A stretch of 60,876 bases of DNA, filler included, from Candidatus Zapsychrus exili (GTDB lineage Bacteria; Omnitrophota; Gorgyraeia; Zapsychrales; Zapsychraceae), in the NCBI GenBank assembly GCA_030765585.1. It is 8 parts of 8 records of this genome, joined end to end, with 100 filler letters (N's around TTAATTAATTAA, not from the genome) between each part and the next. Parts side by side here need not be neighbours in the genome. Positions count along the whole stretch, not along the records: positions 27,541 to 35,779 come from JAVCCJ010000011.1; 7 more parts are not named here. One strand, written 5' to 3'. Positions within the stretch are counted from its first letter, which is position 1. Each line of letters begins with the position of its first letter. The position numbers were made by a program, and so were the translations under genes. This document shows positions 1 through 60,876 of the stretch, one piece after another. The notes under the pieces were generated by a model. That model was not told the DNA's origin. It was given only the letters and a program-made list of their open reading frames with translations, and made no database searches.

Positions 1-194
1 ACTATTGCTGCCATTTCTTTTTCAAACTTCCCTGTTCTTTTTGCAATTACATTGATTTGTTCATTAGATAACTCGATACATTCGCCCCTTACGCCAAGAT
101 CAATGATTTTTTCTGAATAGCAAGGGGAACCCGCTATGAGCACGAAAAGCCCGTAATTGAGTATATTGAAAATGACTTTTTGATTAAGCATTAT

Positions 195-611
195 CTATGA
201 ATCCAATCCTTTCACTATTTTTCTTTTCAACCACTCATCTTTTTTCTTTTGCCATTCTGCTTCTCTTTTGATATTTTTTTCTCTCTCAAGAAACTCTCTA
301 CGACTATGCCTTCCTGTTTCTGTAGAGCGTATATAACCAGCACCTGCTTTTTGCTTTTTTGCTTGACGGATTTTCACTATAATATCGCTTGGCATTAAGC
401 CAAAATCTGTGACCACGTTTTCGCGACCAAATCTCTCCCCTAGCACTTCTTCAGAAGTTACAACCCACCACAAATAAGTACCCATAAGAAGCATAAGCAA
501 ACCACTAACTGCATAAAAAACAAATGCAAAAAATTTTCTGCAGTTGCTTACTATTAGCTTTAGTAATATTAACGCTATTAAAAAACCGACTACATAGAAC
601 TCTATTCTCAT
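195..611 (-). CDS. hypothetical membrane protein (two N-terminal TM helices, basic C-terminal tail)
   Basis: ORF track 195..659; ATG at 611 (MRIEF) avoids overlap with the upstream gene; two hydrophobic segments. Confidence 0.6.
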   Translation of the reverse strand: MRIEFYVVGFLIALILLKLIVSNCRKFFAFVFYAVSGLLMLLMGTYLWWVVTSEEVLGERFGRENVVTDFGLMPSDIIVKIRQAKKQKAGAGYIRSTETGRHSRREFLEREKNIKREAEWQKKKDEWLKRKIVKGLDS

Positions 612-615
612 AGCT

Positions 616-2052
616 TTACCCTGCCTTCCCCACAGCAGACGATGCTGCAGCTGCAACATTCCCCGTAGGAATTTTCTCCGGTCGCACCATAGATGTCACT
701 GTCCCATTAATAAAGACCCAAGATACATAAGGAGTTAAAATTACCAGCAAAACTGTTAAAGTAGGTATTTCTAAATTGTTCATCCAAAAAGAACTCTTCC
801 CTGACATCATAGTTATTAACCTGCCAGCGAATGTTCCAACCAATCCTGCTATCGCCCAGCATATAGTCCAACTGTGAACCCACAATACAGTAGTAAAAAA
901 TTTCAACATTGCACTAAGTCGCCCAGGTAGTAATGCCAATAAAAAGATAATAGGCGAAGCCGCATATAGTAGCAGTAAACATGCTCCTTGCAAATACGGC
1001 AATATTCTCACAACTGTTGAACACATCGCCAAAAATGCTGGAATAGTAAGAAGTTGCCCTATGCGTCCTAACGTTTTGGCCCCAGCTGCGTCTGCAAAAA
1101 GAGATCCTGTCGGTGATATGTTTCTTACTATCTGTGCCATAGAGTCCGTATCTTTGTTCACTTTTTTTTCAAAGTTTCGCACAATATCCTCCAAAAGCTG
1201 ATCTTCTAAAGCTACTCCACGAGCCCTTCTACTCATAGCGAACATCATCCCTCCTCCAATACCAGGAATCCTATACCATGCTCTTTTGAGATAACTTTTT
1301 ACCTGCTCCCATGCCGTAAATTGCCTTCTTGCATCTTGTTTCAAAAGCTTTCTTACCTTGCCATAAGCCTCATTACAATACATTGGTACTCCATTAATGG
1401 TTGTTGTCCACTCAGTTCCCTTTCCTTTAACATGTTTTTCATACATTTTTTTATAAGCTTCATTACCTATAAAATCCCTTGGACCAATTACAGTTACTCC
1501 TTCATTTTCACATGCAGTCATAGCCTTTGAAGTGCAATCCGCAACAAACCTTAAATAATCACCCCTGACATTCTCCCCCATATTTAATCCTGCTACTTCT
1601 GCCTGCAATGTGACGAAATCCAAAAAAACAGCGTGATAGTCCCCTCCGCTAATCATATATGCTATTGCATTAGTTAACTCATCTATACTTTGCACTATTT
1701 TAAAAAAAACCACTGGTACTCTCGCGCTTCCCATATCGCCTTTAAGCCCCTTGAATTTTTCAAACACTTTGTCTGCAGACTCTCTACCTGAACGAGACTG
1801 TATGTTGTTAATGCTAATTACCATTTTATGATTTACAAGAATTGAAAATAAAATTATCACAAGCAGGTAGTTTATAACTGACGAACTCCATGGCCCCTCG
1901 CCACTCATAACGCTTCGCCAAACAATAACTACCAAACTAATTGCAACTACCGTTATATAGGCCACTTTTAACATAGATAGCACTTTCCCGCATATAGACA
2001 ATCCCAAAAACATCAACACTGAATCAACCGGAAAAGCACCCAATTTAATCAT
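616..2052 (-). CDS. conjugal transfer TraG N-terminal domain (VirB6-like) membrane protein
   Basis: Multi-TM N-terminus, periplasmic region with FVADC..C, C-terminal TM cluster ILPYLQG..P..FLLALLPG..W...W typical of TraG_N; co-oriented with the TraH-like gene. Confidence 0.7.
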   Translation of the reverse strand: MIKLGAFPVDSVLMFLGLSICGKVLSMLKVAYITVVAISLVVIVWRSVMSGEGPWSSSVINYLLVIILFSILVNHKMVISINNIQSRSGRESADKVFEKFKGLKGDMGSARVPVVFFKIVQSIDELTNAIAYMISGGDYHAVFLDFVTLQAEVAGLNMGENVRGDYLRFVADCTSKAMTACENEGVTVIGPRDFIGNEAYKKMYEKHVKGKGTEWTTTINGVPMYCNEAYGKVRKLLKQDARRQFTAWEQVKSYLKRAWYRIPGIGGGMMFAMSRRARGVALEDQLLEDIVRNFEKKVNKDTDSMAQIVRNISPTGSLFADAAGAKTLGRIGQLLTIPAFLAMCSTVVRILPYLQGACLLLLYAASPIIFLLALLPGRLSAMLKFFTTVLWVHSWTICWAIAGLVGTFAGRLITMMSGKSSFWMNNLEIPTLTVLLVILTPYVSWVFINGTVTSMVRPEKIPTGNVAAAASSAVGKAG

Positions 2053-3554
2053 TTTCTAAACGCTCCATCTGCCATCTTAAATAGCTCTTTTGCCTTTTTC
2101 CCATTAATCTCTCGAAGAGCCTTGTACTCTCTAAACGCATCATTGTATCGCTCTAGACATAAGTAGGTTATCCCAAGATAAAAATGCACATCATCCAAGC
2201 GTTTTTCTACATCTTTCTCCGACATTGCTTTTTTTAAATGCGAAATAATTATAGGAGCTTTTTCTAGATTCGCCGGAAGCTCATTAAAAGCTAAACGATA
2301 CCAAATTTCACCGATGTAAAAATGCGAAAGAGCCGCACAGGAATAATTGGGGTTAATTTCTAACGCTTTTTCAAATTCCAGCACTGCTTCTCGATCCTTA
2401 GTTCTGTCATTTCTCATTATCAAACACACACCTAATGCATGATGTCCCATTGCAAAATCAGGTTTGATTTTCAGCGATTTTCTATATGCGTCTTCTGCTT
2501 TCTGATAGTGAAGACGCCAATCAGGATTATCTAAATTACAATAAAACCCTGCTTCTAACCATCTCGCTGCATGATAGTGCCCTCTTCCAATATAGTACTG
2601 TTTTTCAAAAGATCCATCCTCAAGATTAAAACGTTCTGCTGGATTATCCTTATAAATCTCAGCCATTTTTAACTTTTCACTCGATATTGAACAAACTATT
2701 CCTAGTGTTAACGCTATTTCAGAATCATTAGGAGTATATTGCACAGCCTTTTGTAGCCACTTTCTAGCCTTCTTATACTGCTTTAATTCAAAATAATATT
2801 CACCTATCCTATAACATGCCCTAGGGCTTTTATAATTGATTTTAACCTCTATTCTAAACTCTTTCACAGCTTTAGCATGTTGCTCTTTCATATGCTCGTC
2901 TTTTGAAAAAACCCCACTTTTAGCAAGACGAAGATATGCCAATCCCAGTTGATGATGTCCTTTGGCATCGCTAGCCGATCGCGACCAAAATCCAATGCTC
3001 TCTTTCCAAAAAATAATTTTATTTACAATATCTAAAACCTCATCAAGCCCCTTAAGGCTATTCAAATAGGGGATAGGAGAGTTAACAAGACTTTTACATA
3101 CCTTTGCTTTCCTTAGCCATATCCTTGCTTCTTTATAACGTCCCAATGCAGCATAATTTTTACCCACCATGAAGTGTGCATCAGCAAGATCAACATTAAG
3201 TTTTATCGCTTTTTTATAAATTTTTATCGCCTTATCGTATTCTCCAAAAAAGGAATAACAACTTCCAAGCCAAAGGTATAAAGTTGGATCGTCGGGATTC
3301 ATTTGCAGCATATCTTTAAATTCATTAATCGCATTTTTATAGTCATTTCTCTCAGCAAACGCTATCCCCCGTTTCAAATGATAGCCAAACTTTTGTTTAG
3401 TTTCTTCATATCTCTTATCCCAATCAATTTCTGCAATTTTCTTTGTTTCTTCGAATGTTAACTCTTTTTGACACCACCCACACCTTAAACCCAAAAAAGC
3501 AATACAAACTACTAAAAATGCTGTTAAACTATATTTAAAATTTTCGGCTCTCAT
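2049..3554 (-). CDS. tetratricopeptide repeat protein with signal peptide
   Basis: Repeated TPR motifs (LYLWLGSCY..GEYDKAIKIYKKAIKLN, AHFMVGKNY, HHALG); GGAG RBS before ATG 3554. Confidence 0.85.
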   Translation of the reverse strand: MRAENFKYSLTAFLVVCIAFLGLRCGWCQKELTFEETKKIAEIDWDKRYEETKQKFGYHLKRGIAFAERNDYKNAINEFKDMLQMNPDDPTLYLWLGSCYSFFGEYDKAIKIYKKAIKLNVDLADAHFMVGKNYAALGRYKEARIWLRKAKVCKSLVNSPIPYLNSLKGLDEVLDIVNKIIFWKESIGFWSRSASDAKGHHQLGLAYLRLAKSGVFSKDEHMKEQHAKAVKEFRIEVKINYKSPRACYRIGEYYFELKQYKKARKWLQKAVQYTPNDSEIALTLGIVCSISSEKLKMAEIYKDNPAERFNLEDGSFEKQYYIGRGHYHAARWLEAGFYCNLDNPDWRLHYQKAEDAYRKSLKIKPDFAMGHHALGVCLIMRNDRTKDREAVLEFEKALEINPNYSCAALSHFYIGEIWYRLAFNELPANLEKAPIIISHLKKAMSEKDVEKRLDDVHFYLGITYLCLERYNDAFREYKALREINGKKAKELFKMADGAFRK

Positions 3555-3570
3555 GTTCTTCTCCAAAGTT

Positions 3571-4866
3571 CTACTCTTCCGCTGTTGGATTTGTGAATTT
3601 TGGACTAAAAACCCCTTCAAAAACACTAACAGGTTTAGTCCCTACAGCATCCTTAACAGCCTTAGCCCGCCACTCTTTGCTTCTCTTTATTGCCTCGAAC
3701 ATAGTGTTATAAGCCCTTTTCTGCGCTTCGGCACGAATTACAATTCCATCTTTTTTAATTTTAATTCCATCAATTTTTGCCGCTAAGTATTTTCTATGTT
3801 CTAAAGAAATGCTGGGATCTCCCATCCCCTTCTCAAGATTTCTCTGTGCTTTGTCTAAATTATCTAAAGTTTCCAGTCCCGCATACGAAGTCAAATACGC
3901 TCTAAATACTATTTCCTTTTCATTTAAAGGCAACAACATTGCGTCTTTCATCCATTCTTTAGTTACTATCAAATCCGGCCGAGAGAGTTTAGCCTGATCC
4001 TCAGAAGTAAACTCTCCCCCATTCTCAAGCTTTCTTATTATTGGATCAAGAACTACCTCTTCTTGCTTTTTTTTAATATCTGCATACATCTGAACTTCAT
4101 CAATTGTTGGCTTCTTCCAGTTTATGGAACCACTACCTTTTATAACAACATCTCCCAAGAGACCAGCTATATAATCTCTTGTTGTGCTACCCACGCCTCC
4201 AGCTTCTTTGCTTTCTAGATATTGTCCTATCACGCTGTATCCTTCTTCTCCACTGCCTATTTGTCCGGAACCTTGATATTTATTTAATCCACTTGCCCAG
4301 TCTTCTTTATTGGCATAATCATTAGTAAGTCTATTTGCTTCTTTTATATCACTTGGATCTTGTTCGCTTCTGTATCTATTACGAGCTATATTTCTAAGAC
4401 TTTGCCCTAAATTTGTCGCGAGTTGTTGTTGTCTTTCACAACTCGCATACTGCATTTCCATGCTCATGTTGCTCATGGCTTTTAGGTGTTTTACGATATC
4501 GGCGAGCGTAGGAGAAATATACTCCAATAAAAGTATGGGTGCGCTGCTAATCGCTCCACCTTTTAAAGCCTCCCAGTAGCGATCAAGCGCCTGCTGATTT
4601 AATGTGTTTTTAAAATTTACTTCCCAATCAAACCTGCCACATCCAGCTTCTACATTTGTATGAATTTCAATTAATTTTTCAGTGGGTTTATATGGCGGCG
4701 CATAATCAATACCACCACGATAAACAAACCCGTCCTTATCTTTGTTGTAATACTGATAATACTCTATATTTGTACTTTTTGCCTCTTCATCGTCCCACAA
4801 ATCCGCAAAAACAGTAGAGCATGAAAAAACGATAATTAGAGTAATAAAACTGATTTTTTTAATCAT
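3571..4866 (-). CDS. integrating conjugative element protein, PFL_4711/TraH-like
   Basis: Signal peptide, GCGRFD motif and later SCE motif as in TraH/PFL_4711-like proteins; upstream of a TraG_N gene. Confidence 0.6.
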   Translation of the reverse strand: MIKKISFITLIIVFSCSTVFADLWDDEEAKSTNIEYYQYYNKDKDGFVYRGGIDYAPPYKPTEKLIEIHTNVEAGCGRFDWEVNFKNTLNQQALDRYWEALKGGAISSAPILLLEYISPTLADIVKHLKAMSNMSMEMQYASCERQQQLATNLGQSLRNIARNRYRSEQDPSDIKEANRLTNDYANKEDWASGLNKYQGSGQIGSGEEGYSVIGQYLESKEAGGVGSTTRDYIAGLLGDVVIKGSGSINWKKPTIDEVQMYADIKKKQEEVVLDPIIRKLENGGEFTSEDQAKLSRPDLIVTKEWMKDAMLLPLNEKEIVFRAYLTSYAGLETLDNLDKAQRNLEKGMGDPSISLEHRKYLAAKIDGIKIKKDGIVIRAEAQKRAYNTMFEAIKRSKEWRAKAVKDAVGTKPVSVFEGVFSPKFTNPTAEE

Positions 4867-5196
4867 TGGCTTTTATCCCTTTATTTTGTTCCTCTGCTTA
4901 TATAACAGATAATCTTTTGATTTTAGACATTTTATTTTCAATTTTTTTTAAAAAATAATATTTAGAACAACTATTAAGAAGGCAAAACCTATACAAATGA
5001 TAAAGAGATGCTAACAAATTCTCTCAGGACCTGGCAGGAAAAAACAACAACTTATGATCTAAAAAAACCTGAGCATGAGCAAGAAAAAGGTATTGANNNN
5101 NNNNNNNNNNNNNNNNNNNNNNNNNNNNNNNNNNNNNNNNTTAATTAATTAANNNNNNNNNNNNNNNNNNNNNNNNNNNNNNNNNNNNNNNNNNNN

Positions 5197-7314
5197 AGAA
5201 TCAATTTAGGTCTAGATTTAAAAGGAGGAATGCATCTTATACTTAGAGTTGACACCCAGAAACTTGACGACAACGCAAAAAGCGATGCTGTACTTCGCGC
5301 TATAGAAATACTTCGAAATCGTATCGATGGTATAGGCGTAGGAGAAACAATCATACAGAGGCAGGGAGAGAATGAAATACTTGTTCAACTTCCTGGCATT
5401 ACTGACCGTGATGCGGCAATTGCAATGGTAGGAAGAGTTGCTCAGCTTGAATTTCGCCTTGTAAGCGATGACGCAAACAAACTAAAAGAAGCTCTTTCAG
5501 GTGCTACTCCAGAAGGATACCTCTTAAAGAAAATCAAAAAGGAAAGCAAAGAACCTATCTTGCTTGAAGATAAGGTAGTCTTAAGCGGCGAAACAATAGC
5601 TGATGCAAGAGTTGATTTTGATACTAGCGGTTTTGGTCAACCTTACATTTCTTTAAAATTTAACTCAAAAGGCGCAAAAACATTTGGCGATGTAACTCGA
5701 GATAATACCGGAAGAAGGCTTGCTATTCTTCTAGACGGCGAAGTTCTTTCGGCTCCAAACATACAAGAAGCCATAATGGGAGGCAGCGCTCAGATTACAG
5801 GACAATTTACTTTTGAAGAAGCATCGCTTCTTTCATTATCACTTCGTTCAGGTGCACTTCCAGCTCCAATGCATATCGAAGAAGAGAGAACCATAGGGCC
5901 GCTTTTAGGAAAAGACTCTATTGACGCAGGAATAAATGCAACAATCATCGGAGGAGCACTAGTAATTATCTTCATGATGCTTTATTACCTTAAAGCAGGT
6001 ATTATATCTAACATAGCTCTTATGCTTAATCTTCTTTTGATATTCGGCATAATGGGATTCTTAAACATGATGCTTCCAGAATCTCAACTAACTTTAACAT
6101 TGCCAGGTATCGCAGGTATCATACTAACGCTTGGTATGGCGGTTGATGCAAACGTTTTAATTAATGAACGTATTCGAGAAGAAATAAACAATGGTCGCCC
6201 TCTACAGGCTTCTATAAATAATGGATTTAATAAAGCATTAAAAGCCATTGTTGATTCAAATTCAACAACGCTTATCGCAGCTTTTATGCTTTTTCAATTT
6301 GGTTCTGGACCTATAAAAGGTTTTGCTGTTACCTTGTCAATTGGTCTTATATCAAGTCTTTTTACAGCATTATTTGTAACACGTACCCTATTTAATGCTT
6401 TTTTTGCAGCTGGTTGGATAAAAAGACTCCCTATGTTAGGACTTCTGCATGATACAAAAATAAATTTTGTATCAAAAAGATTTATATGTTTTGCAATATC
6501 AGCAATTTTAGTTATAGGCAGCCTTTTTGTCTTACACAACAAAAAGAAAGATGCTTACGGAATTGATTTTGTCGGAGGACAAATTCAAGAGTATAGATTT
6601 AATAAGCCTATAGAAGCAGATGCTCTTAGATTGTCTCTAAAAACAAGTGGCGTAGAAGACGCTGCCATACAGCAATTCGATAAAAATCCAGAAAACGTAA
6701 TTATTCGTACAACAGAAGACACTTATGACAAAGTTACTTCAGGATTTAAGAATACATTTCCTGGCAATAACTTTGAAATTCTTAGAATAGAGAAGGTAGG
6801 TCCTGTTGTAGGCGAAGCTCTTAGAAAGCAAGCTATACTTGCTATTGTCTTTGCCTTAGGAGGAATTCTTATTTTCGTAGGATTCAGATTCAAGCATTTC
6901 GACTTTGCAACAGCAGGCGTAATAGCACTTTTGCACGACGTGCTTATAACTCTTGGCATTCTTGTTATGTTTAACAGGCAAATAGACCTGCTCGTTGTAA
7001 CAGCGCTTTTGACAATCGCTGGTTACTCAATCAACGACACAATCATTATATATGATCGCGTAAGAGAGAATTTGACCAAGCAAAGAAAAAGTAGCTTGGC
7101 GGAAATAATAAACATCAGCATAAACGAAACATTAGGAAGAACAATACTTACGACCATCACGACTTTGTTAGTTGTAGTTACGTTGTTCCTTAAAGGCGGA
7201 GAAGTATTAAATACTTTTGCTCTTTGTCTTATAATAGGTTTTATTGCTGGTACATATTCTACAATTTTTATTGCTTCTCCGCTTGTTCTTGCTTGGGAGA
7301 AGAAAAAAAAATAA
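5197..7314 (+). CDS. secDF: protein translocase subunit SecDF fusion (5' truncated by contig edge)
   Basis: Frame open from contig start (RINLGLDLKGG); SecD motifs GMAVDANVLINERIREE and GPIKGFAVTL; SecF motifs GIDFVGG and GYSINDTIIIYDRVRE. Confidence 0.97.
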   Translation, partial: RINLGLDLKGGMHLILRVDTQKLDDNAKSDAVLRAIEILRNRIDGIGVGETIIQRQGENEILVQLPGITDRDAAIAMVGRVAQLEFRLVSDDANKLKEALSGATPEGYLLKKIKKESKEPILLEDKVVLSGETIADARVDFDTSGFGQPYISLKFNSKGAKTFGDVTRDNTGRRLAILLDGEVLSAPNIQEAIMGGSAQITGQFTFEEASLLSLSLRSGALPAPMHIEEERTIGPLLGKDSIDAGINATIIGGALVIIFMMLYYLKAGIISNIALMLNLLLIFGIMGFLNMMLPESQLTLTLPGIAGIILTLGMAVDANVLINERIREEINNGRPLQASINNGFNKALKAIVDSNSTTLIAAFMLFQFGSGPIKGFAVTLSIGLISSLFTALFVTRTLFNAFFAAGWIKRLPMLGLLHDTKINFVSKRFICFAISAILVIGSLFVLHNKKKDAYGIDFVGGQIQEYRFNKPIEADALRLSLKTSGVEDAAIQQFDKNPENVIIRTTEDTYDKVTSGFKNTFPGNNFEILRIEKVGPVVGEALRKQAILAIVFALGGILIFVGFRFKHFDFATAGVIALLHDVLITLGILVMFNRQIDLLVVTALLTIAGYSINDTIIIYDRVRENLTKQRKSSLAEIINISINETLGRTILTTITTLLVVVTLFLKGGEVLNTFALCLIIGFIAGTYSTIFIASPLVLAWEKKKK

Positions 7315-7337
7315 TAAAGTGTTTTTATAATAACTAC

Positions 7338-7373
7338 TATAAAGCCACCTCACAAGCTCGGGGTGGCTTTATA
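7338..7373 (+). terminator. stem-loop between secDF and mfd (AGCCAC/GTGGCT family)
   Basis: TATAAAGCCACCTC-N8-GGGGTGGCTTTATA inverted repeat. Confidence 0.6.
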
Positions 7374-7386
7374 ATTGGATTAGATC

Positions 7387-9294
7387 ATGACATTTGAATC
7401 TCTTGAACTTTTTGTTGGGCAAATAATCGACTTTGATTGTTTATTAAACAATCTTGCAGCCTTAAGATACAGAAAAACAAAAAAAGCGATACAAGAAGGT
7501 GACTATAGCTACAGAGGAGAGATAATAGATATCTATCCTATAAATTTCGATTCTCCGATACGCATTGACTTTAATAATGACAAAATACAGCGAATAGCAA
7601 GCGTAAACATTGCAACTGGAAAATCTATCTGGCAGCATAAAATAACAATAATCCTACCAAATAAAATAACCAACAAAAAACAAGTATTCTCCTCGGACAT
7701 ACCTTTAAACAACTTTGTAGACATAAGAGAAGGTGATTATGTTGTTCATCATAATCACGGCATTGGAAAGTTTCTAGGTATAACAGAACTATCCGTCAAC
7801 AATGAACTTAAGCCACATTTTGTTATTGAATATTCTCAAGGAGATAAGCTTTTTGTTCCAAAGCACGACATACGACTTGTGCAAAAATATTTAAGTTTCA
7901 ATAAAAAACCTCCAAGATTATATAAGCTTGGAAGTAAAGAATGGAAAAGAGTCAGAAGCCATATTCAAAAAAACCTGCAAAGAATTGCAGCCGAACTTCT
8001 TCACATACAAGCAGCGAGAGCATCATTAAAAGGATTTGCATACTCAAAAGACACTGAGTGGCAAAAAGAATTTGAAGATTCATTTCCTTTTAAAGATACT
8101 CCAGATCAAATAGAGACATTAATTAATGTCAAAAAAGATATGGAGTCGATTAAGCCAATGGATAGATTACTCTGTGGAGACGTAGGATATGGAAAAACAG
8201 AGGTGGCATTAAGGGCTGCATTTAAAGCTGTTATGGATAATAAACAAGTAGCTGTCTTAGTTCCGACAACCATACTTGCAGAACAGCATTACTATAATTT
8301 CTCAAATCGTCTTAAAAAATATCCTGTTAATATAGCTATGCTTAGTCGCTTTAGAACAAAAAGTGAGCAAACAAAAATAGTAAAAGAATTAAACGAAGGA
8401 AACGTTGATATAGTAATAGGGACACACCGGCTTCTATCGAAAGATATAGGCTTTAAAGATTTAGGACTTATCATAATTGATGAGGAACAACGCTTTGGAG
8501 TTAAGTCAAAAGAAAAACTAAAACACTACCGAATGCTTGCAGATGTACTAACACTTACTGCAACGCCCATACCACGTACTTTATATATGTCACTAACAGG
8601 GGCGAGAGATATGTCTATAATATCCACACCTCCACAAAACCGAGTGCCTGTTGAAACGCATATAGAAAAATTTGATGAAGATATGATAAAAACCTCAATA
8701 ACCAAAGAATTGAAAAGAAACGGCCAAGTGTTTTTTCTTCATAATCGTGTTGAAGATATCAATAAAATTGCTAAGATAATAGAGCGAATAGTTGATGGAG
8801 CCAGAGTCGCGATTGGTCACGGGCAAATGGCACCTCGTGCACTTGAAGAAATAATGATAAAGTTTCTTGAAGGTGAGATCGATGTTTTAGTCTGTACTAC
8901 AATTATAGAATCTGGTATAGATATTCCAAACGCAAATACATTAATCGTTAATCACGCAGACAGGTTTGGGCTTTCAGATCTTCATCAGCTTAGAGGTAGA
9001 GTGGGAAGGGCAAATAAAAAGGCGTACGCCTATTTTATTGTTCCTCCTCGCAAAGTCCTATCTTCTATAGCAAAAGCTAGAATTGAAGCAATAGAGAAAT
9101 ATAAGGATTTAGGGTCAGGCTTTCATATTGCTTTTGAAGACATGCAACTACGCGGGACAGGAAATTTATTAGGACAAGAACAACACGGCTATATAGTTTC
9201 AATTGGATTTGATTTATATTGCCGACTATTAAAAGAATCTGTTGAAAACTTAAAAAAACAAATGGAAGAAGGTTCAAATGATAAAACTAGCTAA
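7387..9294 (+). CDS. mfd: transcription-repair coupling factor, compact form
   Basis: UvrB-like segment, RNAP-interaction domain (GDYVVHHNHGIG), helicase motifs CGDVGYGKT, DEEQRFG, TATPIPRT, QLRGRVGR and TRG motif; ends before the usual C-terminal domain. Confidence 0.93.
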   Translation: MTFESLELFVGQIIDFDCLLNNLAALRYRKTKKAIQEGDYSYRGEIIDIYPINFDSPIRIDFNNDKIQRIASVNIATGKSIWQHKITIILPNKITNKKQVFSSDIPLNNFVDIREGDYVVHHNHGIGKFLGITELSVNNELKPHFVIEYSQGDKLFVPKHDIRLVQKYLSFNKKPPRLYKLGSKEWKRVRSHIQKNLQRIAAELLHIQAARASLKGFAYSKDTEWQKEFEDSFPFKDTPDQIETLINVKKDMESIKPMDRLLCGDVGYGKTEVALRAAFKAVMDNKQVAVLVPTTILAEQHYYNFSNRLKKYPVNIAMLSRFRTKSEQTKIVKELNEGNVDIVIGTHRLLSKDIGFKDLGLIIIDEEQRFGVKSKEKLKHYRMLADVLTLTATPIPRTLYMSLTGARDMSIISTPPQNRVPVETHIEKFDEDMIKTSITKELKRNGQVFFLHNRVEDINKIAKIIERIVDGARVAIGHGQMAPRALEEIMIKFLEGEIDVLVCTTIIESGIDIPNANTLIVNHADRFGLSDLHQLRGRVGRANKKAYAYFIVPPRKVLSSIAKARIEAIEKYKDLGSGFHIAFEDMQLRGTGNLLGQEQHGYIVSIGFDLYCRLLKESVENLKKQMEEGSNDKTS

Positions 9295-10219
9295 GCGCGC
9301 AAAATCCATATTAATTATATTTATTTCCTTATTACTTTTTACCAGCAATGCTTTTTCTATTGAAGATTCAATTATTGCAATAGTAAATGATGAAGTTATA
9401 ACGCAAAAAGATTTAGAAAGTTACATTAACTCTACTTACGTAAACATGGCAACAGAAGGTGCGGACAAAGACCAAATAGAATCTATAATGAATGAACTTA
9501 GCTCAAATGGATTAAATAAACTAATAGAAGACAAGCTTCTTCTAAGTAAAGCTAATGGAATGGAGCTTACGCTAAACGAAAAAGTTATACAAGAGCGCAT
9601 TGATTCAATCATAAAGAAATATCCATCAGAGCAAGACTTTATTAAAGCGCTTGTAAGTAATGGCTCTACAATAACTGATTTAAGAAATAAAATAGCAGAC
9701 CAACTAAAAATTCAGTACATAATCAAAAGTGAAATTAAATCTAAGATTTATGTTAATCCAAAAGAAATTACAACATTCTACGAAGAAAACTTAGATAAGT
9801 TCAAAAGAAAAGAACGAGTCAATATCGAATCTATTTATGTGCAATTTAAAGGACCAAAAGAAGATGCGCGCAATAAAGCAAAAGAAGCTCTAAGCCTGAT
9901 TAATCAAGGAAGAAGCTTTAAAGAAGTGTCTGAAGAATTTTCTGACACTCCTTCTGTAGGCGTAGTAGAAAAAGGTCAATTTCTTTCCGAAATCGAAGAT
10001 GTGATATTTAACCTCTCAAAAAACGAAGTGTCTGAAATGATAGAGGTGGATACAGGTATTTTTATTTTCAAATTAGTCGGTAAAATACCTAGTAAAGTAG
10101 CCGAACTAAAAGAAGCAAAGGCAGGCATAGAAGATCTTATATATCAAATAAAAATGAAAGAAAAAATAGAAGAACTATTTAAAGAGCTTAAAGAAAATGC
10201 CTACATTGAAATTAAGTAA
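9278..10219 (+). CDS. SurA/PrsA-like peptidyl-prolyl isomerase chaperone
   Basis: Signal peptide, IIAIVNDEVIT SurA N-domain, parvulin-like segment; surA-pdxA-rsmA synteny. Confidence 0.85.
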   Translation: MIKLAKRAKSILIIFISLLLFTSNAFSIEDSIIAIVNDEVITQKDLESYINSTYVNMATEGADKDQIESIMNELSSNGLNKLIEDKLLLSKANGMELTLNEKVIQERIDSIIKKYPSEQDFIKALVSNGSTITDLRNKIADQLKIQYIIKSEIKSKIYVNPKEITTFYEENLDKFKRKERVNIESIYVQFKGPKEDARNKAKEALSLINQGRSFKEVSEEFSDTPSVGVVEKGQFLSEIEDVIFNLSKNEVSEMIEVDTGIFIFKLVGKIPSKVAELKEAKAGIEDLIYQIKMKEKIEELFKELKENAYIEIK

Positions 10220-11147
10220 AAAAAATATTGGAATTACGCTAGGTGACCCAGCAGGTATTGGACCTGAAATAGTGGCAAAAGCCTTATCAATTCCTTCAAT
10301 AAGAAAGCTTGGATCTTTTACAATAATAGGCGATGAGAAAGTATATTCTAAGTACTGCAAGAAAAGCTACAAAAACTGTTCATTTGTAGACACAGAAAGT
10401 ATCTTACCAAAGCAATTTAAAATAGGAGTTGGAACCAAAACAACCGGTAAAGCATCGCTAGATTATCTAAAGAAAGCTGTCGAGCTTATCAAACAAAATA
10501 AAATATCATCCCTAGTTACTGCTCCAATATGTAAAGAAGCTGTCTGCAAAATAGACAAAAATTTTATTGGTCACACCGAATTTTTAGCAAACACATTTAA
10601 AGTGAAAAAATTTGGAATGTTATTCGTATCTGATAAATTAAACATAATAGTTGTTACTCGTCATATTCCATTAAAAAAAGTAAGCAGTTCACTAACAATA
10701 AATAAAGTTTACGATGCAATTGACTTAACCCACCAAGCTTTAACAAAGTTTTTTAGAATAAAAAATCCCATTATAGCAATATGTGGACTCAATCCTCACG
10801 CGGGAGAGGGTGGAAAAATTGGGACAGAAGAGCAGACAATAATAATTCCTGCAATGAAGAAAGCTCTAAGAGAGGCTGAGATTCAAACTCAGGGACCCTT
10901 TGCAGCAGATACGCTTTTTTCTCCAGACACAGGAAACAAGTACGATGTTGTTGTTGCAATGTATCATGATCAAGGATTAATCGCAGCAAAAACAATGTGT
11001 TTTGCCGAACTTGTTAACATGACCGTTGGTCTTGGATTTGTTAGAACCTCACCAGCGCACGGAACAGCCTTTAATATTGCAGGGAAAAACAAGGCAGACT
11101 GTTCATCAATATGTAAAGCAATAAAACTTGCTGCAAAACTTTCCTAA
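10197..11147 (+). CDS. pdxA: 4-hydroxythreonine-4-phosphate dehydrogenase
   Basis: ITLGDPAGIGPE, GHTE, GLNPHAGE, MYHDQG, RTSPAHGTA. Confidence 0.96.
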   Translation: MPTLKLSKKNIGITLGDPAGIGPEIVAKALSIPSIRKLGSFTIIGDEKVYSKYCKKSYKNCSFVDTESILPKQFKIGVGTKTTGKASLDYLKKAVELIKQNKISSLVTAPICKEAVCKIDKNFIGHTEFLANTFKVKKFGMLFVSDKLNIIVVTRHIPLKKVSSSLTINKVYDAIDLTHQALTKFFRIKNPIIAICGLNPHAGEGGKIGTEEQTIIIPAMKKALREAEIQTQGPFAADTLFSPDTGNKYDVVVAMYHDQGLIAAKTMCFAELVNMTVGLGFVRTSPAHGTAFNIAGKNKADCSSICKAIKLAAKLS

Positions 11148-11956
11148 TGAAACATTTTAAATCAAACATCAAAAATAAAATTCCACCCAAAAAAAGTCTA
11201 GGCCAAAACTTTCTTGTAGATAAAAATGCAAAAAGAAAAATAATTTCTGCTTGCAACCTAAAAAGCAATGACATAATTCTTGAAATAGGACCTGGCAAAG
11301 GAGCAATTACAGAAGAAATATCTCCTCTTGTCAAGAAAATATTTGCCATTGAGAAAGACAAAAGGCTACTTAAGGGATTAAACGAAACATTTAAAGATAC
11401 CAATGTATCTATAATAGGCGAGGACATACTGAAATATGATTTTAAATCTTTACCTAACAATATAAAGATTGTCGGAAATCTTCCTTATAATATCGCAACA
11501 CCAATAATCGATAAAGCAATAAAGAATAAAGAAAAATTTAATTCATTTTATATGACTGTGCAACTTGAGTACGGAGAGCGCATGGTCGCAAAACCCAACA
11601 ACAAAAAATACGGACCACTCAGCTGTTTTATTCAATATCATGCAGATGCTAAGATGCTTTTTAAAATAAAAAATACATGCTTTTATCCCAAACCAAAAGT
11701 GCAGTCCTGCTTTTTAAAACTTACCTTCCCTAAAGAAACTCCATTTAAGGCAGAGGATGAGAAACTTTTCTTTGATGTTCTTAAAACAGCCTTTTGCCAA
11801 AGAAGAAAGACCGTGCAAAATTCTCTATCTCCAATACTAGATAAAAAAATCCTATCCAATCTTCTGTCTAAGCTCGCAATAAATCCAAAGCTTAGAGCTG
11901 AAAACTTAAGCATAGAGGATTACATAAGAATTGCAGATACAATAAAAAAGTTATAA
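11147..11956 (+). CDS. rsmA: 16S rRNA m6(2)A1518/1519 dimethyltransferase KsgA
   Basis: KKSLGQNFL, EIGPGKG, GNLPYNI, QRRKT. Confidence 0.97.
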   Translation: MKHFKSNIKNKIPPKKSLGQNFLVDKNAKRKIISACNLKSNDIILEIGPGKGAITEEISPLVKKIFAIEKDKRLLKGLNETFKDTNVSIIGEDILKYDFKSLPNNIKIVGNLPYNIATPIIDKAIKNKEKFNSFYMTVQLEYGERMVAKPNNKKYGPLSCFIQYHADAKMLFKIKNTCFYPKPKVQSCFLKLTFPKETPFKAEDEKLFFDVLKTAFCQRRKTVQNSLSPILDKKILSNLLSKLAINPKLRAENLSIEDYIRIADTIKKL

Positions 11957-11983
11957 AGATAAATTAAGAGGTGGGGCGCTAAT

Positions 11984-12418
11984 TTACTTCCAGCCTTTAT
12001 ACCAATGATTCTCTAGGTCTTCGGGCTTAAGCTCAAAAGCATGATCTAATATTAAGCCTTGTGTCTTAGAACTTGTATTTGAGAAGATAACTCCAAGCTG
12101 ATCTTCTCCGTTAGCTTGCTTGGACCAGCGAACTTCTCCTTCAACCCTAACAGCAACTTCATCAGATAAATAAATAGTCATTTTAATCTTTTGGGGGGAG
12201 GACGGATGCGAACCATCCGCACGCAGGCATGCGCCTGAACAACTCAAATCTTTTGTGTGTCCTTCGTGGATTTCTTCCTCATCTTCTAAGCGATACAAGA
12301 CGCGATTATCAACTTCCCATCGCGGTAAATATCTACCGTCACTATTATTTTGCTCGTAAGTTTTTTCTTCATTCATAGATGTCATTTCTTGCCCTTTCTT
12401 GCCGCTCTTGTAAATCAT
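11984..12418 (-). CDS. stand-alone PilZ-domain c-di-GMP receptor
   Basis: RxxxR (RYLPR) and DxSxxG (DLSCSG) motifs; true start may be a downstream ATG near 12385. Confidence 0.85.
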   Translation of the reverse strand: MIYKSGKKGQEMTSMNEEKTYEQNNSDGRYLPRWEVDNRVLYRLEDEEEIHEGHTKDLSCSGACLRADGSHPSSPQKIKMTIYLSDEVAVRVEGEVRWSKQANGEDQLGVIFSNTSSKTQGLILDHAFELKPEDLENHWYKGWK

Positions 12419-12443
12419 AAAACCACTGTAAGGGAAAATTCGT

Positions 12444-12483
12444 AAAAAAAGCCACTTAAATCTAACTCTAGATTCCGTGGCTT
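12444..12483 (-). promoter_or_regulatory. leader hairpin with U-tract upstream of the PilZ gene (possible attenuator)
   Basis: Minus strand AAGCCAC-GG-AATCTA-GAGT-TAGATT-TAA-GTGGCTT followed by a T run, 25 nt before the ORF. Confidence 0.5.
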
Positions 12484-12595
12484 ATTTTTAAATTAACACA
12501 ATATTGTCTTTGCTGCAAGAAATTTATTAAAAATTATTGTTCACATAAATAAGTATTTGTTTTAAGATATCACTAAAGAAAGAGAGGCAATCGCT

Positions 12596-12976
12596 ATGGA
12601 AAAAAAGATTTACTATCACGACACTGATGCAGGTGGCGTTGTTTACTACGGAACTTACTTAAATTATCTTGAAGAGGATAGAACTGACTTTTTAGAAAAG
12701 AAAGGACTCTCCATAAAAAAGATGCACGAGAATAGTTTCTTTTACGCCGTAAAGAAATGTAGTATAGAGTATAAAAGTCCTGCACGATATGGAGATACTA
12801 TTTATTGCGAAACCAAGCTTATTAAGACCACAGGAGTTAAGCTTATATTTGATCAAAAAATATTTAATAAAGAAACAAAGAACATCATCTTAGAGGCCGA
12901 AATAGTCTTAGTCAGTCTAAACAAGGACTTTAAACCTAAGCCCATTCCTGAGAACTTAAAAATACAACTTCTTTAA
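12596..12976 (+). CDS. YbgC/FadM-family acyl-CoA thioesterase
   Basis: DTDAGGVVYYGTYLNYLE hotdog-fold motif. Confidence 0.9.
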   Translation: MEKKIYYHDTDAGGVVYYGTYLNYLEEDRTDFLEKKGLSIKKMHENSFFYAVKKCSIEYKSPARYGDTIYCETKLIKTTGVKLIFDQKIFNKETKNIILEAEIVLVSLNKDFKPKPIPENLKIQLL

Positions 12977-13060
12977 GTTTGTCTTGTCTTTTTTTTATAT
13001 GAATGTTAACATATTTCCTTAATTAGAAATATTAATACTTATAGGAATAAATATTAGACT

Positions 13061-13345
13061 ATGATATCTAAAGAGAACGTAAAACAAGTTGCTAGCCTAT
13101 CAAGAATTCACTTAAAAGATGAAGAAATAGAATTTTTAGCAAAAGATCTAGAAAAAATTCTTGATTACATCAAAAAGCTTGAAAAACTAGACATATCTTC
13201 AGTGGAGCCCACAAGCCATGCCTTGCCAACAAAGGATGTCTTTAGAGAGGATGTGGTCAAGCCTTCTTTATCTCAAAAGGACGCTTTAAAAATTACGCAA
13301 AACAAAGAAAAAGGGTCATTTAAGGTCCCTAAAATTATAGAATAA
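13061..13345 (+). CDS. gatC: Asp/Glu-tRNA amidotransferase subunit C
   Basis: VKQVASLSRI, REDVV, FKVPKI; first gene of gatCAB. Confidence 0.95.
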   Translation: MISKENVKQVASLSRIHLKDEEIEFLAKDLEKILDYIKKLEKLDISSVEPTSHALPTKDVFREDVVKPSLSQKDALKITQNKEKGSFKVPKIIE

Positions 13346-14775
13346 TGCAATTAAATACTCTGGTCGCACATGAAATCATTGATTTATTAAAAGCAGGCAA
13401 AACGTCTGCAAAAGACGTTTATGACTCTGTTATAGACCAGATAAAAAACAACGAAAAACAAATACACGCATACGCAAGTATATTTAATAACACTGAAATA
13501 GAAGCTGATGCGAGCACTCCAATACCTATTGCCATAAAAGACAATATCTGCATAACAGATAAAGAAACAACATGCAGCTCTAAAATATTAGAAGGCTTTA
13601 AACCACCTTACGATGCAACTGTTATAAAGAAATTACGTGATTCTGGGTCTATATTCGTTGGGCACGCAAACATGGATGAGTTCGCTTTTGGCTCATCAAC
13701 AGAAACATCACATTATGGGCCAACAAGAAACCCATGGAACACAGATTGCGTTGTAGGAGGATCATCTGGCGGGTCAACAGCTGCTGTTGCAGCAGATGAG
13801 GCTATTTGGGCCTTAGGATCTGATACTGGCGGTTCTATTCGTCAGCCAGCTTCATTCTGCGGAGTAGTAGGCTTAAAACCAACCTACGGTCGCGTATCAA
13901 GATATGGATTAATTGCATTTGCATCAAGCCTAGATCAAATAGGACCAATAACAAAAAATGTAACTGACTCTGCAATGTTACTTAACATAATTGCAGGGCA
14001 CGACGAAAACGACTCAACTTCAACCAAATTACCTGTGCCTGACTATACAAAATCTCTAACAGGAGACGTTAAGGGATTAAAAATTGGAATACCAAAAGAA
14101 TATTTTATCGAAGGGCTAGACGATGAAGTTAAAGCTGCTGTACTAGAATCAATTGAAATCTTAAAAAAACGCGGTGCAATATTTAAGGAAATCTCATTGC
14201 CACATACAGAGTACGCCGTTGCAACTTATTATATTGTCGCAACAGCAGAAGCTAGTTCAAACTTAGCTCGCTTTGATGGCGTACAATATGGGTTAAGATG
14301 CATACCTACTAAAAAACGTAAAACATCTATAATTGACCTTTACGAAGAGACCAGAAACGTTGGTTTTGGCAAAGAAGCTAAAAGAAGAATAATGCTTGGA
14401 ACGTACTCATTATCATCAGGATATTATGACGATTATTACCTTCGAGGCCTTAAGGTACGTACTTTAATTAAGAATGACTTTGATCGTGCGTTTAAAGAGT
14501 TTGACGCAATAATAACGCCTACATCTCCTACAACAGCTTTTAAGATAGGCGAGCGACTAGAGAATCCAATATCAATGTATTTGTCTGATGTTTTTACAAT
14601 ATCAGCTAATCTTAGCGGAATACCAGCAATATCTGTTCCTTGTGGCTTTTCTAAAAACAATCTTCCAATAGGACTTCAAGTTATGGCAAAACCATTTGAT
14701 GAAGAAATGCTTTTTAGAATTTCACACACATTTGAACAAAATACAGATTGGCACAAAAGAAGAGCTATAAAATGA
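13345..14775 (+). CDS. gatA: Asp/Glu-tRNA amidotransferase subunit A
   Basis: Amidase signature GGSSGGS and GSDTGGSIRQPA; SSNLARFDG. Confidence 0.97.
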   Translation: MQLNTLVAHEIIDLLKAGKTSAKDVYDSVIDQIKNNEKQIHAYASIFNNTEIEADASTPIPIAIKDNICITDKETTCSSKILEGFKPPYDATVIKKLRDSGSIFVGHANMDEFAFGSSTETSHYGPTRNPWNTDCVVGGSSGGSTAAVAADEAIWALGSDTGGSIRQPASFCGVVGLKPTYGRVSRYGLIAFASSLDQIGPITKNVTDSAMLLNIIAGHDENDSTSTKLPVPDYTKSLTGDVKGLKIGIPKEYFIEGLDDEVKAAVLESIEILKKRGAIFKEISLPHTEYAVATYYIVATAEASSNLARFDGVQYGLRCIPTKKRKTSIIDLYEETRNVGFGKEAKRRIMLGTYSLSSGYYDDYYLRGLKVRTLIKNDFDRAFKEFDAIITPTSPTTAFKIGERLENPISMYLSDVFTISANLSGIPAISVPCGFSKNNLPIGLQVMAKPFDEEMLFRISHTFEQNTDWHKRRAIK

Positions 14776-16205
14776 AAGAATTTGAAACAGTTATAGGGTT
14801 AGAGGTTCATCTGCAGCTTAGCACAAAAACAAAAATATTTTGTGGCTGCAAAAATGACTTTGGATATGATCCGAACACGCTAACATGTCCCGTCTGTTTA
14901 GGTCTGCCAGGATCTCTTCCTGTGTTCAACAAAAAGGTTCTAACATACGGAATTAAAGCAGGGCTTGCTCTAAATTGCACAATCAGCTCAACAATAAAAT
15001 TCGATAGAAAAAATTATTACTATCCAGATCTTCCCAAGGCTTATCAAATATCTCAATTCGATATGCCAATTGCAAAAGATGGCTACATAATGATCACAAA
15101 AGAAGATGGCAATGATAAGAAAATTAGAATACATCGTGCTCACTTAGAAGAAGATGCAGGAAAACTAACTCATGACACAGAATCAAGCAGCAGTCTTGTT
15201 GATTACAACAGAACTGGTACGCCTCTTTTAGAAATTGTAACAGAGCCTGATATGAGCTCTCCACAAGAAGCATACGACTATCTTCAAGCATTAAAACTAA
15301 ACCTACAATATTTAGACGTGTCTGACTGCGATATGGAAAAAGGAAGTCTACGTTGCGATGCAAATATATCTATACGAGAAAAGGGCGAGACAAAGCTAGG
15401 AACAAAAGCAGAACTTAAAAATATGAACTCATTTAAAGCAATTAAAACAGCTCTTGAATATGAGGTTAAAAGACAACAAGAAGTGGTCGAAAGTGGATCT
15501 GCTGTAATACAAGAAACGCGTCTTTGGGATGAAAACAAGAATGTAACAATATCAATGCGAAGCAAAGAAGAGGCTCATGACTATCGCTATTTCCCAGAAC
15601 CAGATCTTGTTCCTTTTACTGTCTCAAAAGACACAATTGATGATATAAAAAAGACACTACCAGAACTTCCAGCACAGAAGCTTGAAAGACTGTCTAAAGA
15701 ATATGACCTTTCAGATTATAACGCAAAAATTATTGTCTCAGACAAGTCTCTAGCGCTATTCTTTGAAGAATGCGCTAAACTTTATAAAGATACCAAAAAA
15801 ATATGTAACTGGATTAATGGTTCAATACTTTCCGAATTAAACAATAGGAAAGAAACAATAAGCAATTTAAATCTAAGTTCTAAGAATTTAGTAGACCTTA
15901 TAAAAAAGGTTGATGGTGGTATTTTAAGCAACTTAATTGCAAAAGATGTTTTAGGCATAATGCTTGATACAGGCAAAAATGCAACTTCTGTAGTCGAGGA
16001 AAAAGGACTTGCTCAAGTGTCAGATGATAGCGAGCTTGAGAAAATAGTTGATGAACTAATCAAGGAAAATGAAAATGTCGCAAATCAAATAAAAGAAGGA
16101 AAAGAGTCGGCCATAGGATTTTTAGTAGGGCAGGCTATGAAAAAAACAAAAGGTAAAGCTAATCCAAAAAAGATTGGCGAAATAATAAAAAGGACTCTTT
16201 CTTAA
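14772..16205 (+). CDS. gatB: Asp/Glu-tRNA amidotransferase subunit B
   Basis: VIGLEVHLQL, FDRKNYYYPDLPK, HLEEDAGK, DYRYFPEPDL; ATG 14772 overlaps the gatA stop. Confidence 0.97.
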   Translation: MKEFETVIGLEVHLQLSTKTKIFCGCKNDFGYDPNTLTCPVCLGLPGSLPVFNKKVLTYGIKAGLALNCTISSTIKFDRKNYYYPDLPKAYQISQFDMPIAKDGYIMITKEDGNDKKIRIHRAHLEEDAGKLTHDTESSSSLVDYNRTGTPLLEIVTEPDMSSPQEAYDYLQALKLNLQYLDVSDCDMEKGSLRCDANISIREKGETKLGTKAELKNMNSFKAIKTALEYEVKRQQEVVESGSAVIQETRLWDENKNVTISMRSKEEAHDYRYFPEPDLVPFTVSKDTIDDIKKTLPELPAQKLERLSKEYDLSDYNAKIIVSDKSLALFFEECAKLYKDTKKICNWINGSILSELNNRKETISNLNLSSKNLVDLIKKVDGGILSNLIAKDVLGIMLDTGKNATSVVEEKGLAQVSDDSELEKIVDELIKENENVANQIKEGKESAIGFLVGQAMKKTKGKANPKKIGEIIKRTLS

Positions 16206-16226
16206 TTAAACTGGAAAAGAAAGAGT

Positions 16227-16311
16227 CCGATTACACCAATTTAAAAAAATGATTACACGGATTAAATTTATTCTTTAATCTGTGCAATCCGTTTTTAATC
16301 TGCGCAATCGG
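16227..16311. repeat. intergenic palindromic element (GATTACAC / AATCTGYGCAATC units)
   Basis: Two GATTACAC units followed by two inverted AATCTG(T/C)GCAATC units between gatB and ctpA. Confidence 0.55.
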
Positions 16312-16361
16312 GGTTATTTTTTAAAAATTAAAAAAATAACCCATAAAAAGGAGACTCTCAA

Positions 16362-17747
16362 ATGATTAAGAAATTCTTTGCCGTATTCACAGTCCTTACG
16401 CTTCTTTCAATATCAACCTATTCTTATAGCGAAGCTGAAAAAGATATAAAGGACGATCTTTATTCTCAGATCGAACTTTTTAGTTATTCGCTTACAACAA
16501 TTCAATCCGATTATGTTGAGAAATTATCTCCTCAAGAACTTATCTATGGGTCTCTAAAAGGTATGCTTTCTTCGCTAGATCCGCATAGTCAATTTCTTAA
16601 ACCAGAAGAATACATTGATCTAAAAACAGAAACGCAAGGTAAATTTGGCGGACTAGGAATTGAAATATCTGTTCGCGACGGTCTTCTTACTGTTATAACT
16701 CCGATAGAAGACACTCCAGCATGGGATGCAGGTCTTAAGCCTGGTGACAGAATAGTCAAAATAGAAGACGAACTAACAAAGAATATAACTCTAAGCGAGG
16801 CGGTCAAAAAACTACGCGGAGATCCAGGCACAGAAGTAAATATAACTGTCTTAAGAGAAAAGCCCTTTGAACTTCTAGAAATTTCTATAATTCGCGAAAT
16901 TATACATATTCAAGATGTTAAAAATACACAAATACTTAAAGATGGCGTCGGATATATTCGTCTAGTAGAGTTTAGAGAAGATTCTGCAAAAGAATTCAGA
17001 AAAGCATTAGATGAACTTAAAGAAGCTGGAGCCGATAGTCTTATACTCGATCTTAGAAACAATCCTGGAGGACTATTAAACGTTGCTATAAAAATTACAG
17101 AAGAGTTCGTGCCAGAAGGGCAAACCATTGTATCGACAAAAGGACGAAGGCTATCTCAAAATACTTTAACCATATCAACAAATAAAAATCATTTAATTGA
17201 TTGGCCAATAGTAGTCTTGATTAACGCTGGTAGCGCTTCAGGTAGTGAAATTTTAGCAGGTGCATTGAAAGACAATAAACTTGCTGTAATAGTTGGAACC
17301 AAATCATTTGGTAAAGGCTCTGTTCAATCAGTCATTCCTTTACCTGATGGATCAGGCTTAAGATTGACAACTAGCAAATACTTTACTCCATCAGGAGAAT
17401 CAATTCATGAAAAAGGAATAGAGCCTGATATCGTCGTAGAACCTGCTGTTATTGCAAAGGATGAAAAAACCGAAAACGAGAAAAAAGTTGAAGCTATATT
17501 CGATGACATAGAAAATAAGAATAAAGAAGAAGAAGAAGAAGCGGAAGCGGAAGAAGCAGAAGAAACAGAAGAAGACATCTCAAAGAAAGCAGCAGAAATA
17601 AAAGAATTGCTTCTAGGAGACAATCAAATTCAAACAGCTATTAACATCTTAAAAGGTCTTAAAGTTTTTAAAGGATTGGACTCCGATGAAATAATTAAAG
17701 AAGATGTAAAAATAGAAGAAGAAATTGCAGAAGAAACAGTAAAATAA
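16362..17747 (+). CDS. ctpA: C-terminal processing peptidase, S41 family
   Basis: LDPHS, PDZ GGLGI, DLRNNPGG, SASGSEI, SFGKGSVQ; acidic C-terminal tail. Confidence 0.93.
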   Translation: MIKKFFAVFTVLTLLSISTYSYSEAEKDIKDDLYSQIELFSYSLTTIQSDYVEKLSPQELIYGSLKGMLSSLDPHSQFLKPEEYIDLKTETQGKFGGLGIEISVRDGLLTVITPIEDTPAWDAGLKPGDRIVKIEDELTKNITLSEAVKKLRGDPGTEVNITVLREKPFELLEISIIREIIHIQDVKNTQILKDGVGYIRLVEFREDSAKEFRKALDELKEAGADSLILDLRNNPGGLLNVAIKITEEFVPEGQTIVSTKGRRLSQNTLTISTNKNHLIDWPIVVLINAGSASGSEILAGALKDNKLAVIVGTKSFGKGSVQSVIPLPDGSGLRLTTSKYFTPSGESIHEKGIEPDIVVEPAVIAKDEKTENEKKVEAIFDDIENKNKEEEEEAEAEEAEETEEDISKKAAEIKELLLGDNQIQTAINILKGLKVFKGLDSDEIIKEDVKIEEEIAEETVK

Positions 17748-18718
17748 TGAATGTTTTAGGAATTGAAACATCTTGCGATGAGACATCTGCTGCCATTGTT
17801 GTAAATGGTAGCAAAGTTCTTTCTAATGTTATCAAATCAAGCCTCAAAGAACATAGCAAATACGGAGGTGTAATTCCTGAAATTGCGTCTAGAAGACATC
17901 TTGCGTGTATAAACTCAATAGTAAAAAAAGCACTGAAAGATTCAAATCTTAAAATAAAAGACATCGACGCTATAGCTGTTACAAAATCTCCGGGATTAAT
18001 TGGATCTTTATTGGTTGGAACATCATTTGCTAACGCCATAAGTTTTGCTCTAAATAAGCCTTTAATTGATGTAGACCATATAAAAGCTCATTTGCATGCT
18101 AATTTTTTGTTCTCTGATAAGAAAAACTTCAAAAAACCGTCACTACCAGCTGTTGGATTGATAGTCTCGGGTGGACACACCAGCTTATATAAAATCTCAG
18201 CTTTAGATAAATTTAAATTGCTAGGACAAACCTTAGATGATGCTGCAGGAGAGGCATTTGATAAAGTAGCAAGAATATTAGAATTAAGCTATCCCGGTGG
18301 TCCAATTATTGATAAACTTGCAAAAACAGTTAAAAAAACAAAAATAAAATTTAACTGCGCAAAACTTAGCAATACATTAAATTTCAGCTTCAGCGGAATA
18401 AAAACAGCTGTGCTTTATTACAAGCAAAAAAATAAAAAAGCATTAATATCTGAAGTTGCATTTGCTTTTCAAGAAAGTGTAGTATCAGTGCTAACTAGCA
18501 AATGCTTATCAGCCTGTAAAGAACTTAAAACAAAAACCCTTCTTGTGGGAGGCGGCGTTGCAGCAAACTCGCGACTTAGAAATAAGTTGACTGAGGAATG
18601 TAAAAAAAATAATATTAAAGTATATTTTCCTCCGCTTTCATTGTGCGCAGATAATGCTGCTATGATTGCTGGTCTAGGATATCATCTATTTAAGAAAGGA
18701 AAAAAAAATGCCAGATAG
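17747..18718 (+). CDS. tsaD: tRNA N6-adenosine threonylcarbamoyltransferase
   Basis: LGIETSCDET, GGVIPEIASRRH, HIKAH, SGGHT, DDAAGEAFDK, DNAAMI. Confidence 0.97.
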   Translation: MNVLGIETSCDETSAAIVVNGSKVLSNVIKSSLKEHSKYGGVIPEIASRRHLACINSIVKKALKDSNLKIKDIDAIAVTKSPGLIGSLLVGTSFANAISFALNKPLIDVDHIKAHLHANFLFSDKKNFKKPSLPAVGLIVSGGHTSLYKISALDKFKLLGQTLDDAAGEAFDKVARILELSYPGGPIIDKLAKTVKKTKIKFNCAKLSNTLNFSFSGIKTAVLYYKQKNKKALISEVAFAFQESVVSVLTSKCLSACKELKTKTLLVGGGVAANSRLRNKLTEECKKNNIKVYFPPLSLCADNAAMIAGLGYHLFKKGKKNAR

Positions 18719-19160
18719 CTTACTTACTTTATTATTTAAAATAATCTTATCAGTTGTTCTAAGTAGCATAATAGGAGCCGAAAGACAAACAAGATCTAAA
18801 GGAGCTGGTCTTCGTACACATATTCTGGTATGTGTTGGATCCACTCTAATAGTATTGACCTCGCTACACCTTTTTGATACGTACAAAGATATTACTACTG
18901 TTGATCCTACTCGAATGATAACGGGAGTGGTTACAGGTATAGGTTTTTTATGCGCTGGAACAATTATTCGCGCAGGTTCATCAGTAATGGGGCTTACAAC
19001 AGCTGCGACCTTATGGATAGTTTCTTGCCTCGGTATAAGTGTAGGAGCAGGACATTATGCTGCAGCATTACTAGTTACACTTGTTGTATTTTTTGTTCTT
19101 GTAGGCATGCGATCTATAGATAGAAAATTAAACAATGGAAAGAAAAAACAAGAATTATAA
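18708..19160 (+). CDS. MgtC/SapB family protein
   Basis: GAERQ..AGLRTH, GIGFLCAG, GLTTAATLW. Confidence 0.92.
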   Translation: MPDSLLTLLFKIILSVVLSSIIGAERQTRSKGAGLRTHILVCVGSTLIVLTSLHLFDTYKDITTVDPTRMITGVVTGIGFLCAGTIIRAGSSVMGLTTAATLWIVSCLGISVGAGHYAAALLVTLVVFFVLVGMRSIDRKLNNGKKKQEL

Positions 19161-19188
19161 AAATTTTAAAAATTAAGGGGACACAGCA

Positions 19189-19716
19189 ATGGCTTTGAGA
19201 AATAAAAAAAACAAAGAAATAGAGAGCGAAAGAGATCGAGCTATAGAAATTAGTGCTCAAATGCAAGGGAATCTTACATTTAAAGATCCTGTCAATTTAA
19301 AGATTAATGGCAATTTTCAAGGAAACCTTGAAACAAAAGGAACATTAACTGTTGGAACAAAAGCAAAAATAGAAGCAAATATTAATGGCGATAATATAGT
19401 TATAGCAGGAAAAGTTAATGGAGACATTGTGGCTAATAAAATGCTTGTTCTTATGCCAACTGCTATGCTTAACGGAAACATATCTACTTCGAAACTCAAT
19501 ATAGTTGAAGGCGCAATATTCCAAGGAAGCTGTAAGATGAAAATGGCAGGTAATCTATTAGATATAAAAGAAGTCTCTTCATATCTTGAAATTGACGTAA
19601 GAGAAATTGAGAAAATGGCTAATTCAGGAGAAATACCGGGACAAAAAAGCGGAGAAGCTTGGAAGTTTGAGAAAATACAAATAGATAATTGGGCAGCATC
19701 TGGACAAGTAGAATAG
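19189..19716 (+). CDS. bactofilin (polymer-forming cytoskeletal) domain fused to an excisionase-like HTH
   Basis: Beta-helix repeats (LKINGNFQG, IVIAGKVNGDI, LNIVEGAIFQG) followed by LLDIKEVSSYL..GEIPG.K.GEAWKF. Confidence 0.85.
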   Translation: MALRNKKNKEIESERDRAIEISAQMQGNLTFKDPVNLKINGNFQGNLETKGTLTVGTKAKIEANINGDNIVIAGKVNGDIVANKMLVLMPTAMLNGNISTSKLNIVEGAIFQGSCKMKMAGNLLDIKEVSSYLEIDVREIEKMANSGEIPGQKSGEAWKFEKIQIDNWAASGQVE

Positions 19717-19741
19717 AATAACAAGCAAAGGGGCTAGAAAA

Positions 19742-20044
19742 ATGTCAACAGCACAATTTATATCAGTTCGCGAAACAGCGCAAATTTTATCCATTTCTGA
19801 GAAAAAAGTTATGGATTTAATTGAACAAAGAAAACTGCAAGCATATAGAATAGCTAATAAATTCTTAAGACTAAAGAAGAGTGAGGTAATAGATATCAGA
19901 AATAGCGGGGACATTGTTCAAGAAAATAATCAACATCCCTACACAACAGCAGAACGTGTCAAAGACTTCTTTTATTACAACGACTTTTATATATTTACTG
20001 CTGCCATAATCATCTTTCTTTTATATATAATCTTCTACACTTAA
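19742..20044 (+). CDS. excisionase-like HTH protein with C-terminal TM helix
   Basis: ISVRETAQIL..KLQAYRIANKFLRL; hydrophobic C-terminus. Confidence 0.75.
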   Translation: MSTAQFISVRETAQILSISEKKVMDLIEQRKLQAYRIANKFLRLKKSEVIDIRNSGDIVQENNQHPYTTAERVKDFFYYNDFYIFTAAIIIFLLYIIFYT

Positions 20045-20051
20045 AAATATT

Positions 20052-21359
20052 ATGGAAATATACAATCTTATCAGCTTTGGCGGAATATTTGCGTTCCCAT
20101 TGATAGCCTGGGCTATTTCTGAAAATAGAAAAATTCTAAACTGGCGAGTTATTTCATATGGAATAACCTTGCAAATATTAGTAGCTATTTTTATATTCGT
20201 AGTTCCCGCTGGATCAAAATTCTTTTTATTCTTAAATGATATCATAGTTCAAATTCTAAACTCTGCATCTGCTGGATCTGAATTTGTGTTTGGGAGATTA
20301 GCACTATCGCCTGGACAATCAAATGCTTTAGGCGAGCAATCTATCGGATTTATACTAGCGTTTCAAGGATTTCCTACTATCATATTTTTCTCTGCATTAA
20401 TATCTGTCTTATATTTTCTTAACATAATGCCTAAAATCATAAAAGCATTTTCATATGTCTTTACAAAACTTATGAAAATTTCTGGCGCTGAATCGCTAGT
20501 TGCCGCAAGTAATATCTTTGTCGGAATTGAATCCGCCTTTACAGTTAAGCCTCACTTAAAAGATATGACGCGTTCAGAATTTTGCACAGTTCTAAGCGTA
20601 GGTATGGCAACTGTCGCATCAAATATTCTTGCACTTTATGTTTTTACGCTAAAGAGTCAATTTCCCACAATCGCAGCTCATTTAATTTCTGCGTCACTTC
20701 TGTCAGCTCCAGCTGCTTTAGTAATTTCTAAAATTATTCTACCTGAAACAGAAACGCCAAAAACATTAGGTAAGCACATAGAGCCTTATCACGAAAAAGA
20801 AAATAGTTTGTTTGAATCAATAATGAATGGTGCAAACTCTGGTATTAAAATGATTGTAGGAATTGTGGCTTTACTTATAGCAGTTCTAAGCCTAACGGCT
20901 TTATTAGATTTAGGATTATCTTTGATAGGAAGCAAAATAAATACACTTGCCAATATGCAATTTGAATGGTCATTAAAGAATATCTTTGGCTATATCTTTT
21001 ATCCTTTTACTTTAATAATAGGGGTTCCCTTATCAGATGCTGGAGTTATATCCAAAATAATAGGGGAGAGGATAATAGTAACCGAGGTTGTCGCATATCA
21101 AGATCTAGCAAAAGCAATTAGCCAAGGAGCAATACAACACACACGCTCATATGTGATTGCTACTTATGCGCTATGTGGATTTGCTCACCTTGCATCAATG
21201 TCTATATTCGTTGGTGGTGTTTCAGCTCTTGCGCCAGAAAAAACAAAGATTATAAGTAGTGTGGCTTTTAAAGCATTAATTTCAGCGACATTAGCCTGCC
21301 TCATGACAGCTGCTGTTGCCGGAGCATTTTTTACAAAGAATTCAATTCTTTTCGGATAA
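20052..21359 (+). CDS. nupC: NupC/CNT family nucleoside transporter
   Basis: GSEFVFG, IIFFSALISVLY, SNIFVG.ES, TYALCGFAH. Confidence 0.9.
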   Translation: MEIYNLISFGGIFAFPLIAWAISENRKILNWRVISYGITLQILVAIFIFVVPAGSKFFLFLNDIIVQILNSASAGSEFVFGRLALSPGQSNALGEQSIGFILAFQGFPTIIFFSALISVLYFLNIMPKIIKAFSYVFTKLMKISGAESLVAASNIFVGIESAFTVKPHLKDMTRSEFCTVLSVGMATVASNILALYVFTLKSQFPTIAAHLISASLLSAPAALVISKIILPETETPKTLGKHIEPYHEKENSLFESIMNGANSGIKMIVGIVALLIAVLSLTALLDLGLSLIGSKINTLANMQFEWSLKNIFGYIFYPFTLIIGVPLSDAGVISKIIGERIIVTEVVAYQDLAKAISQGAIQHTRSYVIATYALCGFAHLASMSIFVGGVSALAPEKTKIISSVAFKALISATLACLMTAAVAGAFFTKNSILFG

Positions 21360-21386
21360 AATCAAAGATATCAACAGGAGAAATAA

Positions 21387-21590
21387 ATGAATTGTACAAA
21401 TAAAACTAAAAATACTGAAAAATGCAACTGCACTTACTCTGGCTGTCCAAGACACGGAATATGTTGCGAATGCATACATTATCATAGAGAAAAAGGGCAC
21501 TTACCTGCATGTTATTTTCCAGCTGATGCAGAAAAAACATATGATAGATCTATTGATTATTTCATTGAAGTATATCAAAACAATAAGTAG
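21387..21590 (+). CDS. small Cys-rich protein (DUF6485-like)
   Basis: [32 protein letters not shown]. Confidence 0.75.
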
Positions 21591-21667
21591 ATAAATTTAA
21601 GACCTTTGTAATTTTTATAGCAAATAAAATTATCTGTGATATAATTTCCATTCACAAAACAATAAAT

Positions 21668-21745
21668 GGCGGGGTAGCTCAGCTTGGTTAGAGCGCACGG
21701 CTCATACCCGTGTTGTCGGTGGTTCAAATCCACTCCCCGCTACCA
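21668..21745 (+). tRNA. tRNA-Met (CAT), elongator type
   Basis: Cloverleaf: acceptor GGCGGGG/CCCCGCT, anticodon arm CACGG-CTCATAC-CCGTG, GGTTCAAATCC T-arm, encoded CCA. Confidence 0.93.
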
Positions 21746-21870
21746 ATCTTCGCTCCCTACATATTAGCAAGAAAAACTTTTACTCAACAAGTAAGCTATT
21801 CTAACAAATTAATCTTGTTTTCTTAGTTCTAGGGCATTAAAATACCTTTTAAAAAGAAAGAGAGTAAAAT

Positions 21871-22260
21871 ATGTACGAATTAAAAACTTTATTAATAGTA
21901 GGCGGCGCATTACTTTTTATAGGAATAATTCTTCCACTTGCATTAATCGCCGCTAAAGGATTCCAGGAGAAACCAAGAATGGGACATCAAAAGCCAAAAA
22001 GTTTTATAGGAAAAATTGTAAACTTTGTTTTAAGTATAATAGTAATATTTGTATTACTTCCATCTTTAGCACTCCTAGGGTACAATTACGTAAAATCAGT
22101 AGCTATTGGAAAAATGAGTACGGACAAATTTAAGAATTCTATTGAAAGCTATAGCTATCAGCCTGTCATAGACTTCTACGACAAAACTACAGAAAAGATA
22201 TTTGGTGACACAGGACTCTTTAAAAATTTTGGCAGCACAATAGGAGATCGCAATGAGTAA
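21871..22260 (+). CDS. hypothetical membrane protein
   Basis: ORF with two TM segments, overlapping the next gene. Confidence 0.65.
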   Translation: MYELKTLLIVGGALLFIGIILPLALIAAKGFQEKPRMGHQKPKSFIGKIVNFVLSIIVIFVLLPSLALLGYNYVKSVAIGKMSTDKFKNSIESYSYQPVIDFYDKTTEKIFGDTGLFKNFGSTIGDRNE

Positions 22261-22822
22261 CACAAAAACTCAAAAAATAATAATAATTTTAATAATTTTC
22301 TTATTTTGCGCCATAAATATATATGCTCAAACAAACTTTGAATTCTTTCTTAATTCAGGAGCAAATAAATATAAAAATGCAAAAATAATAAGAATCGTTA
22401 ATACAAGTACTATAATAATCGAAGCAGAAGAAATCCAAGAAGAAACAATAAAGCTCATAGGATTAAAAGGTGTTGATGCGCCAAATACCCATAAAAACAA
22501 AAAAAGAGACAAGTATGGATTTGTAATAGAAGAAAGAGCAAGCCCTGAAAATACTATAGAAGAAAAATCTAATGAATTTGCAAGAGAATTGTTACAAGAA
22601 AAAAAAATTCGCTTAGAATTCGATATTGAATCAAGGGATAGTCAAGGACAGGTTTTAGCTTATGTCTTTCTAAAAGAAGACGGAACTTTTGTTAATATAG
22701 AATTATTAAAACAAGGTTTTGCGAACCTTCAAATAAGACCACCAAACCTAAAATATAAAGATGAGCTAAGAGATGCGTACAAAGAAGCTAGGAGCGAAAT
22801 GAGGGGAATTCACAACGAATGA
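22253..22822 (+). CDS. thermonuclease (SNase-like) family protein
   Basis: Signal anchor, IKLIG, LEFD..RD..G.VLAYVF, VNIELLKQGFA, EAR...RGI. Confidence 0.85.
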   Translation: MSNTKTQKIIIILIIFLFCAINIYAQTNFEFFLNSGANKYKNAKIIRIVNTSTIIIEAEEIQEETIKLIGLKGVDAPNTHKNKKRDKYGFVIEERASPENTIEEKSNEFARELLQEKKIRLEFDIESRDSQGQVLAYVFLKEDGTFVNIELLKQGFANLQIRPPNLKYKDELRDAYKEARSEMRGIHNE

Positions 22823-22955
22823 ATGCTTTAAGAAAGGCCGAAAAATACATAGAAGACAATAAGCTCATAAAAAGAGGTGATTCTTTAATAGTAGGCGTTT
22901 CAGGCGGAGCTGATTCAATCGCTCTTCTTCATATGCTTTATTCTTTGCAATATAA
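22819..22955 (+). CDS. tilS: tRNA(Ile)-lysidine synthetase, N-terminal fragment at contig end
   Basis: PP-loop VGVSGGADSIALL. Confidence 0.8.
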
Positions 22956-23088
22956 NNNNNNNNNNNNNNNNNNNNNNNNNNNNNNNNNNNNNNNNNNNNT
23001 TAATTAATTAANNNNNNNNNNNNNNNNNNNNNNNNNNNNNNNNNNNNNNNNNNNNAGATGGCTTTTTATTATAAGCATGCCAAATTAT

Positions 23089-23181
23089 GGAGAGGTGCCT
23101 GAGTGGTTGAAAGGAGCCGCCTGCTAAGCGGTTGTTCCGTTATAAGCGGAACCCTGGGTTCGAATCCCAGCCTCTCCGCCA
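23089..23181 (+). tRNA. tRNA-Ser (GCT)
   Basis: Acceptor GGAGAGG/CCTCTCC, anticodon arm GCCGC-CTGCTAA-GCGGT, long variable arm, GGTTCGAATCC, encoded CCA. Confidence 0.95.
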
Positions 23182-23209
23182 TATTTTTCTAAGCGTCGTA
23201 ACTTACCTG

Positions 23210-23238
23210 TTGACAAGTAGTTAAAAATGTGTTATATT
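23210..23238 (+). promoter_or_regulatory. sigma70 promoter of the integrase
   Basis: TTGACA-N17-TATATT with TG extended -10, about 50 nt upstream of the ATG. Confidence 0.65.
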
Positions 23239-23251
23239 TTTATATAGGTCG

Positions 23252-23270
23252 TGCTACCAAAATGCGACCA
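23252..23270 (+). repeat. putative integrase arm-type tandem site
   Basis: TGCTACCAAAA-TGCGACCA; inverted copy at 25331-25350. Confidence 0.55.
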
Positions 23271-23288
23271 TAAAATAAAGGTAGGTAC

Positions 23289-24314
23289 ATGGCGACTATT
23301 CGGAAAAGAGGCGATGCTTGGGAAGTTGATTATCGAATCAACGGCAAGCGGTATAAAAAGGTTGTAGGGAAAAATAAACGCTTTGCCGAATTGCATTTAA
23401 AAGAGATAGAAGTAAAAATTGCCAAGAACGATTTGGGCTTTCTTCAAAAAGATTCAGACATCAAAAAGCTTTTCGATGAGTTTATTAAATACTCAGAAAC
23501 AAACCATTCTCCAAATACTGTAAAACGCTATAAAGCTATAATAAATAATTTTTCTTCCTTTCTCGGAAAATCTTCATATATCAAAAAAATATCACAGTTA
23601 AACCCAAAAAATTTTGAGGATTATAAACATTATCGTAAAAAGCAGGGCGCAAAAGATAAAACGCTTAATATAGAACTGCAGACAGTTAGAAGCATGTTTA
23701 ATTTAGCTCGTAAGTGGGGTTATTGCAAAGATAATCCTACGGAAGGGGTAAAGTGTCTTAAGATAGATAAAAACCGAGAGAGACGATTTTTAACAAAAGA
23801 AGAGTGTGAAAAATTACTTAAGAATTGTGGAGAGGAATTATACCCTGTATTTTTTACTTTTTTAAGCACTGGAATGCGCAGGGGAGAGTTGCTTAATTTG
23901 GAGTGGCGGGATGTGGATTTTGAAAGACAAAAAATAAGAATAAGAGAAAAAGAGGAATGGGCACCTAAGACTGCAGAGAGAGATATCCCCATGAGCAATA
24001 AATTAGTTGAAGTATTTAAAAAAATGAAGCAAAATAGTAAGGGAAAACTAGTGTTCTCTGATCAAAAAGGACAGCAAATAGAAAAAAACCGACTCAGGAA
24101 GCAATTAATTAAAATAACAAAGAAATGTGAGTTTCCAGATGTTACTAAGCTTCATACTTTGCGGCATACTTTTGCAAGCCATCTTGTTATGAAGGGGATT
24201 GATTTGCCAACTGTAAAAAAGTTAATGGGGCATTCGGATATAGACACTACAATGATCTATGCTCATCTTGCAGAAAGTCATGTTGATAAAGCTGTAGAGA
24301 GATTGGACTTTTAG
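23289..24314 (+). CDS. tyrosine recombinase/integrase
   Basis: N-terminal arm-binding segment, TGMRRGE, HTLRHTFASH, LMGHSDI..TMIYAH. Confidence 0.96.
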   Translation: MATIRKRGDAWEVDYRINGKRYKKVVGKNKRFAELHLKEIEVKIAKNDLGFLQKDSDIKKLFDEFIKYSETNHSPNTVKRYKAIINNFSSFLGKSSYIKKISQLNPKNFEDYKHYRKKQGAKDKTLNIELQTVRSMFNLARKWGYCKDNPTEGVKCLKIDKNRERRFLTKEECEKLLKNCGEELYPVFFTFLSTGMRRGELLNLEWRDVDFERQKIRIREKEEWAPKTAERDIPMSNKLVEVFKKMKQNSKGKLVFSDQKGQQIEKNRLRKQLIKITKKCEFPDVTKLHTLRHTFASHLVMKGIDLPTVKKLMGHSDIDTTMIYAHLAESHVDKAVERLDF

Positions 24315-24334
24315 AATGATTTTAAAGTGGAAGG

Positions 24335-24655
24335 ATGCTAATGATGAAAGTTAAACAATTTATTTTAATAATTCTAATCATAGTACTTTCTGGTTGTGCA
24401 TTAACCCATCCTGCTGTTGTTGTTTATAGAGAACAAGTGAATTTAATTCTCCAAGAATGTGAATGCAAAAAAGAAGATTTTAAATCTCGCCGTGCAGAAA
24501 TTGAAAAAGCTTATGAAGAAGGCGAAATAAACAAAGCCGAATATCTTCTTTTGAAAAATAATCTCAAAGGCGAAATAGATAATTATTTCGCAAATGCACA
24601 AAGAAGAATGGATGCCCTTGGATTAGAAGCCAGTTATAGAATCAATTCAGAATAA
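24335..24655 (+). CDS. hypothetical lipoprotein
   Basis: Hydrophobic N-terminus with lipobox LSGC. Confidence 0.7.
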   Translation: MLMMKVKQFILIILIIVLSGCALTHPAVVVYREQVNLILQECECKKEDFKSRRAEIEKAYEEGEINKAEYLLLKNNLKGEIDNYFANAQRRMDALGLEASYRINSE

Positions 24656-24727
24656 ATAATCAAAGAGCAAACGGCTTTTTATAAAAATAGCAAAAAAAGA
24701 ACGATTAAGAGTTAAAGGAGGTAGAAG

Positions 24728-25285
24728 ATGAAACTACAAATATTTCTTATGGCAGCAATATTTAGTCTATTTTCTATTGCTTCGCTTAATGCAGAACCGA
24801 TACCATCAGTAGAGTGGCTTATGAATGAGCCTGCGAGCTTGTTTGACATTGGAATGATGCGATTACGTGATTTAAATAAAACTGTTTGGATTCCAAAACT
24901 TGTGGAGCAAACAAACTCTTTAGGGCTCACATTAAAAAACCCTGGATTAGGAAGCGGTGTGGTTTATGATTTAGAAAAAAATATTCTTTCTATAGGGGTA
25001 TATTTCATTGGAAACCCTACAGAACAGAGGTGTGCCGAGATTTTAAAGCAATATAAAGCGATAATCGGCCACCCAAAGCCCCTATACCTTCATCCTACAA
25101 CAATGTGTTTCGGGCATATAAACTATAGCGTTACGGATTACCCTAAAAATATAGATGATAATATCCTTAAGATAGTAAAGATTACGGTTGGCATATCGGA
25201 AAAGGACCATTTGCGTAGCAAATCGATATATTGTAGTAGTGGCCTTTTTGAAGATACCCCGAGTTTTACAAAATATGGATTTTAA
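24728..25285 (+). CDS. hypothetical exported protein
   Basis: AAGGAGG RBS; signal peptide ending SLNA. Confidence 0.7.
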   Translation: MKLQIFLMAAIFSLFSIASLNAEPIPSVEWLMNEPASLFDIGMMRLRDLNKTVWIPKLVEQTNSLGLTLKNPGLGSGVVYDLEKNILSIGVYFIGNPTEQRCAEILKQYKAIIGHPKPLYLHPTTMCFGHINYSVTDYPKNIDDNILKIVKITVGISEKDHLRSKSIYCSSGLFEDTPSFTKYGF

Positions 25286-25330
25286 TTTTACTGATAATAG
25301 AAGTTAAGATTTTCACAATAATGTTTGTAT

Positions 25331-25350
25331 TTAGTCGCATTTTGGTCGCA
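25331..25350 (-). repeat. inverted copy of the arm-type tandem site
   Basis: Minus strand TGCGACCAAAA-TGCGACTAA. Confidence 0.55.
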
Positions 25351-25419
25351 TGCTGTGTATAGTTGCCTATAACATCTTTGTTTGCATAAGATGCAATAAA
25401 TGGCGCAGAGTACTATATT

Positions 25420-25617
25420 CTAAACCCTTAATTTGTAGTGGATCCTGCCCTTGATTTTCCTTCCATCAAGCCATTTCTCAATAGCCTTTTCATCAAAACG
25501 GATACACTTGCCGATCCGCACATAAGGCATAAAGCCCATATGGGTCCACTGGTAAACGGTAGATTGTTTTATAGCAAGTTTGTCTGCTATTTGTTTTACT
25601 GTCAGCAAGTTTTCCAT
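25420..25617 (-). CDS. excisionase-family HTH DNA-binding protein
   Basis: LLTVKQIADKL.IKQSTVYQW..MPYVRIGKCIRF. Confidence 0.88.
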   Translation of the reverse strand: MENLLTVKQIADKLAIKQSTVYQWTHMGFMPYVRIGKCIRFDEKAIEKWLDGRKIKGRIHYKLRV

Positions 25618-25714
25618 TATTTATTCTTTTTTTGTGGTGTGGGGACCCCCCAAGTGCTTCCGCGAAATACATAAGATCCCGCGTAAAAACGCGACCTATT
25701 TTTGAAATCCGATT

Positions 25715-26299
25715 TTAACTCTCTAACAACACCCTAACATACTTATCATAAGCTGAGTCTTCCTTATTCTTGCGGGCAAAAAAGGGTGGAGGGAAGCCTG
25801 TATTTACGCGCTTATCATATAGTTTCCAAAATAGCCTCCGTCCTTTGCGTGTCTGTTTCATGATGGAGATTGCTTCACCAACTTCTTGCTCGCCTTTTGT
25901 TTTTTCAATATCATCGAGATACTTTAATGTCGTACTGACCTTTTGGTTATGAGTTTGCGTTGATTTATAGGTCAAATTATGGCACTGGCGACATTTGAAT
26001 TCTTCCTCATGAACAGGCTTATACAGTTTACCAACCCTATTTTCGCAGGCAGGGCATTTAAACCAATATCTAATGCCTCCAAAATAGAGGGCACTAGAAG
26101 TAAGACTAAGCCTTAATGGGCCATTGTACATTAAGCTACGCAGATATAGGTTATCAAGCCTCTGTATCATGATAGAGTTAAGCTCTTCTAAGGAGATATT
26201 AGGCTTAATTTTGAGTATATGGTATTTCTGTTGCCTAACAACAACAGAAATACTTATTTGTTCGCATTGTTCTATAGTTATTTTTTTCATAAGCACCAT
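25715..26299 (-). CDS. hypothetical Zn-ribbon protein of integrative elements
   Basis: FGG.RYWFKCPAC..RVGKLY..FKCRQCHNLTY. Confidence 0.7.
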   Translation of the reverse strand: MVLMKKITIEQCEQISISVVVRQQKYHILKIKPNISLEELNSIMIQRLDNLYLRSLMYNGPLRLSLTSSALYFGGIRYWFKCPACENRVGKLYKPVHEEEFKCRQCHNLTYKSTQTHNQKVSTTLKYLDDIEKTKGEQEVGEAISIMKQTRKGRRLFWKLYDKRVNTGFPPPFFARKNKEDSAYDKYVRVLLES

Positions 26300-26436
26300 A
26301 TATAAAAAAATATAAAAAAAAATACAAATGATTTAGGATGTTTAGCCTCCCCCTTTTTTAATTTTTGGTATTTACAATGAAATTTGTTTAATCTATTTTC
26401 CCGAAAAGTCTTATAGAGTTATAATTATTTATAGCT

Positions 26437-27440
26437 CTATACTGTAGACACTTCGGGAAAAGGTTCTATCTTAGATAATAAATCCTCTGTCAAGGCAGTT
26501 AGTGACCAGATTTTCTGGTCACTGATATCAACTAAGCCCAAACTTCTTAATTCTTCAAATATTTTACGGACAGTAGAAGTTGGATATTTAATTGATTCTT
26601 TTATTGCGTTTGTTGACAAGGGTGAATTGCTCAGCTTATAAATGATATCCTTGCGTTGCTTTGGGATAGTGTCTGTAGCAACCCTGTAAATAATCCGGTA
26701 ATCATCTTCTGTAAGCGCAAACCTTCCATTTATTACTGCTAAACCTTCTCCTAATTTTACAAATTGCTTTGCCAGTCGAGGCGGGGCCTCTGGTTCAGGT
26801 GTGTAGATAATTTCTCGACTACGACCATCCCTAACCGAGCCACTTCTTGCTTTAACGCAAAAAGCAGCTAAGGGGGCAATTTTTTCTTTTATTGGCGTGG
26901 GTAGTATAATTTTTTTATTTGGTAAAGATACGCTAGCAATAAATGAACTTACAGCATTCCTTAACTCCTTTCTGATTTCGGGTTCCCGACCGCTGTTTTC
27001 CATTCCTTTAAGAGCCATCTTTATGTGGTCGGGGGATTTTATCCTAAATTGTATGAATCTCTCTCCCAACATTTGAAAGATAGCATAATGAGTATCAATT
27101 ATTGGAGTGACTCCTGCGATAAATCCTATTTTGCCTTCCCACTCGGTAACTTGTCCTGTTCCGAAGGGTTTTTTGTAACTCCCATCATATATCTCCCTTA
27201 ATTGAGAGAGAACTTCGGCTCGCTGTTCCCGGTGCATGGAAATTACCGATGTGAAGTCCTTTAGTGCAACAATTTTCCCTGTCAATTTAAGGAGAAGACT
27301 TTTATCTTCTTCATCTATCATGCCACTAACAAGTGTGTGTGCGGTTAAACTAGACAAAGGATAAATGTCAGGTATTCCATTTAGAGAAGATATGATTTCG
27401 GTTTTGGCAGAAGAAGGGGGGGCAATTATTAGCAACCACA
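26437..27440 (-). CDS. AAA+/primase-associated ATPase with C-terminal wHTH (5' truncated)
   Basis: Walker A-like APPSSAKT, KDF, LREIYDG, GERF, EAPPRL; typical of satellite/IME replication proteins. Confidence 0.7.
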
Positions 27441-27621
27441 NNNNNNNNNNNNNNNNNNNNNNNNNNNNNNNNNNNNNNNNNNNNTTAATTAATTAANNNN
27501 NNNNNNNNNNNNNNNNNNNNNNNNNNNNNNNNNNNNNNNNCGTGATAAGTAAATTTTGGCAAGTCAAAAAATGCTTGTCAGATAAAACTTTTTAATCCGT
27601 AAAATAAAATGGCGGACGCGG

Positions 27622-27819
27622 TTGCAACCAATTCGAACCGCAGCCCAAATTACAGCCAGTATTAAGATATTACCTGTCAAACAACTCTCTTTATACCAAA
27701 AATTAGCCCAGAAAGCAACACAATTACGCCTTCTAGGCCTTCCTGTTAAAGAAATAGCTATAAGGTTAGAGGTTAGTAAAGGAACTGTTGAAAACGCCCT
27801 TAAATGGGAAGGGAGGTAA
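27622..27819 (+). CDS. small HTH protein
   Basis: LGLPVKEIAIRLEVSKGTVENAL helix-turn-helix; TTG start uncertain. Confidence 0.55.
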   Translation: MQPIRTAAQITASIKILPVKQLSLYQKLAQKATQLRLLGLPVKEIAIRLEVSKGTVENALKWEGR

Positions 27820-27822
27820 ACT

Positions 27823-28035
27823 ATGCACTGGCTATTCTATAATTCTCCACCAAAATACCCCATAGAGAAAAAAATATGGATCAAAATCCGATTCATCCAT
27901 GAAACCGACAAAGCTATTCTAGTTTATTGCAATGGCAGAAAGATTTGGATTCCTAAGGCGCGAATATATAAGATAAAGCTAAAGAAGGGTATTTTTGAGA
28001 TTTATATCAAGAAAAGCACTATATTGGATAAATAA
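27823..28035 (+). CDS. hypothetical protein
   Basis: GGAGG RBS; HETDKAILV...IWIPK motif seen in small phage/MGE proteins. Confidence 0.65.
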   Translation: MHWLFYNSPPKYPIEKKIWIKIRFIHETDKAILVYCNGRKIWIPKARIYKIKLKKGIFEIYIKKSTILDK

Positions 28036-28072
28036 ACAAGGAATCACCCTAATTTCTATCTATAACAAAAGT

Positions 28073-30079
28073 TTATAAACCTAATCTTCTAGCAATTTCC
28101 TTGGTTAGCTTTTTAAAATTACCCTCTGTGATTTTGTCTATTCTGCTCCCTCCGTTCAATATTCCTTTTAGAGTTTTGGCAACCCGCGTTTTACAAAACC
28201 CGATATCGAATTTTTCCTTAAAAATTTGTTCATAAAACCTTTCGATTTTAGAACCTGTTTTCTCGGGAAAATTTTTAATTTCTTGTTTCTTTTCCGGATA
28301 TGTTAATTTGACCGCTTCTGTATATAAGTCTTCACTAAATAAATCTGCCAATGCAAAATCGCTTGTTTTTTCAGGGAAAAGTCCACCAATCCCTATTATA
28401 TCTTTATCATCAATCCCTATAGCCTTCAACCCTGCAGTTATTTCTCTTCCTCCACTATCAGAATCCACAACGTTTATAAAGTTTAAACTTAACCCTTTGT
28501 AAATTTTAGCAATTTGATAGTCTTTGCTCTCAGCCAGACTACCATTTATAGAAATCTTATTACTTTTTCCGGTCGCAAATTTTCCCAACACCCCTTCAAG
28601 AATAGATTTATCAGCTTGTCCTTCAATTAAAATATTATACGTAGACGCCAGCAGGGAATACCCCACAGATGAACCGATAGCTGTCCGAAGTGGCTCTAAT
28701 AAATCAAAATCTTCTCCTCTCTTAACAATTTCGTTTGTTATTTTAGTCCCCTGATTATCTCCGAGAAGTTTAACTATTCTTATTTGTTCAGGTTTGAAAG
28801 GATCCACTAATGCAGGGGAATGAGTTACATATATAATTTGTGCATTTGTGGCTACTTTTTCCTCCAAAAATGTTTTAATATCTCTTTGTCCATCTACATG
28901 CAATTCTAATGCAGGGTTATCTAACAAAATGACAGTCGTAGCTGATGATGCACTTTCATTCTGAATAGTACTATAAAAAGAGAGATACCATTGAAAGCCG
29001 TCGCTTCTTTGTGATAGAGGTATACGATTTGTGTATGTACCATCGCTAATTGCTAAGGACAGCTGTTCCTTGTCAATTCTAAAATGGACTTCATATTTTT
29101 CTTGTGTCCAGAATTCATTTAATCCACCGGATATATGTCCTTTGTAATGGTCTTCAAAAACCTGAACATCAGAAACATTTACAGTTTTTGTTAATTCTTG
29201 TATTTTTTGTATAGATAATCCTGCAGTAGTACACAACTTTAACATGCCTATTGATGTTTTTTCAGGATTAGCAATAAATTCTGCTATTTTAACCGAATCC
29301 GGAATTTTATCTAATGCTGTACTATGGAAAATAAATCGTGGCAGTCTTTTGGTAAGATGTTTTGGTCTATCGCTCTGGTCTTCAGATAAAGTTTGATTTA
29401 TTTTACCCAAAATTTCTTCTGAACTTTTAGTTGCAGTAGCAATGTCTGCTTGGACAGCTTGGTCTTGTGCAGGTAGACCTCGTATACCCGTAGAAAATGT
29501 TTTTATTAAGTTGCTCACTTGTGCAGTCTCGGAGAATTTCGATCCAATAAAGCCATCTATCAGCTGTGTAATTTTGTCTTTATTTTTTGCAAATTCTTGA
29601 TTTCTCTCAGCATGTAAAATCAATTTCTTTTTTAATTCACTAACTGTTGACTTTAATTCCTCAATTTGTGTGGATATGTCAGGAAGGACAAATTGAACTT
29701 CAGCCTCTTTATCGTCCGCATCTATAGTAGTAAATTTATAATTGTTTCCAAAATATTTAACAGCTTTTAAATATTTAACATTATCGATACCCTTTATTAT
29801 GCTTGCAAGTTGGTCCTTATCGTCGTTTTTAAATTTTAACCATAAAGTAATCATTGGCACTTTTTCTTGTGGTTGCTTCTCCAGGGTGGGTCTTAAATGG
29901 CTTGATAAAATATCTGGCAAATATTTATAGTTTTGGTTAAATGACTGAAGGGCTTTTAGGAAGTTGCTTTTACCTTGTTCGTTTTTACCAATCAAAATAG
30001 TTAATTTTGGTTCAAGGTATACTTCGCCACTGTCAACAATGGATCTGAAATTTTGAATCCGAACTTTTATAATATTCAT
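28073..30079 (-). CDS. OLD-family-like ABC ATPase-TOPRIM nuclease
   Basis: IQNFRSI, Walker A GKNEQGKS, RSDGFQW, Walker B LLDNP, H-loop VTHSP, TOPRIM LIEG..D and DSD; GGAGG RBS. Confidence 0.85.
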   Translation of the reverse strand: MNIIKVRIQNFRSIVDSGEVYLEPKLTILIGKNEQGKSNFLKALQSFNQNYKYLPDILSSHLRPTLEKQPQEKVPMITLWLKFKNDDKDQLASIIKGIDNVKYLKAVKYFGNNYKFTTIDADDKEAEVQFVLPDISTQIEELKSTVSELKKKLILHAERNQEFAKNKDKITQLIDGFIGSKFSETAQVSNLIKTFSTGIRGLPAQDQAVQADIATATKSSEEILGKINQTLSEDQSDRPKHLTKRLPRFIFHSTALDKIPDSVKIAEFIANPEKTSIGMLKLCTTAGLSIQKIQELTKTVNVSDVQVFEDHYKGHISGGLNEFWTQEKYEVHFRIDKEQLSLAISDGTYTNRIPLSQRSDGFQWYLSFYSTIQNESASSATTVILLDNPALELHVDGQRDIKTFLEEKVATNAQIIYVTHSPALVDPFKPEQIRIVKLLGDNQGTKITNEIVKRGEDFDLLEPLRTAIGSSVGYSLLASTYNILIEGQADKSILEGVLGKFATGKSNKISINGSLAESKDYQIAKIYKGLSLNFINVVDSDSGGREITAGLKAIGIDDKDIIGIGGLFPEKTSDFALADLFSEDLYTEAVKLTYPEKKQEIKNFPEKTGSKIERFYEQIFKEKFDIGFCKTRVAKTLKGILNGGSRIDKITEGNFKKLTKEIARRLGL

Positions 30080-30239
30080 TGTTTACCTCCACATAAAAAA
30101 TTATTAAATTTACCCAAATCACCTTATTAATAAAAAGGGGCAACTCCTTTTTATTTGCACCGTCTCCATTTGTCTATATATACCTCTGTTATGAAGAAAA
30201 ATCAAGAGGTTTTTGGGGGAAAGGATTCGATCTTCTCCT

Positions 30240-31385
30240 TCACTCCCCATACCCTTCTAAATCATTAAATGCGGCTTTGATTGTTGATAGATTAACATTA
30301 AAGCGTTTGGCCATGGCGGTTTTTGATATGGAATATAAGTCTTTTCCTTCCTCTTTAAGCAAGGCCTGGATTAAAAAAAGAAACTTTAGGCGCATAGTCA
30401 ATTTGGCATTATCCGGCTGAATAAGTGAATCTGAGGATATAGCCAGGGTATCGCCGGAAATGTCTGTAAGTATAACACTTGCATCCCGGCTATGGAAAAA
30501 GCTTACCTCAATAAGTTGATAGCGTTTTTTCAGTTTTTTTAAGCTTTTAATTACTTGCCTCCTTAAAGCGCTATGCGTCCATGAATCAGGCATACCTAAG
30601 CTTAAAGCCATGGCTTCCAAGCCGATTAAGAACTCCTGTTTACCTGTAGCCTGGCTATGAGCTAAAAGCAATAGATAAAGATCCATAGCCCGTTCATCAC
30701 GACTGGTAACCATAAGAGAAAGATATTTTTTATTCAATAAAAACTCTTCAGGCAAGTTTAAACTTTTAGGTAGGTTTTCTATGTAAGCCGAAGTATAAAT
30801 CTTTTCACTACGCGGTGTCGAAGATATAAGAAAGTTCCTAAGGCGTAACAATTTTACTTGGGCCAAATCCCGAGAATCAATAAGCGTAGAAGATTCAAAA
30901 TTATTCTTCAGGGCTGAAATAGACCAATTAGCACTGCCTTCAACTATATATCGGCTATCAACTACTATAAGCTTATCGTGAAGCCTGCGATTAGAGGGTA
31001 TAAAATGAATAAGGACTCCAGCTTTCTCCAATTCCTTAAAAATAGGACTCTGGACAAAAGCGATTCCACCTTTCTTAGAATTTTTGAAGCGGGTATTAAG
31101 ATATAGTGTAACTTCAACGCCTCTTTCCCTTGCTTCCAACAAATCATTAAGCAAAAGCCTTACCGGATTGTTAGTATTTGTCCCTAAACTTATGGAATAC
31201 ATAGAAATATCTATGGATTTTTGGGCATTATCTAAAAGCCCAATTACAGCTTGCTCGTAGCTGCGATCTGATATATCTTTAACTCGGGAAGAAACAAAAT
31301 CATCTGCGGAGCCTACGGCATGGGTAAGTAAAGATATTGTGAGAATTAATATAGAAAATAGGTAGAATTTATTTTTCTTCGTCAT
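30240..31385 (-). CDS. single-HKD phospholipase D/Nuc-like domain fused to helical/wHTH-like regions
   Basis: N-terminal hydrophobic signal, LHDKLIVVD...GSANWS..NFE; C-terminal SKTAMAKRFNVNLSTIKAA HTH. Confidence 0.8.
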   Translation of the reverse strand: MTKKNKFYLFSILILTISLLTHAVGSADDFVSSRVKDISDRSYEQAVIGLLDNAQKSIDISMYSISLGTNTNNPVRLLLNDLLEARERGVEVTLYLNTRFKNSKKGGIAFVQSPIFKELEKAGVLIHFIPSNRRLHDKLIVVDSRYIVEGSANWSISALKNNFESSTLIDSRDLAQVKLLRLRNFLISSTPRSEKIYTSAYIENLPKSLNLPEEFLLNKKYLSLMVTSRDERAMDLYLLLLAHSQATGKQEFLIGLEAMALSLGMPDSWTHSALRRQVIKSLKKLKKRYQLIEVSFFHSRDASVILTDISGDTLAISSDSLIQPDNAKLTMRLKFLFLIQALLKEEGKDLYSISKTAMAKRFNVNLSTIKAAFNDLEGYGE

Positions 31386-31412
31386 TTGAAGTGCGCTTGG
31401 GTTCTGTTTATT

Positions 31413-32288
31413 TTAAAAGGGAGTTGATCCCTTTATTCCTTTATTGACCCCTTTATTCTTTTTATTAATTTTCTTTTTTAATGATTCATACGGCTGTTTA
31501 ACAAAATTAGGCATTTCGTTAGTAGAAAAGTTTTCAACTGCTTCATAAATTTTTTTGTAACATTCAAATTCCTCTACATTAAATCTACTATTTGCGTGTA
31601 ACCAATTTAAATTGGAAAAAACTTCACCCAGACGTTTTAGAAAATTCCCTCGAAAAACCTTCTCTGACCCTGAGCCAGCAAAAATTACGATATTAGAAGG
31701 ATATCTTGGAATTTGGAATATATATTCTCCCATTTTTCTTGAACTAATATTATTTTGAGTAATTGAACACAATGAATACAATAGCTCAAGTGTCTTATCT
31801 AATTCTTCTGTTTCAAAAGAGGCTGTAATTTCTATAAGTTTTGGAAATTTCAATGTGAATTGTCTATTTCCATTTTGAATAAAATATTCTGTATTGGGAA
31901 TAATCGCATTATTATACAGCTCAATTTGTAATTTATTAGGGATTCCTTTATAGGAAAAGAAAATCGGAATATATTCTCCAGAATATATAGTTAATTTTAA
32001 GTTTTTTTGTTCCACTACACCAATAAAAAAGGGAAGTTCGAGAGATTCTAAATGTTGAATTTTATCAGTTATATCAATTTTGTCAGCATTACTTTTTATT
32101 TGAATTGCAAAGGAATTTTTGGGAAGAATATATTTTTGATTTTTTCTTTCTATAAGGGTACAAAAGAAATCAATACCGATGTCATCTCCTATTGAAGTAG
32201 GTTGTGCCACGAATGAAAATCTAGAAAGAATATACCTGGCCAAATTTTCATTTTCCCAACCTTTCCTGATATATGTTAAATGTGCCAT
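31413..32288 (-). CDS. DUF4365-like PD-(D/E)xK nuclease-domain protein
   Basis: GWENE..A, DIGIDFFC, FAIQIKS. Confidence 0.65.
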   Translation of the reverse strand: MAHLTYIRKGWENENLARYILSRFSFVAQPTSIGDDIGIDFFCTLIERKNQKYILPKNSFAIQIKSNADKIDITDKIQHLESLELPFFIGVVEQKNLKLTIYSGEYIPIFFSYKGIPNKLQIELYNNAIIPNTEYFIQNGNRQFTLKFPKLIEITASFETEELDKTLELLYSLCSITQNNISSRKMGEYIFQIPRYPSNIVIFAGSGSEKVFRGNFLKRLGEVFSNLNWLHANSRFNVEEFECYKKIYEAVENFSTNEMPNFVKQPYESLKKKINKKNKGVNKGIKGSTPF

Positions 32289-32301
32289 TATTTACTTTCT
32301 C

Positions 32302-32366
32302 GCGTAACGCTTGAGCTCAGCCGCATTTTTGCGTAGCAAAAATGTCCGCTGGAGCGAATTATCTGA
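32302..32366 (-). other. integron attC-like recombination site (R'' box degenerate)
   Basis: Minus strand AATTC-GCTCCAGC-GGAC..hairpin..GCG-GCTGAGC-TCAAGC-GTTACGC right after the HEPN stop and 13 nt before the next ATG. Confidence 0.7.
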
Positions 32367-32368
32367 TT

Positions 32369-33124
32369 TTATTCTATATTATCAATAAAATCCTTCATTG
32401 CTTTGATTGTCGGTAAAACTTTTTTATATTTATCAATAACATTATCTAGTTCTGCGCTAAGACTTTTGCACGAATAATCCAAATATATAAAGGGTAAGCC
32501 ATTTGCCCCCAATGAATTTGAAACCTTTCCTTCAATCTTCATATTGCGCATAGGAGAGCTTTTGCCATGTGATATCTCATTGCGATCGTCAGCAGCTTTC
32601 TTGCGATATTCTATGTATTTTTGCAGTTCCTCAAGATAAGGATTTTGGGTGTATCTAGAATTTTTATGTAAAGCAGAAATAGTCTGGGAGAAATATTGTT
32701 TTCTGAATTGTTTTTCTGAAAGGTTGGGAAAACAAACATGCATAAGAACATTGTTTATTCTCTCCCAACATCTATACACACATTCATGTGAGGTATATAC
32801 ATAATACCAAAAATAAATTTCAGGCATTTTTATATTGGGGACATCCTTTTCATGCAAAGCAATACCTTGTATCCCATCAATGAATTCACATTCTTGCAGA
32901 GCAATTAGCATATGCCCCAAAGAAAGCTGGACATGCCCCATACTCCAAAATAATTCAGTAACAGTTTGTCTAAAATTTTTTTCATCTAATTTAAAATGAA
33001 TAGCAACATTTTTGGACCATACCTGAAGATTTTTTATCGGGAGATTTTTTGTTATGGCAGGAATTTTATATTTGTCAAACAATTGGTTAATTTCTTTTTG
33101 AATTGTATCAATATTTATATTCAT
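32369..33124 (-). CDS. HEPN-domain protein (Cthe_2314-like)
   Basis: All-helical with RNEISH (Rx4H); ATG 33124 preferred because the ORF-track start lies inside a repeat. Confidence 0.7.
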   Translation of the reverse strand: MNINIDTIQKEINQLFDKYKIPAITKNLPIKNLQVWSKNVAIHFKLDEKNFRQTVTELFWSMGHVQLSLGHMLIALQECEFIDGIQGIALHEKDVPNIKMPEIYFWYYVYTSHECVYRCWERINNVLMHVCFPNLSEKQFRKQYFSQTISALHKNSRYTQNPYLEELQKYIEYRKKAADDRNEISHGKSSPMRNMKIEGKVSNSLGANGLPFIYLDYSCKSLSAELDNVIDKYKKVLPTIKAMKDFIDNIE

Positions 33125-33141
33125 TTTTATATAAGAGTTCT

Positions 33142-33181
33142 GGGGACGTATCACTTAATTCGAGATAAGTGTTCTGTCCCC
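33142..33181. repeat. GGGGAC...GTCCCC palindromic unit (R1)
   Basis: GGGGAC-gtat-CACTTA-N8-TAAGTG-ttct-GTCCCC; left arm resembles R2-R4. Confidence 0.65.
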
Positions 33182-33214
33182 CGAATTACTGTCTAAAATA
33201 ATTTTGAATTTCTA

Positions 33215-33514
33215 TCAGTTGTTTTTTAGACAACTACGATAGCTAAAATCCTCAACGCTACCATCTGTCCTAATTATATAAAAACATCTAGTGTTAGCCC
33301 ACTTTTTATTTTTTCTAACTCTAAATTCTTTTATACCACAACCTACCTTTTCTTTGTTGTCAGAATGACGCTTCAGAAGCTCTGATATAAAATTAAAATC
33401 CTCTTTTGTTAATTTTCCATTAAGATTATATTTATTTAAAATTGATCTAATAAATCTAATAGCGTCCTTTTGAGTATCAAATTTTTTCCCTGCAATAATA
33501 TATATCTTAGTCAC
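33215..33514 (-). CDS. DCL/DUF3223 family protein
   Basis: LLKRH...KVGCGI...RCFYIIRTDGSVEDFSYRSC; GGAGG RBS with GTG start. Confidence 0.85.
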   Translation of the reverse strand: MTKIYIIAGKKFDTQKDAIRFIRSILNKYNLNGKLTKEDFNFISELLKRHSDNKEKVGCGIKEFRVRKNKKWANTRCFYIIRTDGSVEDFSYRSCLKNN

Positions 33515-33587
33515 TTCTTACCCCTCCTTCAAGTTAATAGTGCTTCAGGATTGGCTTTAATCTTTTTACTGGTCGATTCTTACGAAT

Positions 33588-33637
33588 CCCGAAGGCACAA
33601 TACTTAATTACTTTAAAATAGAATCGGCTCCTTTTCC
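33588..33637. repeat. intergenic ~45-bp direct repeat (R2)
   Basis: GGCACAATACTTAATTACTTTAAAATAGAATCGGCTCCTTTT. Confidence 0.85.
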
Positions 33638-33672
33638 TTTTTTGCGATACTAAAAGCTGTTTTGCCTTTTTC

Positions 33673-33816
33673 TTAAGAAGATTTCTTTTTGCTTGGTGAA
33701 TGATAACTAGCGACACTGCTAAATTTTCCTTTTGAAATCCTCACACCCTCTTTTTTAGCTTTTTCCCTAAGTCCTTTACACCTTTTATCTGGTTTTCCAA
33801 CTTTTGCCATCGTCAT
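33673..33816 (-). CDS. 47-aa basic peptide not in the ORF track
   Basis: AAGGAGG-N3-ATG; MTMAKVGKPDKRCKGLREKAKKEGVRISKGKFSSVASYHSPSKKKSS; lies wholly between R3 and R2. Confidence 0.6.
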   Translation of the reverse strand: MTMAKVGKPDKRCKGLREKAKKEGVRISKGKFSSVASYHSPSKKKSS

Positions 33817-33859
33817 TTACCTCCTTAGATTTTTCATCCCTTTATTGGAACACGAAATT

Positions 33860-33909
33860 CTGGGAAACATAATACTTAATTACTTAAAAATAGAAGCGTC
33901 TCTTTTTCC
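33860..33909. repeat. intergenic ~45-bp direct repeat (R3)
   Basis: GGAAACATAATACTTAATTACTTAAAAATAGAAGCGTCTCTTTTT. Confidence 0.85.
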
Positions 33910-33968
33910 ATAGTCTTTTTATTAATTCTTCATCAGAAAGGTCTACGTTGTTCACAAAAACTTGCAAA

Positions 33969-34715
33969 TCACAGATGCTTATGGGAATCAGCGATAAATC
34001 GTCCCACAGAAGCAAAGACTTCGAGAAAATTTTCTGGAGATGCTTGTTTACCATAATGGACAATTTTATTCCGAGTTTGCTGACATAAGAAGAATTCGTC
34101 GTCCTTCATCTTTTTTAATTTTTTAAGTTCTTTCTCGTTGATTCTTTCGCCAAGACTATTCCAAATTCCAAGCTTTTTCCACATCTCAAAGTAATCTCTG
34201 ACTATCGGCCTTTTATCAATAAGAATGAGATCGATAATGCCTTCTTCAACTCGTCTCTCCTGAAGTTGCCTACGGATTTGATAAGAAAGATACACTTCTA
34301 AGGCCGTATAAATTTTAACAACTGCAGAACTGAGATCATACAAGAAAGCGGGCAATGGCTTCGTAGGTTCGCTTTCGTCAGCCTCGAAATACAAACAGAT
34401 ATCCCGATCCTGACTTACCAATAGAGCATGCAGATATCCATCCAAGAAATGAAGCTGAAAGATTTTCATTAATTCTCGAAATTTGGGGATTTCCCCATAA
34501 GTTTCATCAGCGTCTCGATACACCCCCTTTTGTTCCGTAATACAGTCCGGACAATCCCAATTGCTCAAACTCGCAGTAATTTCAATTGCGTTAAAGGCGT
34601 CCTCTCTACTCTTGTGTCCACAATTCGGACAAGTATAATCAATTTCCCAATTTAATGATTTTTTAATCTCTTCGGATACTACTTTAAATTTTTCTTTAAA
34701 TTGCTCATTAGTCAT
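33969..34715 (-). CDS. Zn-ribbon plus HEPN-like protein
   Basis: CPNC...CPDC; C-terminal RNKIVH (Rx4H); GAGGTG RBS before ATG near 34715. Confidence 0.65.
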   Translation of the reverse strand: MTNEQFKEKFKVVSEEIKKSLNWEIDYTCPNCGHKSREDAFNAIEITASLSNWDCPDCITEQKGVYRDADETYGEIPKFRELMKIFQLHFLDGYLHALLVSQDRDICLYFEADESEPTKPLPAFLYDLSSAVVKIYTALEVYLSYQIRRQLQERRVEEGIIDLILIDKRPIVRDYFEMWKKLGIWNSLGERINEKELKKLKKMKDDEFFLCQQTRNKIVHYGKQASPENFLEVFASVGRFIADSHKHL

Positions 34716-34819
34716 TATTATCACCTCTGTTAAACTCCACAAGTCACTTTGTTATTCATCAGCATCAAAATCGCCTTTTACGACGTTAGGCAATATCTAT
34801 AGATCTTACTGTTCGCAAT

Positions 34820-34868
34820 CGAGGAACATAATACTTAATTACTTTAAAATAGAAGCATCCCCTATTTT
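34820..34868. repeat. intergenic ~45-bp direct repeat (R4)
   Basis: GAGGAACATAATACTTAATTACTTTAAAATAGAAGCATCCCCTATTTT; contains the RusA stop codon. Confidence 0.85.
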
Positions 34869-35233
34869 ACATTTATAGGCAGAATTTCTAGATTAACACC
34901 ACAATCCTTATTGCAATTGACCTTTGACTTCACAGCATTCAAAGAGATTATACACGAATCTTTTTCCGGAGATTCAGAAAAAATAGTTTTGTTTAAAGCA
35001 TCACATAGCCTTTTTAATAAGTTATCCAGGTCTGGTCCAAAAGGAAAATTTTTAGGAAATTTATCAGCGGGTAATAGAAAGGTTACCTTCATCATGCAGG
35101 CCTCTTTTATTTTAGGTAATCCTTCAGTTTGCCTGGTTACATCTTGTGTCCATTCCTCTGTAGCTTGAATTTTCCCACGCGCTTTATTCTTACTGTAGGG
35201 TATGCCTTTAATTCTTATAGTCATTACTTTCAT
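34862..35233 (-). CDS. RusA-family Holliday junction resolvase-like nuclease
   Basis: G.PYSK, PDLDNLLKRLCDAL...D motif; GAGGAG RBS. Confidence 0.8.
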   Translation of the reverse strand: MKVMTIRIKGIPYSKNKARGKIQATEEWTQDVTRQTEGLPKIKEACMMKVTFLLPADKFPKNFPFGPDLDNLLKRLCDALNKTIFSESPEKDSCIISLNAVKSKVNCNKDCGVNLEILPINVK

Positions 35234-35369
35234 TATTCTCCTCTCAAAAGTTTTGAACTAATCAGACAAAGTTGAAGGTACGATTCTTTCTTTATTATTA
35301 ATTATACACCAAGGTGTCACAGACGAACAATGATTTTAGCGTGTCCTAGGTAGCATTCTCATTATTCAA

Positions 35370-35779
35370 CTATCCTCTTGGCCTGTATATTTCCTCAAAA
35401 AGCCCTATCTCTTTTCCTTCAGGGGTCATTATTACCGTAATATCGTAAGCTCCGTCGTCAGCCCCTCTTCTGACTATTAAATAGCCATAATATTCCTCTT
35501 CCTTATCCTCGATAATCTTAACTGATTCACCCCAATGAAGCCATCTATCATTAGATCCGTCGGCATTTACAGAATGAATAGCATGAGTGGTTACACATCC
35601 TGGCTGACAGGCATAATATATTTTACTGCCATCAGGTGAAAAACAAAGGCTGTAAAACCAGCCTCTGTTTTCTTTTGTATCAACCCCTTTTTTGTAATAA
35701 CTTTTTAATAAAACCTTGGACTCTCCATTATTTACATCTATTGTCCATATTTCATAGGGGCTCCAATTGCCATATTCAA
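35370..35779 (-). CDS. TolB/PD40-like beta-propeller protein, C-terminal fragment (not in ORF track)
   Basis: Open frame from contig edge: YEIWTIDVNNG...FSPDGSKIYY...IHSVNADGS, stop TAG at 35370. Confidence 0.55.
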
Positions 35780-35899
35780 NNNNNNNNNNNNNNNNNNNNN
35801 NNNNNNNNNNNNNNNNNNNNNNNTTAATTAATTAANNNNNNNNNNNNNNNNNNNNNNNNNNNNNNNNNNNNNNNNNNNNAGGCACCTGCAATCCATATC

Positions 35900-35983
35900 T
35901 GTCATTGCGAGCGAGGCGCAAGCCGAGCGCGGCAATCTCATACCAAACTAGATTGCTTCGTCGCTTTGCTCCTCGCAATGACA
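35900..35983. repeat. palindromic element TGTCATTGCGAG...CTCGCAATGACA, copy 1
   Basis: Terminal inverted repeats with internal GCAATC/GATTGC; other copies at 37444 and 46215. Confidence 0.85.
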
Positions 35984-35990
35984 AATAAAA

Positions 35991-37421
35991 TCATTTATCT
36001 CTTTCTTTTATAACCACAAAAGAGTCTTTGCCTCTTTTTGTTATTTTTTCTATAGGGATACCTGTCTTCTCTGAAATTATTTTAAGAATCCTCGTCGTGC
36101 AAAATCCTCCATGACAACGTCCGGCCTGTGCTCTAGTTCTAAATTTTATACCATCAAGAGTTTCTGCTCCACGATCTATCGCATCTTCTATTTCTTTTCT
36201 CGACACCATTTCACAACGACAAATAATATCACCATAAGCTTCATCTTTTTTTACCATATCTTTTATTTTCTTTTTATCTAAATCAAAAAGATGTATTGTC
36301 TTTTTTCTGCATTTCTTAAAATTCCATTTTCTTCTAAGCTTAAGCTTATTTTTATTTAAAATTTTTCTAACCATAACAGCAATTGCAGGAGATGCAGTTA
36401 GTCCAGGAGACTGAATCCCTGCGACATTAATAAAACCAGGTACTGAATCTTCATGACGAATTATAAAGTCATTTCCCGCAACAGGTCTAATCCCTGAGAA
36501 ATATGCAATAACATCATTACTATTTATAGAAGGAACAAGCCTTTTAGCTGATGATATAATATTTTTAAAACTGTCATCATCTGTAGAGAGATCATATTTG
36601 TCCTCTACATCCTCTGCCGTAGGACCTATTATTGGATTTCCGTCTGCTGTTTTTATAACCAATACTCCCTTAGAATTTTCTTCAGGCAAGGGAAATATAA
36701 GATGATTGGTTATATTCTCCTTCTTTTTGTCTAACAATAATTCCTGACCTTTCCGTGGAGTTATCTTAAAATTATCTACACCTACCATTTTTGATACCTC
36801 ATCAGAAAAAAGACCAGCAGCATTTATAACAAAGCTAGAGGTAAATACAACCTGTGGTGTTTCGACCTCAAAATTATTGTTTTCATTCTTTTGTATTTTA
36901 ACAACCTCGCTATCAGTGTAAATCTCAACCCCGTTTTCTTTTGCATTCTCACTTAAATCATACGCCATTCTATAAGGGCTTATAATTCCTGCTGATGGAA
37001 TAAAAAGCGCAGCTATAACTCTTTTGTTTAAATTAGGTTCGTGCTTAGACAACCAAACCTTATCGACAATCTTCATCTTTTTTACGCCTAATTTTCTGGC
37101 CTCTTTTCTTATCTCTTTTAAGCGCACTATATCTTCTTCGGTAAATACAACAATAAGCTCTCCGATCTCTTTAAAATCTATCCCTAGTTCTTTTGCTATC
37201 TTTCTTATGCGTTTATTACCTTCAACACACAGTTTTCCTTTTAAGGAATCTGACTTTATTTGCGTTCCAGGATGAATTATTCCACTATTTGATTTAGAAA
37301 CTCCGAAGGCAAGCTCTGCTTCACGCTCAAGAATAGCAATCTTTAGTTTATATTTAGAAAGTTCGCGAGCAATGGAAGCTCCGACGACCCCTCCACCTAT
37401 TATAATTATATCGTAGATCAT
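35991..37421 (-). CDS. FAD-dependent glycerol-3-phosphate dehydrogenase (GlpA-like) with BFD-like [2Fe-2S] domain
   Basis: GGGVVG, SKSNSGIIH, GIQSPGLTASPAIA, CRCE...GRCHGGFC; downstream of glpK. Confidence 0.88.
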   Translation of the reverse strand: MIYDIIIIGGGVVGASIARELSKYKLKIAILEREAELAFGVSKSNSGIIHPGTQIKSDSLKGKLCVEGNKRIRKIAKELGIDFKEIGELIVVFTEEDIVRLKEIRKEARKLGVKKMKIVDKVWLSKHEPNLNKRVIAALFIPSAGIISPYRMAYDLSENAKENGVEIYTDSEVVKIQKNENNNFEVETPQVVFTSSFVINAAGLFSDEVSKMVGVDNFKITPRKGQELLLDKKKENITNHLIFPLPEENSKGVLVIKTADGNPIIGPTAEDVEDKYDLSTDDDSFKNIISSAKRLVPSINSNDVIAYFSGIRPVAGNDFIIRHEDSVPGFINVAGIQSPGLTASPAIAVMVRKILNKNKLKLRRKWNFKKCRKKTIHLFDLDKKKIKDMVKKDEAYGDIICRCEMVSRKEIEDAIDRGAETLDGIKFRTRAQAGRCHGGFCTTRILKIISEKTGIPIEKITKRGKDSFVVIKERDK

Positions 37422-37443
37422 ATGAAATCCTAAAAAACAATAA

Positions 37444-37540
37444 TGTCATTGCGAGGAGGCAAGCAAAAAAATCAAGCCTACGCGGCAATCTCCTACCAAG
37501 GGGGATTGCTTCGGTCGCCTGCGGCTCCCTCGCAATGACA
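37444..37540. repeat. palindromic element, copy 2
   Basis: TGTCATTGCGAGG...GCAATC...GATTGC...CCTCGCAATGACA. Confidence 0.85.
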
Positions 37541-37551
37541 ACATTTTTTTA

Positions 37552-39030
37552 TTATGTTAAGGTTCTAGAAACAGCTTTTTTCCAACCAGAATAAAATTCT
37601 AGGGCATCTTTTCTTTTCATTCTTGGCTTAAATATTTTGTCCTTTGACCAACATTTCTTTATTTCATCTGAATTCTTCCAATAGCCAACAACTAAACCAG
37701 CTAAATAAGCAGCCCCTAAAGATGTCGTCTCAATTGTTTTTGGTCTTATGATATCAATACCTAAAATATCAGCTTGGAACTGACATAGAAAATCATTTGC
37801 AACCGCGCCTCCATCAATCTTAAGATTATTTATCTTAAGGCCCGTGTCTTTTTCCATTGCGTCGATCACATCTTTTGTCTGATAACACATTGCTTCAATT
37901 GCAGCACGTACTAAATGTTCTTTCTTCGTGCCTCTAGTCAACCCAACTATTGTACCTCTTGCATCTTGATCCCAATGCGGTGCACCAAGCCCAACTAAGG
38001 CAGGAACAAAATAAACGCCATCATTGCTTTTAAGAGACTCTGCCATTTTCTTTGTTTCTTTTGCGCTATTAATTATTCCAAGTCCATCACGAAGCCATTG
38101 AATGGCCGCGCCTGCAATAAATATCGCACCTTCAAGCGCATAAACAGGTTCGCCTTTTTTACCACAGCAAATAGTTGTGATAAGTCCGTGCTTTGATGAA
38201 GGCCTTTTATTTCCTGTATTAAGCAAGACAAAAGATCCTGTACCATATGTGTTTTTTATAGTTCCTTCGGAAAAACATGTCTGACCAAAAAGAGCTGCTT
38301 GTTGATCGCCTGCTATGCCAGATATTGGTATTCCACTCTTTAATTTACCAAGTTTGATAGTGTGACCAAATACTGACGAAGAACTTTGAACGACTGGAAG
38401 CATCTTTTTAGGAATACCAAATGTTCTAAGTAATTCATCATCCCACTTTAAATCATTTATATTGAAAATCATTGTTCTAGATGCGTTAGTGTAATCAGTT
38501 GCGTGAGACGCGCCTCCAGTCAGTTTCCATAAAATCCAAGAGTCAGTTGTTCCAAATAAAAGCTTCCCTTGCCTAGCTTTCTCTTTGGCACCTTTAACAT
38601 TTTTAAGTATCCATTCTATCTTGGTCGCTGAAAAATATGCATCAATAGGAAGCCCTGTTTTTTTCTTAAAAACAGTACTCGAACCTTTTTTCTTATTTAA
38701 TTGATCACAACGACTAGACGTTCTTCTACACTGCCAAACAATTGCATTATGCACAGGTTTATCTGTGTCACGATTCCACACAACGGTTGTCTCTCTTTGA
38801 TTAGTCATTCCTATTGCAAGTATCTCTGCATTCTTAACTTTAGTAAGCACTTTTTGAATTGAGCTATTTACACTTTTCCATATTTCATCTGGATTGTGCT
38901 CAACCCAGCCTGGCTTTGGAAAATACTGCGGGAACTCTTGATAGGAACTTGCAATTTTTGCTCCCTTTTTATTGTAAAGAATCGCGCGACTGCCAGTTGT
39001 ACCTTGATCTATTGATAATATATATTTCAT
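37552..39030 (-). CDS. glpK: glycerol kinase
   Basis: IDQGTTGSR, NQRETT, WQCRRT, GDQQAALFG, KNTYGTG, ALEG; ATG at 39030. Confidence 0.97.
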   Translation of the reverse strand: MKYILSIDQGTTGSRAILYNKKGAKIASSYQEFPQYFPKPGWVEHNPDEIWKSVNSSIQKVLTKVKNAEILAIGMTNQRETTVVWNRDTDKPVHNAIVWQCRRTSSRCDQLNKKKGSSTVFKKKTGLPIDAYFSATKIEWILKNVKGAKEKARQGKLLFGTTDSWILWKLTGGASHATDYTNASRTMIFNINDLKWDDELLRTFGIPKKMLPVVQSSSSVFGHTIKLGKLKSGIPISGIAGDQQAALFGQTCFSEGTIKNTYGTGSFVLLNTGNKRPSSKHGLITTICCGKKGEPVYALEGAIFIAGAAIQWLRDGLGIINSAKETKKMAESLKSNDGVYFVPALVGLGAPHWDQDARGTIVGLTRGTKKEHLVRAAIEAMCYQTKDVIDAMEKDTGLKINNLKIDGGAVANDFLCQFQADILGIDIIRPKTIETTSLGAAYLAGLVVGYWKNSDEIKKCWSKDKIFKPRMKRKDALEFYSGWKKAVSRTLT

Positions 39031-39196
39031 AAATGAATCCTTGTGCTTGCGAGTGTAAGACATGAGCAAGTATTAGGTTGAATTTATCCCGACATTTTGC
39101 TAAAAAAATTCAAAATTGTAGGGATCCCTTTTTACTGTAAGAATCTAAATAAGTATATCACTAAAAGTTTTTCGGATAAATCAGAAAGACAAATAA

Positions 39197-39242
39197 AAAA
39201 GGTACCGTACCCCTTTTAGTCAAAAGGGGTACGGTACCTTTT
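39197..39242. terminator. perfect 21-bp inverted repeat (REP-like, probable terminator of the giant gene)
   Basis: AAAAGGTACCGTACCCCTTTT-AGTC-AAAAGGGGTACGGTACCTTTT, 11 nt after the stop. Confidence 0.7.
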
Positions 39243-39253
39243 ACAAATATATC

Positions 39254-41935
39254 TTATGCTTCTTCTTTTATAGCTTCAGATAATTGAATACTATCTGTGT
39301 CATCTTCGCTATCAGAATCATTTACAACATTAAGCCCTAACAATAGCAGTACACTATTTATTGGAGTAATATTAATTATTACAGGAGAAAATCCTTTGAT
39401 ATCCATATTTAACAATGGCTCAAAAGCCTTCGAATCAAAAATAATCTCTCCCCCATCGCCTTCAAAATCCATTTCAATATTGTTTAAATCAATACCACCG
39501 ACTTCATTAAGATTAACGTTAGACAATTGAGTCTCGGTGAGCATGGCTTTATCTGGATCTCTTTCTTCAACAAGCACAAGTATTTCAATCTTAAGATCAG
39601 TATCTTCGCCAGATATCAGAGCTTCGTACTCTATTTGCCGCTCAATAACATATGCATTTTCATGCTTATTTGCTATCTGAAGCGCCCTTTCTCTTAATTC
39701 ATCTACTTGAATATTTTTTTCACCAGTATTTTGCGGTTCACTACCAATATACGCCACCTGAGCTTTAAACAAAATTCTTCCAGGATTACTTGACTCAACT
39801 CGAATTATTTTTGACATTCCTTCCTGAAATTCTACAATACTTGATCCAGGATTTTTAGCTTGAATTTCTTGAGCATAAGCAAATATCTGGCTTTTTTTAC
39901 TTGAAACAGACACTACCCCTTCAAATAAAGTTGCCTTTTCTAAATATCTACCTGCTAATTCCATAAATTGACCAACTAATTTCTTGCCTTCCTTGCCATC
40001 CCAACGCTCACCGTGCTCACCAATATCTCTCAATTTATCACTTACTATCACAACATCATACTCATCTCGACGATTCATTTCTTTAATAGCAGCTGTTGCT
40101 CTTTTTTCTTGTTTTGCAGATGCTGTAGGCATTTCTTTGCTGCGTTCTTTTTGTCTTTCTATCATTTCTCGATAAATAACCTCTTCTCTATTTATATTTC
40201 TTTTAGACATTCGAGATGCTATTTCTTCTTCAGATAGCGGAGCTATAAATATACTATATACTTTATCAGAATAACGATTTCTTAGTAATTGTGCCCAATC
40301 AGCAGAAACTTCAGCAATTGCTTGTTTTCTGCTTTCAACAGCTCTTTTAACATCATCTAAATTAATAGCTTGTAAATCATCGTGAACCGACATAATTACA
40401 AAATTGCCTTTTTGCGCAAGCTTTTGAATTTCTTCTCTTGATCTGAATCTATAATCAACGCCCTCTTTTTCCCCAGGACGCATATCTCGAGATGTATATA
40501 ATACAATTCTTTCAAAAGCATCTGGATAACGCTTTTTAATCTGTTCCCATAAAGGACTTTTGCCTGTCGCTGATGGGCCAGAATACAATATTAATTCCTT
40601 TGCGCTTACCATCGCCTCATCTGTCATCTCGTTAACCAAGTTCATATCAACTGGCGCGATATTTAAAGCTAGTACGAGTGATTGGGTATCAGTGAGTAGG
40701 GCGCTGTCTTCATCCGAAAACTCTTTATCTATTTCTGATGCCAATTTACCAAAAGAATCAGAAATATCTTGCGCATATGCAAGAATTTTATTTAATGAGA
40801 TTTTTCCAACAGTTGTCTTGTAATGCGTCTGATCATGTCTAACAATTTCGTATTCAGTAAAATACACATAATCAGATTTAATAATAAAAGTAATTCTATA
40901 TTCATAATGTACTCCAGCATATTTTGATGAAGCATAGTTAAGATGAAATGGACCAGCTTTTGTATCACCTCTTTCAATAGCTTTTGATAGCTCACTCATC
41001 ATTTCTCTACCTCCAGCCTTTAAAAATTCATTGCCTTTGGAGAAATCCTCAAAAAATCTAATATTTTCACTTTTAAATTCTGCTCTTAAATTTTCTGGAA
41101 GAGCAATGTTTACTTCATCAATTTTTTTATATCCAGTTATATAATATTCTTGTGTTTCTTTCTCTATTACATCAAAATATAATGAATTTTTAGATGGCCT
41201 AAATTGAATAATATACCCACTAGGCAACGATACGTCTTTAAAATCAAAATCTCCATCAAGTATATTCTTAATGCTATTAACTAGCAACGTCATAGGATAT
41301 GAATCTATTGGTTTCTTTATTATCCTCTTTATTTCTACAACAACATCCGATATTACACCTTGTATGCTTTCTTCTTTTTCTTTCTTTAATAGCAAGTTAT
41401 GCATAGCATGCTTTTTAAGATTAGCCTTAAATATTGCAACCTTATCTGCTCCATCTTTTATTCTTAAATATTCATCCCAAGCCTGCGCATTTAACTTAGC
41501 TAATTCATCTAATGTAACCTCCTCACGAATAGCTGCTCCATCTTGTTTTAAAAATGATGCAGATACTTCTGCTAAAAATTCTTTGATATCAATACCATGA
41601 CTAATATCGAACACAGAGTCATCTTCTTCCAAAACTTTACCATCACTATATCCCAGAAGACTTCGACTTCCATCAATTACAACAATATCTCCTGCGCTTA
41701 AATTACGTCCACTTTCTAATTTTATTATATTTTTATCTGCTATAAATCTTGCTGCATTCAAATTAATAAGCGAAGGAATACCTGCCAAACGAGTCAGTAC
41801 GGCTTCGTGCGACGATCCATTACCATAATTTGTAATTAATGCTGATCTTGGATATTCAAAAGCCAGTGATAAAAATTCATCTCTAAAAGAAGATTGCTGA
41901 ATAATTACAAATACAATAGGCTCATTCTTTTCCAT
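39254..41935 (-). CDS. C-terminal part of giant modular protein: phospho-His domain, guanylate kinase domain, GGIDLN tail
   Basis: GSSHEAVLTRLAGIP (PEP-utiliser mobile domain); SGPSATGKS..YTSRDMRPGEKEGVDY (guanylate kinase); GGIDLN near the C-terminus. Confidence 0.8.
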   Translation of the reverse strand: MEKNEPIVFVIIQQSSFRDEFLSLAFEYPRSALITNYGNGSSHEAVLTRLAGIPSLINLNAARFIADKNIIKLESGRNLSAGDIVVIDGSRSLLGYSDGKVLEEDDSVFDISHGIDIKEFLAEVSASFLKQDGAAIREEVTLDELAKLNAQAWDEYLRIKDGADKVAIFKANLKKHAMHNLLLKKEKEESIQGVISDVVVEIKRIIKKPIDSYPMTLLVNSIKNILDGDFDFKDVSLPSGYIIQFRPSKNSLYFDVIEKETQEYYITGYKKIDEVNIALPENLRAEFKSENIRFFEDFSKGNEFLKAGGREMMSELSKAIERGDTKAGPFHLNYASSKYAGVHYEYRITFIIKSDYVYFTEYEIVRHDQTHYKTTVGKISLNKILAYAQDISDSFGKLASEIDKEFSDEDSALLTDTQSLVLALNIAPVDMNLVNEMTDEAMVSAKELILYSGPSATGKSPLWEQIKKRYPDAFERIVLYTSRDMRPGEKEGVDYRFRSREEIQKLAQKGNFVIMSVHDDLQAINLDDVKRAVESRKQAIAEVSADWAQLLRNRYSDKVYSIFIAPLSEEEIASRMSKRNINREEVIYREMIERQKERSKEMPTASAKQEKRATAAIKEMNRRDEYDVVIVSDKLRDIGEHGERWDGKEGKKLVGQFMELAGRYLEKATLFEGVVSVSSKKSQIFAYAQEIQAKNPGSSIVEFQEGMSKIIRVESSNPGRILFKAQVAYIGSEPQNTGEKNIQVDELRERALQIANKHENAYVIERQIEYEALISGEDTDLKIEILVLVEERDPDKAMLTETQLSNVNLNEVGGIDLNNIEMDFEGDGGEIIFDSKAFEPLLNMDIKGFSPVIINITPINSVLLLLGLNVVNDSDSEDDTDSIQLSEAIKEEA

Positions 41936-44900
41936 GAAATTGCGAGCCTGATCTTCGGTAAACTAGATGCCCTTGAAAATCACCTGCAGTAGAAGCCATC
42001 GCCATTGCAAGAGTCTCTATCTCTTTTTTCTTCTTAATCTTATAAACCGCTCTTTCTTTTAGCTTTTCTTGTAGAAACTGAATACGAGACACTGCCTTTA
42101 CCTCTTCTATCGTTTTATTCTCTAATAATTCAGTAATATACGCAATCTCGCCTTGAGGAGAAAAATTAAGATTTCGCGTCTGAAGAAAATAAACCTTCCC
42201 CTGATTCACAACAAACTCAAGTTCTTGCGGCCCTACCTCATCTTCTAATTTAATCTTAGCATCTATTAATTGCCTATAAACTTTCGGATTTATCTCAGAC
42301 AAATCATTAATATTATTTCCTACGCCTCCCAATGTCATTAATTCTTCACCGTTCGCATCTAAAATATACTGCCCAAACATTTTATCTTCATTAGTGTCAG
42401 GATTACGTGTTGAGAAAACTCCAGACATAAAGTTTGTAACGGTTTTTATCAAAGAAGGATCAGAATCATGTGTTGAGAAAACTCCAAATATAAAGTTTGT
42501 AACAGTTTTTATCAAAGAGGGGTCAGGATATTCTTGCTCATTGTATATTTTAGCTTTGGGCGCTTTCCCATCAATCCATTCTTGAATTATGATCGGAAGA
42601 TCATATTTGTCACCCTTCAATGTATTCCTATGTTTCTTTGAAAGACCACTGTTCCATGATTTTGCAACACTTTTAATTGCGCTAAGAATACTCTCAAGTC
42701 CTACATTTGTAATTGTATCGTATCTACCCGGTGCGGATACCTTTGGATTACTTCGAATAGAAAAAGAAGACTTTTTAAGATCAACTCCAGAACGCTCCAA
42801 TTCCACATTAATAAAAGAGACAAACTGCTCTGCTCTTGAGCTATCAAGAATAGTTTTAACAAAATCTTCAGATAAGGCAATGCCAGGAGGATACGCAAGA
42901 CCCAAGCGTTCAAAAATCAAAAAACCCGCTTCCTTATTTCCAAGTGAAACAGAAAAAGGGCTTTTGCCCAGTATCCTGACACCTGAATTAACTATAGATT
43001 CAATATCTTTAACAAATGATGTGCTTTCCTCATTCTTGCCTAAAAGAGCTTTTCTTAATGACGATTTCCCCACAAGCACACAAAACTTCAACAATGAATC
43101 ATATTCTCCAGGAACAACATAAAAATTCTGATAATATTGAGTATAATAATGCTCAGGATTAAAAGAATAATCTCCGACTGTTCCCTCTCGAGCAAAACCT
43201 ACATAAGCCTTTTCTAAATTATAAATATCTGAAATACCAACTTTATATTTTAAGAAATCTGAGAAAGAATCATTATCGATAACGCGCGAATAGCTTTCGC
43301 CATTACTATATCTATCATGTTCATCAATAATAATAATTTCTCCGTGTGGAACATGTCCAAGAGCAAATTTTCTGTCCTTTTCTATGAGAGCTTTAACATG
43401 CAGAGTGTACAACTTAAAAAGAACATGCTGATCAATTTTAAGATTAATCTTGCGTGCAGAGTTAAGAATTTCTACAAAATATCTATCCTTTTTAGGATCA
43501 TAGGCTCCTTTTTTATCACCCAACATAGCCGCATCTACATCTCCATCTTCAGGTCTAATCTCAACCTCAACAGTCGATGACTTGCCAACCTCTGAGCTAT
43601 CAATCCTTTTTGCATTATCAGTTTTCTTAACAATTAGGGCATTGTCTACAGAAACAATTTCCATATAAGCAGGAGTTCCTTCTACTTCTTCATGATAAAT
43701 AATATCAACATTCTTTAAAACTAACACACCATCTTCCTTGTATTTCTGAAGTTCAGGAATTGCATTTAAATCAATCTCTTCATTTGCTTTATTGATAATA
43801 CTTACTTTTCCTGCAAGACGAGCATCTTTTGACTTCACTTTTCCTTCAATTCTTAGAGACTTTAATTCTCTTAATTTTATATGTCCAAATGCATTAATAA
43901 AGTTTTGATATTCTTTCCAATACTCCTTGTCATTAGAATTTTCAATGATTATTTCTGGAGGGACAAGTCCATCCTCAGCATCATTTAACGAGAAATTTAA
44001 ATCAAAATCATAATAATCACTGTAACTTTGTAGCAACATATCAAAGGGATTTTTTACAGGAGTAAAAAATAATGTTCTAGGAATATCTACAAAAAACAAC
44101 GCCCTGTCTAACCCTTTAGATGACAATATCTCTTTCACCTTTGGATTTGTTGTTGTTTGAAAGAACTCATTTAAGTTATGCATTACAGTTCCAATTGCAC
44201 CGTCAATAGGTCTAAAATATCTATCATCTCCTTTATCTTTAAGTTTTTGTGCAAAAGGTTTTTTAATTAAAGTTGGAGAAATAATCTTTAATATTTCTTT
44301 AACATCCTTATATTCATCCAGTTTTTTTAAATCCTCAAATATTTCACTTAAAATTGATTCATTAATGTAAAAAATGTTTGTGTTAAATGGTTGTTTGCCT
44401 TCTTCTCCAATGCCATTTTTTTGTCCAGCAGAATAGAATTCTTCCTCTTGATTCGCTAGGACAGCATCTGCTTTTTCCATCTGAGCAGGAACAAGCACAT
44501 CTTTACCTTCTACTTGAATAATTTTTGCCCCATCTTTTCCACCTTTTTTATCAATTGAAGTTGCAGGAGTCGTCAATTTTACTATCGGTAAATTATTTTT
44601 TATCATCCATCCTGTTATATATTCATCCACACGGCTATTGATATTGTCTCCGTTGTAAAACACTCTGATATGTTTTTCATCGTTTTCTTTAATAGGATCT
44701 TTTATAATATTATACAAAAACAAGAACCCTAATTGTCCATGACCTCCCGGCTGCTTATAATTCAGTCCTTTTCTAAGATTTTTTAAAACTAAACTATTAC
44801 TCTCTTTCTCGAACCAAGGAAGATCTTTTTGTTCTATCATTTCCAGCACTTCAATCCCAACCTGATCTGATTCTAAAATCTCTCTGTATGTTCGTTTTCT

Positions 44901-47195
44901 ACTATTTGTCTTAAGCCTGTCATGAAAATAATCTAATTTATCAAGAAGATCCTTGTAGGAAGCTTTTGATTGCCAATTTACAAGCGGCTGAAGCTTCATT
45001 TTAGAGAATTTATTTTTCTTGGCGATATCAATAAGTTGCAGCAGCTTTGCTTCAGCAACACTTACGAATATCTCTTTTTCCTCTCGTTTAATCATATAAC
45101 CAAGATCTGTCCCCTTAGCTCCCATTTTAATTGAATTGACCTCTTCTTCAGTCAACCCTTCTATTCTTGCTTTATTTTGTAAGAATTTTAAACGATTTAA
45201 AGATTCGCCTATTCCTCCATCCATTGAATTTATCGTAACGATAGCCTGTTTTGCAACTTTTGCGTTTTCTTCGTCAGCTGCAATTTCTGCGTAAGAATAA
45301 GAGCCTAGCAACTTTTTGCGTTCTTCTTCTGTTAACATAGAAGCTAATATAAAATTCTCACCTTCCTTCATGTTCTTTCTATCTAAAACGATTTTTAATT
45401 GTTCTCCCTCTATAGGCATTTGAACCCAAAGATTAGCAAAATATTCTCTATCGGAATTCGAAAATCCATATAATTCTTGAGCCATTTTTAGAATTCTCAA
45501 TTGCTCTGCACTTAAAGCAGGACAAATTTCAATCTTTTCAAAAGCATCAACAGGCTCATACCAAGCCTCTTTTTTATATGTTATAGAGCCTGACTCCCAC
45601 CCAGTATGTCCTTCGGGATGCTGAGACATGACAAAACCTTCTCCCCACGCTTCAGTAACTTCTTCTGCAGGATGATGAATTTGATGCTCATTTCCTTTTT
45701 CATATTTAATTTCAAAACCATACCCTTCTTCTTTAAGCTTTAACGCTTTAGATAAAAATTCTAAAGTTTTTGCTTTTTTGTTATATGGATTTCTTTTAAT
45801 CGTACTTTCTGGAATTTTATCAACAAGCTCATCAAAAGTACTGATAATTTCTTTTACCTCTAAACCTTTTCTATTTCTAAGCACTTCTATTGAAGCAAGT
45901 CGTTTTTCATCGCTTTTCTTCTCATTCAATGCTCTTTTGATATGCCACCCTGTAGGCATGCCCAGCATCGCCTCATCTACATCTTCTTCAGGTCTAATCT
46001 CAACCTCAACAATCGATGACTTGCCAACGCTTGAACTATTAATCCTTTTTGAACTTTCAGTTCTTTTAACTACCATCGCCTGATCTTTGAATCCACCTGA
46101 AAAATATTTCTTCGGAACAATTTGCTTAGACTCTGGGTCGTACTCTTCCCTTATATGATTGTATACACCCTTTTTATAGGCAATCATGTATTGGTTGTAG
46201 ATTTGTTCTGGAGTTGTCATTGCGAGCGTATTTTGCGAAGCAATCTCATTATTGGAGATTGCCGCGTCGGTTTGGTTTTCTGATTGCCTCCTCGCAATGA
46301 CATCAGAAGCTTTAACACCTGCCACCTTATTTTGGTCAATGTATACTTTTGAAAGAATGCTATTTTTAACTTTTTGCTTATACCATTTGGCAAGGATAAG
46401 CGAATGATACATCTGACGTAGTGAGGCAAAATGTTGCCCTTGATTTACTTCTTTTTCTATTTCAGGAATAATTATATTTCTTATTAATTGAACATTAACA
46501 TCTTCTGCTTTGCTATCCGCTAAACGCTGTTCGCTATTCGCTAAATAATCCTTATCAAGCATTACCTTCAATTTTGACTCAACTACATAAACAGTTACGC
46601 CGTTTTCATAAATGGTAGCGCTCTCAGGTAAAATCCAAACCTTATTAAATGTATCTGCAGGTATATTACTAATGCCTTGCTCTTCTGCTTTTGCATAAAT
46701 CGCCTCCCAAAGCTTTTTACCAACCTCTCCCTCAGGATGCATCAAAGATGCTGTTAGCTGTTTTAGGATATAATCTTGAGCTAATAAATCGCGACCTAAC
46801 TCTGTTTTACCTAAAGCATCTGGAACAATGCGATCACGCTCTACTGGAGATAAGTTTACCCACAAATCACCCTTTGGAACTGTCATAGAGGCTAAAAAAT
46901 AATTTACGAGGCGTTTGCTTTCAGTTTTTAGCTCTTCCCCTTCTAGCTTAGAATTTCCATTATCAACAATAAAATCAAACTTAAAAGGATCTTCTAGATG
47001 AACTGTCATGCCTCTTAAGAGAGTTGGAACATATGCAGCGCTTTGTGTAACCATTACGCCTGGCGTAGGCAAGTTAATCACGCTCTGAGCAAAGGACGGC
47101 GAAAGTAATACCGAGCTAAAGACAAGTGTTAAGATTAATAAAGCACAAATGCTCCTATAAACATTATTAGTTTTTCTTGTGGTAAAAATGTTCAT
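41922..47195 (-). CDS. N-terminal part of giant modular secreted protein: head domain, UDPGP-family UGPase, PPDK-like ATP-grasp domain
   Basis: Signal peptide; MDGGIGESL, PGGHG, NGDN, PFNTN, FTPVK (UGPase); LGNK, SIRS..PGRYDT, SGVFSTRNP, ELEF..YFLQTR (PPDK N-domain); frameshift near 41960. Confidence 0.8.
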   Translation of the reverse strand: MNIFTTRKTNNVYRSICALLILTLVFSSVLLSPSFAQSVINLPTPGVMVTQSAAYVPTLLRGMTVHLEDPFKFDFIVDNGNSKLEGEELKTESKRLVNYFLASMTVPKGDLWVNLSPVERDRIVPDALGKTELGRDLLAQDYILKQLTASLMHPEGEVGKKLWEAIYAKAEEQGISNIPADTFNKVWILPESATIYENGVTVYVVESKLKVMLDKDYLANSEQRLADSKAEDVNVQLIRNIIIPEIEKEVNQGQHFASLRQMYHSLILAKWYKQKVKNSILSKVYIDQNKVAGVKASDVIARRQSENQTDAAISNNEIASQNTLAMTTPEQIYNQYMIAYKKGVYNHIREEYDPESKQIVPKKYFSGGFKDQAMVVKRTESSKRINSSSVGKSSIVEVEIRPEEDVDEAMLGMPTGWHIKRALNEKKSDEKRLASIEVLRNRKGLEVKEIISTFDELVDKIPESTIKRNPYNKKAKTLEFLSKALKLKEEGYGFEIKYEKGNEHQIHHPAEEVTEAWGEGFVMSQHPEGHTGWESGSITYKKEAWYEPVDAFEKIEICPALSAEQLRILKMAQELYGFSNSDREYFANLWVQMPIEGEQLKIVLDRKNMKEGENFILASMLTEEERKKLLGSYSYAEIAADEENAKVAKQAIVTINSMDGGIGESLNRLKFLQNKARIEGLTEEEVNSIKMGAKGTDLGYMIKREEKEIFVSVAEAKLLQLIDIAKKNKFSKMKLQPLVNWQSKASYKDLLDKLDYFHDRLKTNSRKRTYREILESDQVGIEVLEMIEQKDLPWFEKESNSLVLKNLRKGLNYKQPGGHGQLGFLFLYNIIKDPIKENDEKHIRVFYNGDNINSRVDEYITGWMIKNNLPIVKLTTPATSIDKKGGKDGAKIIQVEGKDVLVPAQMEKADAVLANQEEEFYSAGQKNGIGEEGKQPFNTNIFYINESILSEIFEDLKKLDEYKDVKEILKIISPTLIKKPFAQKLKDKGDDRYFRPIDGAIGTVMHNLNEFFQTTTNPKVKEILSSKGLDRALFFVDIPRTLFFTPVKNPFDMLLQSYSDYYDFDLNFSLNDAEDGLVPPEIIIENSNDKEYWKEYQNFINAFGHIKLRELKSLRIEGKVKSKDARLAGKVSIINKANEEIDLNAIPELQKYKEDGVLVLKNVDIIYHEEVEGTPAYMEIVSVDNALIVKKTDNAKRIDSSEVGKSSTVEVEIRPEDGDVDAAMLGDKKGAYDPKKDRYFVEILNSARKINLKIDQHVLFKLYTLHVKALIEKDRKFALGHVPHGEIIIIDEHDRYSNGESYSRVIDNDSFSDFLKYKVGISDIYNLEKAYVGFAREGTVGDYSFNPEHYYTQYYQNFYVVPGEYDSLLKFCVLVGKSSLRKALLGKNEESTSFVKDIESIVNSGVRILGKSPFSVSLGNKEAGFLIFERLGLAYPPGIALSEDFVKTILDSSRAEQFVSFINVELERSGVDLKKSSFSIRSNPKVSAPGRYDTITNVGLESILSAIKSVAKSWNSGLSKKHRNTLKGDKYDLPIIIQEWIDGKAPKAKIYNEQEYPDPSLIKTVTNFIFGVFSTHDSDPSLIKTVTNFMSGVFSTRNPDTNEDKMFGQYILDANGEELMTLGGVGNNINDLSEINPKVYRQLIDAKIKLEDEVGPQELEFVVNQGKVYFLQTRNLNFSPQGEIAYITELLENKTIEEVKAVSRIQFLQEKLKERAVYKIKKKKEIETLAMAMASTAGDFQGHLVYRRSGSQFHGKE
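46215..46302. repeat. palindromic element, copy 3, inside the giant gene without breaking the frame
   Basis: Same termini as the 35900 and 37444 copies; read as VIARRQ...AIS..EIAS...LAMT. Confidence 0.8.
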
Positions 47196-47222
47196 CCATT
47201 ATCTCCTGATTGTTTATCCATT

Positions 47223-47274
47223 AAAAAAGCCACCCCTTAATTACACAGCAAATTTGCTATGCATAAGAGTGGCT
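47223..47274 (-). promoter_or_regulatory. leader hairpin with U-tract upstream of the giant gene (possible attenuator)
   Basis: Minus strand AGCCACTCTTA-TGCATAGCA-AATT-TGCTGTGTA-AT-TAAGGGGTGGCT-TTTTT, between a TTGACA-N16-CATACT promoter (47337-47310) and the AGGAG RBS. Confidence 0.55.
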
Positions 47275-47368
47275 GGATTATGCAAAATTTTATTTTGTTC
47301 TGGGGTTAAAGTATGCCATATTTTGACTATTTGTCAATATATAGGAATATACACTAAATATTAATATT

Positions 47369-48349
47369 TTAAGAGTTATTAGCCAGAAATATTGCTCGCT
47401 TTGGCGCGGGATATCCTTCTATTGTGAAATTCGAATTCTCTGGATCAAGAAAGCTAGAAAAAGATTCAAAACCCATCCATTTTGTAGTTCGCTGCTCAGC
47501 GCTTGTCGTTTGACTTACATCAACTAATCTTATATTTATAAATCCCCTCTTTTTAAGCCAAGCTTCTAATGTTTTAGCTGACGGAATAAAAAACACATTT
47601 GACATTTTTGCATAACAATTACTAGGCGATAGACAATCTCCATCCTCGCCATCAATTATAAGAGTCTCTAGTACCAGTTCTCCCTTACTTCTTAATAATG
47701 ACTTTAATTTTAATAAAAGATCAAAAGGCGATCTCCTATGATATAAAAGCCCCATACAAAACACAGTATCAAAAGCGCTAATATCATCAGGCAAATCATC
47801 AATTCCTAAAGGAAGTAGTCCTACATTTTGTTGTTTTGCAAAATGTTGCAAAACATAAAACTGAATTATATAAGAAAATGTAAAGTCAGCCCCTAAAACT
47901 AATTTTGGATTATTAGCAGCTGCGCGCAGGCAATGGTATCCGTTTCCACAGCCTACATCTAAAACTAATTTATCTTTAAGAGGTGCAATATGATTTTTTA
48001 GCCTGTCCCATTTCATATCAGAACGCCACTCGCTATCTATCTCTATTCCAAATAAATTAAATGGCCCCTTTCGCCAAGGAGAAAACTTCATTAAAAGATC
48101 TTTCAAGTTTTCTCTTTGTTTATCGTCACAATCTTGTTTTTTTCCTATACAAATACTTGAAGTGTTTAAATCTATTGAGGAAGGTTTTATCTCTGGTAAG
48201 CTATCTAAAATATCTATCCATTTAGGTAAATCGCCATTATTAGAATTCTTGATTATATCATCAGCTCTCGTTTTAAGTTCATCTGCTACAGAGCTTAGGC
48301 GAGTGGTTTTCATGCAGTCAAATATATGGTCATATCCAATTGTTTTCAT
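47369..48349 (-). CDS. cmoB: tRNA U34 carboxymethyltransferase
   Basis: PWRKGPF, IDSEWRSDMKW, LDVGCGNGYH, GLLYHRRSP, EQRTT.WM, TIEGYPAP. Confidence 0.95.
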   Translation of the reverse strand: MKTIGYDHIFDCMKTTRLSSVADELKTRADDIIKNSNNGDLPKWIDILDSLPEIKPSSIDLNTSSICIGKKQDCDDKQRENLKDLLMKFSPWRKGPFNLFGIEIDSEWRSDMKWDRLKNHIAPLKDKLVLDVGCGNGYHCLRAAANNPKLVLGADFTFSYIIQFYVLQHFAKQQNVGLLPLGIDDLPDDISAFDTVFCMGLLYHRRSPFDLLLKLKSLLRSKGELVLETLIIDGEDGDCLSPSNCYAKMSNVFFIPSAKTLEAWLKKRGFINIRLVDVSQTTSAEQRTTKWMGFESFSSFLDPENSNFTIEGYPAPKRAIFLANNS

Positions 48350-48412
48350 CGAAGTATTTTACACAAGCAAAAAGGTAGACGCTACCTTTTTCTTTTGCTA
48401 GGATATTGGTCT

Positions 48413-49528
48413 ATGGAACATGTCGATATAACAATCATTGGTTCTGGAGCTATAGGTTTAGCTACAAGTTATAATCTGTCTAAGAAATTTGCGGACAAAG
48501 ATATTCTAGTAGTCGAACAATACAATTCTTTTGGACAAGAGACTAGCTCGCGCAACTCAGAAGTAATTCACGCAGGCCTCTACTATAAAAAAGATAGCCT
48601 TAAGGCAAAATGCTGTATTGAAGGCCAGAAGCTTCTTTATCAATTGTGCGCCGAACACGATATCCCCCATAAAAAGCTAGGCAAACTCATTATCGCCCCA
48701 ACTAAAAACGAAATAGAAAAAATAGAAGCAATTTATAAAAATGCTATTGATTGCGGAGTAACAGGTTTAGAAATAATTGATAAAGCAAAAATAAAAGAAT
48801 TTGAACCTAACATTGAAGCCCAAATAGCAATATATTCACCTGATACAGGAATAATTGATACGCACTCCCTTATGAAATTCTTTTATGAAGCATCTAAGGC
48901 CTCTGGCGTTGAATTTGCATTCGGAATAAAAGTAATTGGAATAAAGAAATGTAGCGGCTACTATGAGATAACTGTGAAAGAACCCTCTGGCGAAAGCTTC
49001 TGTTTTGAAACTAAAACAATAATAAACTCTGCGGGCCTTTCATCTGACAAAATAGCTTCAATGGTCGGACTTGATATTGAAAAACTAGATTACAAAATAA
49101 ACTATAACAAAGGTCAATATTTTAGATTAAATAATCCTAAAAAATTTAATATATCTCGACTTATATATCCTCCGCCATCAAAGTCTGGCTTAGGAATTCA
49201 TATAACACCTGATTTAGCTTCAGGACTTCGTTTAGGTCCTGACACTCAATATATTGACGAACTTAATTATGATGTAAATGAAGCTGATAAACAAAAATTC
49301 TACGAAGATGTAAGACCTTTTTTAAGCAATCTATTACTAGAAGATCTAATACCTGACACTGCAGGAATTCGACCTAAGTTACAAAAACCAAATGAGGCTT
49401 TTCACGATTTTGTCATTAAAAATGAGGCAGATCAAGAATTTGAAAATTTTATAAATCTGATTGGAATAGAATCGCCTGGAATTACAAGCTGTTTATCAAT
49501 TGCAGATATGGTAGAAGAACTTATATAG
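48413..49528 (+). CDS. L-2-hydroxyglutarate oxidase (LhgO)-like FAD-dependent oxidoreductase
   Basis: GSGAIG, ETSSRNSEVIHAGLYY, GLGIH.T, AGIRPKL, GIESPG.T; ATG at 48413. Confidence 0.85.
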   Translation: MEHVDITIIGSGAIGLATSYNLSKKFADKDILVVEQYNSFGQETSSRNSEVIHAGLYYKKDSLKAKCCIEGQKLLYQLCAEHDIPHKKLGKLIIAPTKNEIEKIEAIYKNAIDCGVTGLEIIDKAKIKEFEPNIEAQIAIYSPDTGIIDTHSLMKFFYEASKASGVEFAFGIKVIGIKKCSGYYEITVKEPSGESFCFETKTIINSAGLSSDKIASMVGLDIEKLDYKINYNKGQYFRLNNPKKFNISRLIYPPPSKSGLGIHITPDLASGLRLGPDTQYIDELNYDVNEADKQKFYEDVRPFLSNLLLEDLIPDTAGIRPKLQKPNEAFHDFVIKNEADQEFENFINLIGIESPGITSCLSIADMVEELI

Positions 49529-49668
49529 AAGGGCTTTAATAGTCCCCTTGAATTACTCCGTAGTATTGNNNNNNNNNNNNNNNNNNNNNNNNNNNNNNNN
49601 NNNNNNNNNNNNTTAATTAATTAANNNNNNNNNNNNNNNNNNNNNNNNNNNNNNNNNNNNNNNNNNNN

Positions 49669-49698
49669 AACTATTGATAAAATATGTTATCAATAGTT
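49669..49698. other. dif-like palindromic recombination site (left)
   Basis: AACTATTGATAA-AATATG-TTATCAATAGTT; perfect 12-bp arms, 6-bp spacer, at the first base of the contig. Confidence 0.7.
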
Positions 49699-49729
49699 TG
49701 TTCAAAAAATATACGAAAAATAAATTCAT

Positions 49730-50737
49730 ATGAGTAGAAAATTTAAAATATTATCAATCGATGGTGGTGGAATTAGAGGCTTGATTCCTGCAATGTTTTT
49801 GGAGGAGATTGAAAAATCTCTACCCGAGCCAATTTGGAAATATTTTGACTTGGTATGCGGAACAAGCACAGGGGGCATTATTGCGTTAGCTATTGCAGTT
49901 GAAAAGAAAATGAGTGAAATAAGAGAAATTTATGAAAAAGACGGTTATGAAATATTTCCTTTAGAAAATAAAAATAATCTTATTAAATCAGCCATATCAA
50001 ATATAAACATGTTGTTTGGTCATGGAGAAAAATATCCTTCTAGTTTTCTTGAGAAAAAGCTTAAAACAGTTTTTAAGATTAATGATGATTATTATAGGAT
50101 GAATGATTCAAAGCTTGGCGTGTGTATTCCTTCTATTAATATTTCTAAGGGTCAAGTTGGCATTTTTAAAACTCCTCACAAAGTGGTTATTCCGAAAAAA
50201 GAAAAATTCTTTTCTGATGAAAACCTAGAAATGTGGAATGTTGCAAGGGCAACTAGTGCGGCACCGACATATTTTAAAACAACTAAGATAAATAGTTCCT
50301 TTTATATTGATGGTGGTCTTTTTGCAAATAATCCTAGTCTTGTTGGTATTATTGAGGCCAGGCGATGTAATTTTGACTTATCGGAGATATCATTGCTGTC
50401 ATTAGGAACTGGTGGCTCCACATATCAGATAGATGATAAAAGAGCTGAGAAAATGAATCTGTTAAACTGGGGCGGCGTGAAAGGAATTTTTGAAATTTCT
50501 TTAGAATCTCAATCGAATTCTATTGAGAACAGTATTTCCTTACTTAATCCAAAAGAATATATTCGAGTACAACATAATTTTAAAGAGAATATAGGTTTAG
50601 ATGACATGGGGCAATTGAATAATCTTGTGAAAGCTGCTGAATATTTAATAAAAGAAAAGAAAGAGCAGGTTTTGTCTTCTTTTTTTAATGATTTAGCTGC
50701 AGGACATTTGTACCCAATTAAGAAAGAAGTTAAATAA
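49730..50737 (+). CDS. capV: CBASS patatin-like phospholipase effector
   Basis: DGGGIRG, GTSTG, DGG catalytic motifs; directly upstream of a CD-NTase. Confidence 0.9.
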   Translation: MSRKFKILSIDGGGIRGLIPAMFLEEIEKSLPEPIWKYFDLVCGTSTGGIIALAIAVEKKMSEIREIYEKDGYEIFPLENKNNLIKSAISNINMLFGHGEKYPSSFLEKKLKTVFKINDDYYRMNDSKLGVCIPSINISKGQVGIFKTPHKVVIPKKEKFFSDENLEMWNVARATSAAPTYFKTTKINSSFYIDGGLFANNPSLVGIIEARRCNFDLSEISLLSLGTGGSTYQIDDKRAEKMNLLNWGGVKGIFEISLESQSNSIENSISLLNPKEYIRVQHNFKENIGLDDMGQLNNLVKAAEYLIKEKKEQVLSSFFNDLAAGHLYPIKKEVK

Positions 50738-50750
50738 AAAGGAGAATACA

Positions 50751-51713
50751 ATGGCTGATTGTAATGATTTATTTCAAAGTTATTTTACTGCGATTAATAT
50801 CGATACCACAAAGAAAACAAATTTAAAAACGGCAAGAGAAGCAATTAGAGGAAAGATTAGGAATTACTTTAAAGATGAGTTGGGATTTAATCTTCCAAAA
50901 TTTCATGGTCAAGGGTCATATATGATGAAAACAATCGTTAATCCTTTGGACGATGAATATGACATAGATGATGGGATATATTTACAGCATTTAAATGATG
51001 GGAAAGCAGATTGGCCTAATCCAAAAGAAGTGCATCAATGGGTTTATGATGCGGTTAAAGGGCACACAAAAGAAGAGGCTGTAGATAAGCCAACATGCAT
51101 TAGAGTTATTTATGCTGGGAATTATCACGTAGACTTACCAATATATGCTTTTTGTGGTGAAGTGCCTTATCTGGCAAATACAGGGGTGAAAGGATGGCAT
51201 GAAAGTGACCCTAAAAAAATTACTGATTGGCTTATAGAAAAAGTTTCAAATAAATCGGAACAATTAAGGACTATAATAAAATATTTAAAGGCATGGGCAG
51301 ATTATCAATCTTTAGAGCATGGAGAAATGCCAAGCGGACTTGTTATTACAAAATTAGTAGTTGATAATTATGTTGAGCGAGTTAGAGATGATGTTAGTTT
51401 TGCACGCACTATCAGTTCAATAAATGATAGCATAAAGGTAAATTTTGATATATTGAATCCTGTTGACAGTGAGGAAGTAATAAGTGATAGGATGACAGTA
51501 TCTGTTAAAGAATCTTTTAAAAAGCTTATTCAAAGATTATCAAATAATGGTGAGTCTGCAATAAATGAGGAAAGTAAAAAAAAGGCATGTGTATTGTGGA
51601 AGTCAGAATTTGGTGACAGATTTTATGATTGTGATAGTTTTAAGGAAAAAGTTACAGCTATGGCAACATCTTCCCCTGCACTATTAAAAAATGATGCAAG
51701 GTCAGCAAAATAA
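50751..51713 (+). CDS. CBASS cGAS/DncV-like nucleotidyltransferase (CD-NTase)
   Basis: QGSY..KT..P, YDIDDGIY, HVDLPIY, SDP, KYLKAW; AGGAG RBS. Confidence 0.93.
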   Translation: MADCNDLFQSYFTAINIDTTKKTNLKTAREAIRGKIRNYFKDELGFNLPKFHGQGSYMMKTIVNPLDDEYDIDDGIYLQHLNDGKADWPNPKEVHQWVYDAVKGHTKEEAVDKPTCIRVIYAGNYHVDLPIYAFCGEVPYLANTGVKGWHESDPKKITDWLIEKVSNKSEQLRTIIKYLKAWADYQSLEHGEMPSGLVITKLVVDNYVERVRDDVSFARTISSINDSIKVNFDILNPVDSEEVISDRMTVSVKESFKKLIQRLSNNGESAINEESKKKACVLWKSEFGDRFYDCDSFKEKVTAMATSSPALLKNDARSAK

Positions 51714-51714
51714 A

Positions 51715-52707
51715 GTGATTGATGCTTTTTATAAAGATAGAATATTAACAGCGAAGAAATATCTTAAATCTAAATTCAACTTATCTGTTTGTGATAAAAA
51801 AGACTCAGATATTGCGAGAATAGAAAAAAGTAGATGTTTGCCAAAATGTTTTAATGATTTTGAAGTATGGAAAGTCAAAGTCAACACACCATTCGGAGAT
51901 TGCTTTCTCTTAATATTTATACCTGCCAGGTTCCCAGATAATTTCCCTAAAATATTTTTGCCGTTTGATATTTTTAATAGAATATATCCTGTCCCACATA
52001 TAGATAAAAATGGGTTCATTTGTACACGAGATGAGTCTTTAATAGTAATAAATGATGAAATGCCGGGGCAGGCTATTGAGGAATTAATACATGTTGCAAT
52101 AGAAATTTTAGATAATGGGATAAATAAGAGAAATGAGGATGATTATTTTAAAGAGCTAATTGCGTATTGGAATGATAATGCTGACGCATTGGTGATGACA
52201 AATTTTGAAGTATTGAACAAGCCAAGACTACTTAGTCTTTTTGCATTGAATGATAAATTGTTCGGCCGTACAGACATAATCGGACAGTCTTTAGAATATT
52301 TAGATAATTGGTTAAAAAACTTTAATGTTTCCATTAAGGCGGAGCATAAAGAAAGAATATTATTTATTCCAGTGAAGCATGTCTTGCCTTTTGATTTAGA
52401 AACATTTCAAGATGTGTATAGTTATTTACAGAAGGCTGTTGATGCAAAGTTGTTCATACATGTTGATGATTATTATAATAGAAAACAAAGCAACTATTCT
52501 GTAATTTGTGCAATGGAAATAAACGGAAGTCTAGGGTTGTTCGGGTGGAGCCATCCTGGTTGGATGAATAGAGAGGTTAAAGGATTCAGAAGAGGTCACG
52601 TTCCTTTCAGTGTTTTTCGACATGAAAGATGGATTAAATCTATAAAAATTAATAGAGTAAAAATGTACAGATTAGATGAATTACGTCTTTCTGCCAGAGA
52701 GAATTAA
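51715..52707 (+). CDS. cap2: CBASS Cap2 N-terminal part (E2-like domain)
   Basis: FP..FPKI, PHIDKNGFIC, E..AYW; probable GTG start at 51715. Confidence 0.8.
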   Translation: MIDAFYKDRILTAKKYLKSKFNLSVCDKKDSDIARIEKSRCLPKCFNDFEVWKVKVNTPFGDCFLLIFIPARFPDNFPKIFLPFDIFNRIYPVPHIDKNGFICTRDESLIVINDEMPGQAIEELIHVAIEILDNGINKRNEDDYFKELIAYWNDNADALVMTNFEVLNKPRLLSLFALNDKLFGRTDIIGQSLEYLDNWLKNFNVSIKAEHKERILFIPVKHVLPFDLETFQDVYSYLQKAVDAKLFIHVDDYYNRKQSNYSVICAMEINGSLGLFGWSHPGWMNREVKGFRRGHVPFSVFRHERWIKSIKINRVKMYRLDELRLSAREN

Positions 52708-53466
52708 GTGAAAAAGAAACACTCTATAGCAATCTTAGGTTGTGGCTCCGTGGGTAGTTTTTTATCAATGGAGGTGGCTAAGGGTGGAACTGACAAGATA
52801 ATGCTAATGGACAATGAAATCCTTGCTCCTGAGAATGTTGTGAGGCATTTATGCAGCTTAGATGATGCTTCAAAAGAGCTAAAGAAAGTAATAACTGTAG
52901 AAAGTGTTATAAGAAATAAATTTCCAAAAATTAACTGCATATCCTGCGATGATGATATCTTGGAATATTTACATAAAAAAGAATGCAAATTTAATAATTA
53001 TGACATCATAGTTTCATGCGTGGGTAATCTTTCTGTTGAGAGACGTTTAGATTTTGCGGTTAAGCATAATATATTTTGTAAGGATTTAATTTATTTATGG
53101 GTAGAGCCGTATGCGATAGCTGGCCACATACTTTATATCCCTAGAAATAAAGCAGGAACTTTAAAAGAACATTTTACAGACAAGGGTGATTTTAAGTATT
53201 CAGTATTAAACAATGCATTTGTTTTTTCTAGGAGAGAAACAGGTTGTCAAAGTTCATTTATTCCTTATTCATCTGATGAATTAGAGCAGTTTGTGATATA
53301 TGCAGGAAAAATAATAAACGAATTAATTGGTGAAAGTTATAAAGAAAGTGTTCTATATTCATGGCTGGGAAATTTAAGGATGGCTTATGAAAAAGGGTTA
53401 ACAATAAATAATAAGTATATAGATTGTCTGCCATATACTACAGTAAGAAATAATCTTGATATTTAA
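52708..53466 (+). CDS. cap2: CBASS Cap2 C-terminal part (ThiF/E1-like domain)
   Basis: ILGCGSVGS, D.E.L.PENVVRH, WVEPY..AGH, ETGC...FIPY; same frame as the E2 part, separated by one TAA. Confidence 0.85.
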   Translation: MKKKHSIAILGCGSVGSFLSMEVAKGGTDKIMLMDNEILAPENVVRHLCSLDDASKELKKVITVESVIRNKFPKINCISCDDDILEYLHKKECKFNNYDIIVSCVGNLSVERRLDFAVKHNIFCKDLIYLWVEPYAIAGHILYIPRNKAGTLKEHFTDKGDFKYSVLNNAFVFSRRETGCQSSFIPYSSDELEQFVIYAGKIINELIGESYKESVLYSWLGNLRMAYEKGLTINNKYIDCLPYTTVRNNLDI

Positions 53467-53472
53467 TTGCTT

Positions 53473-53952
53473 ATGAAAAAGAAATTGACAAAAACAATAT
53501 TTAGCTGTTCCTCAAGAGAGGTTAGGTTTTCATCTGAAGTTTTGAAAGAGTTAAGTACATTTGAGCAAAATGGAAAACAACCAGAATCAGGTGGTATTTT
53601 ACTGGGTAAAGTTTATACGCATTATGATGAAATTCTAGAAATTACCACTCCTGGTCAACTTGATAAACATGGTTCATTCTTTTTCTATCGAGCAAAAAAA
53701 TCAGCACAAAAAGTGATAAACAAGAAATGGAAGCAAAGTAAGGGAGAATTAATATATCTAGGCGAGTGGCATACTCATTGCGAAAAAAATCCCACCCCAT
53801 CTTTGGAAGATAAGAAAATGATAAAGAACATGCTGACTACAACTAAAATGGAAATTAATTATTTATATTTAGTTATAGTAGGACAAGATAATACCTATTT
53901 TTCTGCAAGACAAGTAACCACAGGATTTATTGTATTAGAGCAGCTAATTTAA
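53473..53952 (+). CDS. cap3: CBASS Cap3 JAB/MPN isopeptidase
   Basis: ESGGILLG, YLGEWHTH...PS..D. Confidence 0.9.
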   Translation: MKKKLTKTIFSCSSREVRFSSEVLKELSTFEQNGKQPESGGILLGKVYTHYDEILEITTPGQLDKHGSFFFYRAKKSAQKVINKKWKQSKGELIYLGEWHTHCEKNPTPSLEDKKMIKNMLTTTKMEINYLYLVIVGQDNTYFSARQVTTGFIVLEQLI

Positions 53953-53978
53953 TATTAGATATAACTAATAGACAGCAT

Positions 53979-54938
53979 TTAATAATTCACCTTGAAAGTA
54001 GGCGAATCCATCAAATCCTCACCTCGTTTATCATAAATCCTCGTCGTAGCAATATTTGCATGTCCTAAATAATCCTGAACCTTCCCTAAATCAGCTTTAT
54101 TATTCAAAGAATTCGTTGCAAACGTTGCTCGGAGAGAGTGGGGATGAAAATTATCCGTATCAATGCCGGACACACCTGCCCATTGCATAACAATTTTATA
54201 AATTGCATAACTCGACATATGAGTAATATTCCCGTCTTTATCTTTACGTTTCTTAAGAGCGCAGAAGAGAGGGGACTCAAGATCTTTCTTTCGACCATCT
54301 TTCTCTAAATACATATAAATACGTTGTTGCGTCAAAGGGTGAAGGGGGAGGTCTCTGGTTTTAGATCCTTTGCCTTTTACTCGTAAATGAGGCACACTCT
54401 TAACACTGTGTATGCTCTTTACCTTTAAATCTTTAACTTCTGAGCGTCTAAGGCCATGATAAAGGAAAACAGCTAATATGGCACGATCTCTGAGACCTTG
54501 TATGGTCTTGTCTGTTGGAGCCTCAAGTAATTTCTTAGCTTCGATATCACTAATAGGATCTGATTTGCCAATATTAGACTCAACCTTTGGCCGAGTTATA
54601 TTACTGCAAGGATTATCTCTAATAGCAGATCTTTCACAAAAATATTTAAACAGAGCAGAGACTGCCGAGATCTTTCTTGCAATACTCTCATTTGATAAAC
54701 CAGTTTTTCTTAAATGACTTATCCAATTAGTTACATGTTTACGTGTAACTAAACGATAATCTTCAGGAGTTTCAATCTTAAGAAAGGTTTTAAATTCATT
54801 AACATCAAACTTATAAGCTGTAGCAGTCTTTTCGCTTTTGTTGCGACGTTCGGCGATCCAGTCGCTTTCAGGTGGGATATCCTTCAAAATGTGGTATTCT
54901 TTGACCTCTAAGGGTCGTTTAGGAGTCTTTTCAGGCAT
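53979..54938 (-). CDS. tyrosine recombinase (resolvase/Xer-like, no arm domain)
   Basis: RDRAIL..GLRRSE, KGKGSK.R, HSLRATFAT, LGHANIATTRIYD. Confidence 0.94.
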   Translation of the reverse strand: MPEKTPKRPLEVKEYHILKDIPPESDWIAERRNKSEKTATAYKFDVNEFKTFLKIETPEDYRLVTRKHVTNWISHLRKTGLSNESIARKISAVSALFKYFCERSAIRDNPCSNITRPKVESNIGKSDPISDIEAKKLLEAPTDKTIQGLRDRAILAVFLYHGLRRSEVKDLKVKSIHSVKSVPHLRVKGKGSKTRDLPLHPLTQQRIYMYLEKDGRKKDLESPLFCALKKRKDKDGNITHMSSYAIYKIVMQWAGVSGIDTDNFHPHSLRATFATNSLNNKADLGKVQDYLGHANIATTRIYDKRGEDLMDSPTFKVNY

Positions 54939-54944
54939 GCAACC

Positions 54945-54973
54945 ATTATAACTTAGTATTAAATGGTTATCAA
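54945..54973 (-). promoter_or_regulatory. sigma70 promoter giving a leaderless recombinase mRNA
   Basis: TTGATA-N17-TATAAT-N6-ATG, no RBS; overlapped by an AACCATT/AATGGTT inverted repeat. Confidence 0.6.
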
Positions 54974-54976
54974 CCT

Positions 54977-55008
54977 TTAGTTGCTATAATGTATATTATA
55001 GCAACTAA
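54977..55008. other. dif-like palindromic recombination site (right)
   Basis: TTAGTTGCTATAA-TGTATA-TTATAGCAACTAA; perfect 13-bp arms, 6-bp spacer, ends at the last base of the contig. Confidence 0.75.
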
Positions 55009-55108
55009 NNNNNNNNNNNNNNNNNNNNNNNNNNNNNNNNNNNNNNNNNNNNTTAATTAATTAANNNNNNNNNNNNNNNNNNNNNNNNNNNNNNNNNNNN
55101 NNNNNNNN

Positions 55109-55345
55109 CAGAGGGCAAAAGAATCTATATTCCTGGTCGTAACATTCATCACACATAAAACCACCAACAGAATCAACAGCAGGCGAACAAACCTCATCGT
55201 CAGGGATAAGATCTCCGCAATACTGACAAGTATAAAACTTTTTATGCAGTCTGTTAGAGATAGGCTCTGCATAGTGGGAGCTGAAAAGATCATTAAATTC
55301 TTTTACCCTTCTCTGATACCATTTTATTTTTGACTCCTTGCCCAT
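55109..55345 (-). CDS. hypothetical phage Zn-finger-like protein (3' truncated)
   Basis: CQYC...CDEC; GGAGG RBS. Confidence 0.55.
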
Positions 55346-55346
55346 C

Positions 55347-55556
55347 TTATTTATCCTCCTTGTTCTCTATTAGTGATTTTAAATTTGATGCTGGGATCAT
55401 TCCGGCTGCTGCTGAAATTTCAGTGAACTCAACAAGGTCTTTTAATTGCCGGATGATTTCTTTTTTTTGTGCTAACTCATCCCTTAATTCTTTTATCAAC
55501 CTATCCTTACTTATTTCTCTCACTTTTTTCCATACAAAGAGCCTATTTGATTTCAT
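55347..55556 (-). CDS. hypothetical phage coiled-coil protein
   Basis: ATGA overlap with the helicase stop. Confidence 0.55.
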   Translation of the reverse strand: MKSNRLFVWKKVREISKDRLIKELRDELAQKKEIIRQLKDLVEFTEISAAAGMIPASNLKSLIENKEDK

Positions 55557-56866
55557 AGTAAAATAAACATCCCCCTTTTCTTATTAAAAACAACTTGATA
55601 TTCAACGGCTGTTTCCCCTTGCCTGTTTTTTGCAAGTTCAATTTCGGTTATTGACGGATCGATAAAATCTCTTTTGTTTTTCTTATAATAACCTTCCCTG
55701 AATAAAAACATTATCATATCTGCATCCTGCTCAAGCCGTCCTGTTTCAGCAAGATCTGCCTTGGTCGGCCTTTTATTATCTCTTGATTCAAGACTCCTGT
55801 TTAATTGACAAAGCAATAATATAGGAAGTCTTAATTCTTTAGTAAGCTGCTTTAATTCAGAACAATTCTTGCTAATACCGATATACGGAAGAGTGCCTTT
55901 CTCATATGATATCTGATTTAATTGATCTATAATAATTATCTTACATCCCATTTTTTTAAATTTGCGGCACCTTCTTTTTACATCGTCGATATTTGCGCTT
56001 GAATCATTTACTATTATCGGTAAATCTGACAACCTTTTTGATGCACGCTCAAGAGTTTCTATATTTTTATCAGATAATGATTTCCTTGCATAAAATATCA
56101 TAGAATTTATATCAGATTCCTTTGATAATGTTTTATCTGCAAATTGTTCTTTGTCCATTTCTATTGGAAGGATACCAACCATGTCACCACTATACCCAAC
56201 CCTCAAGGCTATTGAAAAAGCCAGGGAACTTTTCCCCATTCCAGGCCTGCCGGCCAACAAAATAAGTTTTGATCCCCATACCTGCATATATTTATCAAGC
56301 TTAGGCATACCAAAGCTTAACCCGAGTTTAAATTCAGCAGTTTGCGCTTGTTTTATATTTTCAATGGCATTTTCCATAAGGTCTTCCATTGTATAAAATT
56401 TATCTTTTGAAACAGCTGTTTGGATATTAAGAATTTTTGATTGTGAGTCAGAAATATATTGCTCAATGTCTTTTACATTAAAGCCTTCTTCTATTATACC
56501 AGAAGCGATAACTATTAATTCTCTTGCTTTAGATAGCTCCATAATCCTTTTGGCATATGCCCTGATATTTATTGCCAATGGTGCTTCGTCTGCTATACAA
56601 GACAAATATGCAAGACCGCCGACTGCCTCTAATTCCTTTTGTTTCGATAGTTCTGAGGAGACTGTCAGCAAATCAATAGGCTCTTTCGCTTTGTTTATAT
56701 TAAGCATAGCCTGAAATATTTTTTTATGGGCCCCTTTATAAAAGTCTTCAGGTATTAATTCTTCTATATCGTTAAGATGTTTTCCATTAATAAAAAGAGA
56801 AGACAATACAGATTCTTCCATGTCAATATTTTGTGGTTGTATTTTTGAAAGCAATAGATCGTTCAT
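55553..56866 (-). CDS. dnaB: DnaB-like replicative helicase (phage-type)
   Basis: N-terminal PQNIDMEESVL, AGRPGMGKS, LCQLNR, DLAETGRLEQDAD, AKNRQG. Confidence 0.93.
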   Translation of the reverse strand: MNDLLLSKIQPQNIDMEESVLSSLFINGKHLNDIEELIPEDFYKGAHKKIFQAMLNINKAKEPIDLLTVSSELSKQKELEAVGGLAYLSCIADEAPLAINIRAYAKRIMELSKARELIVIASGIIEEGFNVKDIEQYISDSQSKILNIQTAVSKDKFYTMEDLMENAIENIKQAQTAEFKLGLSFGMPKLDKYMQVWGSKLILLAGRPGMGKSSLAFSIALRVGYSGDMVGILPIEMDKEQFADKTLSKESDINSMIFYARKSLSDKNIETLERASKRLSDLPIIVNDSSANIDDVKRRCRKFKKMGCKIIIIDQLNQISYEKGTLPYIGISKNCSELKQLTKELRLPILLLCQLNRSLESRDNKRPTKADLAETGRLEQDADMIMFLFREGYYKKNKRDFIDPSITEIELAKNRQGETAVEYQVVFNKKRGMFILL

Positions 56867-57558
56867 AACATAGCCTCTTCAACCTCTCGATCAATATCCT
56901 CTTGTGTTTCTTTTTTAGGTTGGTTTATAGTTGGGATTAATTCTCTTTTAGCAGCATTTAAATAACCCTCAAATTTAGAACTGAATAAAGTTAGAGGCCT
57001 AAGATATTCTTGCTTTTCTCCATCTTTAAGCCATTGGCCACATTTAAAATCAATAACAACTTTAAAATCATCAGGAGAAAATCCTTCTTTTGTTCTAGCG
57101 TTGATCAGCTCTATTGTTTTCTTTGTTGTAGGTTTAAATTCTGAGTTTGTTTTTCTATTTAGATAATCGACTACACGACTATATATTTCTTTAGGATTAG
57201 GATCAGGTTTAGTAGTAGTGTCATGCAATGTGTCCCCGACCTGTCCCCGACCTGTCCCCGACCTGTCCTTTTTGTCGTTAAGAGATAGGTCTATTAGGTG
57301 TATAGGGTGTCCCTCGTGTGTCCTCTTGCTGTCCTTAACGTGTCCTCTATCTGTCCCGATACCATTTATGAACTTTCTAACCTTATTTCTTGACCATCCC
57401 CATAGTTTTGAATACCCGGAAATAGTGCCAGAAATACTATTATCAATATCAAGCTGATATGAAAACATGGCTTCAATCATTGAAAATTCCCTCTTAATAG
57501 ATTTAAACTCTTGAGCAAGGTATTTGTCCAATGGAATCCACTTTGATCCCCTGGTCAT
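56863..57558 (-). CDS. phage replication initiator with conserved phage C-terminal domain
   Basis: N-terminal HTH (WGWSRNKVRKF); C-terminal VVDYLN..LINAR..EGF..VID.K..W..YLRP.TLF..KFEGYL; upstream of the helicase. Confidence 0.85.
   Translation of the reverse strand: MTRGSKWIPLDKYLAQEFKSIKREFSMIEAMFSYQLDIDNSISGTISGYSKLWGWSRNKVRKFINGIGTDRGHVKDSKRTHEGHPIHLIDLSLNDKKDRSGTGRGQVGDTLHDTTTKPDPNPKEIYSRVVDYLNRKTNSEFKPTTKKTIELINARTKEGFSPDDFKVVIDFKCGQWLKDGEKQEYLRPLTLFSSKFEGYLNAAKRELIPTINQPKKETQEDIDREVEEAML
57231..57357. repeat. iteron array within the initiator gene (probable phage origin)
   Basis: TGTCCCCGACC x3 plus further TGTCC cores, all in 11-bp phase. Confidence 0.75.
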
Positions 57559-57788
57559 ATTTAACCCTCGTCAAGATAAGTCTGGATTGCCTTTTCAACA
57601 GCCTCATTAACAGGCGAAAATCCACCGGCCTGTTGAGTAAAATATATATACCCAATTTTGCCAAACAGATATTTTTTATGGAACCACANNNNNNNNNNNN
57701 NNNNNNNNNNNNNNNNNNNNNNNNNNNNNNNNTTAATTAATTAANNNNNNNNNNNNNNNNNNNNNNNNNNNNNNNNNNNNNNNNNNNN

Positions 57789-58884
57789 ATTGTTTTCTTA
57801 TATTTTCTCTCATTTTTGCTGTTTTATCCTCATTGGCAAGAAGATGCTTAATTTTTTCATTCAAACTTTCAGAATTACCGCGTTCAAATAGCAACCCAAC
57901 TTGCTCTTCTATAATCTCTGGCATAGACCCTAAATCGCTAGCTACAACAGGTATTCCATACGTAAATGCCTCCGCAATAACTCTAGGAAAGTTTTCGTAA
58001 CAAACAGATGGCACAACTAAAAACTTTGCACCCTTCATATATTTGTCATAATCTTCAGACTCAACGAAACCTAAAAATTCAACATTACAAATGTTTTTGT
58101 CCTTTATATATTTTTTAGACTCTCCTAGAAGAGGTCCACTTCCTACTATTTTTAAAGGCAAGTTTATATCTGACCATGCATCAAGAAGAACTTGAACACC
58201 CTTCTCTTGGCTTAAACGGCCAACGTATAAAGCATAGCCTTCATCAACTCCAACTTCTATATTTGTAGCAATATTAATGTTTGGCTTAACGCAAATCTTA
58301 CTTTCATCAAAACCATACTGAGCATACTTTCTACGCCCAAACTCTGTTGAAGCAATAAAACAAGAAATTTTATTCTGCCAAACTCTTTTTAAGTTATAAA
58401 TGGTAAAAATAATAGCCATATAAAAACTCATAAGAAAGGAATTTTTATAACATCTGTAAATAATTCCGTTGAAAAAGTTTTTCTTTTCAGAACATTTCTC
58501 GCATATTTTACCTTCTCTTAATAAAAGCGCATTTATACAAAGTGGCCTAAAATTATGCAAACTCTGCACAACAGCAACGCTTTCGTCTATACAAGCTTGA
58601 TATACTGATGGAGTTAATATGAAAAATATATTGTGACAATGGACAACGTCTGGTTTAAATTTCTTTATAATTTTCCTAACTTCATTATATGAGCTACGTG
58701 ACCATCCTAGCTGCAACATAAAAACAATTTTCTTAAAAAAAGAATACTTTGCAATTTCCTCATTACTACATTCAAAAACATGTACCTCCTGGCCAGAATC
58801 TCTTAATAATTTAGCCTCTGCCTTAACAACAGCGTCTTCTCCTCCAGGATGTCTATAGCGATTATGTAGTATTAAAATACGCAA
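57789..58884 (-). CDS. glycosyltransferase family 4 (3' truncated)
   Basis: GGED, PDVVHCHN, YVGRLSQEKG, ENFP.VIAEAF..G.PVVAS. Confidence 0.92.
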
Positions 58885-59013
58885 TTTGTTACTTATCCTT
58901 TTCTATAAAACTCAAGTATTGCCTCTAAACTATTATCTATTACAAGATATAAGATTTAGGAAATTTGACCCTAGAAATCCTGATACACCTGTCACAAGAA
59001 TTTTCTTTTTATA

Positions 59014-59733
59014 TCACTTTGTTTTCATAAACTTCTTTTCATTTTTTTTAAATATATCTTGTGCTGAATGAAGATCTTCTGGTCTCCCTAAATCAAGCCA
59101 AGTTTTATTTGTTTTATAACAAGAAACTTTTTTGTCTTTAGATTGAAGTCTCAATAGTAAATCTGGCATATCTATTCTTTCATTCTTCTTTATATATTTC
59201 TGACATTCTTTTTTTAAGATGTTAACTCCAAGACTAACATCTGTACGATAAGTAGGCTTTTCAATATAATTTATAAAATTACCATTGCTATCTGACTCTA
59301 CAACGCCAAAGTCCGTCTTAACAGTCCTACGTTTTATAGAAATTGTTGCCATACTTTTATTTTTCTTATGAGACTTAAGCAATTCTTTAAAATCCATGTC
59401 TGTTAAGGTGTCGCCATTTATAACAAGAAAATCATCTGCTAAATTCTTAACTAATTTTATAGCCCCTGCAGTTCCAAGCGGCTCTTTCTCTTCTACATAC
59501 TTAATATTTACTCCTAAATTGCTACCATTTTTAAAATAAGCTTTAATTAAGTCAGACATATGACCTGTTGCTATAACAATATTATTAATTCCATAAAACT
59601 TAAGCTGACGAATAATAACCTCTGCTATCGGGGTTTCACAGACAGGAACTAGTGATTTTGGCAAAACAGTTGTATACGGACGTAGCCTTGACCCTTTACC
59701 ACCTGCTAAAACTATGGCTTGAATTTTAGACAT
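59014..59733 (-). CDS. sugar-phosphate nucleotidyltransferase
   Basis: LAGGKGSRLRPYT..PK, EPLGTAG, NGD, WLDLG; ATG at 59733. Confidence 0.9.
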   Translation of the reverse strand: MSKIQAIVLAGGKGSRLRPYTTVLPKSLVPVCETPIAEVIIRQLKFYGINNIVIATGHMSDLIKAYFKNGSNLGVNIKYVEEKEPLGTAGAIKLVKNLADDFLVINGDTLTDMDFKELLKSHKKNKSMATISIKRRTVKTDFGVVESDSNGNFINYIEKPTYRTDVSLGVNILKKECQKYIKKNERIDMPDLLLRLQSKDKKVSCYKTNKTWLDLGRPEDLHSAQDIFKKNEKKFMKTK

Positions 59734-60721
59734 TATAAATCTCCGGCTTATAGTGATTGATATTATTCTTAATCCAACCACATGTTTTCTTAAGGCCTGC
59801 TTCTAATGATACTCTCGGCTTCCAATCTATTGCTTTTCTAATTTTAAGATTATCGCATACAAGCCTTTGGACCTCACTTTTATCAGGTCGCATTCTATTT
59901 TTATCTTGGATAATTTTGATTTTCTTTTTAGTTATATTAGATATCGTCGAAACAAGATCTCTGACAGAAATCTCTTTGTTATTACCAACATTAAATATTT
60001 TTCCGTTTGTACCATTTTGCTGTGCTATCTCTATAAAAGCATCAGCTGTATCCGTTACATATGTAAAGTCTCGTGTAGCATCTAAATTACCTAATTTAAT
60101 AGTTTTAGACCCTGCATAAATTTGCGATATTATAGTAGGTATTATTGCTCGCGCAGATTGACGAGGTCCGAATGTATTAAAAGGCCTTACAATCGTCACA
60201 GGAGTCTTAAAAGATCTATAAAATGACATTGCAATTTGATCAGCAGAAGATTTTGTAGCAGCATAAGGCGACTGTGGATTGATAGGATGGTCTTCATCAA
60301 TTGGCACATACTGTGCTGTTCCATAAATTTCACTAGTTGATGTATGCAAAATTTTCTTAACCTTCAATTGTCTTACAGCTTGCAATATATTAAGCGTACC
60401 TTTTATATTGGTATCAACATAGCTATCAGGAGAATGATAACTAAAAGGAATTCCTATTAAAGCCGCCAAATGAAATACAACATCCGTGCCCTTCATTGCA
60501 GTTAAAACTCCATTTGGATCTCTAATGTCTCCTGTAAAAACCTCTATTTTTGCCAAAGTATTCTTTGGCAATGTATCTAGCCATCCCCAACTATTAAATG
60601 AGTTATAATAAACAAACGCTTTTACCCTCGCTCCTTTTTTAATCAACCTCTCTGCTAAATGACTACCTATAAATCCATCTGATCCAGTAACTAAAACTTT
60701 TTTATTTTTTAAATCCATCAT
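59726..60721 (-). CDS. NDP-sugar 4,6-dehydratase (LegB-like SDR)
   Basis: TGSDGFIGSH, YNSFNSWGWLD, LAALIGIPFSY, YAATK, RPFNTFGPRQSARA. Confidence 0.9.
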   Translation of the reverse strand: MMDLKNKKVLVTGSDGFIGSHLAERLIKKGARVKAFVYYNSFNSWGWLDTLPKNTLAKIEVFTGDIRDPNGVLTAMKGTDVVFHLAALIGIPFSYHSPDSYVDTNIKGTLNILQAVRQLKVKKILHTSTSEIYGTAQYVPIDEDHPINPQSPYAATKSSADQIAMSFYRSFKTPVTIVRPFNTFGPRQSARAIIPTIISQIYAGSKTIKLGNLDATRDFTYVTDTADAFIEIAQQNGTNGKIFNVGNNKEISVRDLVSTISNITKKKIKIIQDKNRMRPDKSEVQRLVCDNLKIRKAIDWKPRVSLEAGLKKTCGWIKNNINHYKPEIYNV

Positions 60722-60874
60722 ATTGTCCTTTGATTTATATTCTTTAATTTCAAATAATATGCAAAAGCGATTCCATACATAGTCCATATAAACATTGCAG
60801 TGTAAGGAAACTCAAGTATAAGTAAAAAATCTTACATTCCTTGCAACATCATTTGTCGGAATGATACAACAAAG
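60718..60874 (-). CDS. C-terminal fragment of a membrane protein (possibly O-antigen ligase/polymerase-like)
   Basis: Open frame from window edge ...LILEFPYTAMFIWTMYGIAFAY..., TGA overlapping the dehydratase ATG. Confidence 0.4.
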
Positions 60875-60876
60875 TA

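Follow-up and report, generated by a model that had tools for sequence, protein, structure and literature searches.

Repeats R2, R3 and R4, which lie between genes on one contig of Candidatus Zapsychrus exili, are, to judge by their sequence, decayed copies of a conserved 41-bp empty hybrid TIRtron. The two halves of this unit (A and B) are transposase ends, the type of end follows the clade of the protein, and the same A+B junction recurs across many families. As related ends sit at gains and losses of accessory genes in related bacteria, they may help to shuffle genes; repeats of this TIRtron type probably mobilise them. The original prediction had been an integron-like stockpile of defence genes built by a different recombinase. 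A dedicated stockpile of this kind is possible: ends are indeed found at breakpoints, but their spacing is loose and many genes next to them have no connection with defence.

Genes and repeats of the array

The window (the whole stretch of DNA analysed, 60,876 nucleotides) consists of eight contigs joined end to end, and the array is on an 8239-bp contig (G000:C118, window positions 27541–35779) of the genome studied (G000), a draft assembly that is 96% complete. Its features are listed in Table 1. ORFs were called with a simple longest-ORF script, so that in a few intervals the number of genes may be wrong by one.

Table 1. Features of the array contig (window coordinates)
Feature	Position	Strand	Remarks
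RusA-family nuclease, 123 aa, full length	34862..35233	-	PF05866 E 3e-7; 343 homologues
R4, decayed A+B hybrid of two TIRYT-type ends (by sequence)	34822..34862	-	36/41 to consensus; A half 15/17, B half 17/20
Zn-ribbon protein, CxxC pairs + RxxxxH motif, possible HEPN	33969..34715	-	lead only
R3, decayed A+B hybrid (by sequence)	33863..33903	-	34/41 to consensus
47-aa basic peptide, good ribosome-binding site, without family	33673..33816	-	
R2, decayed A+B hybrid (by sequence)	33591..33631	-	35/41 to consensus
DUF3223 protein, PADLOC HamC2-like	33215..33514	-	PF11523 E 1e-27; PADLOC E 7e-29
R1, different empty hybrid (B'-type left end + B-type right end)	33142..33181	-	
Cthe_2314-like HEPN protein, 251 aa	32369..33124	-	Atlas features 0.96, TM 0.71
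attC-like hairpin, degenerate, unrelated to repeats	32302..32364	-	fold z -3.1
291-aa protein, PD-(D/E)xK-like motif seen by eye	31413..32288	-	DUF4365 not confirmed
H2, H-type end-like hairpin + partial tandem copy; contains stop of 291-aa gene	31410..31457	-	
Protein with signal peptide, PLD nuclease domain and helical/HTH C-terminus; often carried in islands	30240..31385	-	
H1, degenerate A-like left end + inverted H-type end	30128..30169	-	sequence inspection; fold z -2.9
ABC-type ATPase, OLD/AriA-like	28073..30079	-	
Two small ORFs, typical of island ends	27622..28035	+	gene clusters 9 and 13

The order of genes from RusA to the 291-aa gene is the predicted one, and all seven gaps between the RusA and ATPase genes hold an element (six transposase-end-like, one an attC-like hairpin). 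Pfam agrees with the RusA and DUF3223 assignments, and the 251-aa product is a HEPN protein as proposed. RusA is not clipped: of the 120 homologues listed, more are 123 aa long than any other length. The protein called Zn-HEPN does have CxxC pairs and an RxxxxH motif, but its link to HEPN is at the level of a lead (Atlas 0.83, 16% of members), and the DUF4365 label of the 291-aa protein is not confirmed, no match being found in Pfam, PADLOC or NCBIfam. Co-orientation of the array genes, though real, is background, because 93% of the genes on the larger contigs of G000 (1254 of 1344 ORFs) lie on the majority strand of their contig. The two small ORF types recur at array edges in G274, G284 and G525. 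A Rfam scan of the array contig gave no matches. When DNA-level homologues of the window's cargo were sought in 401 genomes, with two candidates per genome scored in a first look (2–6 across the cargo searches), the PLD gene alone was matched; with the searches for near-identical cargo of the C102 and G274 arrays (43 genomes each) included, matches were limited to PLD, RadC, recombinase and one nuclease gene.

R2–R4 do form one repeat family, being 81–88% alike over 42 nt and agreeing at 34–36 of 41 positions with a 41-nt consensus built from 63 copies; the reversed consensus, used as a control on the same loci (509 kb), gave no matches at ≤14 mismatches. The A+B unit comprises half A (columns 1–17), a linker of 4 nt and half B (columns 22–47). 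The hybrid folds weakly (z −1.3), R2–R4 form no long hairpins, and the 41-nt consensus has no GTAG foot. R1 had been taken for the intact form of R2–R4, with which it has only the right-half type in common: its left half matches a mini-TIRtron end (21/22, L227) and its right half a TIRtron end (23/26, L246). The GGGGAC...GTCCCC ends of R1 are intact and it folds (z −3.4). The RusA stop, said to lie inside R4, overlaps its first base.

Further hairpins are of other kinds. The hairpin beside the HEPN gene, which was called an attC, is attC-like but degenerate; AAC, which belongs to the usual attC core motif, is missing from its 5' end. The two hairpins that flank the PLD gene, described as related to R1–R4, resemble transposase ends, but of further types. 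The motif of H2 is that of the end at a Fic insertion site (G122/G284, below) and also occurs near two Y1 loci (L242, L248); H2 is end-like by motif.

The two halves and the ends of Y1 transposases

Half A matches both ends of three Y1 genes (L233, 17/17; L248, 17/17; L115, 16/17), and half B the ends of two others (L252, 25 and 24 of 26; L246, 24 and 23 of 26), flanking L232 and L244 more loosely. The A and B sequences flank these genes as inverted pairs, and fit the GGGGWSAS motif at 7/8 and 8/8 positions, respectively. A-ended and B-ended proteins fall into separate clades (support 97/94 and 96/94); they retain HUH and the catalytic Tyr in the alignment, match PF01797 and score 65–77 with NF047646, just below its cut-off of 80. 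Sequence comparison thus identifies the left half as the end of one TIRYT-type Y1/HUH clade and the right half as the end of another.

The enzyme had been guessed to be a REP-associated HUH (Y1) transposase absent from the contig. The kind is right, both halves being Y1 ends in other genomes of the class. The contig indeed carries no Y1 gene, so any action would be in trans. A search of the draft G000 genome (96% complete) for an A- or B-clade transposase found none (best identities 40% and 37%), and Y1 genes sought in G274 and G172 gave no match. Four Y1-type ORFs of G000 (C49, two on C33, C65) were considered as cognate enzymes and rejected, no A or B ends being found at the three loci scored. 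No integron integrase scored above the TIGR02249 cut-off in the draft.

PLD nucleases can transesterify, and the PLD-HTH protein was considered as the recombinase. Of the 129 G000 contigs, the 4 with the repeat are precisely those that encode it, and it also occurs in arrays of G274, G525, G495 and G537. Against this, the signal peptide is conserved in 33/33 aligned members, the protein is absent from the array contigs of G414, and the repeat halves belong to Y1 genes. Traced through its homologues (157 loci) and a model, the candidate was dropped as highly improbable: an A+B repeat is near 3 of 132 PLD loci, which include the window's own (L107) and a copy (L055) of L278.

The repeat family is of a kind already described in the available parts of the TIRtron literature: a TIRtron is a Y1/HUH gene flanked by inverted ends with GGGGWSAS, and these ends are also found as dimers or clusters at a distance from the gene (Di Nocera et al. 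2013, PMC3733652). TIRYT corresponds to subclass 2.1 of Quentin et al. (2018, PMC6006769), and the portions of both papers that were available describe neither cargo movement nor activity. The dimer of the present arrays, in contrast, is a conserved unit whose two ends come from different transposase clades; it is clustered in accessory islands, and gene indels are marked by related ends. R1–R4 are empty, lacking the transposase gene that lies between the ends of a complete TIRtron. According to the part of PMC3333891 available, E. coli TnpAREP cleaves some way outside REPs and carries out strand transfer, and BIMEs/REPtrons resemble our unit in having two unlike inverted units with a short linker, served in trans by a transposase acting on ssDNA. 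BIMEs/REPINs stand apart in numbering hundreds genome-wide, against about 10 copies on 4 contigs here, and in having linkers rather than genes between copies; our unit differs also in lacking the foot and in its weak hairpin.

Distribution, orientation and spacing

The original proposal of a profile scan for repeat–gene–repeat arrays was followed on genomes of the class. The hybrid was found in 25 of 401 genomes, against 1 control match, with periodicity that is loose; the 63 copies are on 33 of 38 loci scanned, and viral contigs gave no match to the exact pattern. Copies are clustered in islands and next to ssrA. They point one way on 13/13 multi-copy contigs, and among the 55 copies with both flanks their orientation relative to transcription in co-directional gaps is 49 to 1. 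This polarity is confounded with the strong strand bias of the host genomes, and codon skew, by which replication and transcription polarity might be split, was uninformative because nearly all genes are on one strand. A fixed orientation to transcription could also point to host regulatory sites between genes (protein-binding sites, parts of terminators or promoters). Given the patchy occurrence of the unit, its identity with transposase ends, the clipping of genes and the weak fold, we hold this to be most improbable.

Intervals between copies (n = 30) contain one gene in 12 cases and several in 15, the other 3 being tandem pairs. The rule of one gene per repeat is thus not a strict one, and the number of one-gene intervals is near that expected of dense random filling; in the window, 7/7 gaps hold an element. 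There are three one-gene intervals in succession in G414:C102. Copies also occur alone (as in G117), in tandem or between core genes, one of them between atpE-tRNA and nifU. The ssrA–amidase gap is empty in five genomes (G466, G473, G247, G107 and G537) and in G414 holds 9 copies over two contigs. Gene order also varies across genomes: G274 has PLD–repeat–RAMA nuclease and G537 RAMA nuclease–repeat–PLD.

The unit might be a passive filler, MITE- or BIME-like, that enters AT-rich island gaps on one replication strand after the genes have arrived otherwise, i.e. by serine/tyrosine recombinase islands or as integron cassettes, and without a role in their movement. This would fit the finding that the unit shares the strand of most genes in 31 of 32 loci, the lone and tandem copies, the islands with serine recombinases and att-like ends in which arrays occur, and the single attC-like relic in the window. 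What speaks against it are breakpoints.

Gene gains and losses at end motifs

Gain and loss breakpoints had been expected at the repeats, and such cases exist. In G414, a 641-bp insert of two genes, with one of two direct copies on either side, separates the promoter of the amidase gene from its start codon; promoter and start codon adjoin in the congeneric closed genome G466 and in G503. TAA is common to both junctions; the right-hand copy is cut within half B, a poor fit to cutting on the outer side. Comparison of G122 with G284 (98%-identical blocks) places a Fic gene plus C-type end directly behind an H-type end; G284 also carries one more small gene with an end and, behind a B end, a 135-bp stub of a toxin gene, likewise with an end. 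The left end of an A-type element adjoins one gene at differing points in two loci that are 99.6% identical. Genes upstream of ends (type I R, PLD) are clipped, and there is a resolvase stub. Of 16 ends of homology blocks (≥97% identity), 8 were ≤30 nt from an end motif, against a mean of 2.5 and never more than 7 in 1000 null draws; four of the eight come from one genome pair, two are a TIRtron's own ends and one is at a short tandem repeat. However, in the full set of 79 block ends, 58 lie away from any end motif. The indels that start and stop at ends at base level, together with this enrichment, make a passive filler unlikely, as does the failure to find a clean empty site at base level for a lone copy (G172, G099), for which relatives are too distant.

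The unit could instead be part of dedicated integrase-free cassettes: a gene with its downstream end would be excised between two direct ends as an ssDNA circle and inserted behind another end by a TIRYT, formally as with attC cassettes, and selection would maintain the resulting gene stockpile. The Fic and small-gene indels are exactly gene plus downstream end, a transposase gene (L250) sits between two direct C-type ends, and the filled gaps of the window, the run of one-gene intervals and the ssrA–amidase gap in G414, and the differing PLD/RAMA order are in keeping with this. Less easily accommodated are the loose spacing, a type I R gene that has the repeat behind it in two genomes but not in a third, an MFS gene that moves among four genomes without consistent ends, the few PLD loci with a repeat, and arrays without a linked enzyme. 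Cargo also moves without the unit. Mapping from partial copies revealed no fixed cut site; halves stop at their natural inner borders, and the few truncations at columns 29–35 form no sharp peak, though the search patterns were biased towards the core. The assembled contigs of four runs showed neither circles nor strain variants of G000:C118; in them, one R2-to-R3 joint skips 242 rather than 272 bases (28-base side) and an R3-to-H2 joint occurs in 4/4; both are probably repeats of other organisms. We regard dedicated cassettes as doubtful.

On balance we lean towards the unit being a non-autonomous 'empty TIRtron', with gene shuffling as a genuine, if loose, side effect. An A-clade TIRYT element would have contributed the left end and a B-clade element the right, with four bases between them, the hybrid forming once and spreading as a ~52-bp unit (the 41-bp core with short flanks). 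TIRYT, given in trans or from an earlier host, would nick ssDNA a few bases outside the ends, and rejoining at a second nick would copy the unit into nearby gaps on one strand or delete adjacent DNA. Where the second nick falls beside the next co-oriented end, a module of gene(s) plus downstream end would move and land behind another end. Accessory genes would so accumulate in polarised runs, punctuated by repeats, in islands and at ssrA/tRNA hot spots, with no dedicated one-gene-one-site defence platform. Counting against an empty TIRtron are the lack of an A- or B-clade enzyme in G000 and the fact that the cleanest indels involve C, H and B ends and not the hybrid.

Integrons and CALINs are polarised site–gene–site runs of small unrelated genes, with indels of gene plus downstream site. 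The arrays here share the polarised runs and the gene-plus-downstream-end indels, but their sites are not attC (one degenerate relic apart), no IntI passed the cut-off in G000, only 12/30 intervals are of one gene, and boundaries look fixed in G122/G284 and variable elsewhere. In the one-ended capture of IS200/IS605 and IS91/ISCR, HUH chemistry on ssDNA leaves one fixed and one variable boundary; a possible replication-strand bias is shared with our case, whereas ends and enzymes differ. TnpAREP of subclass 2.1 beside prochlorosin genes has been proposed to diversify neighbouring accessory genes (bioRxiv 10.1101/2020.03.09.984088). That work concerns one gene family, an authors' note withdraws the causal claim, and the part of it available gives no breakpoints at end repeats.

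The type of repeat is known; what is new is the conserved A+B hybrid and the linkage of ends with accessory-gene indels. No description of HUH- or RAYT-driven cassette arrays was found in the literature outside subscription papers. TIRYTs are a large TnpA-Y1 group. It is conceivable, and we put it forward tentatively, that TIRYTs and orphan ends make up a widespread integrase-free cassette system, in which the HUH enzyme excises gene-plus-downstream-end circles and places them behind another end, while the A+B hybrid plays the part of attC in Omnitrophota arrays at ssrA/tRNA hot spots. The 41-bp hybrid provides a defined substrate, and two cognate enzyme clades are at hand along with natural indels resolved to the base, so that whether TIRYTs move genes becomes a simple oligonucleotide and reporter question. 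If they do, this would be a second, integrase-free route to cassette arrays in bacteria, and the repeat could serve as a search tag for accessory and defence genes.

Composition and spread of the hybrid repeat

The array contig (C118, 8239 bp) comes from the source genome G000, a 2.04 Mb draft that is 96% complete, and is one of the eight contigs joined by N linkers in the window. Its intergenic repeats R2, R3 and R4 are 81–88% alike in pairwise comparison over 42 nt, and their family is confined to 4 of the 129 G000 contigs (C118, C102, C124 and C111). Conservation spans a 41-nt core with ~5 bases before and 6 bases after it. Non-hybrid sites seeded with the left part of the core (half A) stop at columns 16–17 and those seeded with the right part (half B) start at columns 22–23; the unit is therefore half A, 4 nt and half B, with a single conserved junction. 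Half A forms both ends of the Y1 transposase genes at loci L233, L248 (17/17) and L115 (16/17), and half B both ends of those at L252 (25 and 24 of 26) and L246 (24 and 23 of 26). This identity to transposase ends is matched by clade: the three proteins with A ends and the four with B ends each group on their own in a tree of 23 Y1 proteins (support 97/94 and 96/94).

As a kind, these ends are already known. They fit the description in PMC3733652 and PMC6006769 of TIRtrons, elements with a Y1/HUH transposase (TIRYT) between inverted ends of consensus GGGGWSAS. No description of a cross-clade hybrid or of end-bounded gene indels was found in the literature searched, mainly open-access papers. 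R1 is a different hybrid from R2–R4, and further mixed pairs of left and right ends occur on C102, L262 and L270. The hairpins H1 and H2, which flank the PLD gene, resemble a further end type present near Y1 loci, for which no cognate gene was found.

A 29-nt pattern matched 9 of 401 genomes of the phylum (G000 counted), all from one class (reversed control, 0), and a core pattern 25 of 401 class genomes (G000 counted; control, 1). The 38 loci scanned yielded 63 copies, which lie on 33 of them. Side observations are collected with their coordinates in the table.

Coordinates of features and side observations (G, genome; C, contig; L, extracted locus; B', C and H are further end types)
Feature	Location	Observation
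Array contig	window 27541-35779	G000:C118
PLD family	window 30240-31385; also G000 C102, C111, C124; L028-L079, L107-L184	island gene family; a single HKD PLD domain, intact and Nuc/Zucchini-like, with a conserved signal peptide and a helical, HTH-like C-terminus
Small PLD neighbour	L123:1721-1894 and 13 other PLD loci	55-70 aa protein without Pfam family, often directly adjoining the PLD gene
Second hairpin family	window 35895-35985 and many G000 contigs	unrelated, genome-wide
Shared island backbone	L012:5314-10404 (G000:C102); L362:8002-16917 (G172:C3)	type I restriction, RadC, SIR2-HerA-like pair (by eye), small gene; repeat-punctuated tail in G000 only, not G172
Repeat with 30-nt leader	L012:13579-13660; L014:1176-1253 (G000)	near-identical, preceding two different NucS-like genes
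Y1 gene	L250:1190-1940	between direct (not inverted) C-type ends, itself like a gene + end module
Mini-TIRtrons	L227:18718-19035; L228:3197-3520	82-aa truncated Y1 inside intact B'-type ends; relatives in G284, G481
Second palindromic element	L264:3650-3690; L278:1493-1533; L267:10009-10050	small; same insertion point inside half B, three genomes
B-end tips	L270:68-140; L265:10007-10070; L252 right end; L266:1997-2049	outer tip re-duplicated in short tandem
Island modules	L227:7682-14230; L345:2155-7952	98% identical across two genera; borders at several transposase end types
Broken ssrA	L288:950-1630 (G063)	interrupted near 3' end by ~660 bases with an ORF carrying a LAGLIDADG-like motif

Arrangement, polarity and cargo

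The original prediction saw an integron-like stockpile of one-gene defence cassettes. From RusA to the ATPase gene, all seven gaps are indeed filled (R4, R3, R2, R1, an attC-like hairpin, H2 and H1), but among the 30 intervals counted between successive copies, only 12 hold one gene, the others holding none (3), two (9), three (5) or four (1). The labels RusA and DUF3223 are borne out by Pfam, which also matches PLD and ATPase, and the 251-aa protein is a Cthe_2314-like HEPN; 'Zn-HEPN' and 'DUF4365' are leads only.

Copies are clustered; they share orientation on all 13 multi-copy contigs, and both neighbouring genes lie on the repeat strand for 49 of the 55 copies with two flanks (both opposite for 1). 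The repeat strand is also the majority gene strand in 31/32 loci, so that polarity is explained equally well by replication bias or by cassette logic. Shared gene direction, offered earlier as a cassette sign, is uninformative because 1254 of 1344 ORFs (93%) on the larger G000 contigs lie on the majority strand of their own contig; 1174 of 1282 neighbours are co-directional.

Arrays follow ssrA or occupy islands that also carry restriction systems, serine recombinases and att-like ends. About half of the 75 flanking proteins scanned have no Pfam family. Among the others are subunits of restriction systems and helicases, NucS, Mrr, AbiU2-HEPN, ThsB-TIR and SieB; TPR proteins, methyltransferases, proteases and products of core genes are found as well. 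Overall the cargo is accessory, in part defensive.

The PLD-HTH gene accompanies the repeat on all four repeat-bearing G000 contigs (4 copies). It has 177 homologues, those with names all from Omnitrophota. As a recombinase it was rejected, given its conserved signal peptide and a hybrid near only 3 of 132 PLD loci, and we read its product as a common passenger. A nuclease with DNA-binding-like domains that is predicted from its signal peptide to be exported is odd.

Breakpoints at the ends

The gap between ssrA and an amidase gene is empty in the closed genome G466 and in G473, G247, G107 and G537. In G414, congeneric with G466, the two contigs facing this gap carry nine copies; two direct copies bracket the last module (641 bp, two small genes), which separates the amidase promoter from its start codon, the two being adjacent in G466 and G503. 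Blocks of G122:C16 and G284:C37 are 98% alike though the genera differ and the smpB regions are only 71% alike. In G122 a Fic gene with a C-type end follows immediately on an H-type end, behind which G284 is empty. An additional small gene with an end is present in G284, as is a 135-bp toxin-gene stub with a C end behind a B end. Between loci 99.6% identical, the left end of an A-type element meets one gene at two positions ~100 bases apart. In some genomes type I R and PLD genes read into the hybrid, their natural stop lost; the resolvase on C124 is shortened to a stub, and 9 of 60 upstream ORFs end within the unit.

Of 79 block ends across 282 loci, 21 had an end motif no more than 30 nt away, against 8.3 under an intergenic null whose highest value in 500 draws was 16. 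Among blocks with 97% identity or more the figure was 8/16 (null 2.5), four of the eight coming from the G122/G284 pair and two being the ends of a TIRtron itself. Passive filling of the gaps seems improbable to us.

Some indels (G414; G122/G284) do break at such ends. An MFS gene, mobile among four genomes without consistent ends, speaks against a strict cassette system, as do lone copies (in G117 and, between core genes, G099), tandem copies, a type I R gene followed by a repeat in two genomes and by none in a third, and the occurrence of the C102 island backbone in G172:C3 without the array. No fixed cut site emerged from the A- and B-seeded borders, and no strain variant or circle of C118 was seen among contigs. 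A dedicated cassette system, for which the filled RusA–ATPase stretch and these few indels might speak, is rather doubtful.

Candidate enzymes and mechanism

No integron integrase scored above cut-off in G000. Y1-type ORFs lie there on three contigs other than C118, one above the NCBIfam REP-transposase cut-off; none belongs to the A or B clade (best identity 40% and 37%; draft 96% complete). Eight further genomes with the repeat were searched, of which 6 have Y1 genes; genes with A or B ends occur in G284, G122, G180 and G339.

E. coli TnpAREP is described in PMC3333891 as cutting single-stranded DNA some distance outside REPs and as carrying out strand transfer. By analogy, we lean towards a reading in which nicks just outside the ends would spread the unit locally, trim neighbouring genes and sometimes carry modules of a gene with its downstream end to a site behind another end. 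Readings other than this one, a dedicated cassette system and passive filling are, taken together, very improbable. The tandem re-duplication of B-end outer tips is possibly a footprint of repeated cutting there.

What the first reader, a model, noticed from the sequence alone, without database searches (positions are those of the whole stretch)
39254..47195. Giant secreted polyprotein carrying cytoplasmic enzymes between repeated D-x-A-M/L linkers
Seen: signal peptide and head domain, then unrelated modules (unknown, UDPGP-family UGPase, unknown, PPDK-like ATP-grasp plus phospho-His domain without the pyruvate barrel, unknown, guanylate kinase, unknown) and a GGIDLN tail. Module edges carry DQAM, DEAM, DNAL, DAAM, DSAL, DEAM and DKAM (about 46080, 45970, 43640, 43530, 40700, 40615, 39548). 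Known: these enzymes act on cytoplasmic nucleotides and sugars, and giant genes are reported in Omnitrophota, many thought to be host-dependent or predatory. Inference: a head/tail-defined export system delivering a string of metabolic effectors, released by cleavage at the motif.
Basis: partly seen in the sequence, partly recalled or inferred. Interest (0 to 1): 0.8.

Follow-up and report, generated by a model that had tools for sequence, protein, structure and literature searches.

The report
Clasped, punctuated enzyme polyprotein of Omnitrophota
This is a frameshifted copy of a huge, unnamed family of exported bacterial proteins whose fixed front and back ends are predicted to clasp each other around a swappable string of whole cytoplasmic enzymes separated by a short genome-specific signal, giving exact candidate cut sites for testing whether these host-dependent bacteria deliver enzymes into other cells.

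Summary
Real, with two corrections. The region is two reading frames (1,757 + 893 aa); a frameshift splits the phospho-His domain that is continuous in 4 of 4 homologues. The seven motifs mark four junctions around three cargo units, not seven module edges. The gene is one of about 17 paralogues (5% of the genome) with signal peptide, conserved head, unrelated cargo and GGIDxN tail; two paralogues carry most of glycolysis. D-x-A-M is 31-fold enriched; 0 of 31 internal junctions (7.9 expected) and 0 of 90 in relatives (15.1 expected) fall inside Pfam domains. Other genomes use SSP or DGG instead. All 4 Tat-like signals found in cargo start right after a motif. Cargo has about a tenth of normal cysteine. 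The head folds confidently (pLDDT 90) with no fold match, and the tail is predicted to dock on the head's invariant residues (0.81 versus control 0.01). Best reading: Sec-exported, head-tail-clasped polyprotein, cut at the motif by an unidentified trans-acting protease, cargo aimed at a host cell. Cleavage, protease and destination are inferred.

The parts
47088..47195 (-). Sec-type signal peptide, residues 1-36, predicted cut S-F-A|Q
   Evidence: Basic N-region plus the only hydrophobic stretch of P0001; a small residue at -3 before [A/G]Q in 15 of 16 paralogue heads. Predicted, not shown.
46092..47087 (-). Conserved head domain (332 aa), no family or fold match; predicted receptor for the tail
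   Evidence: Alignments; model pLDDT 90; no fold match; complex with tail 0.81 vs control 0.01
46215..46301 (-). 87-nt hairpin repeat element inserted in frame in a head loop
   Evidence: Folds as a stem-loop; 20 blastn pieces in the genome; loop is low-confidence in the model
45966..46085 (-). Junction 1: DQAM - 32-aa spacer - DEAM
   Evidence: a D-x-A-[ML] follows the head in 16 of 16 full heads of the genome
43647..45965 (-). Cargo unit 1: 146-aa unknown domain plus UDPGP-family (eukaryote-type) UDP-glucose pyrophosphorylase
   Evidence: PF01704; UDP-glucose pyrophosphorylase structures E 7e-6; 11 homologues at 34-50% identity
43524..43646 (-). Junction 2: DNAL - spacer - DAAM, a DNA copy of junction 1
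   Evidence: 86-nt direct repeat, 87% identical, 43546-43631 and 45985-46070
40709..43523 (-). Cargo unit 2: dikinase-like unit (unknown N-part, PPDK-type ATP-grasp, phospho-His domain, no pyruvate barrel) plus about 210 aa unknown; split by the frameshift
   Evidence: intact homologues P0153-P0156; same cassette inside a 33,383-aa frame of G151
41922..41962 (-). Frameshift between the two ORFs, inside the phospho-His domain
   Evidence: Three-frame translation; homologues continuous; no indel listed in the contigs of two runs, covering contig not displayed
42397..42522 (.). 63-nt in-frame tandem duplication inside the ATP-grasp domain
40610..40708 (-). Junction 3: DSAL - spacer - DEAM
39554..40609 (-). 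Cargo unit 3: guanylate-kinase-like domain plus 124-aa unknown domain
   Evidence: PF00625 E 3e-20; TIGR03263 below equivalog cut-off; 27% identical to the genome's own Gmk
39542..39553 (-). Junction 4: DKAM before the tail
   Evidence: A D-x-A-[ML] lies within 25 aa before GGID in 14 of 16 tails of the genome
39254..39541 (-). Conserved tail: GGIDLN (39499-39482), beta-segment, G-F-x-P-V-I-I segment, acidic end
   Evidence: Alignment of 97 tails; no Pfam family; predicted to dock on the head
39197..39242 (-). Intrinsic-terminator-like hairpin, 21-nt perfect arms

Best explanation
A member (now probably a pseudogene) of an Omnitrophota family of exported polyproteins built on a fixed chassis. 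Step 1 (strongly inferred): the signal peptide sends the unfolded chain through Sec and is removed. Step 2 (predicted): the tail, which emerges last, docks its GGIDLN segment into a groove of invariant head residues, so that head and tail form one unit and the cargo loops out; this clasp can exist only for a complete chain and is the likely handle for the next export or assembly step, perhaps through one of the genome's secretin channels (guess). Step 3 (shown as a pattern, inferred as a mechanism): a short motif that all paralogues of one genome share, D-x-A-M here, marks the start and end of every complete cargo protein, and is read by a factor encoded elsewhere, most simply a protease cutting near D-x-A|M, which frees units with ordinary-looking N-termini. 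Step 4 (inferred): the freed units are cytoplasm-type enzymes that need ATP, NAD or sugar phosphates, and some carry their own Tat or Sec signals, so their working place is most likely the cytoplasm of an attached host or prey cell, where they redirect sugar and nucleotide metabolism. The repertoire turns over by cassette recombination at the junction spacers and by gene decay.
For: Chassis: 17 heads and 16 tails in the genome; head in 26 of 201 sampled phylum genomes; 8,375 clusters at 50% identity. Cargo varies: only 2 cargo pairs among the paralogues align at E<=1e-5. Motif: 31-fold enriched; 293 vs 15.7 expected in 150 independent representatives; 0 of 31 and 0 of 90 internal junctions inside Pfam spans, 7.9 and 15.1 expected; whole enzymes bracketed within 1-20 aa (PGK, enolase, PFK, PGI end, HATPase end, Gmk) and multi-domain enzymes never split. 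Trans-acting reader: motif differs by genome (D-x-A-M/Q, S-S-P/A-h, D-G-G) and is nearly exclusive per protein (87 vs 14 vs 1 both, 48 neither, of 150); the first Ser of SSP uses TCN 73 and AGY 34 times, so selection is on the residue. New N-termini: 4 of 4 Tat-like signals in 300 cargo regions start within 11 aa after a motif (background 5.6% within 25 aa); 17 of 59 hydrophobic segments within 40 aa (background 8.3%). Export: cysteine 0.10% vs 1.23%; cargo vs housekeeping Cys 0/2, 0/2, 2/6, 1/5, 0/3, 0/2, 1/14, with only the catalytic Cys kept in both GAPDH copies. Clasp: score 0.81, best of 3 controls 0.01; the mark was reached by 116 of 157 solved complexes and 2 of 215 mismatched pairs; runs agree in at least 59% of contacts, partner pLDDT at least 50; best contacts join head W76, D105, W151, I152 (invariant or nearly so) to tail I25-L27. 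The shortest tails (families f27, f17) keep just this segment.
Against: No cleavage, expression or localisation data exist here. No protease or secretion gene is conserved beside the family, and the head has no invariant His or Cys, so the cutter is unidentified. Three domain edges in this copy lack the motif; 48 of 150 representatives have fewer than two copies of either main motif; several genomes show no clear motif. Codons flanking the Met are biased (GCG 28 of 81 vs 86 of 570; GTG 18 of 31 vs 61 of 587), which a pure protease site does not explain. Signal peptides after a motif also fit whole-gene capture, or cutting in the producer's own cytoplasm (TatC is present). The host of this organism is unknown; no contractile sheath gene was found, so no route into a host cell is identified. 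This copy is frameshifted.
Confidence: 0.45

Rival explanations
1. Same export, clasp and cutting, but the enzymes work in the producer's own periplasm, surface coat or contact zone with a lysed prey cell (an external glycolysis or scavenging compartment), not inside a living host.
For: Two paralogues carry an ordered, nearly complete sugar pathway: UDPGP-PFK-PGI-PGM and GAPDH x2-PGK-enolase-aldolase, which suits catabolism of leaked substrates. No injection machine found. West-Roberts 2023 proposes surface degradation feeding glycolysis (passage).
Against: These enzymes need ATP, ADP and NAD, normally absent outside a cytoplasm (general knowledge). Regulatory cargo (HTH arrays, histidine-kinase ATPases, response regulators, PP2C, RpoA C-terminal-like domain) and Tat-signal units make sense only in a cytoplasm.
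Confidence: 0.2
2. The chain is not cut. The motif is a binding, modification or translocation-pause mark between domains, and the protein works as one tethered multi-enzyme loop closed by the head-tail clasp, possibly anchored by the hydrophobic end of the tail.
For: No protease identified. Tail end is moderately hydrophobic (KD 1.87). Rarer codons flank the Met. Pathway-ordered cargo would profit from tethering.
Against: Tat signals directly after the motif need a free N-terminus. Paired motifs around disposable 20-40-aa spacers and the motif just before the tail look like excision sites. The three motif types share no modifiable residue.
Confidence: 0.2
3. The motif is the protein shadow of a DNA site or of repeatedly copied linker DNA used for cassette shuffling, with no role at protein level.
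For: Synonymous bias at the codons flanking ATG; an 86-nt, 87%-identical direct repeat brackets cargo unit 1; concerted copying could explain genome-specific motifs.
Against: Both Ser codon families are used within single genomes; D-x-A-M persists in genomes with GC3 0.34-0.59 with all four Ala codons; conservation is confined to about six codons and always in one frame.
Confidence: 0.08
4. The chain is cut in the producer's cytoplasm like a viral polyprotein; only the head is exported and each unit is then sorted by its own signals.
For: Cytoplasm-type cargo; internal Tat-like signals; the genome has TatC.
Against: Cysteine loss over the whole cargo; the tail has no export signal yet is predicted to bind the exported head; housekeeping copies of the same enzymes are kept.
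Confidence: 0.07

Closest known systems
Omnitrophota giant multi-enzyme proteins ('Archaeovorins', West-Roberts et al. 2023, bioRxiv 10.1101/2023.11.21.568195; 'multi-enzyme metabolic clusters', Nielsen and Lui 2026, 10.64898/2026.06.07.730766; giant ORFs in PMC10066038)
   Same: Same phylum; strings of unrelated metabolic and regulatory enzymes behind an export signal; cleavage proposed in print. The dikinase cassette of this gene also sits in a 33,383-aa frame of G151, bracketed there by TNAAVL and SNAAVL, and this genome's own 9,937-aa giant has 6 D-x-A-M.
   Different: Published giants are 10,000 aa or more, mostly with many membrane helices, SecA-like and C39/S8 domains. This family is about 0.8-5 kaa, lacks those, and has a fixed head and docking tail. 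The 2023 preprint states that cleavage points are unknown; the 2026 text has no 'motif', 'cleav' or 'linker'.
MARTX toxins (abstract of PMC4453568 and search listing)
   Same: Works-like match: conserved N- and C-terminal regions flank a variable string of effector domains; both ends are needed for secretion and delivery; units are released by proteolysis.
   Different: No RTX or MARTX repeats, no built-in cysteine protease domain in Pfam scans, a Sec signal instead of type I secretion, metabolic enzymes as cargo, no homology.
Gingipain/HagA polyproteins and T9SS C-terminal domain cargo (recalled, not from a call)
   Same: Sec signal, polyprotein, short conserved C-terminal domain of similar size, processing at linkers.
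   Different: Tail matches no T9SS CTD model; it is predicted to bind the protein's own head; cargo is cytoplasm-type.
Viral polyproteins with consensus protease junctions; HCF-1 N/C self-association after cleavage; inteins (all recalled, not from a call)
   Same: Short junction consensus between complete proteins; N- and C-terminal parts that co-fold around an insert.
   Different: Bacterial, exported, multi-copy, no encoded protease, motif changes by genome; no sequence or fold similarity found.

Membership tests
Archaeovorin-type giant proteins | Length of 10,000 aa or more (30,000 in the 2023 set) | tested here: not met
   1,757 + 893 aa; family members 0.4-4.9 kaa
Archaeovorin-type giant proteins | Numerous transmembrane helices | tested here: not met
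   One hydrophobic stretch at each end by hydropathy scan
Archaeovorin-type giant proteins | SecA-like and C39/S8 peptidase domains | tested here: not met
   None in Pfam scans of 2 + 23 + 19 proteins; the genome's only C39 hit is in its 9,937-aa giant
Archaeovorin-type giant proteins | String of unrelated sugar-metabolism and regulatory enzyme domains | tested here: met
   cassette shared with a giant
MARTX toxins | Conserved ends flanking variable effector cassettes | tested here: met
   Architecture only
MARTX toxins | Gly-rich terminal repeats and type I secretion without signal peptide | tested here: not met
   No such repeats; N-terminal signal peptide present
MARTX toxins | Built-in C80 cysteine protease domain | tested here: not met
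   No Pfam hit in the proteins; the protein has no Cys after residue 1,400; the genome-wide search had no positive control and is not counted
T9SS cargo (gingipain type) | C-terminal Por secretion domain | tested here: not met
   0 of 97 tails match such a model at E<=0.1
T9SS cargo (gingipain type) | T9SS machinery in the genome | tested here: inconclusive
   SprA_N search rang in no control genome
Autotransporter / two-partner secretion passenger | C-terminal beta-barrel or cognate TpsB | tested here: inconclusive
   No barrel domain in the protein; ShlB search rang in no control; one Omp85 gene
PEP-CTERM / exosortase substrates | Motif, membrane helix and basic cluster at the C-terminus, with exosortase | tested here: not met
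   Tail ends acidic; no exosortase found in the 96%-complete genome, one control rang
Pyruvate, phosphate dikinase (cargo unit 2) | ATP-grasp and phospho-His domains | tested here: met
   residues matching the recalled catalytic Lys, Arg, Glu, Gln-x-Arg and His are present in the sequence
Pyruvate, phosphate dikinase (cargo unit 2) | C-terminal pyruvate-binding TIM barrel | tested here: not met
   No hit; TIGR01828 score 88 vs cut-off 843
Protease-processed polyprotein | Demonstrated cleavage at the junctions | not testable with these tools
   Needs proteomics

The most novel reading that the evidence does not exclude
An undescribed bacterial protein-delivery system: a new-fold head and a C-terminal peptide clasp shut around any string of captured genes, the loop is exported, and a genome-specific protease code releases whole cytoplasmic enzymes and even pre-proteins with their own Tat or Sec signals inside a host cell, so that a 2-Mb epibiont installs its own glycolysis, nucleotide kinases and regulators in its prey.
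Probability: 0.3. Interest if true: 0.95.

Novelty: categorically new. Interest (0 to 1): 0.77.

Why it matters
Whether the very long Omnitrophota proteins are cut, and where, is an open question in print: West-Roberts 2023 says the lack of cleavage points blocked analysis. The motif gives exact sites to look for in proteomes and to test in vitro, and it splits thousands of unannotated long proteins into enzyme-sized units. The predicted head-tail clasp supplies a first concrete job for a domain with 8,375 sequence clusters and no fold match, and can be tested with one purified domain and one peptide. About 5% of this small genome is spent on the family, including most of glycolysis in duplicate, so it probably bears on how these widespread, mostly uncultured, probably host-dependent bacteria live.

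Tried and rejected
Internal translation starts at the motif's Met: rejected; Shine-Dalgarno 4-mers precede 9% of 81 motif ATGs, 10% of 544 other internal ATGs and 44% of 404 first ATGs. Head as an autoprotease: no invariant His or Cys among 146 heads; not excluded for other chemistries. Fold searches: the first head model (16 sequences, pLDDT 60) and the good model gave no Foldseek hit at E<=0.001; best VIA Z 4.0 among 48,161 chains; this absence does not prove a new fold. Atlas searches gave only hypothetical proteins or nothing usable. NCBIfam: nothing for head, tail or the three unknown domains. Head-tail covariation on 165 pairs (Neff 110): inconclusive; top scores equal shuffled ones, 2 of the top 20 pairs in the predicted interface vs 0-1 in 10 shuffles. 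Conserved neighbours: none; the best cluster among 1,027 ORFs from 50 genomes was response regulators (11 genomes), DegP-like proteases 5. Protease and secretion inventory: one signal peptidase I, C39 only in the giant, 7 secretin genes, one Omp85, TatC; no exosortase, S8 or sheath found; C80, SprA and ShlB searches had no ringing control and show nothing. Reads: two DNA runs, contigs only, depth about 3-5; no indel listed at the frameshift but the covering contig was not displayed; no RNA holder listed. The first background break count was swamped by shadow ORFs and was redone. The motif contexts printed for G141, G079, G151 and G091 head-family members were mis-indexed and are not used. Bacteroidetes-type O-glycosylation sequon D-S/T-x (recalled): rejected, only 4 of 81 sites have Ser at x. 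Literature searches with no relevant paper: (0 hits).
Full report
What is there. The window is several contigs joined by N runs; the finding lies on one 13.7-kb contig (C119) of a 2.04-Mb, 34% GC, 96%-complete genome. The stretch 47195-39254 is two ORFs on the minus strand, 1,757 aa and 893 aa, in different frames. The first ends inside the phospho-His domain of a PPDK-like unit and the other frame continues it. Four homologues found with the second frame match both pieces end to end with no gap, so this is one gene with a frameshift. A perfect 21-nt hairpin follows the last stop. The neighbours (a CmoB-type methyltransferase, glycerol kinase and an FAD oxidoreductase) are unrelated.

Is the break real? 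Contigs of two public DNA runs cover the region at depth about 3-5 and list no indel there, but the covering contig was not displayed and one run may be the source, so this is not decisive. Six family loci in this genome are broken (C119, C83 and C73 by frameshifts, C39 and C67 by in-frame stops, C13 cut short) in about 104 kb, against one frameshift and no stop in 270 kb of ordinary genes probed with relatives' proteins (p 0.002). I read this as decay in a fast-turning repertoire and put about 0.7 on this copy being a pseudogene.

The family. The head finds 16 full copies and one contig-end partial in the genome, the tail 16; together about 5% of the genome. Cargo is almost wholly different between paralogues: 2 cargo pairs align at E<=1e-5. 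One paralogue carries GAPDH twice, PGK, enolase and a class II aldolase, another UDPGP, PFK, PGI and PGM; triosephosphate isomerase and phosphoglycerate mutase were not seen among this genome's cargo. Separate housekeeping copies are kept at 25-36% identity. A profile finds 8,375 clusters at 50% identity. The assignment of this genome to Omnitrophota rests on those titles and on earlier scan notes.

The motif. D-x-A-M occurs 81 times in 32,364 aa of family ORFs and 42 times in 518,246 aa of other ORFs; the consensus is D-[KNQE]-A-M-[VLIM]-[ATS]-[ED]. It follows 16 of 16 full heads and precedes 14 of 16 tails within 25 aa. In the 13 family ORFs with Pfam hits, 0 of 57 copies lie in a hit (13.3 expected), and 0 of 128 in 16 of 19 scanned relatives that had hits (19.7 expected); after removing sites next to head and tail and merging pairs, 0 of 31 and 0 of 90 (7.9 and 15.1 expected). 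Pfam reported only the best stretch per family, so domain cover is understated. Complete enzymes are bracketed closely (PGK 15 and 13 aa, enolase start 19, PFK start 20, PGI end 16, Gmk start 9), while N- and C-domains of one enzyme are never separated. In this gene the seven motifs form four junctions and three units; three inner domain edges have none. Junction 2 is an 87%-identical DNA copy of junction 1, which points to cassette gain by recombination.

The motif is genome-specific. With the same head and tail, other genomes favour S-S-P/A-hydrophobic (G157 17 vs 1.4 expected, G143 15 vs 0.5) or D-G-G (G179 16 vs 2), and many keep D-x-A-M/Q (DATDQB 27 vs 1.4, JAJDCA 15 vs 1.0); several show none. 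Among 150 representatives, 87 have at least two D-x-A-[MQ] only, 14 at least two SS[PA]h only, 1 both, 48 neither. The dikinase cassette of this gene also lies in a 33,383-aa frame of G151, bracketed by TNAAVL and SNAAVL, and ends at DNAL in G205. Ser codons of both families are used within single genomes, so the residue is selected. Against a pure protein reading, the codons on either side of the ATG are biased; I cannot explain this beyond linker copying. Internal translation starts are rejected. All 4 Tat-like signals found in 300 cargo regions begin 1-11 aa after a motif, for example DRAM-MTRRNFL, and 17 of 59 hydrophobic segments begin within 40 aa after one, against backgrounds of 5.6% and 8.3%. 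That is what new N-termini would give, though capture of whole genes would too.

Export. The N-terminus is a typical Sec signal. Family proteins have 0.10% Cys against 1.23% in other ORFs and 0.086% in the representatives' cargo; each of seven cargo enzymes has fewer Cys than its housekeeping counterpart, and both GAPDH copies keep only the catalytic one. This supports both passage out of the cytoplasm and selection for activity. The genome has seven secretin genes, one Omp85, one signal peptidase I and TatC; none is a conserved neighbour.

Head and tail. With 146 sequences the head folds at pLDDT 90, pTM 0.89, with no Foldseek match and a best Z of 4.0; its invariant residues include no His or Cys. 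The complex prediction of head with tail scored 0.81 (runs 0.81, 0.84, 0.77), best of 3 controls 0.01; the mark was reached by 116 of 157 solved complexes and 2 of 215 mismatched pairs, counts that hold only roughly with my alignments; runs agree in at least 59% of contacts and the partner's pLDDT is at least 50. The surest contacts join head W76, D105, W151 and I152 with tail I25-L27 of GGIDLN, so the invariant residues of both ends meet. No like complex is known to me and no solved head homologue was found, so recall is unlikely. The shortest tails in distant families keep only GG[IL][DL]L and about ten residues, the docking part. My covariation check was underpowered. This is a model, not a measurement.

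Mechanism. Shown: chassis, variable cargo, boundary motif, genome specificity, cysteine loss, frameshift. Predicted: signal cleavage, head-tail clasp. Inferred: cutting at the motif by a factor in trans (about 0.65), delivery to a host cytoplasm (about 0.45 overall). Rivals are work in the producer's periplasm or contact zone, an uncut tethered chain, a DNA-level scar, and cutting in the producer's cytoplasm.

Known and new. Papers seen: West-Roberts 2023 (passages; section 7), Nielsen and Lui 2026 (abstract, sections 8 and 21, passages), Seymour 2023 PMC10066038 (passages), PMC4453568 (abstract). They describe giant multi-enzyme proteins and propose cleavage, but the text I saw names no junction motif, this head or this tail; bioRxiv supplements were closed and could bear on that. 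Searches for a description gave nothing; most subscription journals are not covered. It works like a MARTX-type modular carrier but fails membership there and in the other families tested. The scan's earlier notes already report the family, the D-x-A-M motif, its genome-specific variants, cysteine loss and an internal Tat signal on other genomes; I reached the per-genome motif result before reading those on motifs, and took the cysteine and Tat tests from them as leads. I rate the system categorically new as a chassis and code, with the delivery step unproven and this copy probably dead.

Noticed in passing
L010:5984-14956 (+) and L011:1-9519 (-) (G000 C80, C83): Two paralogues carry most of glycolysis as motif-delimited units: GAPDH x2, PGK, enolase, aldolase; UDPGP, PFK, PGI, PGM. 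The second has a double frameshift just after the motif before PGM.
   Followed up: partly
window 46215-46301: 87-nt hairpin repeat inserted in frame in a head loop; also in heads of C34 and C43 and at other places in the genome (20 blastn pieces); Rickettsia-palindrome-like behaviour already noted by the scan.
   Followed up: partly
window 42397-42522: 63-nt in-frame tandem duplication inside the ATP-grasp domain; may impair the enzyme.
   Followed up: no
L140:1-3963 (G151 C5): A 33,383-aa frame holds the same barrel-less dikinase cassette between TNAAVL and SNAAVL: cassettes move between this family and true giants. The acceptor of this dikinase type is unknown.
   Followed up: partly
G000 C24:37451-67261: The genome's 9,937-aa giant has 6 D-x-A-M, clustered at 3932-6263, some apparently inside repeats rather than at clear junctions, and the only C39 hit.
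   Followed up: partly
L045:626-5983, L033:187-5121: Internal copies of the tail start (GGID[LF]) followed by a motif occur inside cargo regions, as if chains grow by recombining at an old tail.
   Followed up: no
L047-L056 (family f18) and L045, L046, L057-L059 (f27, f17): Tail variants: f18 adds a helical domain of about 100 aa after GGIDF; f27 and f17 end about 10 residues after the GG motif.
   Followed up: no
motif codons, genome-wide and in relatives: Unexplained synonymous bias: GCG before and GTG after the ATG; TCG-CCG in SSP; GAC-GGC in DGG.
   Followed up: partly
L008:4380-5950 (G000 C67): A secretin gene split into two frames lies right after a family member.
   Followed up: no
L065:9866-20947, L095:2-7198: Relatives carry isocitrate lyase, malate synthase, class I aldolase and triosephosphate isomerase as cargo.
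   Followed up: no
L001:1-470: A paralogue (C13:472-3654) stops without a tail at an opposite-strand ORF, probably an insertion.
   Followed up: no

What the first reader, a model, noticed from the sequence alone, without database searches (positions are those of the whole stretch)
49669..55008. CBASS plus tyrosine recombinase bounded exactly by two symmetric dif-like sites: candidate self-mobilising defence module
Seen: the 5340-bp contig starts with AACTATTGATAA-AATATG-TTATCAATAGTT and ends with TTAGTTGCTATAA-TGTATA-TTATAGCAACTAA, enclosing only capV-CD-NTase-cap2-cap3 and a convergent recombinase whose promoter abuts the right site. Known: ATAA-N6-TTAT is the Xer/dif core layout and TGTATA is the E. 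coli dif spacer, but dif arms are asymmetric; perfect symmetry suits a single recombinase. Inference: a pdif-like cassette moved by its own enzyme, with assembly breaking at both sites because neighbours vary. The spacers differ, so simple excision between these two sites is not expected; exchange with other sites is more likely.
Basis: partly seen in the sequence, partly recalled or inferred. Interest (0 to 1): 0.75.

Follow-up and report, generated by a model that had tools for sequence, protein, structure and literature searches.

The report
Recombinase-bounded mobile CBASS defence cassette
A 5.3-kb block carrying an anti-phage CBASS system and its own Xer-like recombinase is bounded exactly by two short palindromic recombination sites and sits in two different genomic neighbourhoods, so it looks like a swappable defence cassette run by its own enzyme, though no experiment shows this yet.

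Summary
Contig C120 (window 49669-55008) starts and ends with perfect palindromes. L is 12-6-12 with spacer AATATG. R is 13-6-13 with spacer TGTATA.

The assembly's own 127-nt overlap graph gives C120 two left neighbours (C94, C129) and two right neighbours (C35, C36). They diverge at the outer edges of the palindromes.

C120 carries CapV, a cGAS-like cyclase, Cap2 (split by an in-frame TAA), Cap3, and a convergent Xer-like recombinase whose promoter abuts R.

The recombinase is sporadic: 16 of 168 genomes of the order have a family member.
- In 16 of 18 gene copies from that order, a palindrome of the same family lies upstream of the start.
- The same holds for 31 of 68 metagenome loci.
- L matches the family consensus site.
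- In related Omnitrophota genomes, extra sites separate Gabija, AbiE and toxin-antitoxin cassettes.

Most likely (0.55) this is a dif-module-like cassette exchanged between pre-existing cognate sites by its own recombinase.

Not shown: catalysis, copy number, or circular or empty-site forms. Most homologues have only one site.

No paper describing such a system turned up in three searches. Unchecked earlier notes of this scan report similar arrays in other phyla on other DNA.

The parts
49669..49698 (.). Site L: perfect 12-6-12 palindrome, spacer AATATG. It matches the family consensus site.
   Evidence: Position-weight-matrix (PWM) score 26.8-28.9 bits against a shuffled maximum of 15.5. Consensus TTTTACTATTGATAA-N6-TTATCAATAGTAAAA comes from 33 sites.
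49730..50737 (+). capV: patatin-like, cGAMP-activated phospholipase effector
   Evidence: Pfam Patatin 1.3e-25. NCBIfam CBASS_lipase 266 bits, cut-off 200. PADLOC phospholipase effector 299 bits.
50751..51713 (+). CD-NTase (cGAS/DncV-like cyclase)
   Evidence: NCBIfam cGAS 234.6 bits, cut-off 150. PADLOC cyclase PDLC00774 346 bits.
51691..52707 (+). Cap2, E2-like half, ending in an in-frame TAA
   Evidence: Pfam Prok-E2_B. PADLOC E1-E2 model PDLC00850, positions 12-305 of 566. Stop codon read.
52708..53466 (+). Cap2, E1 (ThiF-like) half. It starts at a GTG directly after the TAA, in the same frame.
   Evidence: Pfam ThiF. PADLOC PDLC00850, positions 313-559 of 566.
53467..53952 (+). Cap3 JAB isopeptidase
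   Evidence: Pfam Prok-JAB. PADLOC JAB 152.6 bits. NCBIfam Cap3 scores 80 bits, below its cut-off of 200.
53979..54938 (-). Xer-like tyrosine recombinase (P0001, 319 aa), convergent with the CBASS operon
   Evidence: Pfam Phage_integrase plus SAM_1. XerC and XerD models score 182 and 178 bits, below their cut-offs of 335 and 330. R164, K190/K193, H267, R270, H293 and Y302 are invariant in 27 homologues. Closest solved chain is E. coli XerD, 1a0p.
54945..54973 (-). Promoter-like site of the recombinase gene (TTGATA, 17 nt, TATAAT), nearly leaderless
   Evidence: 11 of 12 consensus matches. This is a consensus match only.
54977..55008 (.). Site R: perfect 13-6-13 palindrome, spacer TGTATA, next to the recombinase promoter
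   Evidence: The arms extend to 15 of 15 in the C36 context and 14 of 15 in the C35 context. The CTATAA-N6-TTATAG core recurs upstream of homologues (L060; L127 and L134; plasmid MEALZ_p). Its PWM score of 15.2 is not above the null.

Best explanation
C120 is a cassette of a dif-module-like system that brings its own enzyme. The Xer-like recombinase is inferred to bind as a homodimer to the symmetric arms of short sites laid out like loxP or dif: 12-15-nt inverted arms ending in ATAA, then a 6-bp asymmetric spacer. It would exchange strands in the spacer.

L (AATATG) and R (TGTATA) have different spacers. The cassette therefore cannot simply excise by L x R recombination. It can be swapped between two DNA regions that each already have an L and an R site. 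This takes two steps: a cointegrate forms at one site and resolves at the other, as in recombinase-mediated cassette exchange and the two-step models for Acinetobacter dif modules.

This would have placed the same 5340-bp CBASS-plus-recombinase block in two contexts:
- one next to HicAB, a third site (S3) and chromosomal genes (C35);
- one inside an island with an integrase, an excisionase-like gene, a cI-like repressor and a tRNA-Ser (C36), and, on the pairing inferred here, a relaxase (C94).

R overlapping the recombinase promoter probably also gives autoregulation.

Shown: the anatomy, the two contexts, the exact boundaries, and the family-wide link between gene and site. Inferred: binding, catalysis by this enzyme, and the two-step route.
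For: (1) Repeat structure. At k=127 the 30-32-nt sites alone cannot cause a branch, so the whole 5340-bp block must be the repeat. C94(-) and C129(+) enter it; C35(+) and C36(+) leave it. The flanks diverge at the outer palindrome edges. An independent k=31 assembly of run X1 also starts a 5448-nt contig exactly at the first base of L, and a 937-nt contig shares only the 30 nt of L.

(2) Each flank keeps its own imperfect outer-arm extension. For L this is 16 of 17 (C129) and 16 of 18 (C94) matches to the inner arm. For R it is 15 of 15 (C36) and 14 of 15 (C35). Crossover inside pre-existing sites predicts this. Transposition of a block with complete sites does not.

(3) Gene-site linkage. A related palindrome lies upstream of the start in 16 of 18 recombinase copies from 15 other genomes of the order. 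Only 4 such hits occur in the remaining ~142 kb of those loci. By a strict palindrome rule, 31 of 68 metagenome loci have one within 400 bp upstream. A complete conjugative plasmid has one 55 bp upstream. In the closest clade the spacer keeps one polarity relative to the gene (TAYAYM in 9 of 9).

(4) The gene is sporadic and multicopy, as expected of a mobile element. It occurs in 5 of 401 genomes of the phylum and 16 of 168 of the order, with up to 4 copies per genome. The host has two other Xer-like genes at 30-33% identity.

(5) Arrays in relatives.
- G378:C80 has site(AATATG), GajA/GajB, site(TGTATA), two small genes and the recombinase, then site(AATATA).
- G326 has a 1.8-kb toxin-antitoxin-plus-recombinase segment between two TGTATA sites, and a hybrid asymmetric site.
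- G378:C81 has AbiE plus the recombinase.

(6) In G000, family sites that stand out above the shuffled null or as perfect palindromes occur only in this linked region: L, R and S3.

(7) The catalytic residues are intact.
Against: - No circle junction, empty site or deletion joint was seen. Only contigs of three runs could be laid, not reads.
- Copy number is unknown. The two contexts could come from two strains, or from contigs binned together wrongly.
- Most homologue loci show one site only, next to the gene. The ancestral role of the unit may therefore be resolution or integration rather than cassette exchange.
- L and R arms differ at about 5 of 12-13 positions, so one enzyme would have to accept both.
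- L matches the consensus of a clade only 42-49% identical to this enzyme. S3 matches the cognate site of a second subclade. Neither of those enzymes is in this 96%-complete genome.
- R scores 15.2 bits on the PWM, within the shuffled range.
- The PWM was trained on sites from the same metagenome loci, so PWM counts there are circular.
- In genus g24 (G216 against G447) the variable DNA starts about 340 nt beyond the site and not at any site.
- Three other assemblies whose contigs end 21-194 nt beyond the site showed no alternative neighbours branching at the site.
Confidence: 0.55

Rival explanations
1. The recombinase plus R is an ordinary one-enzyme resolution or stability unit of a plasmid or island, like Cre/loxP, XerS/difSL or ResD/rfsF. 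CBASS is just neighbouring cargo. The two contexts arose by strain variation, nested element transfer or homologous recombination, not by the sites' own activity.
For: Most homologues have a single site beside the gene and no second site within 10 kb. 133 plasmid records carry homologues, 86 of them typed conjugative. One sits beside a RelE/CopG pair. In genus g24 the gene is at a fixed chromosomal place in two species.
Against: It does not explain why a 5340-bp, 100%-identical block ends within 0-2 nt of the outer edge of a family site on both sides. It also does not explain why a third site bounds the next cassette, HicAB, or why flanks keep partial arm symmetry. Sites of 30 nt are short for RecA-type exchange (established knowledge, not tested here).
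Confidence: 0.15
2. The sites are substrates of the host XerC/XerD pair, as in true pdif modules or IMEX elements. The encoded recombinase is an accessory protein or a passenger.
For: The ATAA-N6-TTAT core is the same layout as the pdif sites listed in PMC13141974 (Table 1, passage read). The genome has two further Xer-like genes and two asymmetric dif-like sequences, CCTATAA-TAYATC-TTATGTTAACT.
Against: The arms are symmetric, whereas XerC/XerD sites are asymmetric. The sites track the presence of this sporadic recombinase family rather than the host Xer genes. The candidate host dif arms differ from L, R and S3.
Confidence: 0.12
3. The real element is larger: about 6.2 kb, running L-CBASS-recombinase-R-HicAB-S3. 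It integrated as a circle through S3. The L-to-R block is only the part later shared with the second context.
For: In the C129 context, a 17-nt string identical to the right part of S3 (AATTATGATAAGTAGAA) lies 2 nt left of L. It is the only significant flank-to-flank repeat. A decayed L-like site lies about 215 nt right of S3 on C35.
Against: The left arm of the presumed target is not site-like. The pairing of C129 with C35 is inferred, not seen. The second context still requires exchange at L and R.
Confidence: 0.1
4. This is an assembly artefact: contigs broke because palindromes form hairpins during sequencing.
For: Both contig ends are palindromes.
Against: C94, C129, C35 and C36 each contain the full palindrome plus 95-97 nt of C120 and unique DNA beyond it. 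Reads therefore cross the sites. A second assembler gives the same left boundary.
Confidence: 0.02

Closest known systems
Acinetobacter plasmid dif modules (pdif sites, host XerC/XerD)
   Same: Gene modules, often toxin-antitoxin pairs, are bounded by short sites with an ATAA-6 bp-TTAT core. Neighbouring sites have different spacers. Exchange is expected only between sites with matching spacers, by two-step routes (PMC13141974, passages read; abstract beginnings of PMC6449649 and PMC7399989 seen).
   Different: Here the arms are symmetric, so there is no XerC/XerD asymmetry and no alternation of C and D modules. One cassette encodes a dedicated Xer-like recombinase. The host is an uncultured Omnitrophota bacterium and the setting is a chromosome or island rather than a Rep_3 plasmid. 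The cargo is anti-phage defence.
Cre/loxP-type simple tyrosine recombinase systems
   Same: Perfect inverted arms flank a short asymmetric spacer, there is one recombinase, and the site lies close to the gene. Pairs of sites with different spacers allow cassette exchange. The loxP layout and cassette exchange are recalled knowledge and were not retrieved here.
   Different: No detectable close sequence relation was tested. The spacer is 6 bp rather than 8. There are several site variants per locus. In P1 the natural role is circularisation and dimer resolution, not cassette shuffling.
XerS/difSL and XerH/difH single-recombinase dimer-resolution modules
   Same: A Xer-family enzyme is encoded beside its own dif-like site. 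The closest solved relatives are XerD and archaeal XerA.
   Different: Those are single-copy, conserved housekeeping systems that replace XerCD. This family is sporadic (16 of 168 genomes), multicopy, and present alongside two other Xer-like genes.
Integrons carrying anti-phage cassettes
   Same: A tyrosine recombinase lies with a site at its promoter, next to an array of defence cassettes separated by palindromic sites (bioRxiv 10.1101/2024.07.02.601686, abstract beginning seen).
   Different: The enzyme is not an integron integrase (TIGR02249: 63.8 bits against a cut-off of 265). The sites are 30-36 bp double-strand-type palindromes, not attC. The cassettes carry several genes, and one carries the recombinase itself.
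Type II CBASS (CapV, CD-NTase, Cap2, Cap3)
   Same: All four gene types are present in the usual order.
   Different: Cap2 is interrupted by an in-frame TAA between its E2 and E1 halves, whereas the 12 PADLOC E1-E2 models matched by the E2 half are single proteins of 546-602 residues.

Membership tests
Acinetobacter-type dif module (pdif) | Module bounded by sites made of two 11-nt arms and a 6-bp spacer | tested here: met
   L is 12-6-12 and R is 13-6-13, with ATAA/TTAT inner ends. The pdif layout comes from PMC13141974.
Acinetobacter-type dif module (pdif) | Arms are distinct XerC and XerD binding sites, so sites are oriented and C and D modules alternate | tested here: not met
   The arms of L, R and S3 are perfect or near-perfect inverted repeats of each other.
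Acinetobacter-type dif module (pdif) | Recombination by chromosomal XerC/XerD, with no recombinase in the module | tested here: not met
   The module encodes its own Xer-like recombinase. Which enzyme actually acts cannot be tested with these tools.
Cre/loxP-like simple tyrosine recombinase system | Symmetric arms around an asymmetric spacer, with the site adjacent to the gene | tested here: met
   The same holds in 16 of 18 order-level gene copies.
Cre/loxP-like simple tyrosine recombinase system | One recombinase alone carries out recombination between two identical sites | not testable with these tools
   Needs binding and recombination assays.
Single-recombinase chromosome dimer resolution (XerS/difSL type) | One conserved copy per chromosome, replacing XerCD | tested here: not met
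   Present in 16 of 168 genomes of the order, up to 4 copies per genome. G000 has two further Xer-like genes.
Integron | Integron-type integrase (IntI) | tested here: not met
   TIGR02249 scores 63.8 bits against a cut-off of 265; NF011946 scores 35.4 against 435.
Tyrosine recombinase, catalytically competent | The R-K-H-R-H/W-Y catalytic set | tested here: met
   R164, K190/K193, H267, R270, H293 and Y302 are invariant in 27 sequences. Assigning these residues to catalytic roles is by recalled family knowledge.
Type II CBASS | CD-NTase, effector, Cap2 (E1/E2) and Cap3 (JAB) | tested here: inconclusive
   All four are present. Cap2 is split by an in-frame TAA at 52705-52707, and whether the two halves still work is unknown.
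IMEX (element integrated at host dif by XerCD) | Flanked by the host dif and a dif-like site, with no recombinase of its own | tested here: not met
   The cassette has its own recombinase. Its sites are symmetric and unlike the two candidate host dif sequences.

The most novel reading that the evidence does not exclude
Uncultivated bacteria may have a third kind of cassette platform, beside integrons and Acinetobacter dif modules. In it, arrays of loxP-like palindromic sites with a small repertoire of spacers are served by a dedicated Xer-like recombinase that travels inside one of the cassettes. The system would shuffle whole anti-phage systems (CBASS, Gabija, AbiE) and toxin-antitoxin pairs between chromosomal arrays, mobilisable islands and plasmids. 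Unchecked earlier notes of this scan report similar arrays in Chloroflexota, Dehalococcoidia and Asgard archaea, so it could be widespread.
Probability: 0.35. Interest if true: 0.8.

Novelty: new variant of a known kind. Interest (0 to 1): 0.68.

Why it matters
If the recombinase really swaps site-bounded cassettes, three things follow.
- It would explain how complete defence systems move as units between islands, plasmids and chromosomes in phyla where integrons and known transposons are rare.
- It would extend the dif-module idea beyond Acinetobacter and beyond host XerCD.
- It would supply a natural set of sites with different spacers plus a single small recombinase, which is of interest for cassette-exchange tools.

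It also gives a practical rule for finding defence cargo in metagenomes: look between family sites near this recombinase.

Tried and rejected
- **Hairpin or assembly artefact.** Rejected: four contigs read through the sites.
- **Circle junctions, empty sites and deletions in public runs.** Three runs could be laid only as contigs. No such joints appeared, so nothing can be concluded. X2 and X3 hold identical fragments at low depth. A single joint at 51707/52003, with 287 other letters between, comes from a divergent contig.
- **Empty-site test by synteny.** The flanking deacetylase is itself sporadic (4 of 44 family genomes, 31-35% identity), so the test was abandoned.
- **Replication of the 'two neighbours' pattern in other assemblies.** I tried three contigs that end 21-194 nt beyond a site. 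G445 and G494 gave no alternative neighbour. G489 gave only a 41-54-nt repeat that is not the site.
- **Divergence point between G216 and G447.** It is not at a site.
- **Genome-contig scan with the single protein.** It found only one distant relative, at 29% identity.
- **Viral contigs.** 32 loci, best identity 31-37% (the top values on short partial matches), so no close relative and no sign of a phage origin.
- **Pseudomonas syringae plasmid locus.** No family site lies within 5 kb.
- **An 11-mer shared by the C94 flank and C35.** This is at chance level.
- **Integron and IMEX membership.** Rejected; see the membership table.
- **Simple L x R excision, or origin of L and R as attL/attR of one integration.** Rejected. 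Each site is internally symmetric, the two differ from each other, and their spacers differ.

Full report
**What the window is.**
The window is eight contigs of one assembly joined by N/TTAATTAATTAA linkers. The finding is the whole of contig C120 (5340 nt, window 49669-55008). The assembly has 129 contigs, 2.04 Mb and 34% G+C, and is rated 96% complete. Source names of the closest protein hits point to Omnitrophota, as do unchecked earlier notes of this scan.

**The observation.**
C120 begins with AACTATTGATAA-AATATG-TTATCAATAGTT (site L) and ends with TTAGTTGCTATAA-TGTATA-TTATAGCAACTAA (site R).
- 3 of 129 contigs have any palindrome with arms of 7 nt or more within 6 nt of an end. Only C120 has one at both ends with arms of 12 nt or more.
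- Genome-wide there are 10 TAA-N6-TTA palindromes with at least 11 paired bases. Five block-shuffled genomes gave 0, 0, 1, 1 and 1. Seven of the 10 are instances of L, R or a third site, S3.

**Genes between the sites.**
- capV, a patatin phospholipase.
- A cGAS/DncV-like CD-NTase.
- Cap2, as two ORFs split by an in-frame TAA at 52705-52707. The halves match positions 12-305 and 313-559 of one 566-position E1-E2 model.
- Cap3, a JAB isopeptidase.
- A convergent 319-aa tyrosine recombinase.

An 11-of-12 sigma-70 match lies 3 nt inside R and 6 nt before the recombinase ATG. This is a consensus match only.

**The neighbours vary, and the block is the repeat.**
Exact 127-nt end overlaps link C94(-) and C129(+) into C120(+), and C120(+) into C35(+) and C36(+). 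The only other such links in the assembly are the self-overlap of C26 and the C53-C91 link.

The overlap word is 127 nt and the sites are 30-32 nt. The branch therefore cannot come from the sites alone: the whole 5340-nt block must be shared. The flanks become unrelated at the outer edge of each palindrome. All four neighbours contain the full palindrome, so reads cross it.

In run X1, which may be the source sample, an independent assembly gives a 5448-nt contig. It starts at the first base of L and runs 108 nt past R. A 937-nt contig shares only the 30 nt of L.

**What the neighbours hold.**
- C94: AbiEi/AbiEii abutting L, then NikA-like and MobA-type relaxase genes, and Fic.
- C129: proteins without family matches.
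- C35: HicB/HicA, then a third palindrome S3 (C35 830-865, spacer TATCAA), then a polysaccharide deacetylase, CorA and ClpB.
- C36: an unknown gene, an S24 cI-like repressor, an excisionase-like HTH protein, a 389-aa integrase and tRNA-Ser.

**Fine structure at the junctions.**
Each flank extends the palindrome imperfectly, and differently in each context.
- For L: 16 of 17 (C129) and 16 of 18 (C94) matches to the inner arm.
- For R: 15 of 15 (C36) and 14 of 15 (C35).

By my rough estimate, the extra matches beyond the perfect arms would arise by chance at about 0.002 (inference). This fits crossover inside sites that already existed in both contexts. It does not fit transposition of a block that carries complete sites.

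In the C129 context, a 17-nt string identical to the right part of S3 lies 2 nt left of L. It is the only significant repeat between left and right flanks. A decayed L-like site lies about 215 nt right of S3. I read these as scars of earlier site-specific events, and as a hint that C129 pairs with C35. The other copy would then be C94-C120-C36, inside an island with a relaxase and an integrase. The pairing is inferred.

**The recombinase.**
- It matches the XerC and XerD models at 182 and 178 bits, below their cut-offs of 335 and 330. It scores 63.8 bits against the integron-integrase cut-off of 265.
- The closest solved chains are E. coli XerD and archaeal XerA.
- The presumed catalytic residues are invariant in 27 homologues.
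- G000 holds two other Xer-like genes at 30-33% identity and no second member of this family.
- The family is sporadic: 5 of 401 sampled genomes of the phylum at E<=1e-60, and 16 of 168 genomes of the order at E<=1e-70, with up to four copies per genome.
- More distant members (about 45% identity) lie on 133 plasmid records, 100 of them Pseudomonas.
- No close relative was found on 32 viral loci, where the best identity was 31-37%, the top values on short partial matches.

**Gene-site linkage.**
In 16 loci fetched from 15 other genomes of the order, 16 of 18 recombinase copies have a palindrome of the type (G/T)ATAA-N6-TTAT(C/A) about 20-400 nt upstream of the start. The two without one are L129 and the truncated L135. 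Only 4 comparable hits occur in the remaining ~142 kb.

Of 80 metagenome loci, 12 had too little upstream DNA and were dropped. Of the other 68, 31 have a strict palindrome (10 or more paired bases, 6-nt spacer) within 400 nt upstream. The background was 68 such palindromes in 729 kb.

A position-weight matrix (PWM) built from 33 of these sites gives the consensus TTTTACTATTGATAA-N6-TTATCAATAGTAAAA. Counts made with this matrix on the same loci are circular, so I do not rely on them.
- L is almost the consensus (26.8-28.9 bits against a shuffled maximum of 15.5).
- S3 scores 19.4.
- R scores 15.2, within the null range.

R's claim to membership rests on three other things. It is perfectly symmetric. 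It sits at the promoter. Its CTATAA-N6-TTATAG core recurs upstream of homologues (L060, L127, L134) and 55 nt upstream of the homologue on plasmid MEALZ_p of Methylotuvimicrobium alcaliphilum.

In the closest clade the spacer keeps one polarity relative to the gene (TAYAYM, 9 of 9).

S3-type sites occur in 7 of 168 genomes at 8 places (reversed-pattern control 0). They are the promoter-proximal site of a second subclade.

**Cargo and arrays in relatives.**
- G378:C80 reads site(AATATG), unknown gene, GajA, GajB, site(TGTATA), two small genes, recombinase, site(AATATA).
- G378:C81 has AbiEi/AbiEii, a PDC-S43 gene and the recombinase between a weak site and a strong one.
- G326 has HigBA, a site, two genes, site(TGTATA), an HTH/Gp49 pair and the recombinase, then site(TGTATA), then a second recombinase. 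The last site is asymmetric, with each arm resembling the type of the adjacent gene.
- G150 has the site and recombinase beside SIR2-like and PDC-S26 genes.

By contrast, most of the 42-49%-identity loci show a single site and nothing else within 10 kb.

In genus g24 the gene sits at one conserved chromosomal place in two species. The variable DNA there begins about 340 nt beyond the site, not at a site.

**Interpretation.**
The basic unit of the family is a site followed by its recombinase gene, laid out like Cre/loxP or XerS/difSL. In this Omnitrophota order, further sites with different spacers divide the surrounding DNA into cassettes of defence and toxin-antitoxin genes. C120 is one such cassette, and it includes the enzyme.

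[quoted passage not shown] By analogy, L and R should not recombine with each other. The cassette should instead move by L x L and R x R exchange between regions that both carry the pair.

That accounts for the exact boundaries, the retained private outer-arm variants and the two contexts. It does not prove which enzyme acts. One enzyme would also have to accept arms that differ at about 5 of 12-13 positions.

**Rivals.**
The alternatives I weighed are:
- an ordinary resolution unit plus strain variation;
- host XerCD acting on the sites;
- a larger element integrated through S3;
- an assembly artefact.

Each is weighed in its own section.

**Literature.**
Three full-text searches returned the Acinetobacter dif-module papers, integron defence-cassette papers and general recombinase surveys. 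They returned no description of a site-bounded defence cassette with its own Xer-like recombinase. Apart from the passages of PMC13141974, I saw only titles and abstract beginnings. The searches are not exhaustive.

Unchecked earlier notes of this scan describe similar recombinase-linked arrays on other DNA, in Chloroflexota, Dehalococcoidia and Asgard archaea. None shares sequence words with this recombinase. They are not independent evidence.

**Verdict.**
- I rate it a new variant of a known kind: a dif-module-like system with a dedicated enzyme.
- Interest is 0.68.

Noticed in passing
window 52705-52707: Cap2 is interrupted by an in-frame TAA followed at once by GTG. The two ORFs match positions 12-305 and 313-559 of one 566-position E1-E2 model. 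This is either a nonsense mutation or a two-piece Cap2.
   Followed up: partly
G000 contig C35 128-865 (L004), off window: A HicB/HicA pair lies between site R and a third family site, S3 (830-865, spacer TATCAA). That makes a ~740-bp toxin-antitoxin cassette next to the CBASS cassette. A decayed L-like site follows at about 1078-1105.
   Followed up: partly
G000 contig C129 4738-4756 (L001), off window: A 17-nt string identical to the right part of S3 lies 2 nt left of site L. It may be a scar of an integration or exchange through S3.
   Followed up: partly
G000 contigs C62 ~8575-8613 and C80 ~3177 (minus strand), off window: Two asymmetric dif-like sequences, CCTATAA-TAYATC-TTATGTTAACT, are candidates for the host XerC/XerD dif. 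The fact that there are two might mean an element is integrated at dif.
   Followed up: no
G000 contig C26 (5162 nt), off window: The contig overlaps itself by 127 nt, so it is probably a small circular replicon. It holds a 20-nt-arm G+C-rich palindrome at 256-301.
   Followed up: no
G000 contig C36 3695-3741 and C54 7729-7775, off window: The first 47 nt of the tRNA-Ser next to the 389-aa integrase are repeated exactly on C54. This may be the attachment repeat of the island that holds one copy of the cassette. C54 also has an 80%-identical paralogue of the C94 Fic region.
   Followed up: no
L013 10644-10679 (G326:C10): An asymmetric site lies between two divergently transcribed recombinase genes of different subclades, each arm resembling the type of the adjacent gene. 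The arrangement recalls XerC/XerD heterodimer sites.
   Followed up: no
metagenome loci L022-L082: In the 42-49%-identity clade, the common spacer occurs in both orientations relative to the gene, about equally often (AATAnG-type 9, CnTATT-type 9 among the 33 training sites). In the closest clade the polarity is fixed.
   Followed up: no
NZ_KY362372.1 and other Pseudomonas syringae plasmids: Homologues at about 45% identity occur on 100 Pseudomonas plasmid records, up to three places per plasmid. In pPs0170 the gene follows a 753-nt unknown gene, beside a copper-resistance operon. No family site was found within 5 kb.
   Followed up: partly
G000 contig C129 1-620 and C35 21891-22509, off window: A 620-nt segment is 96% identical and inverted between a left neighbour and a right neighbour of the cassette. 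C129 also overlaps C58 by 112 nt.
   Followed up: no
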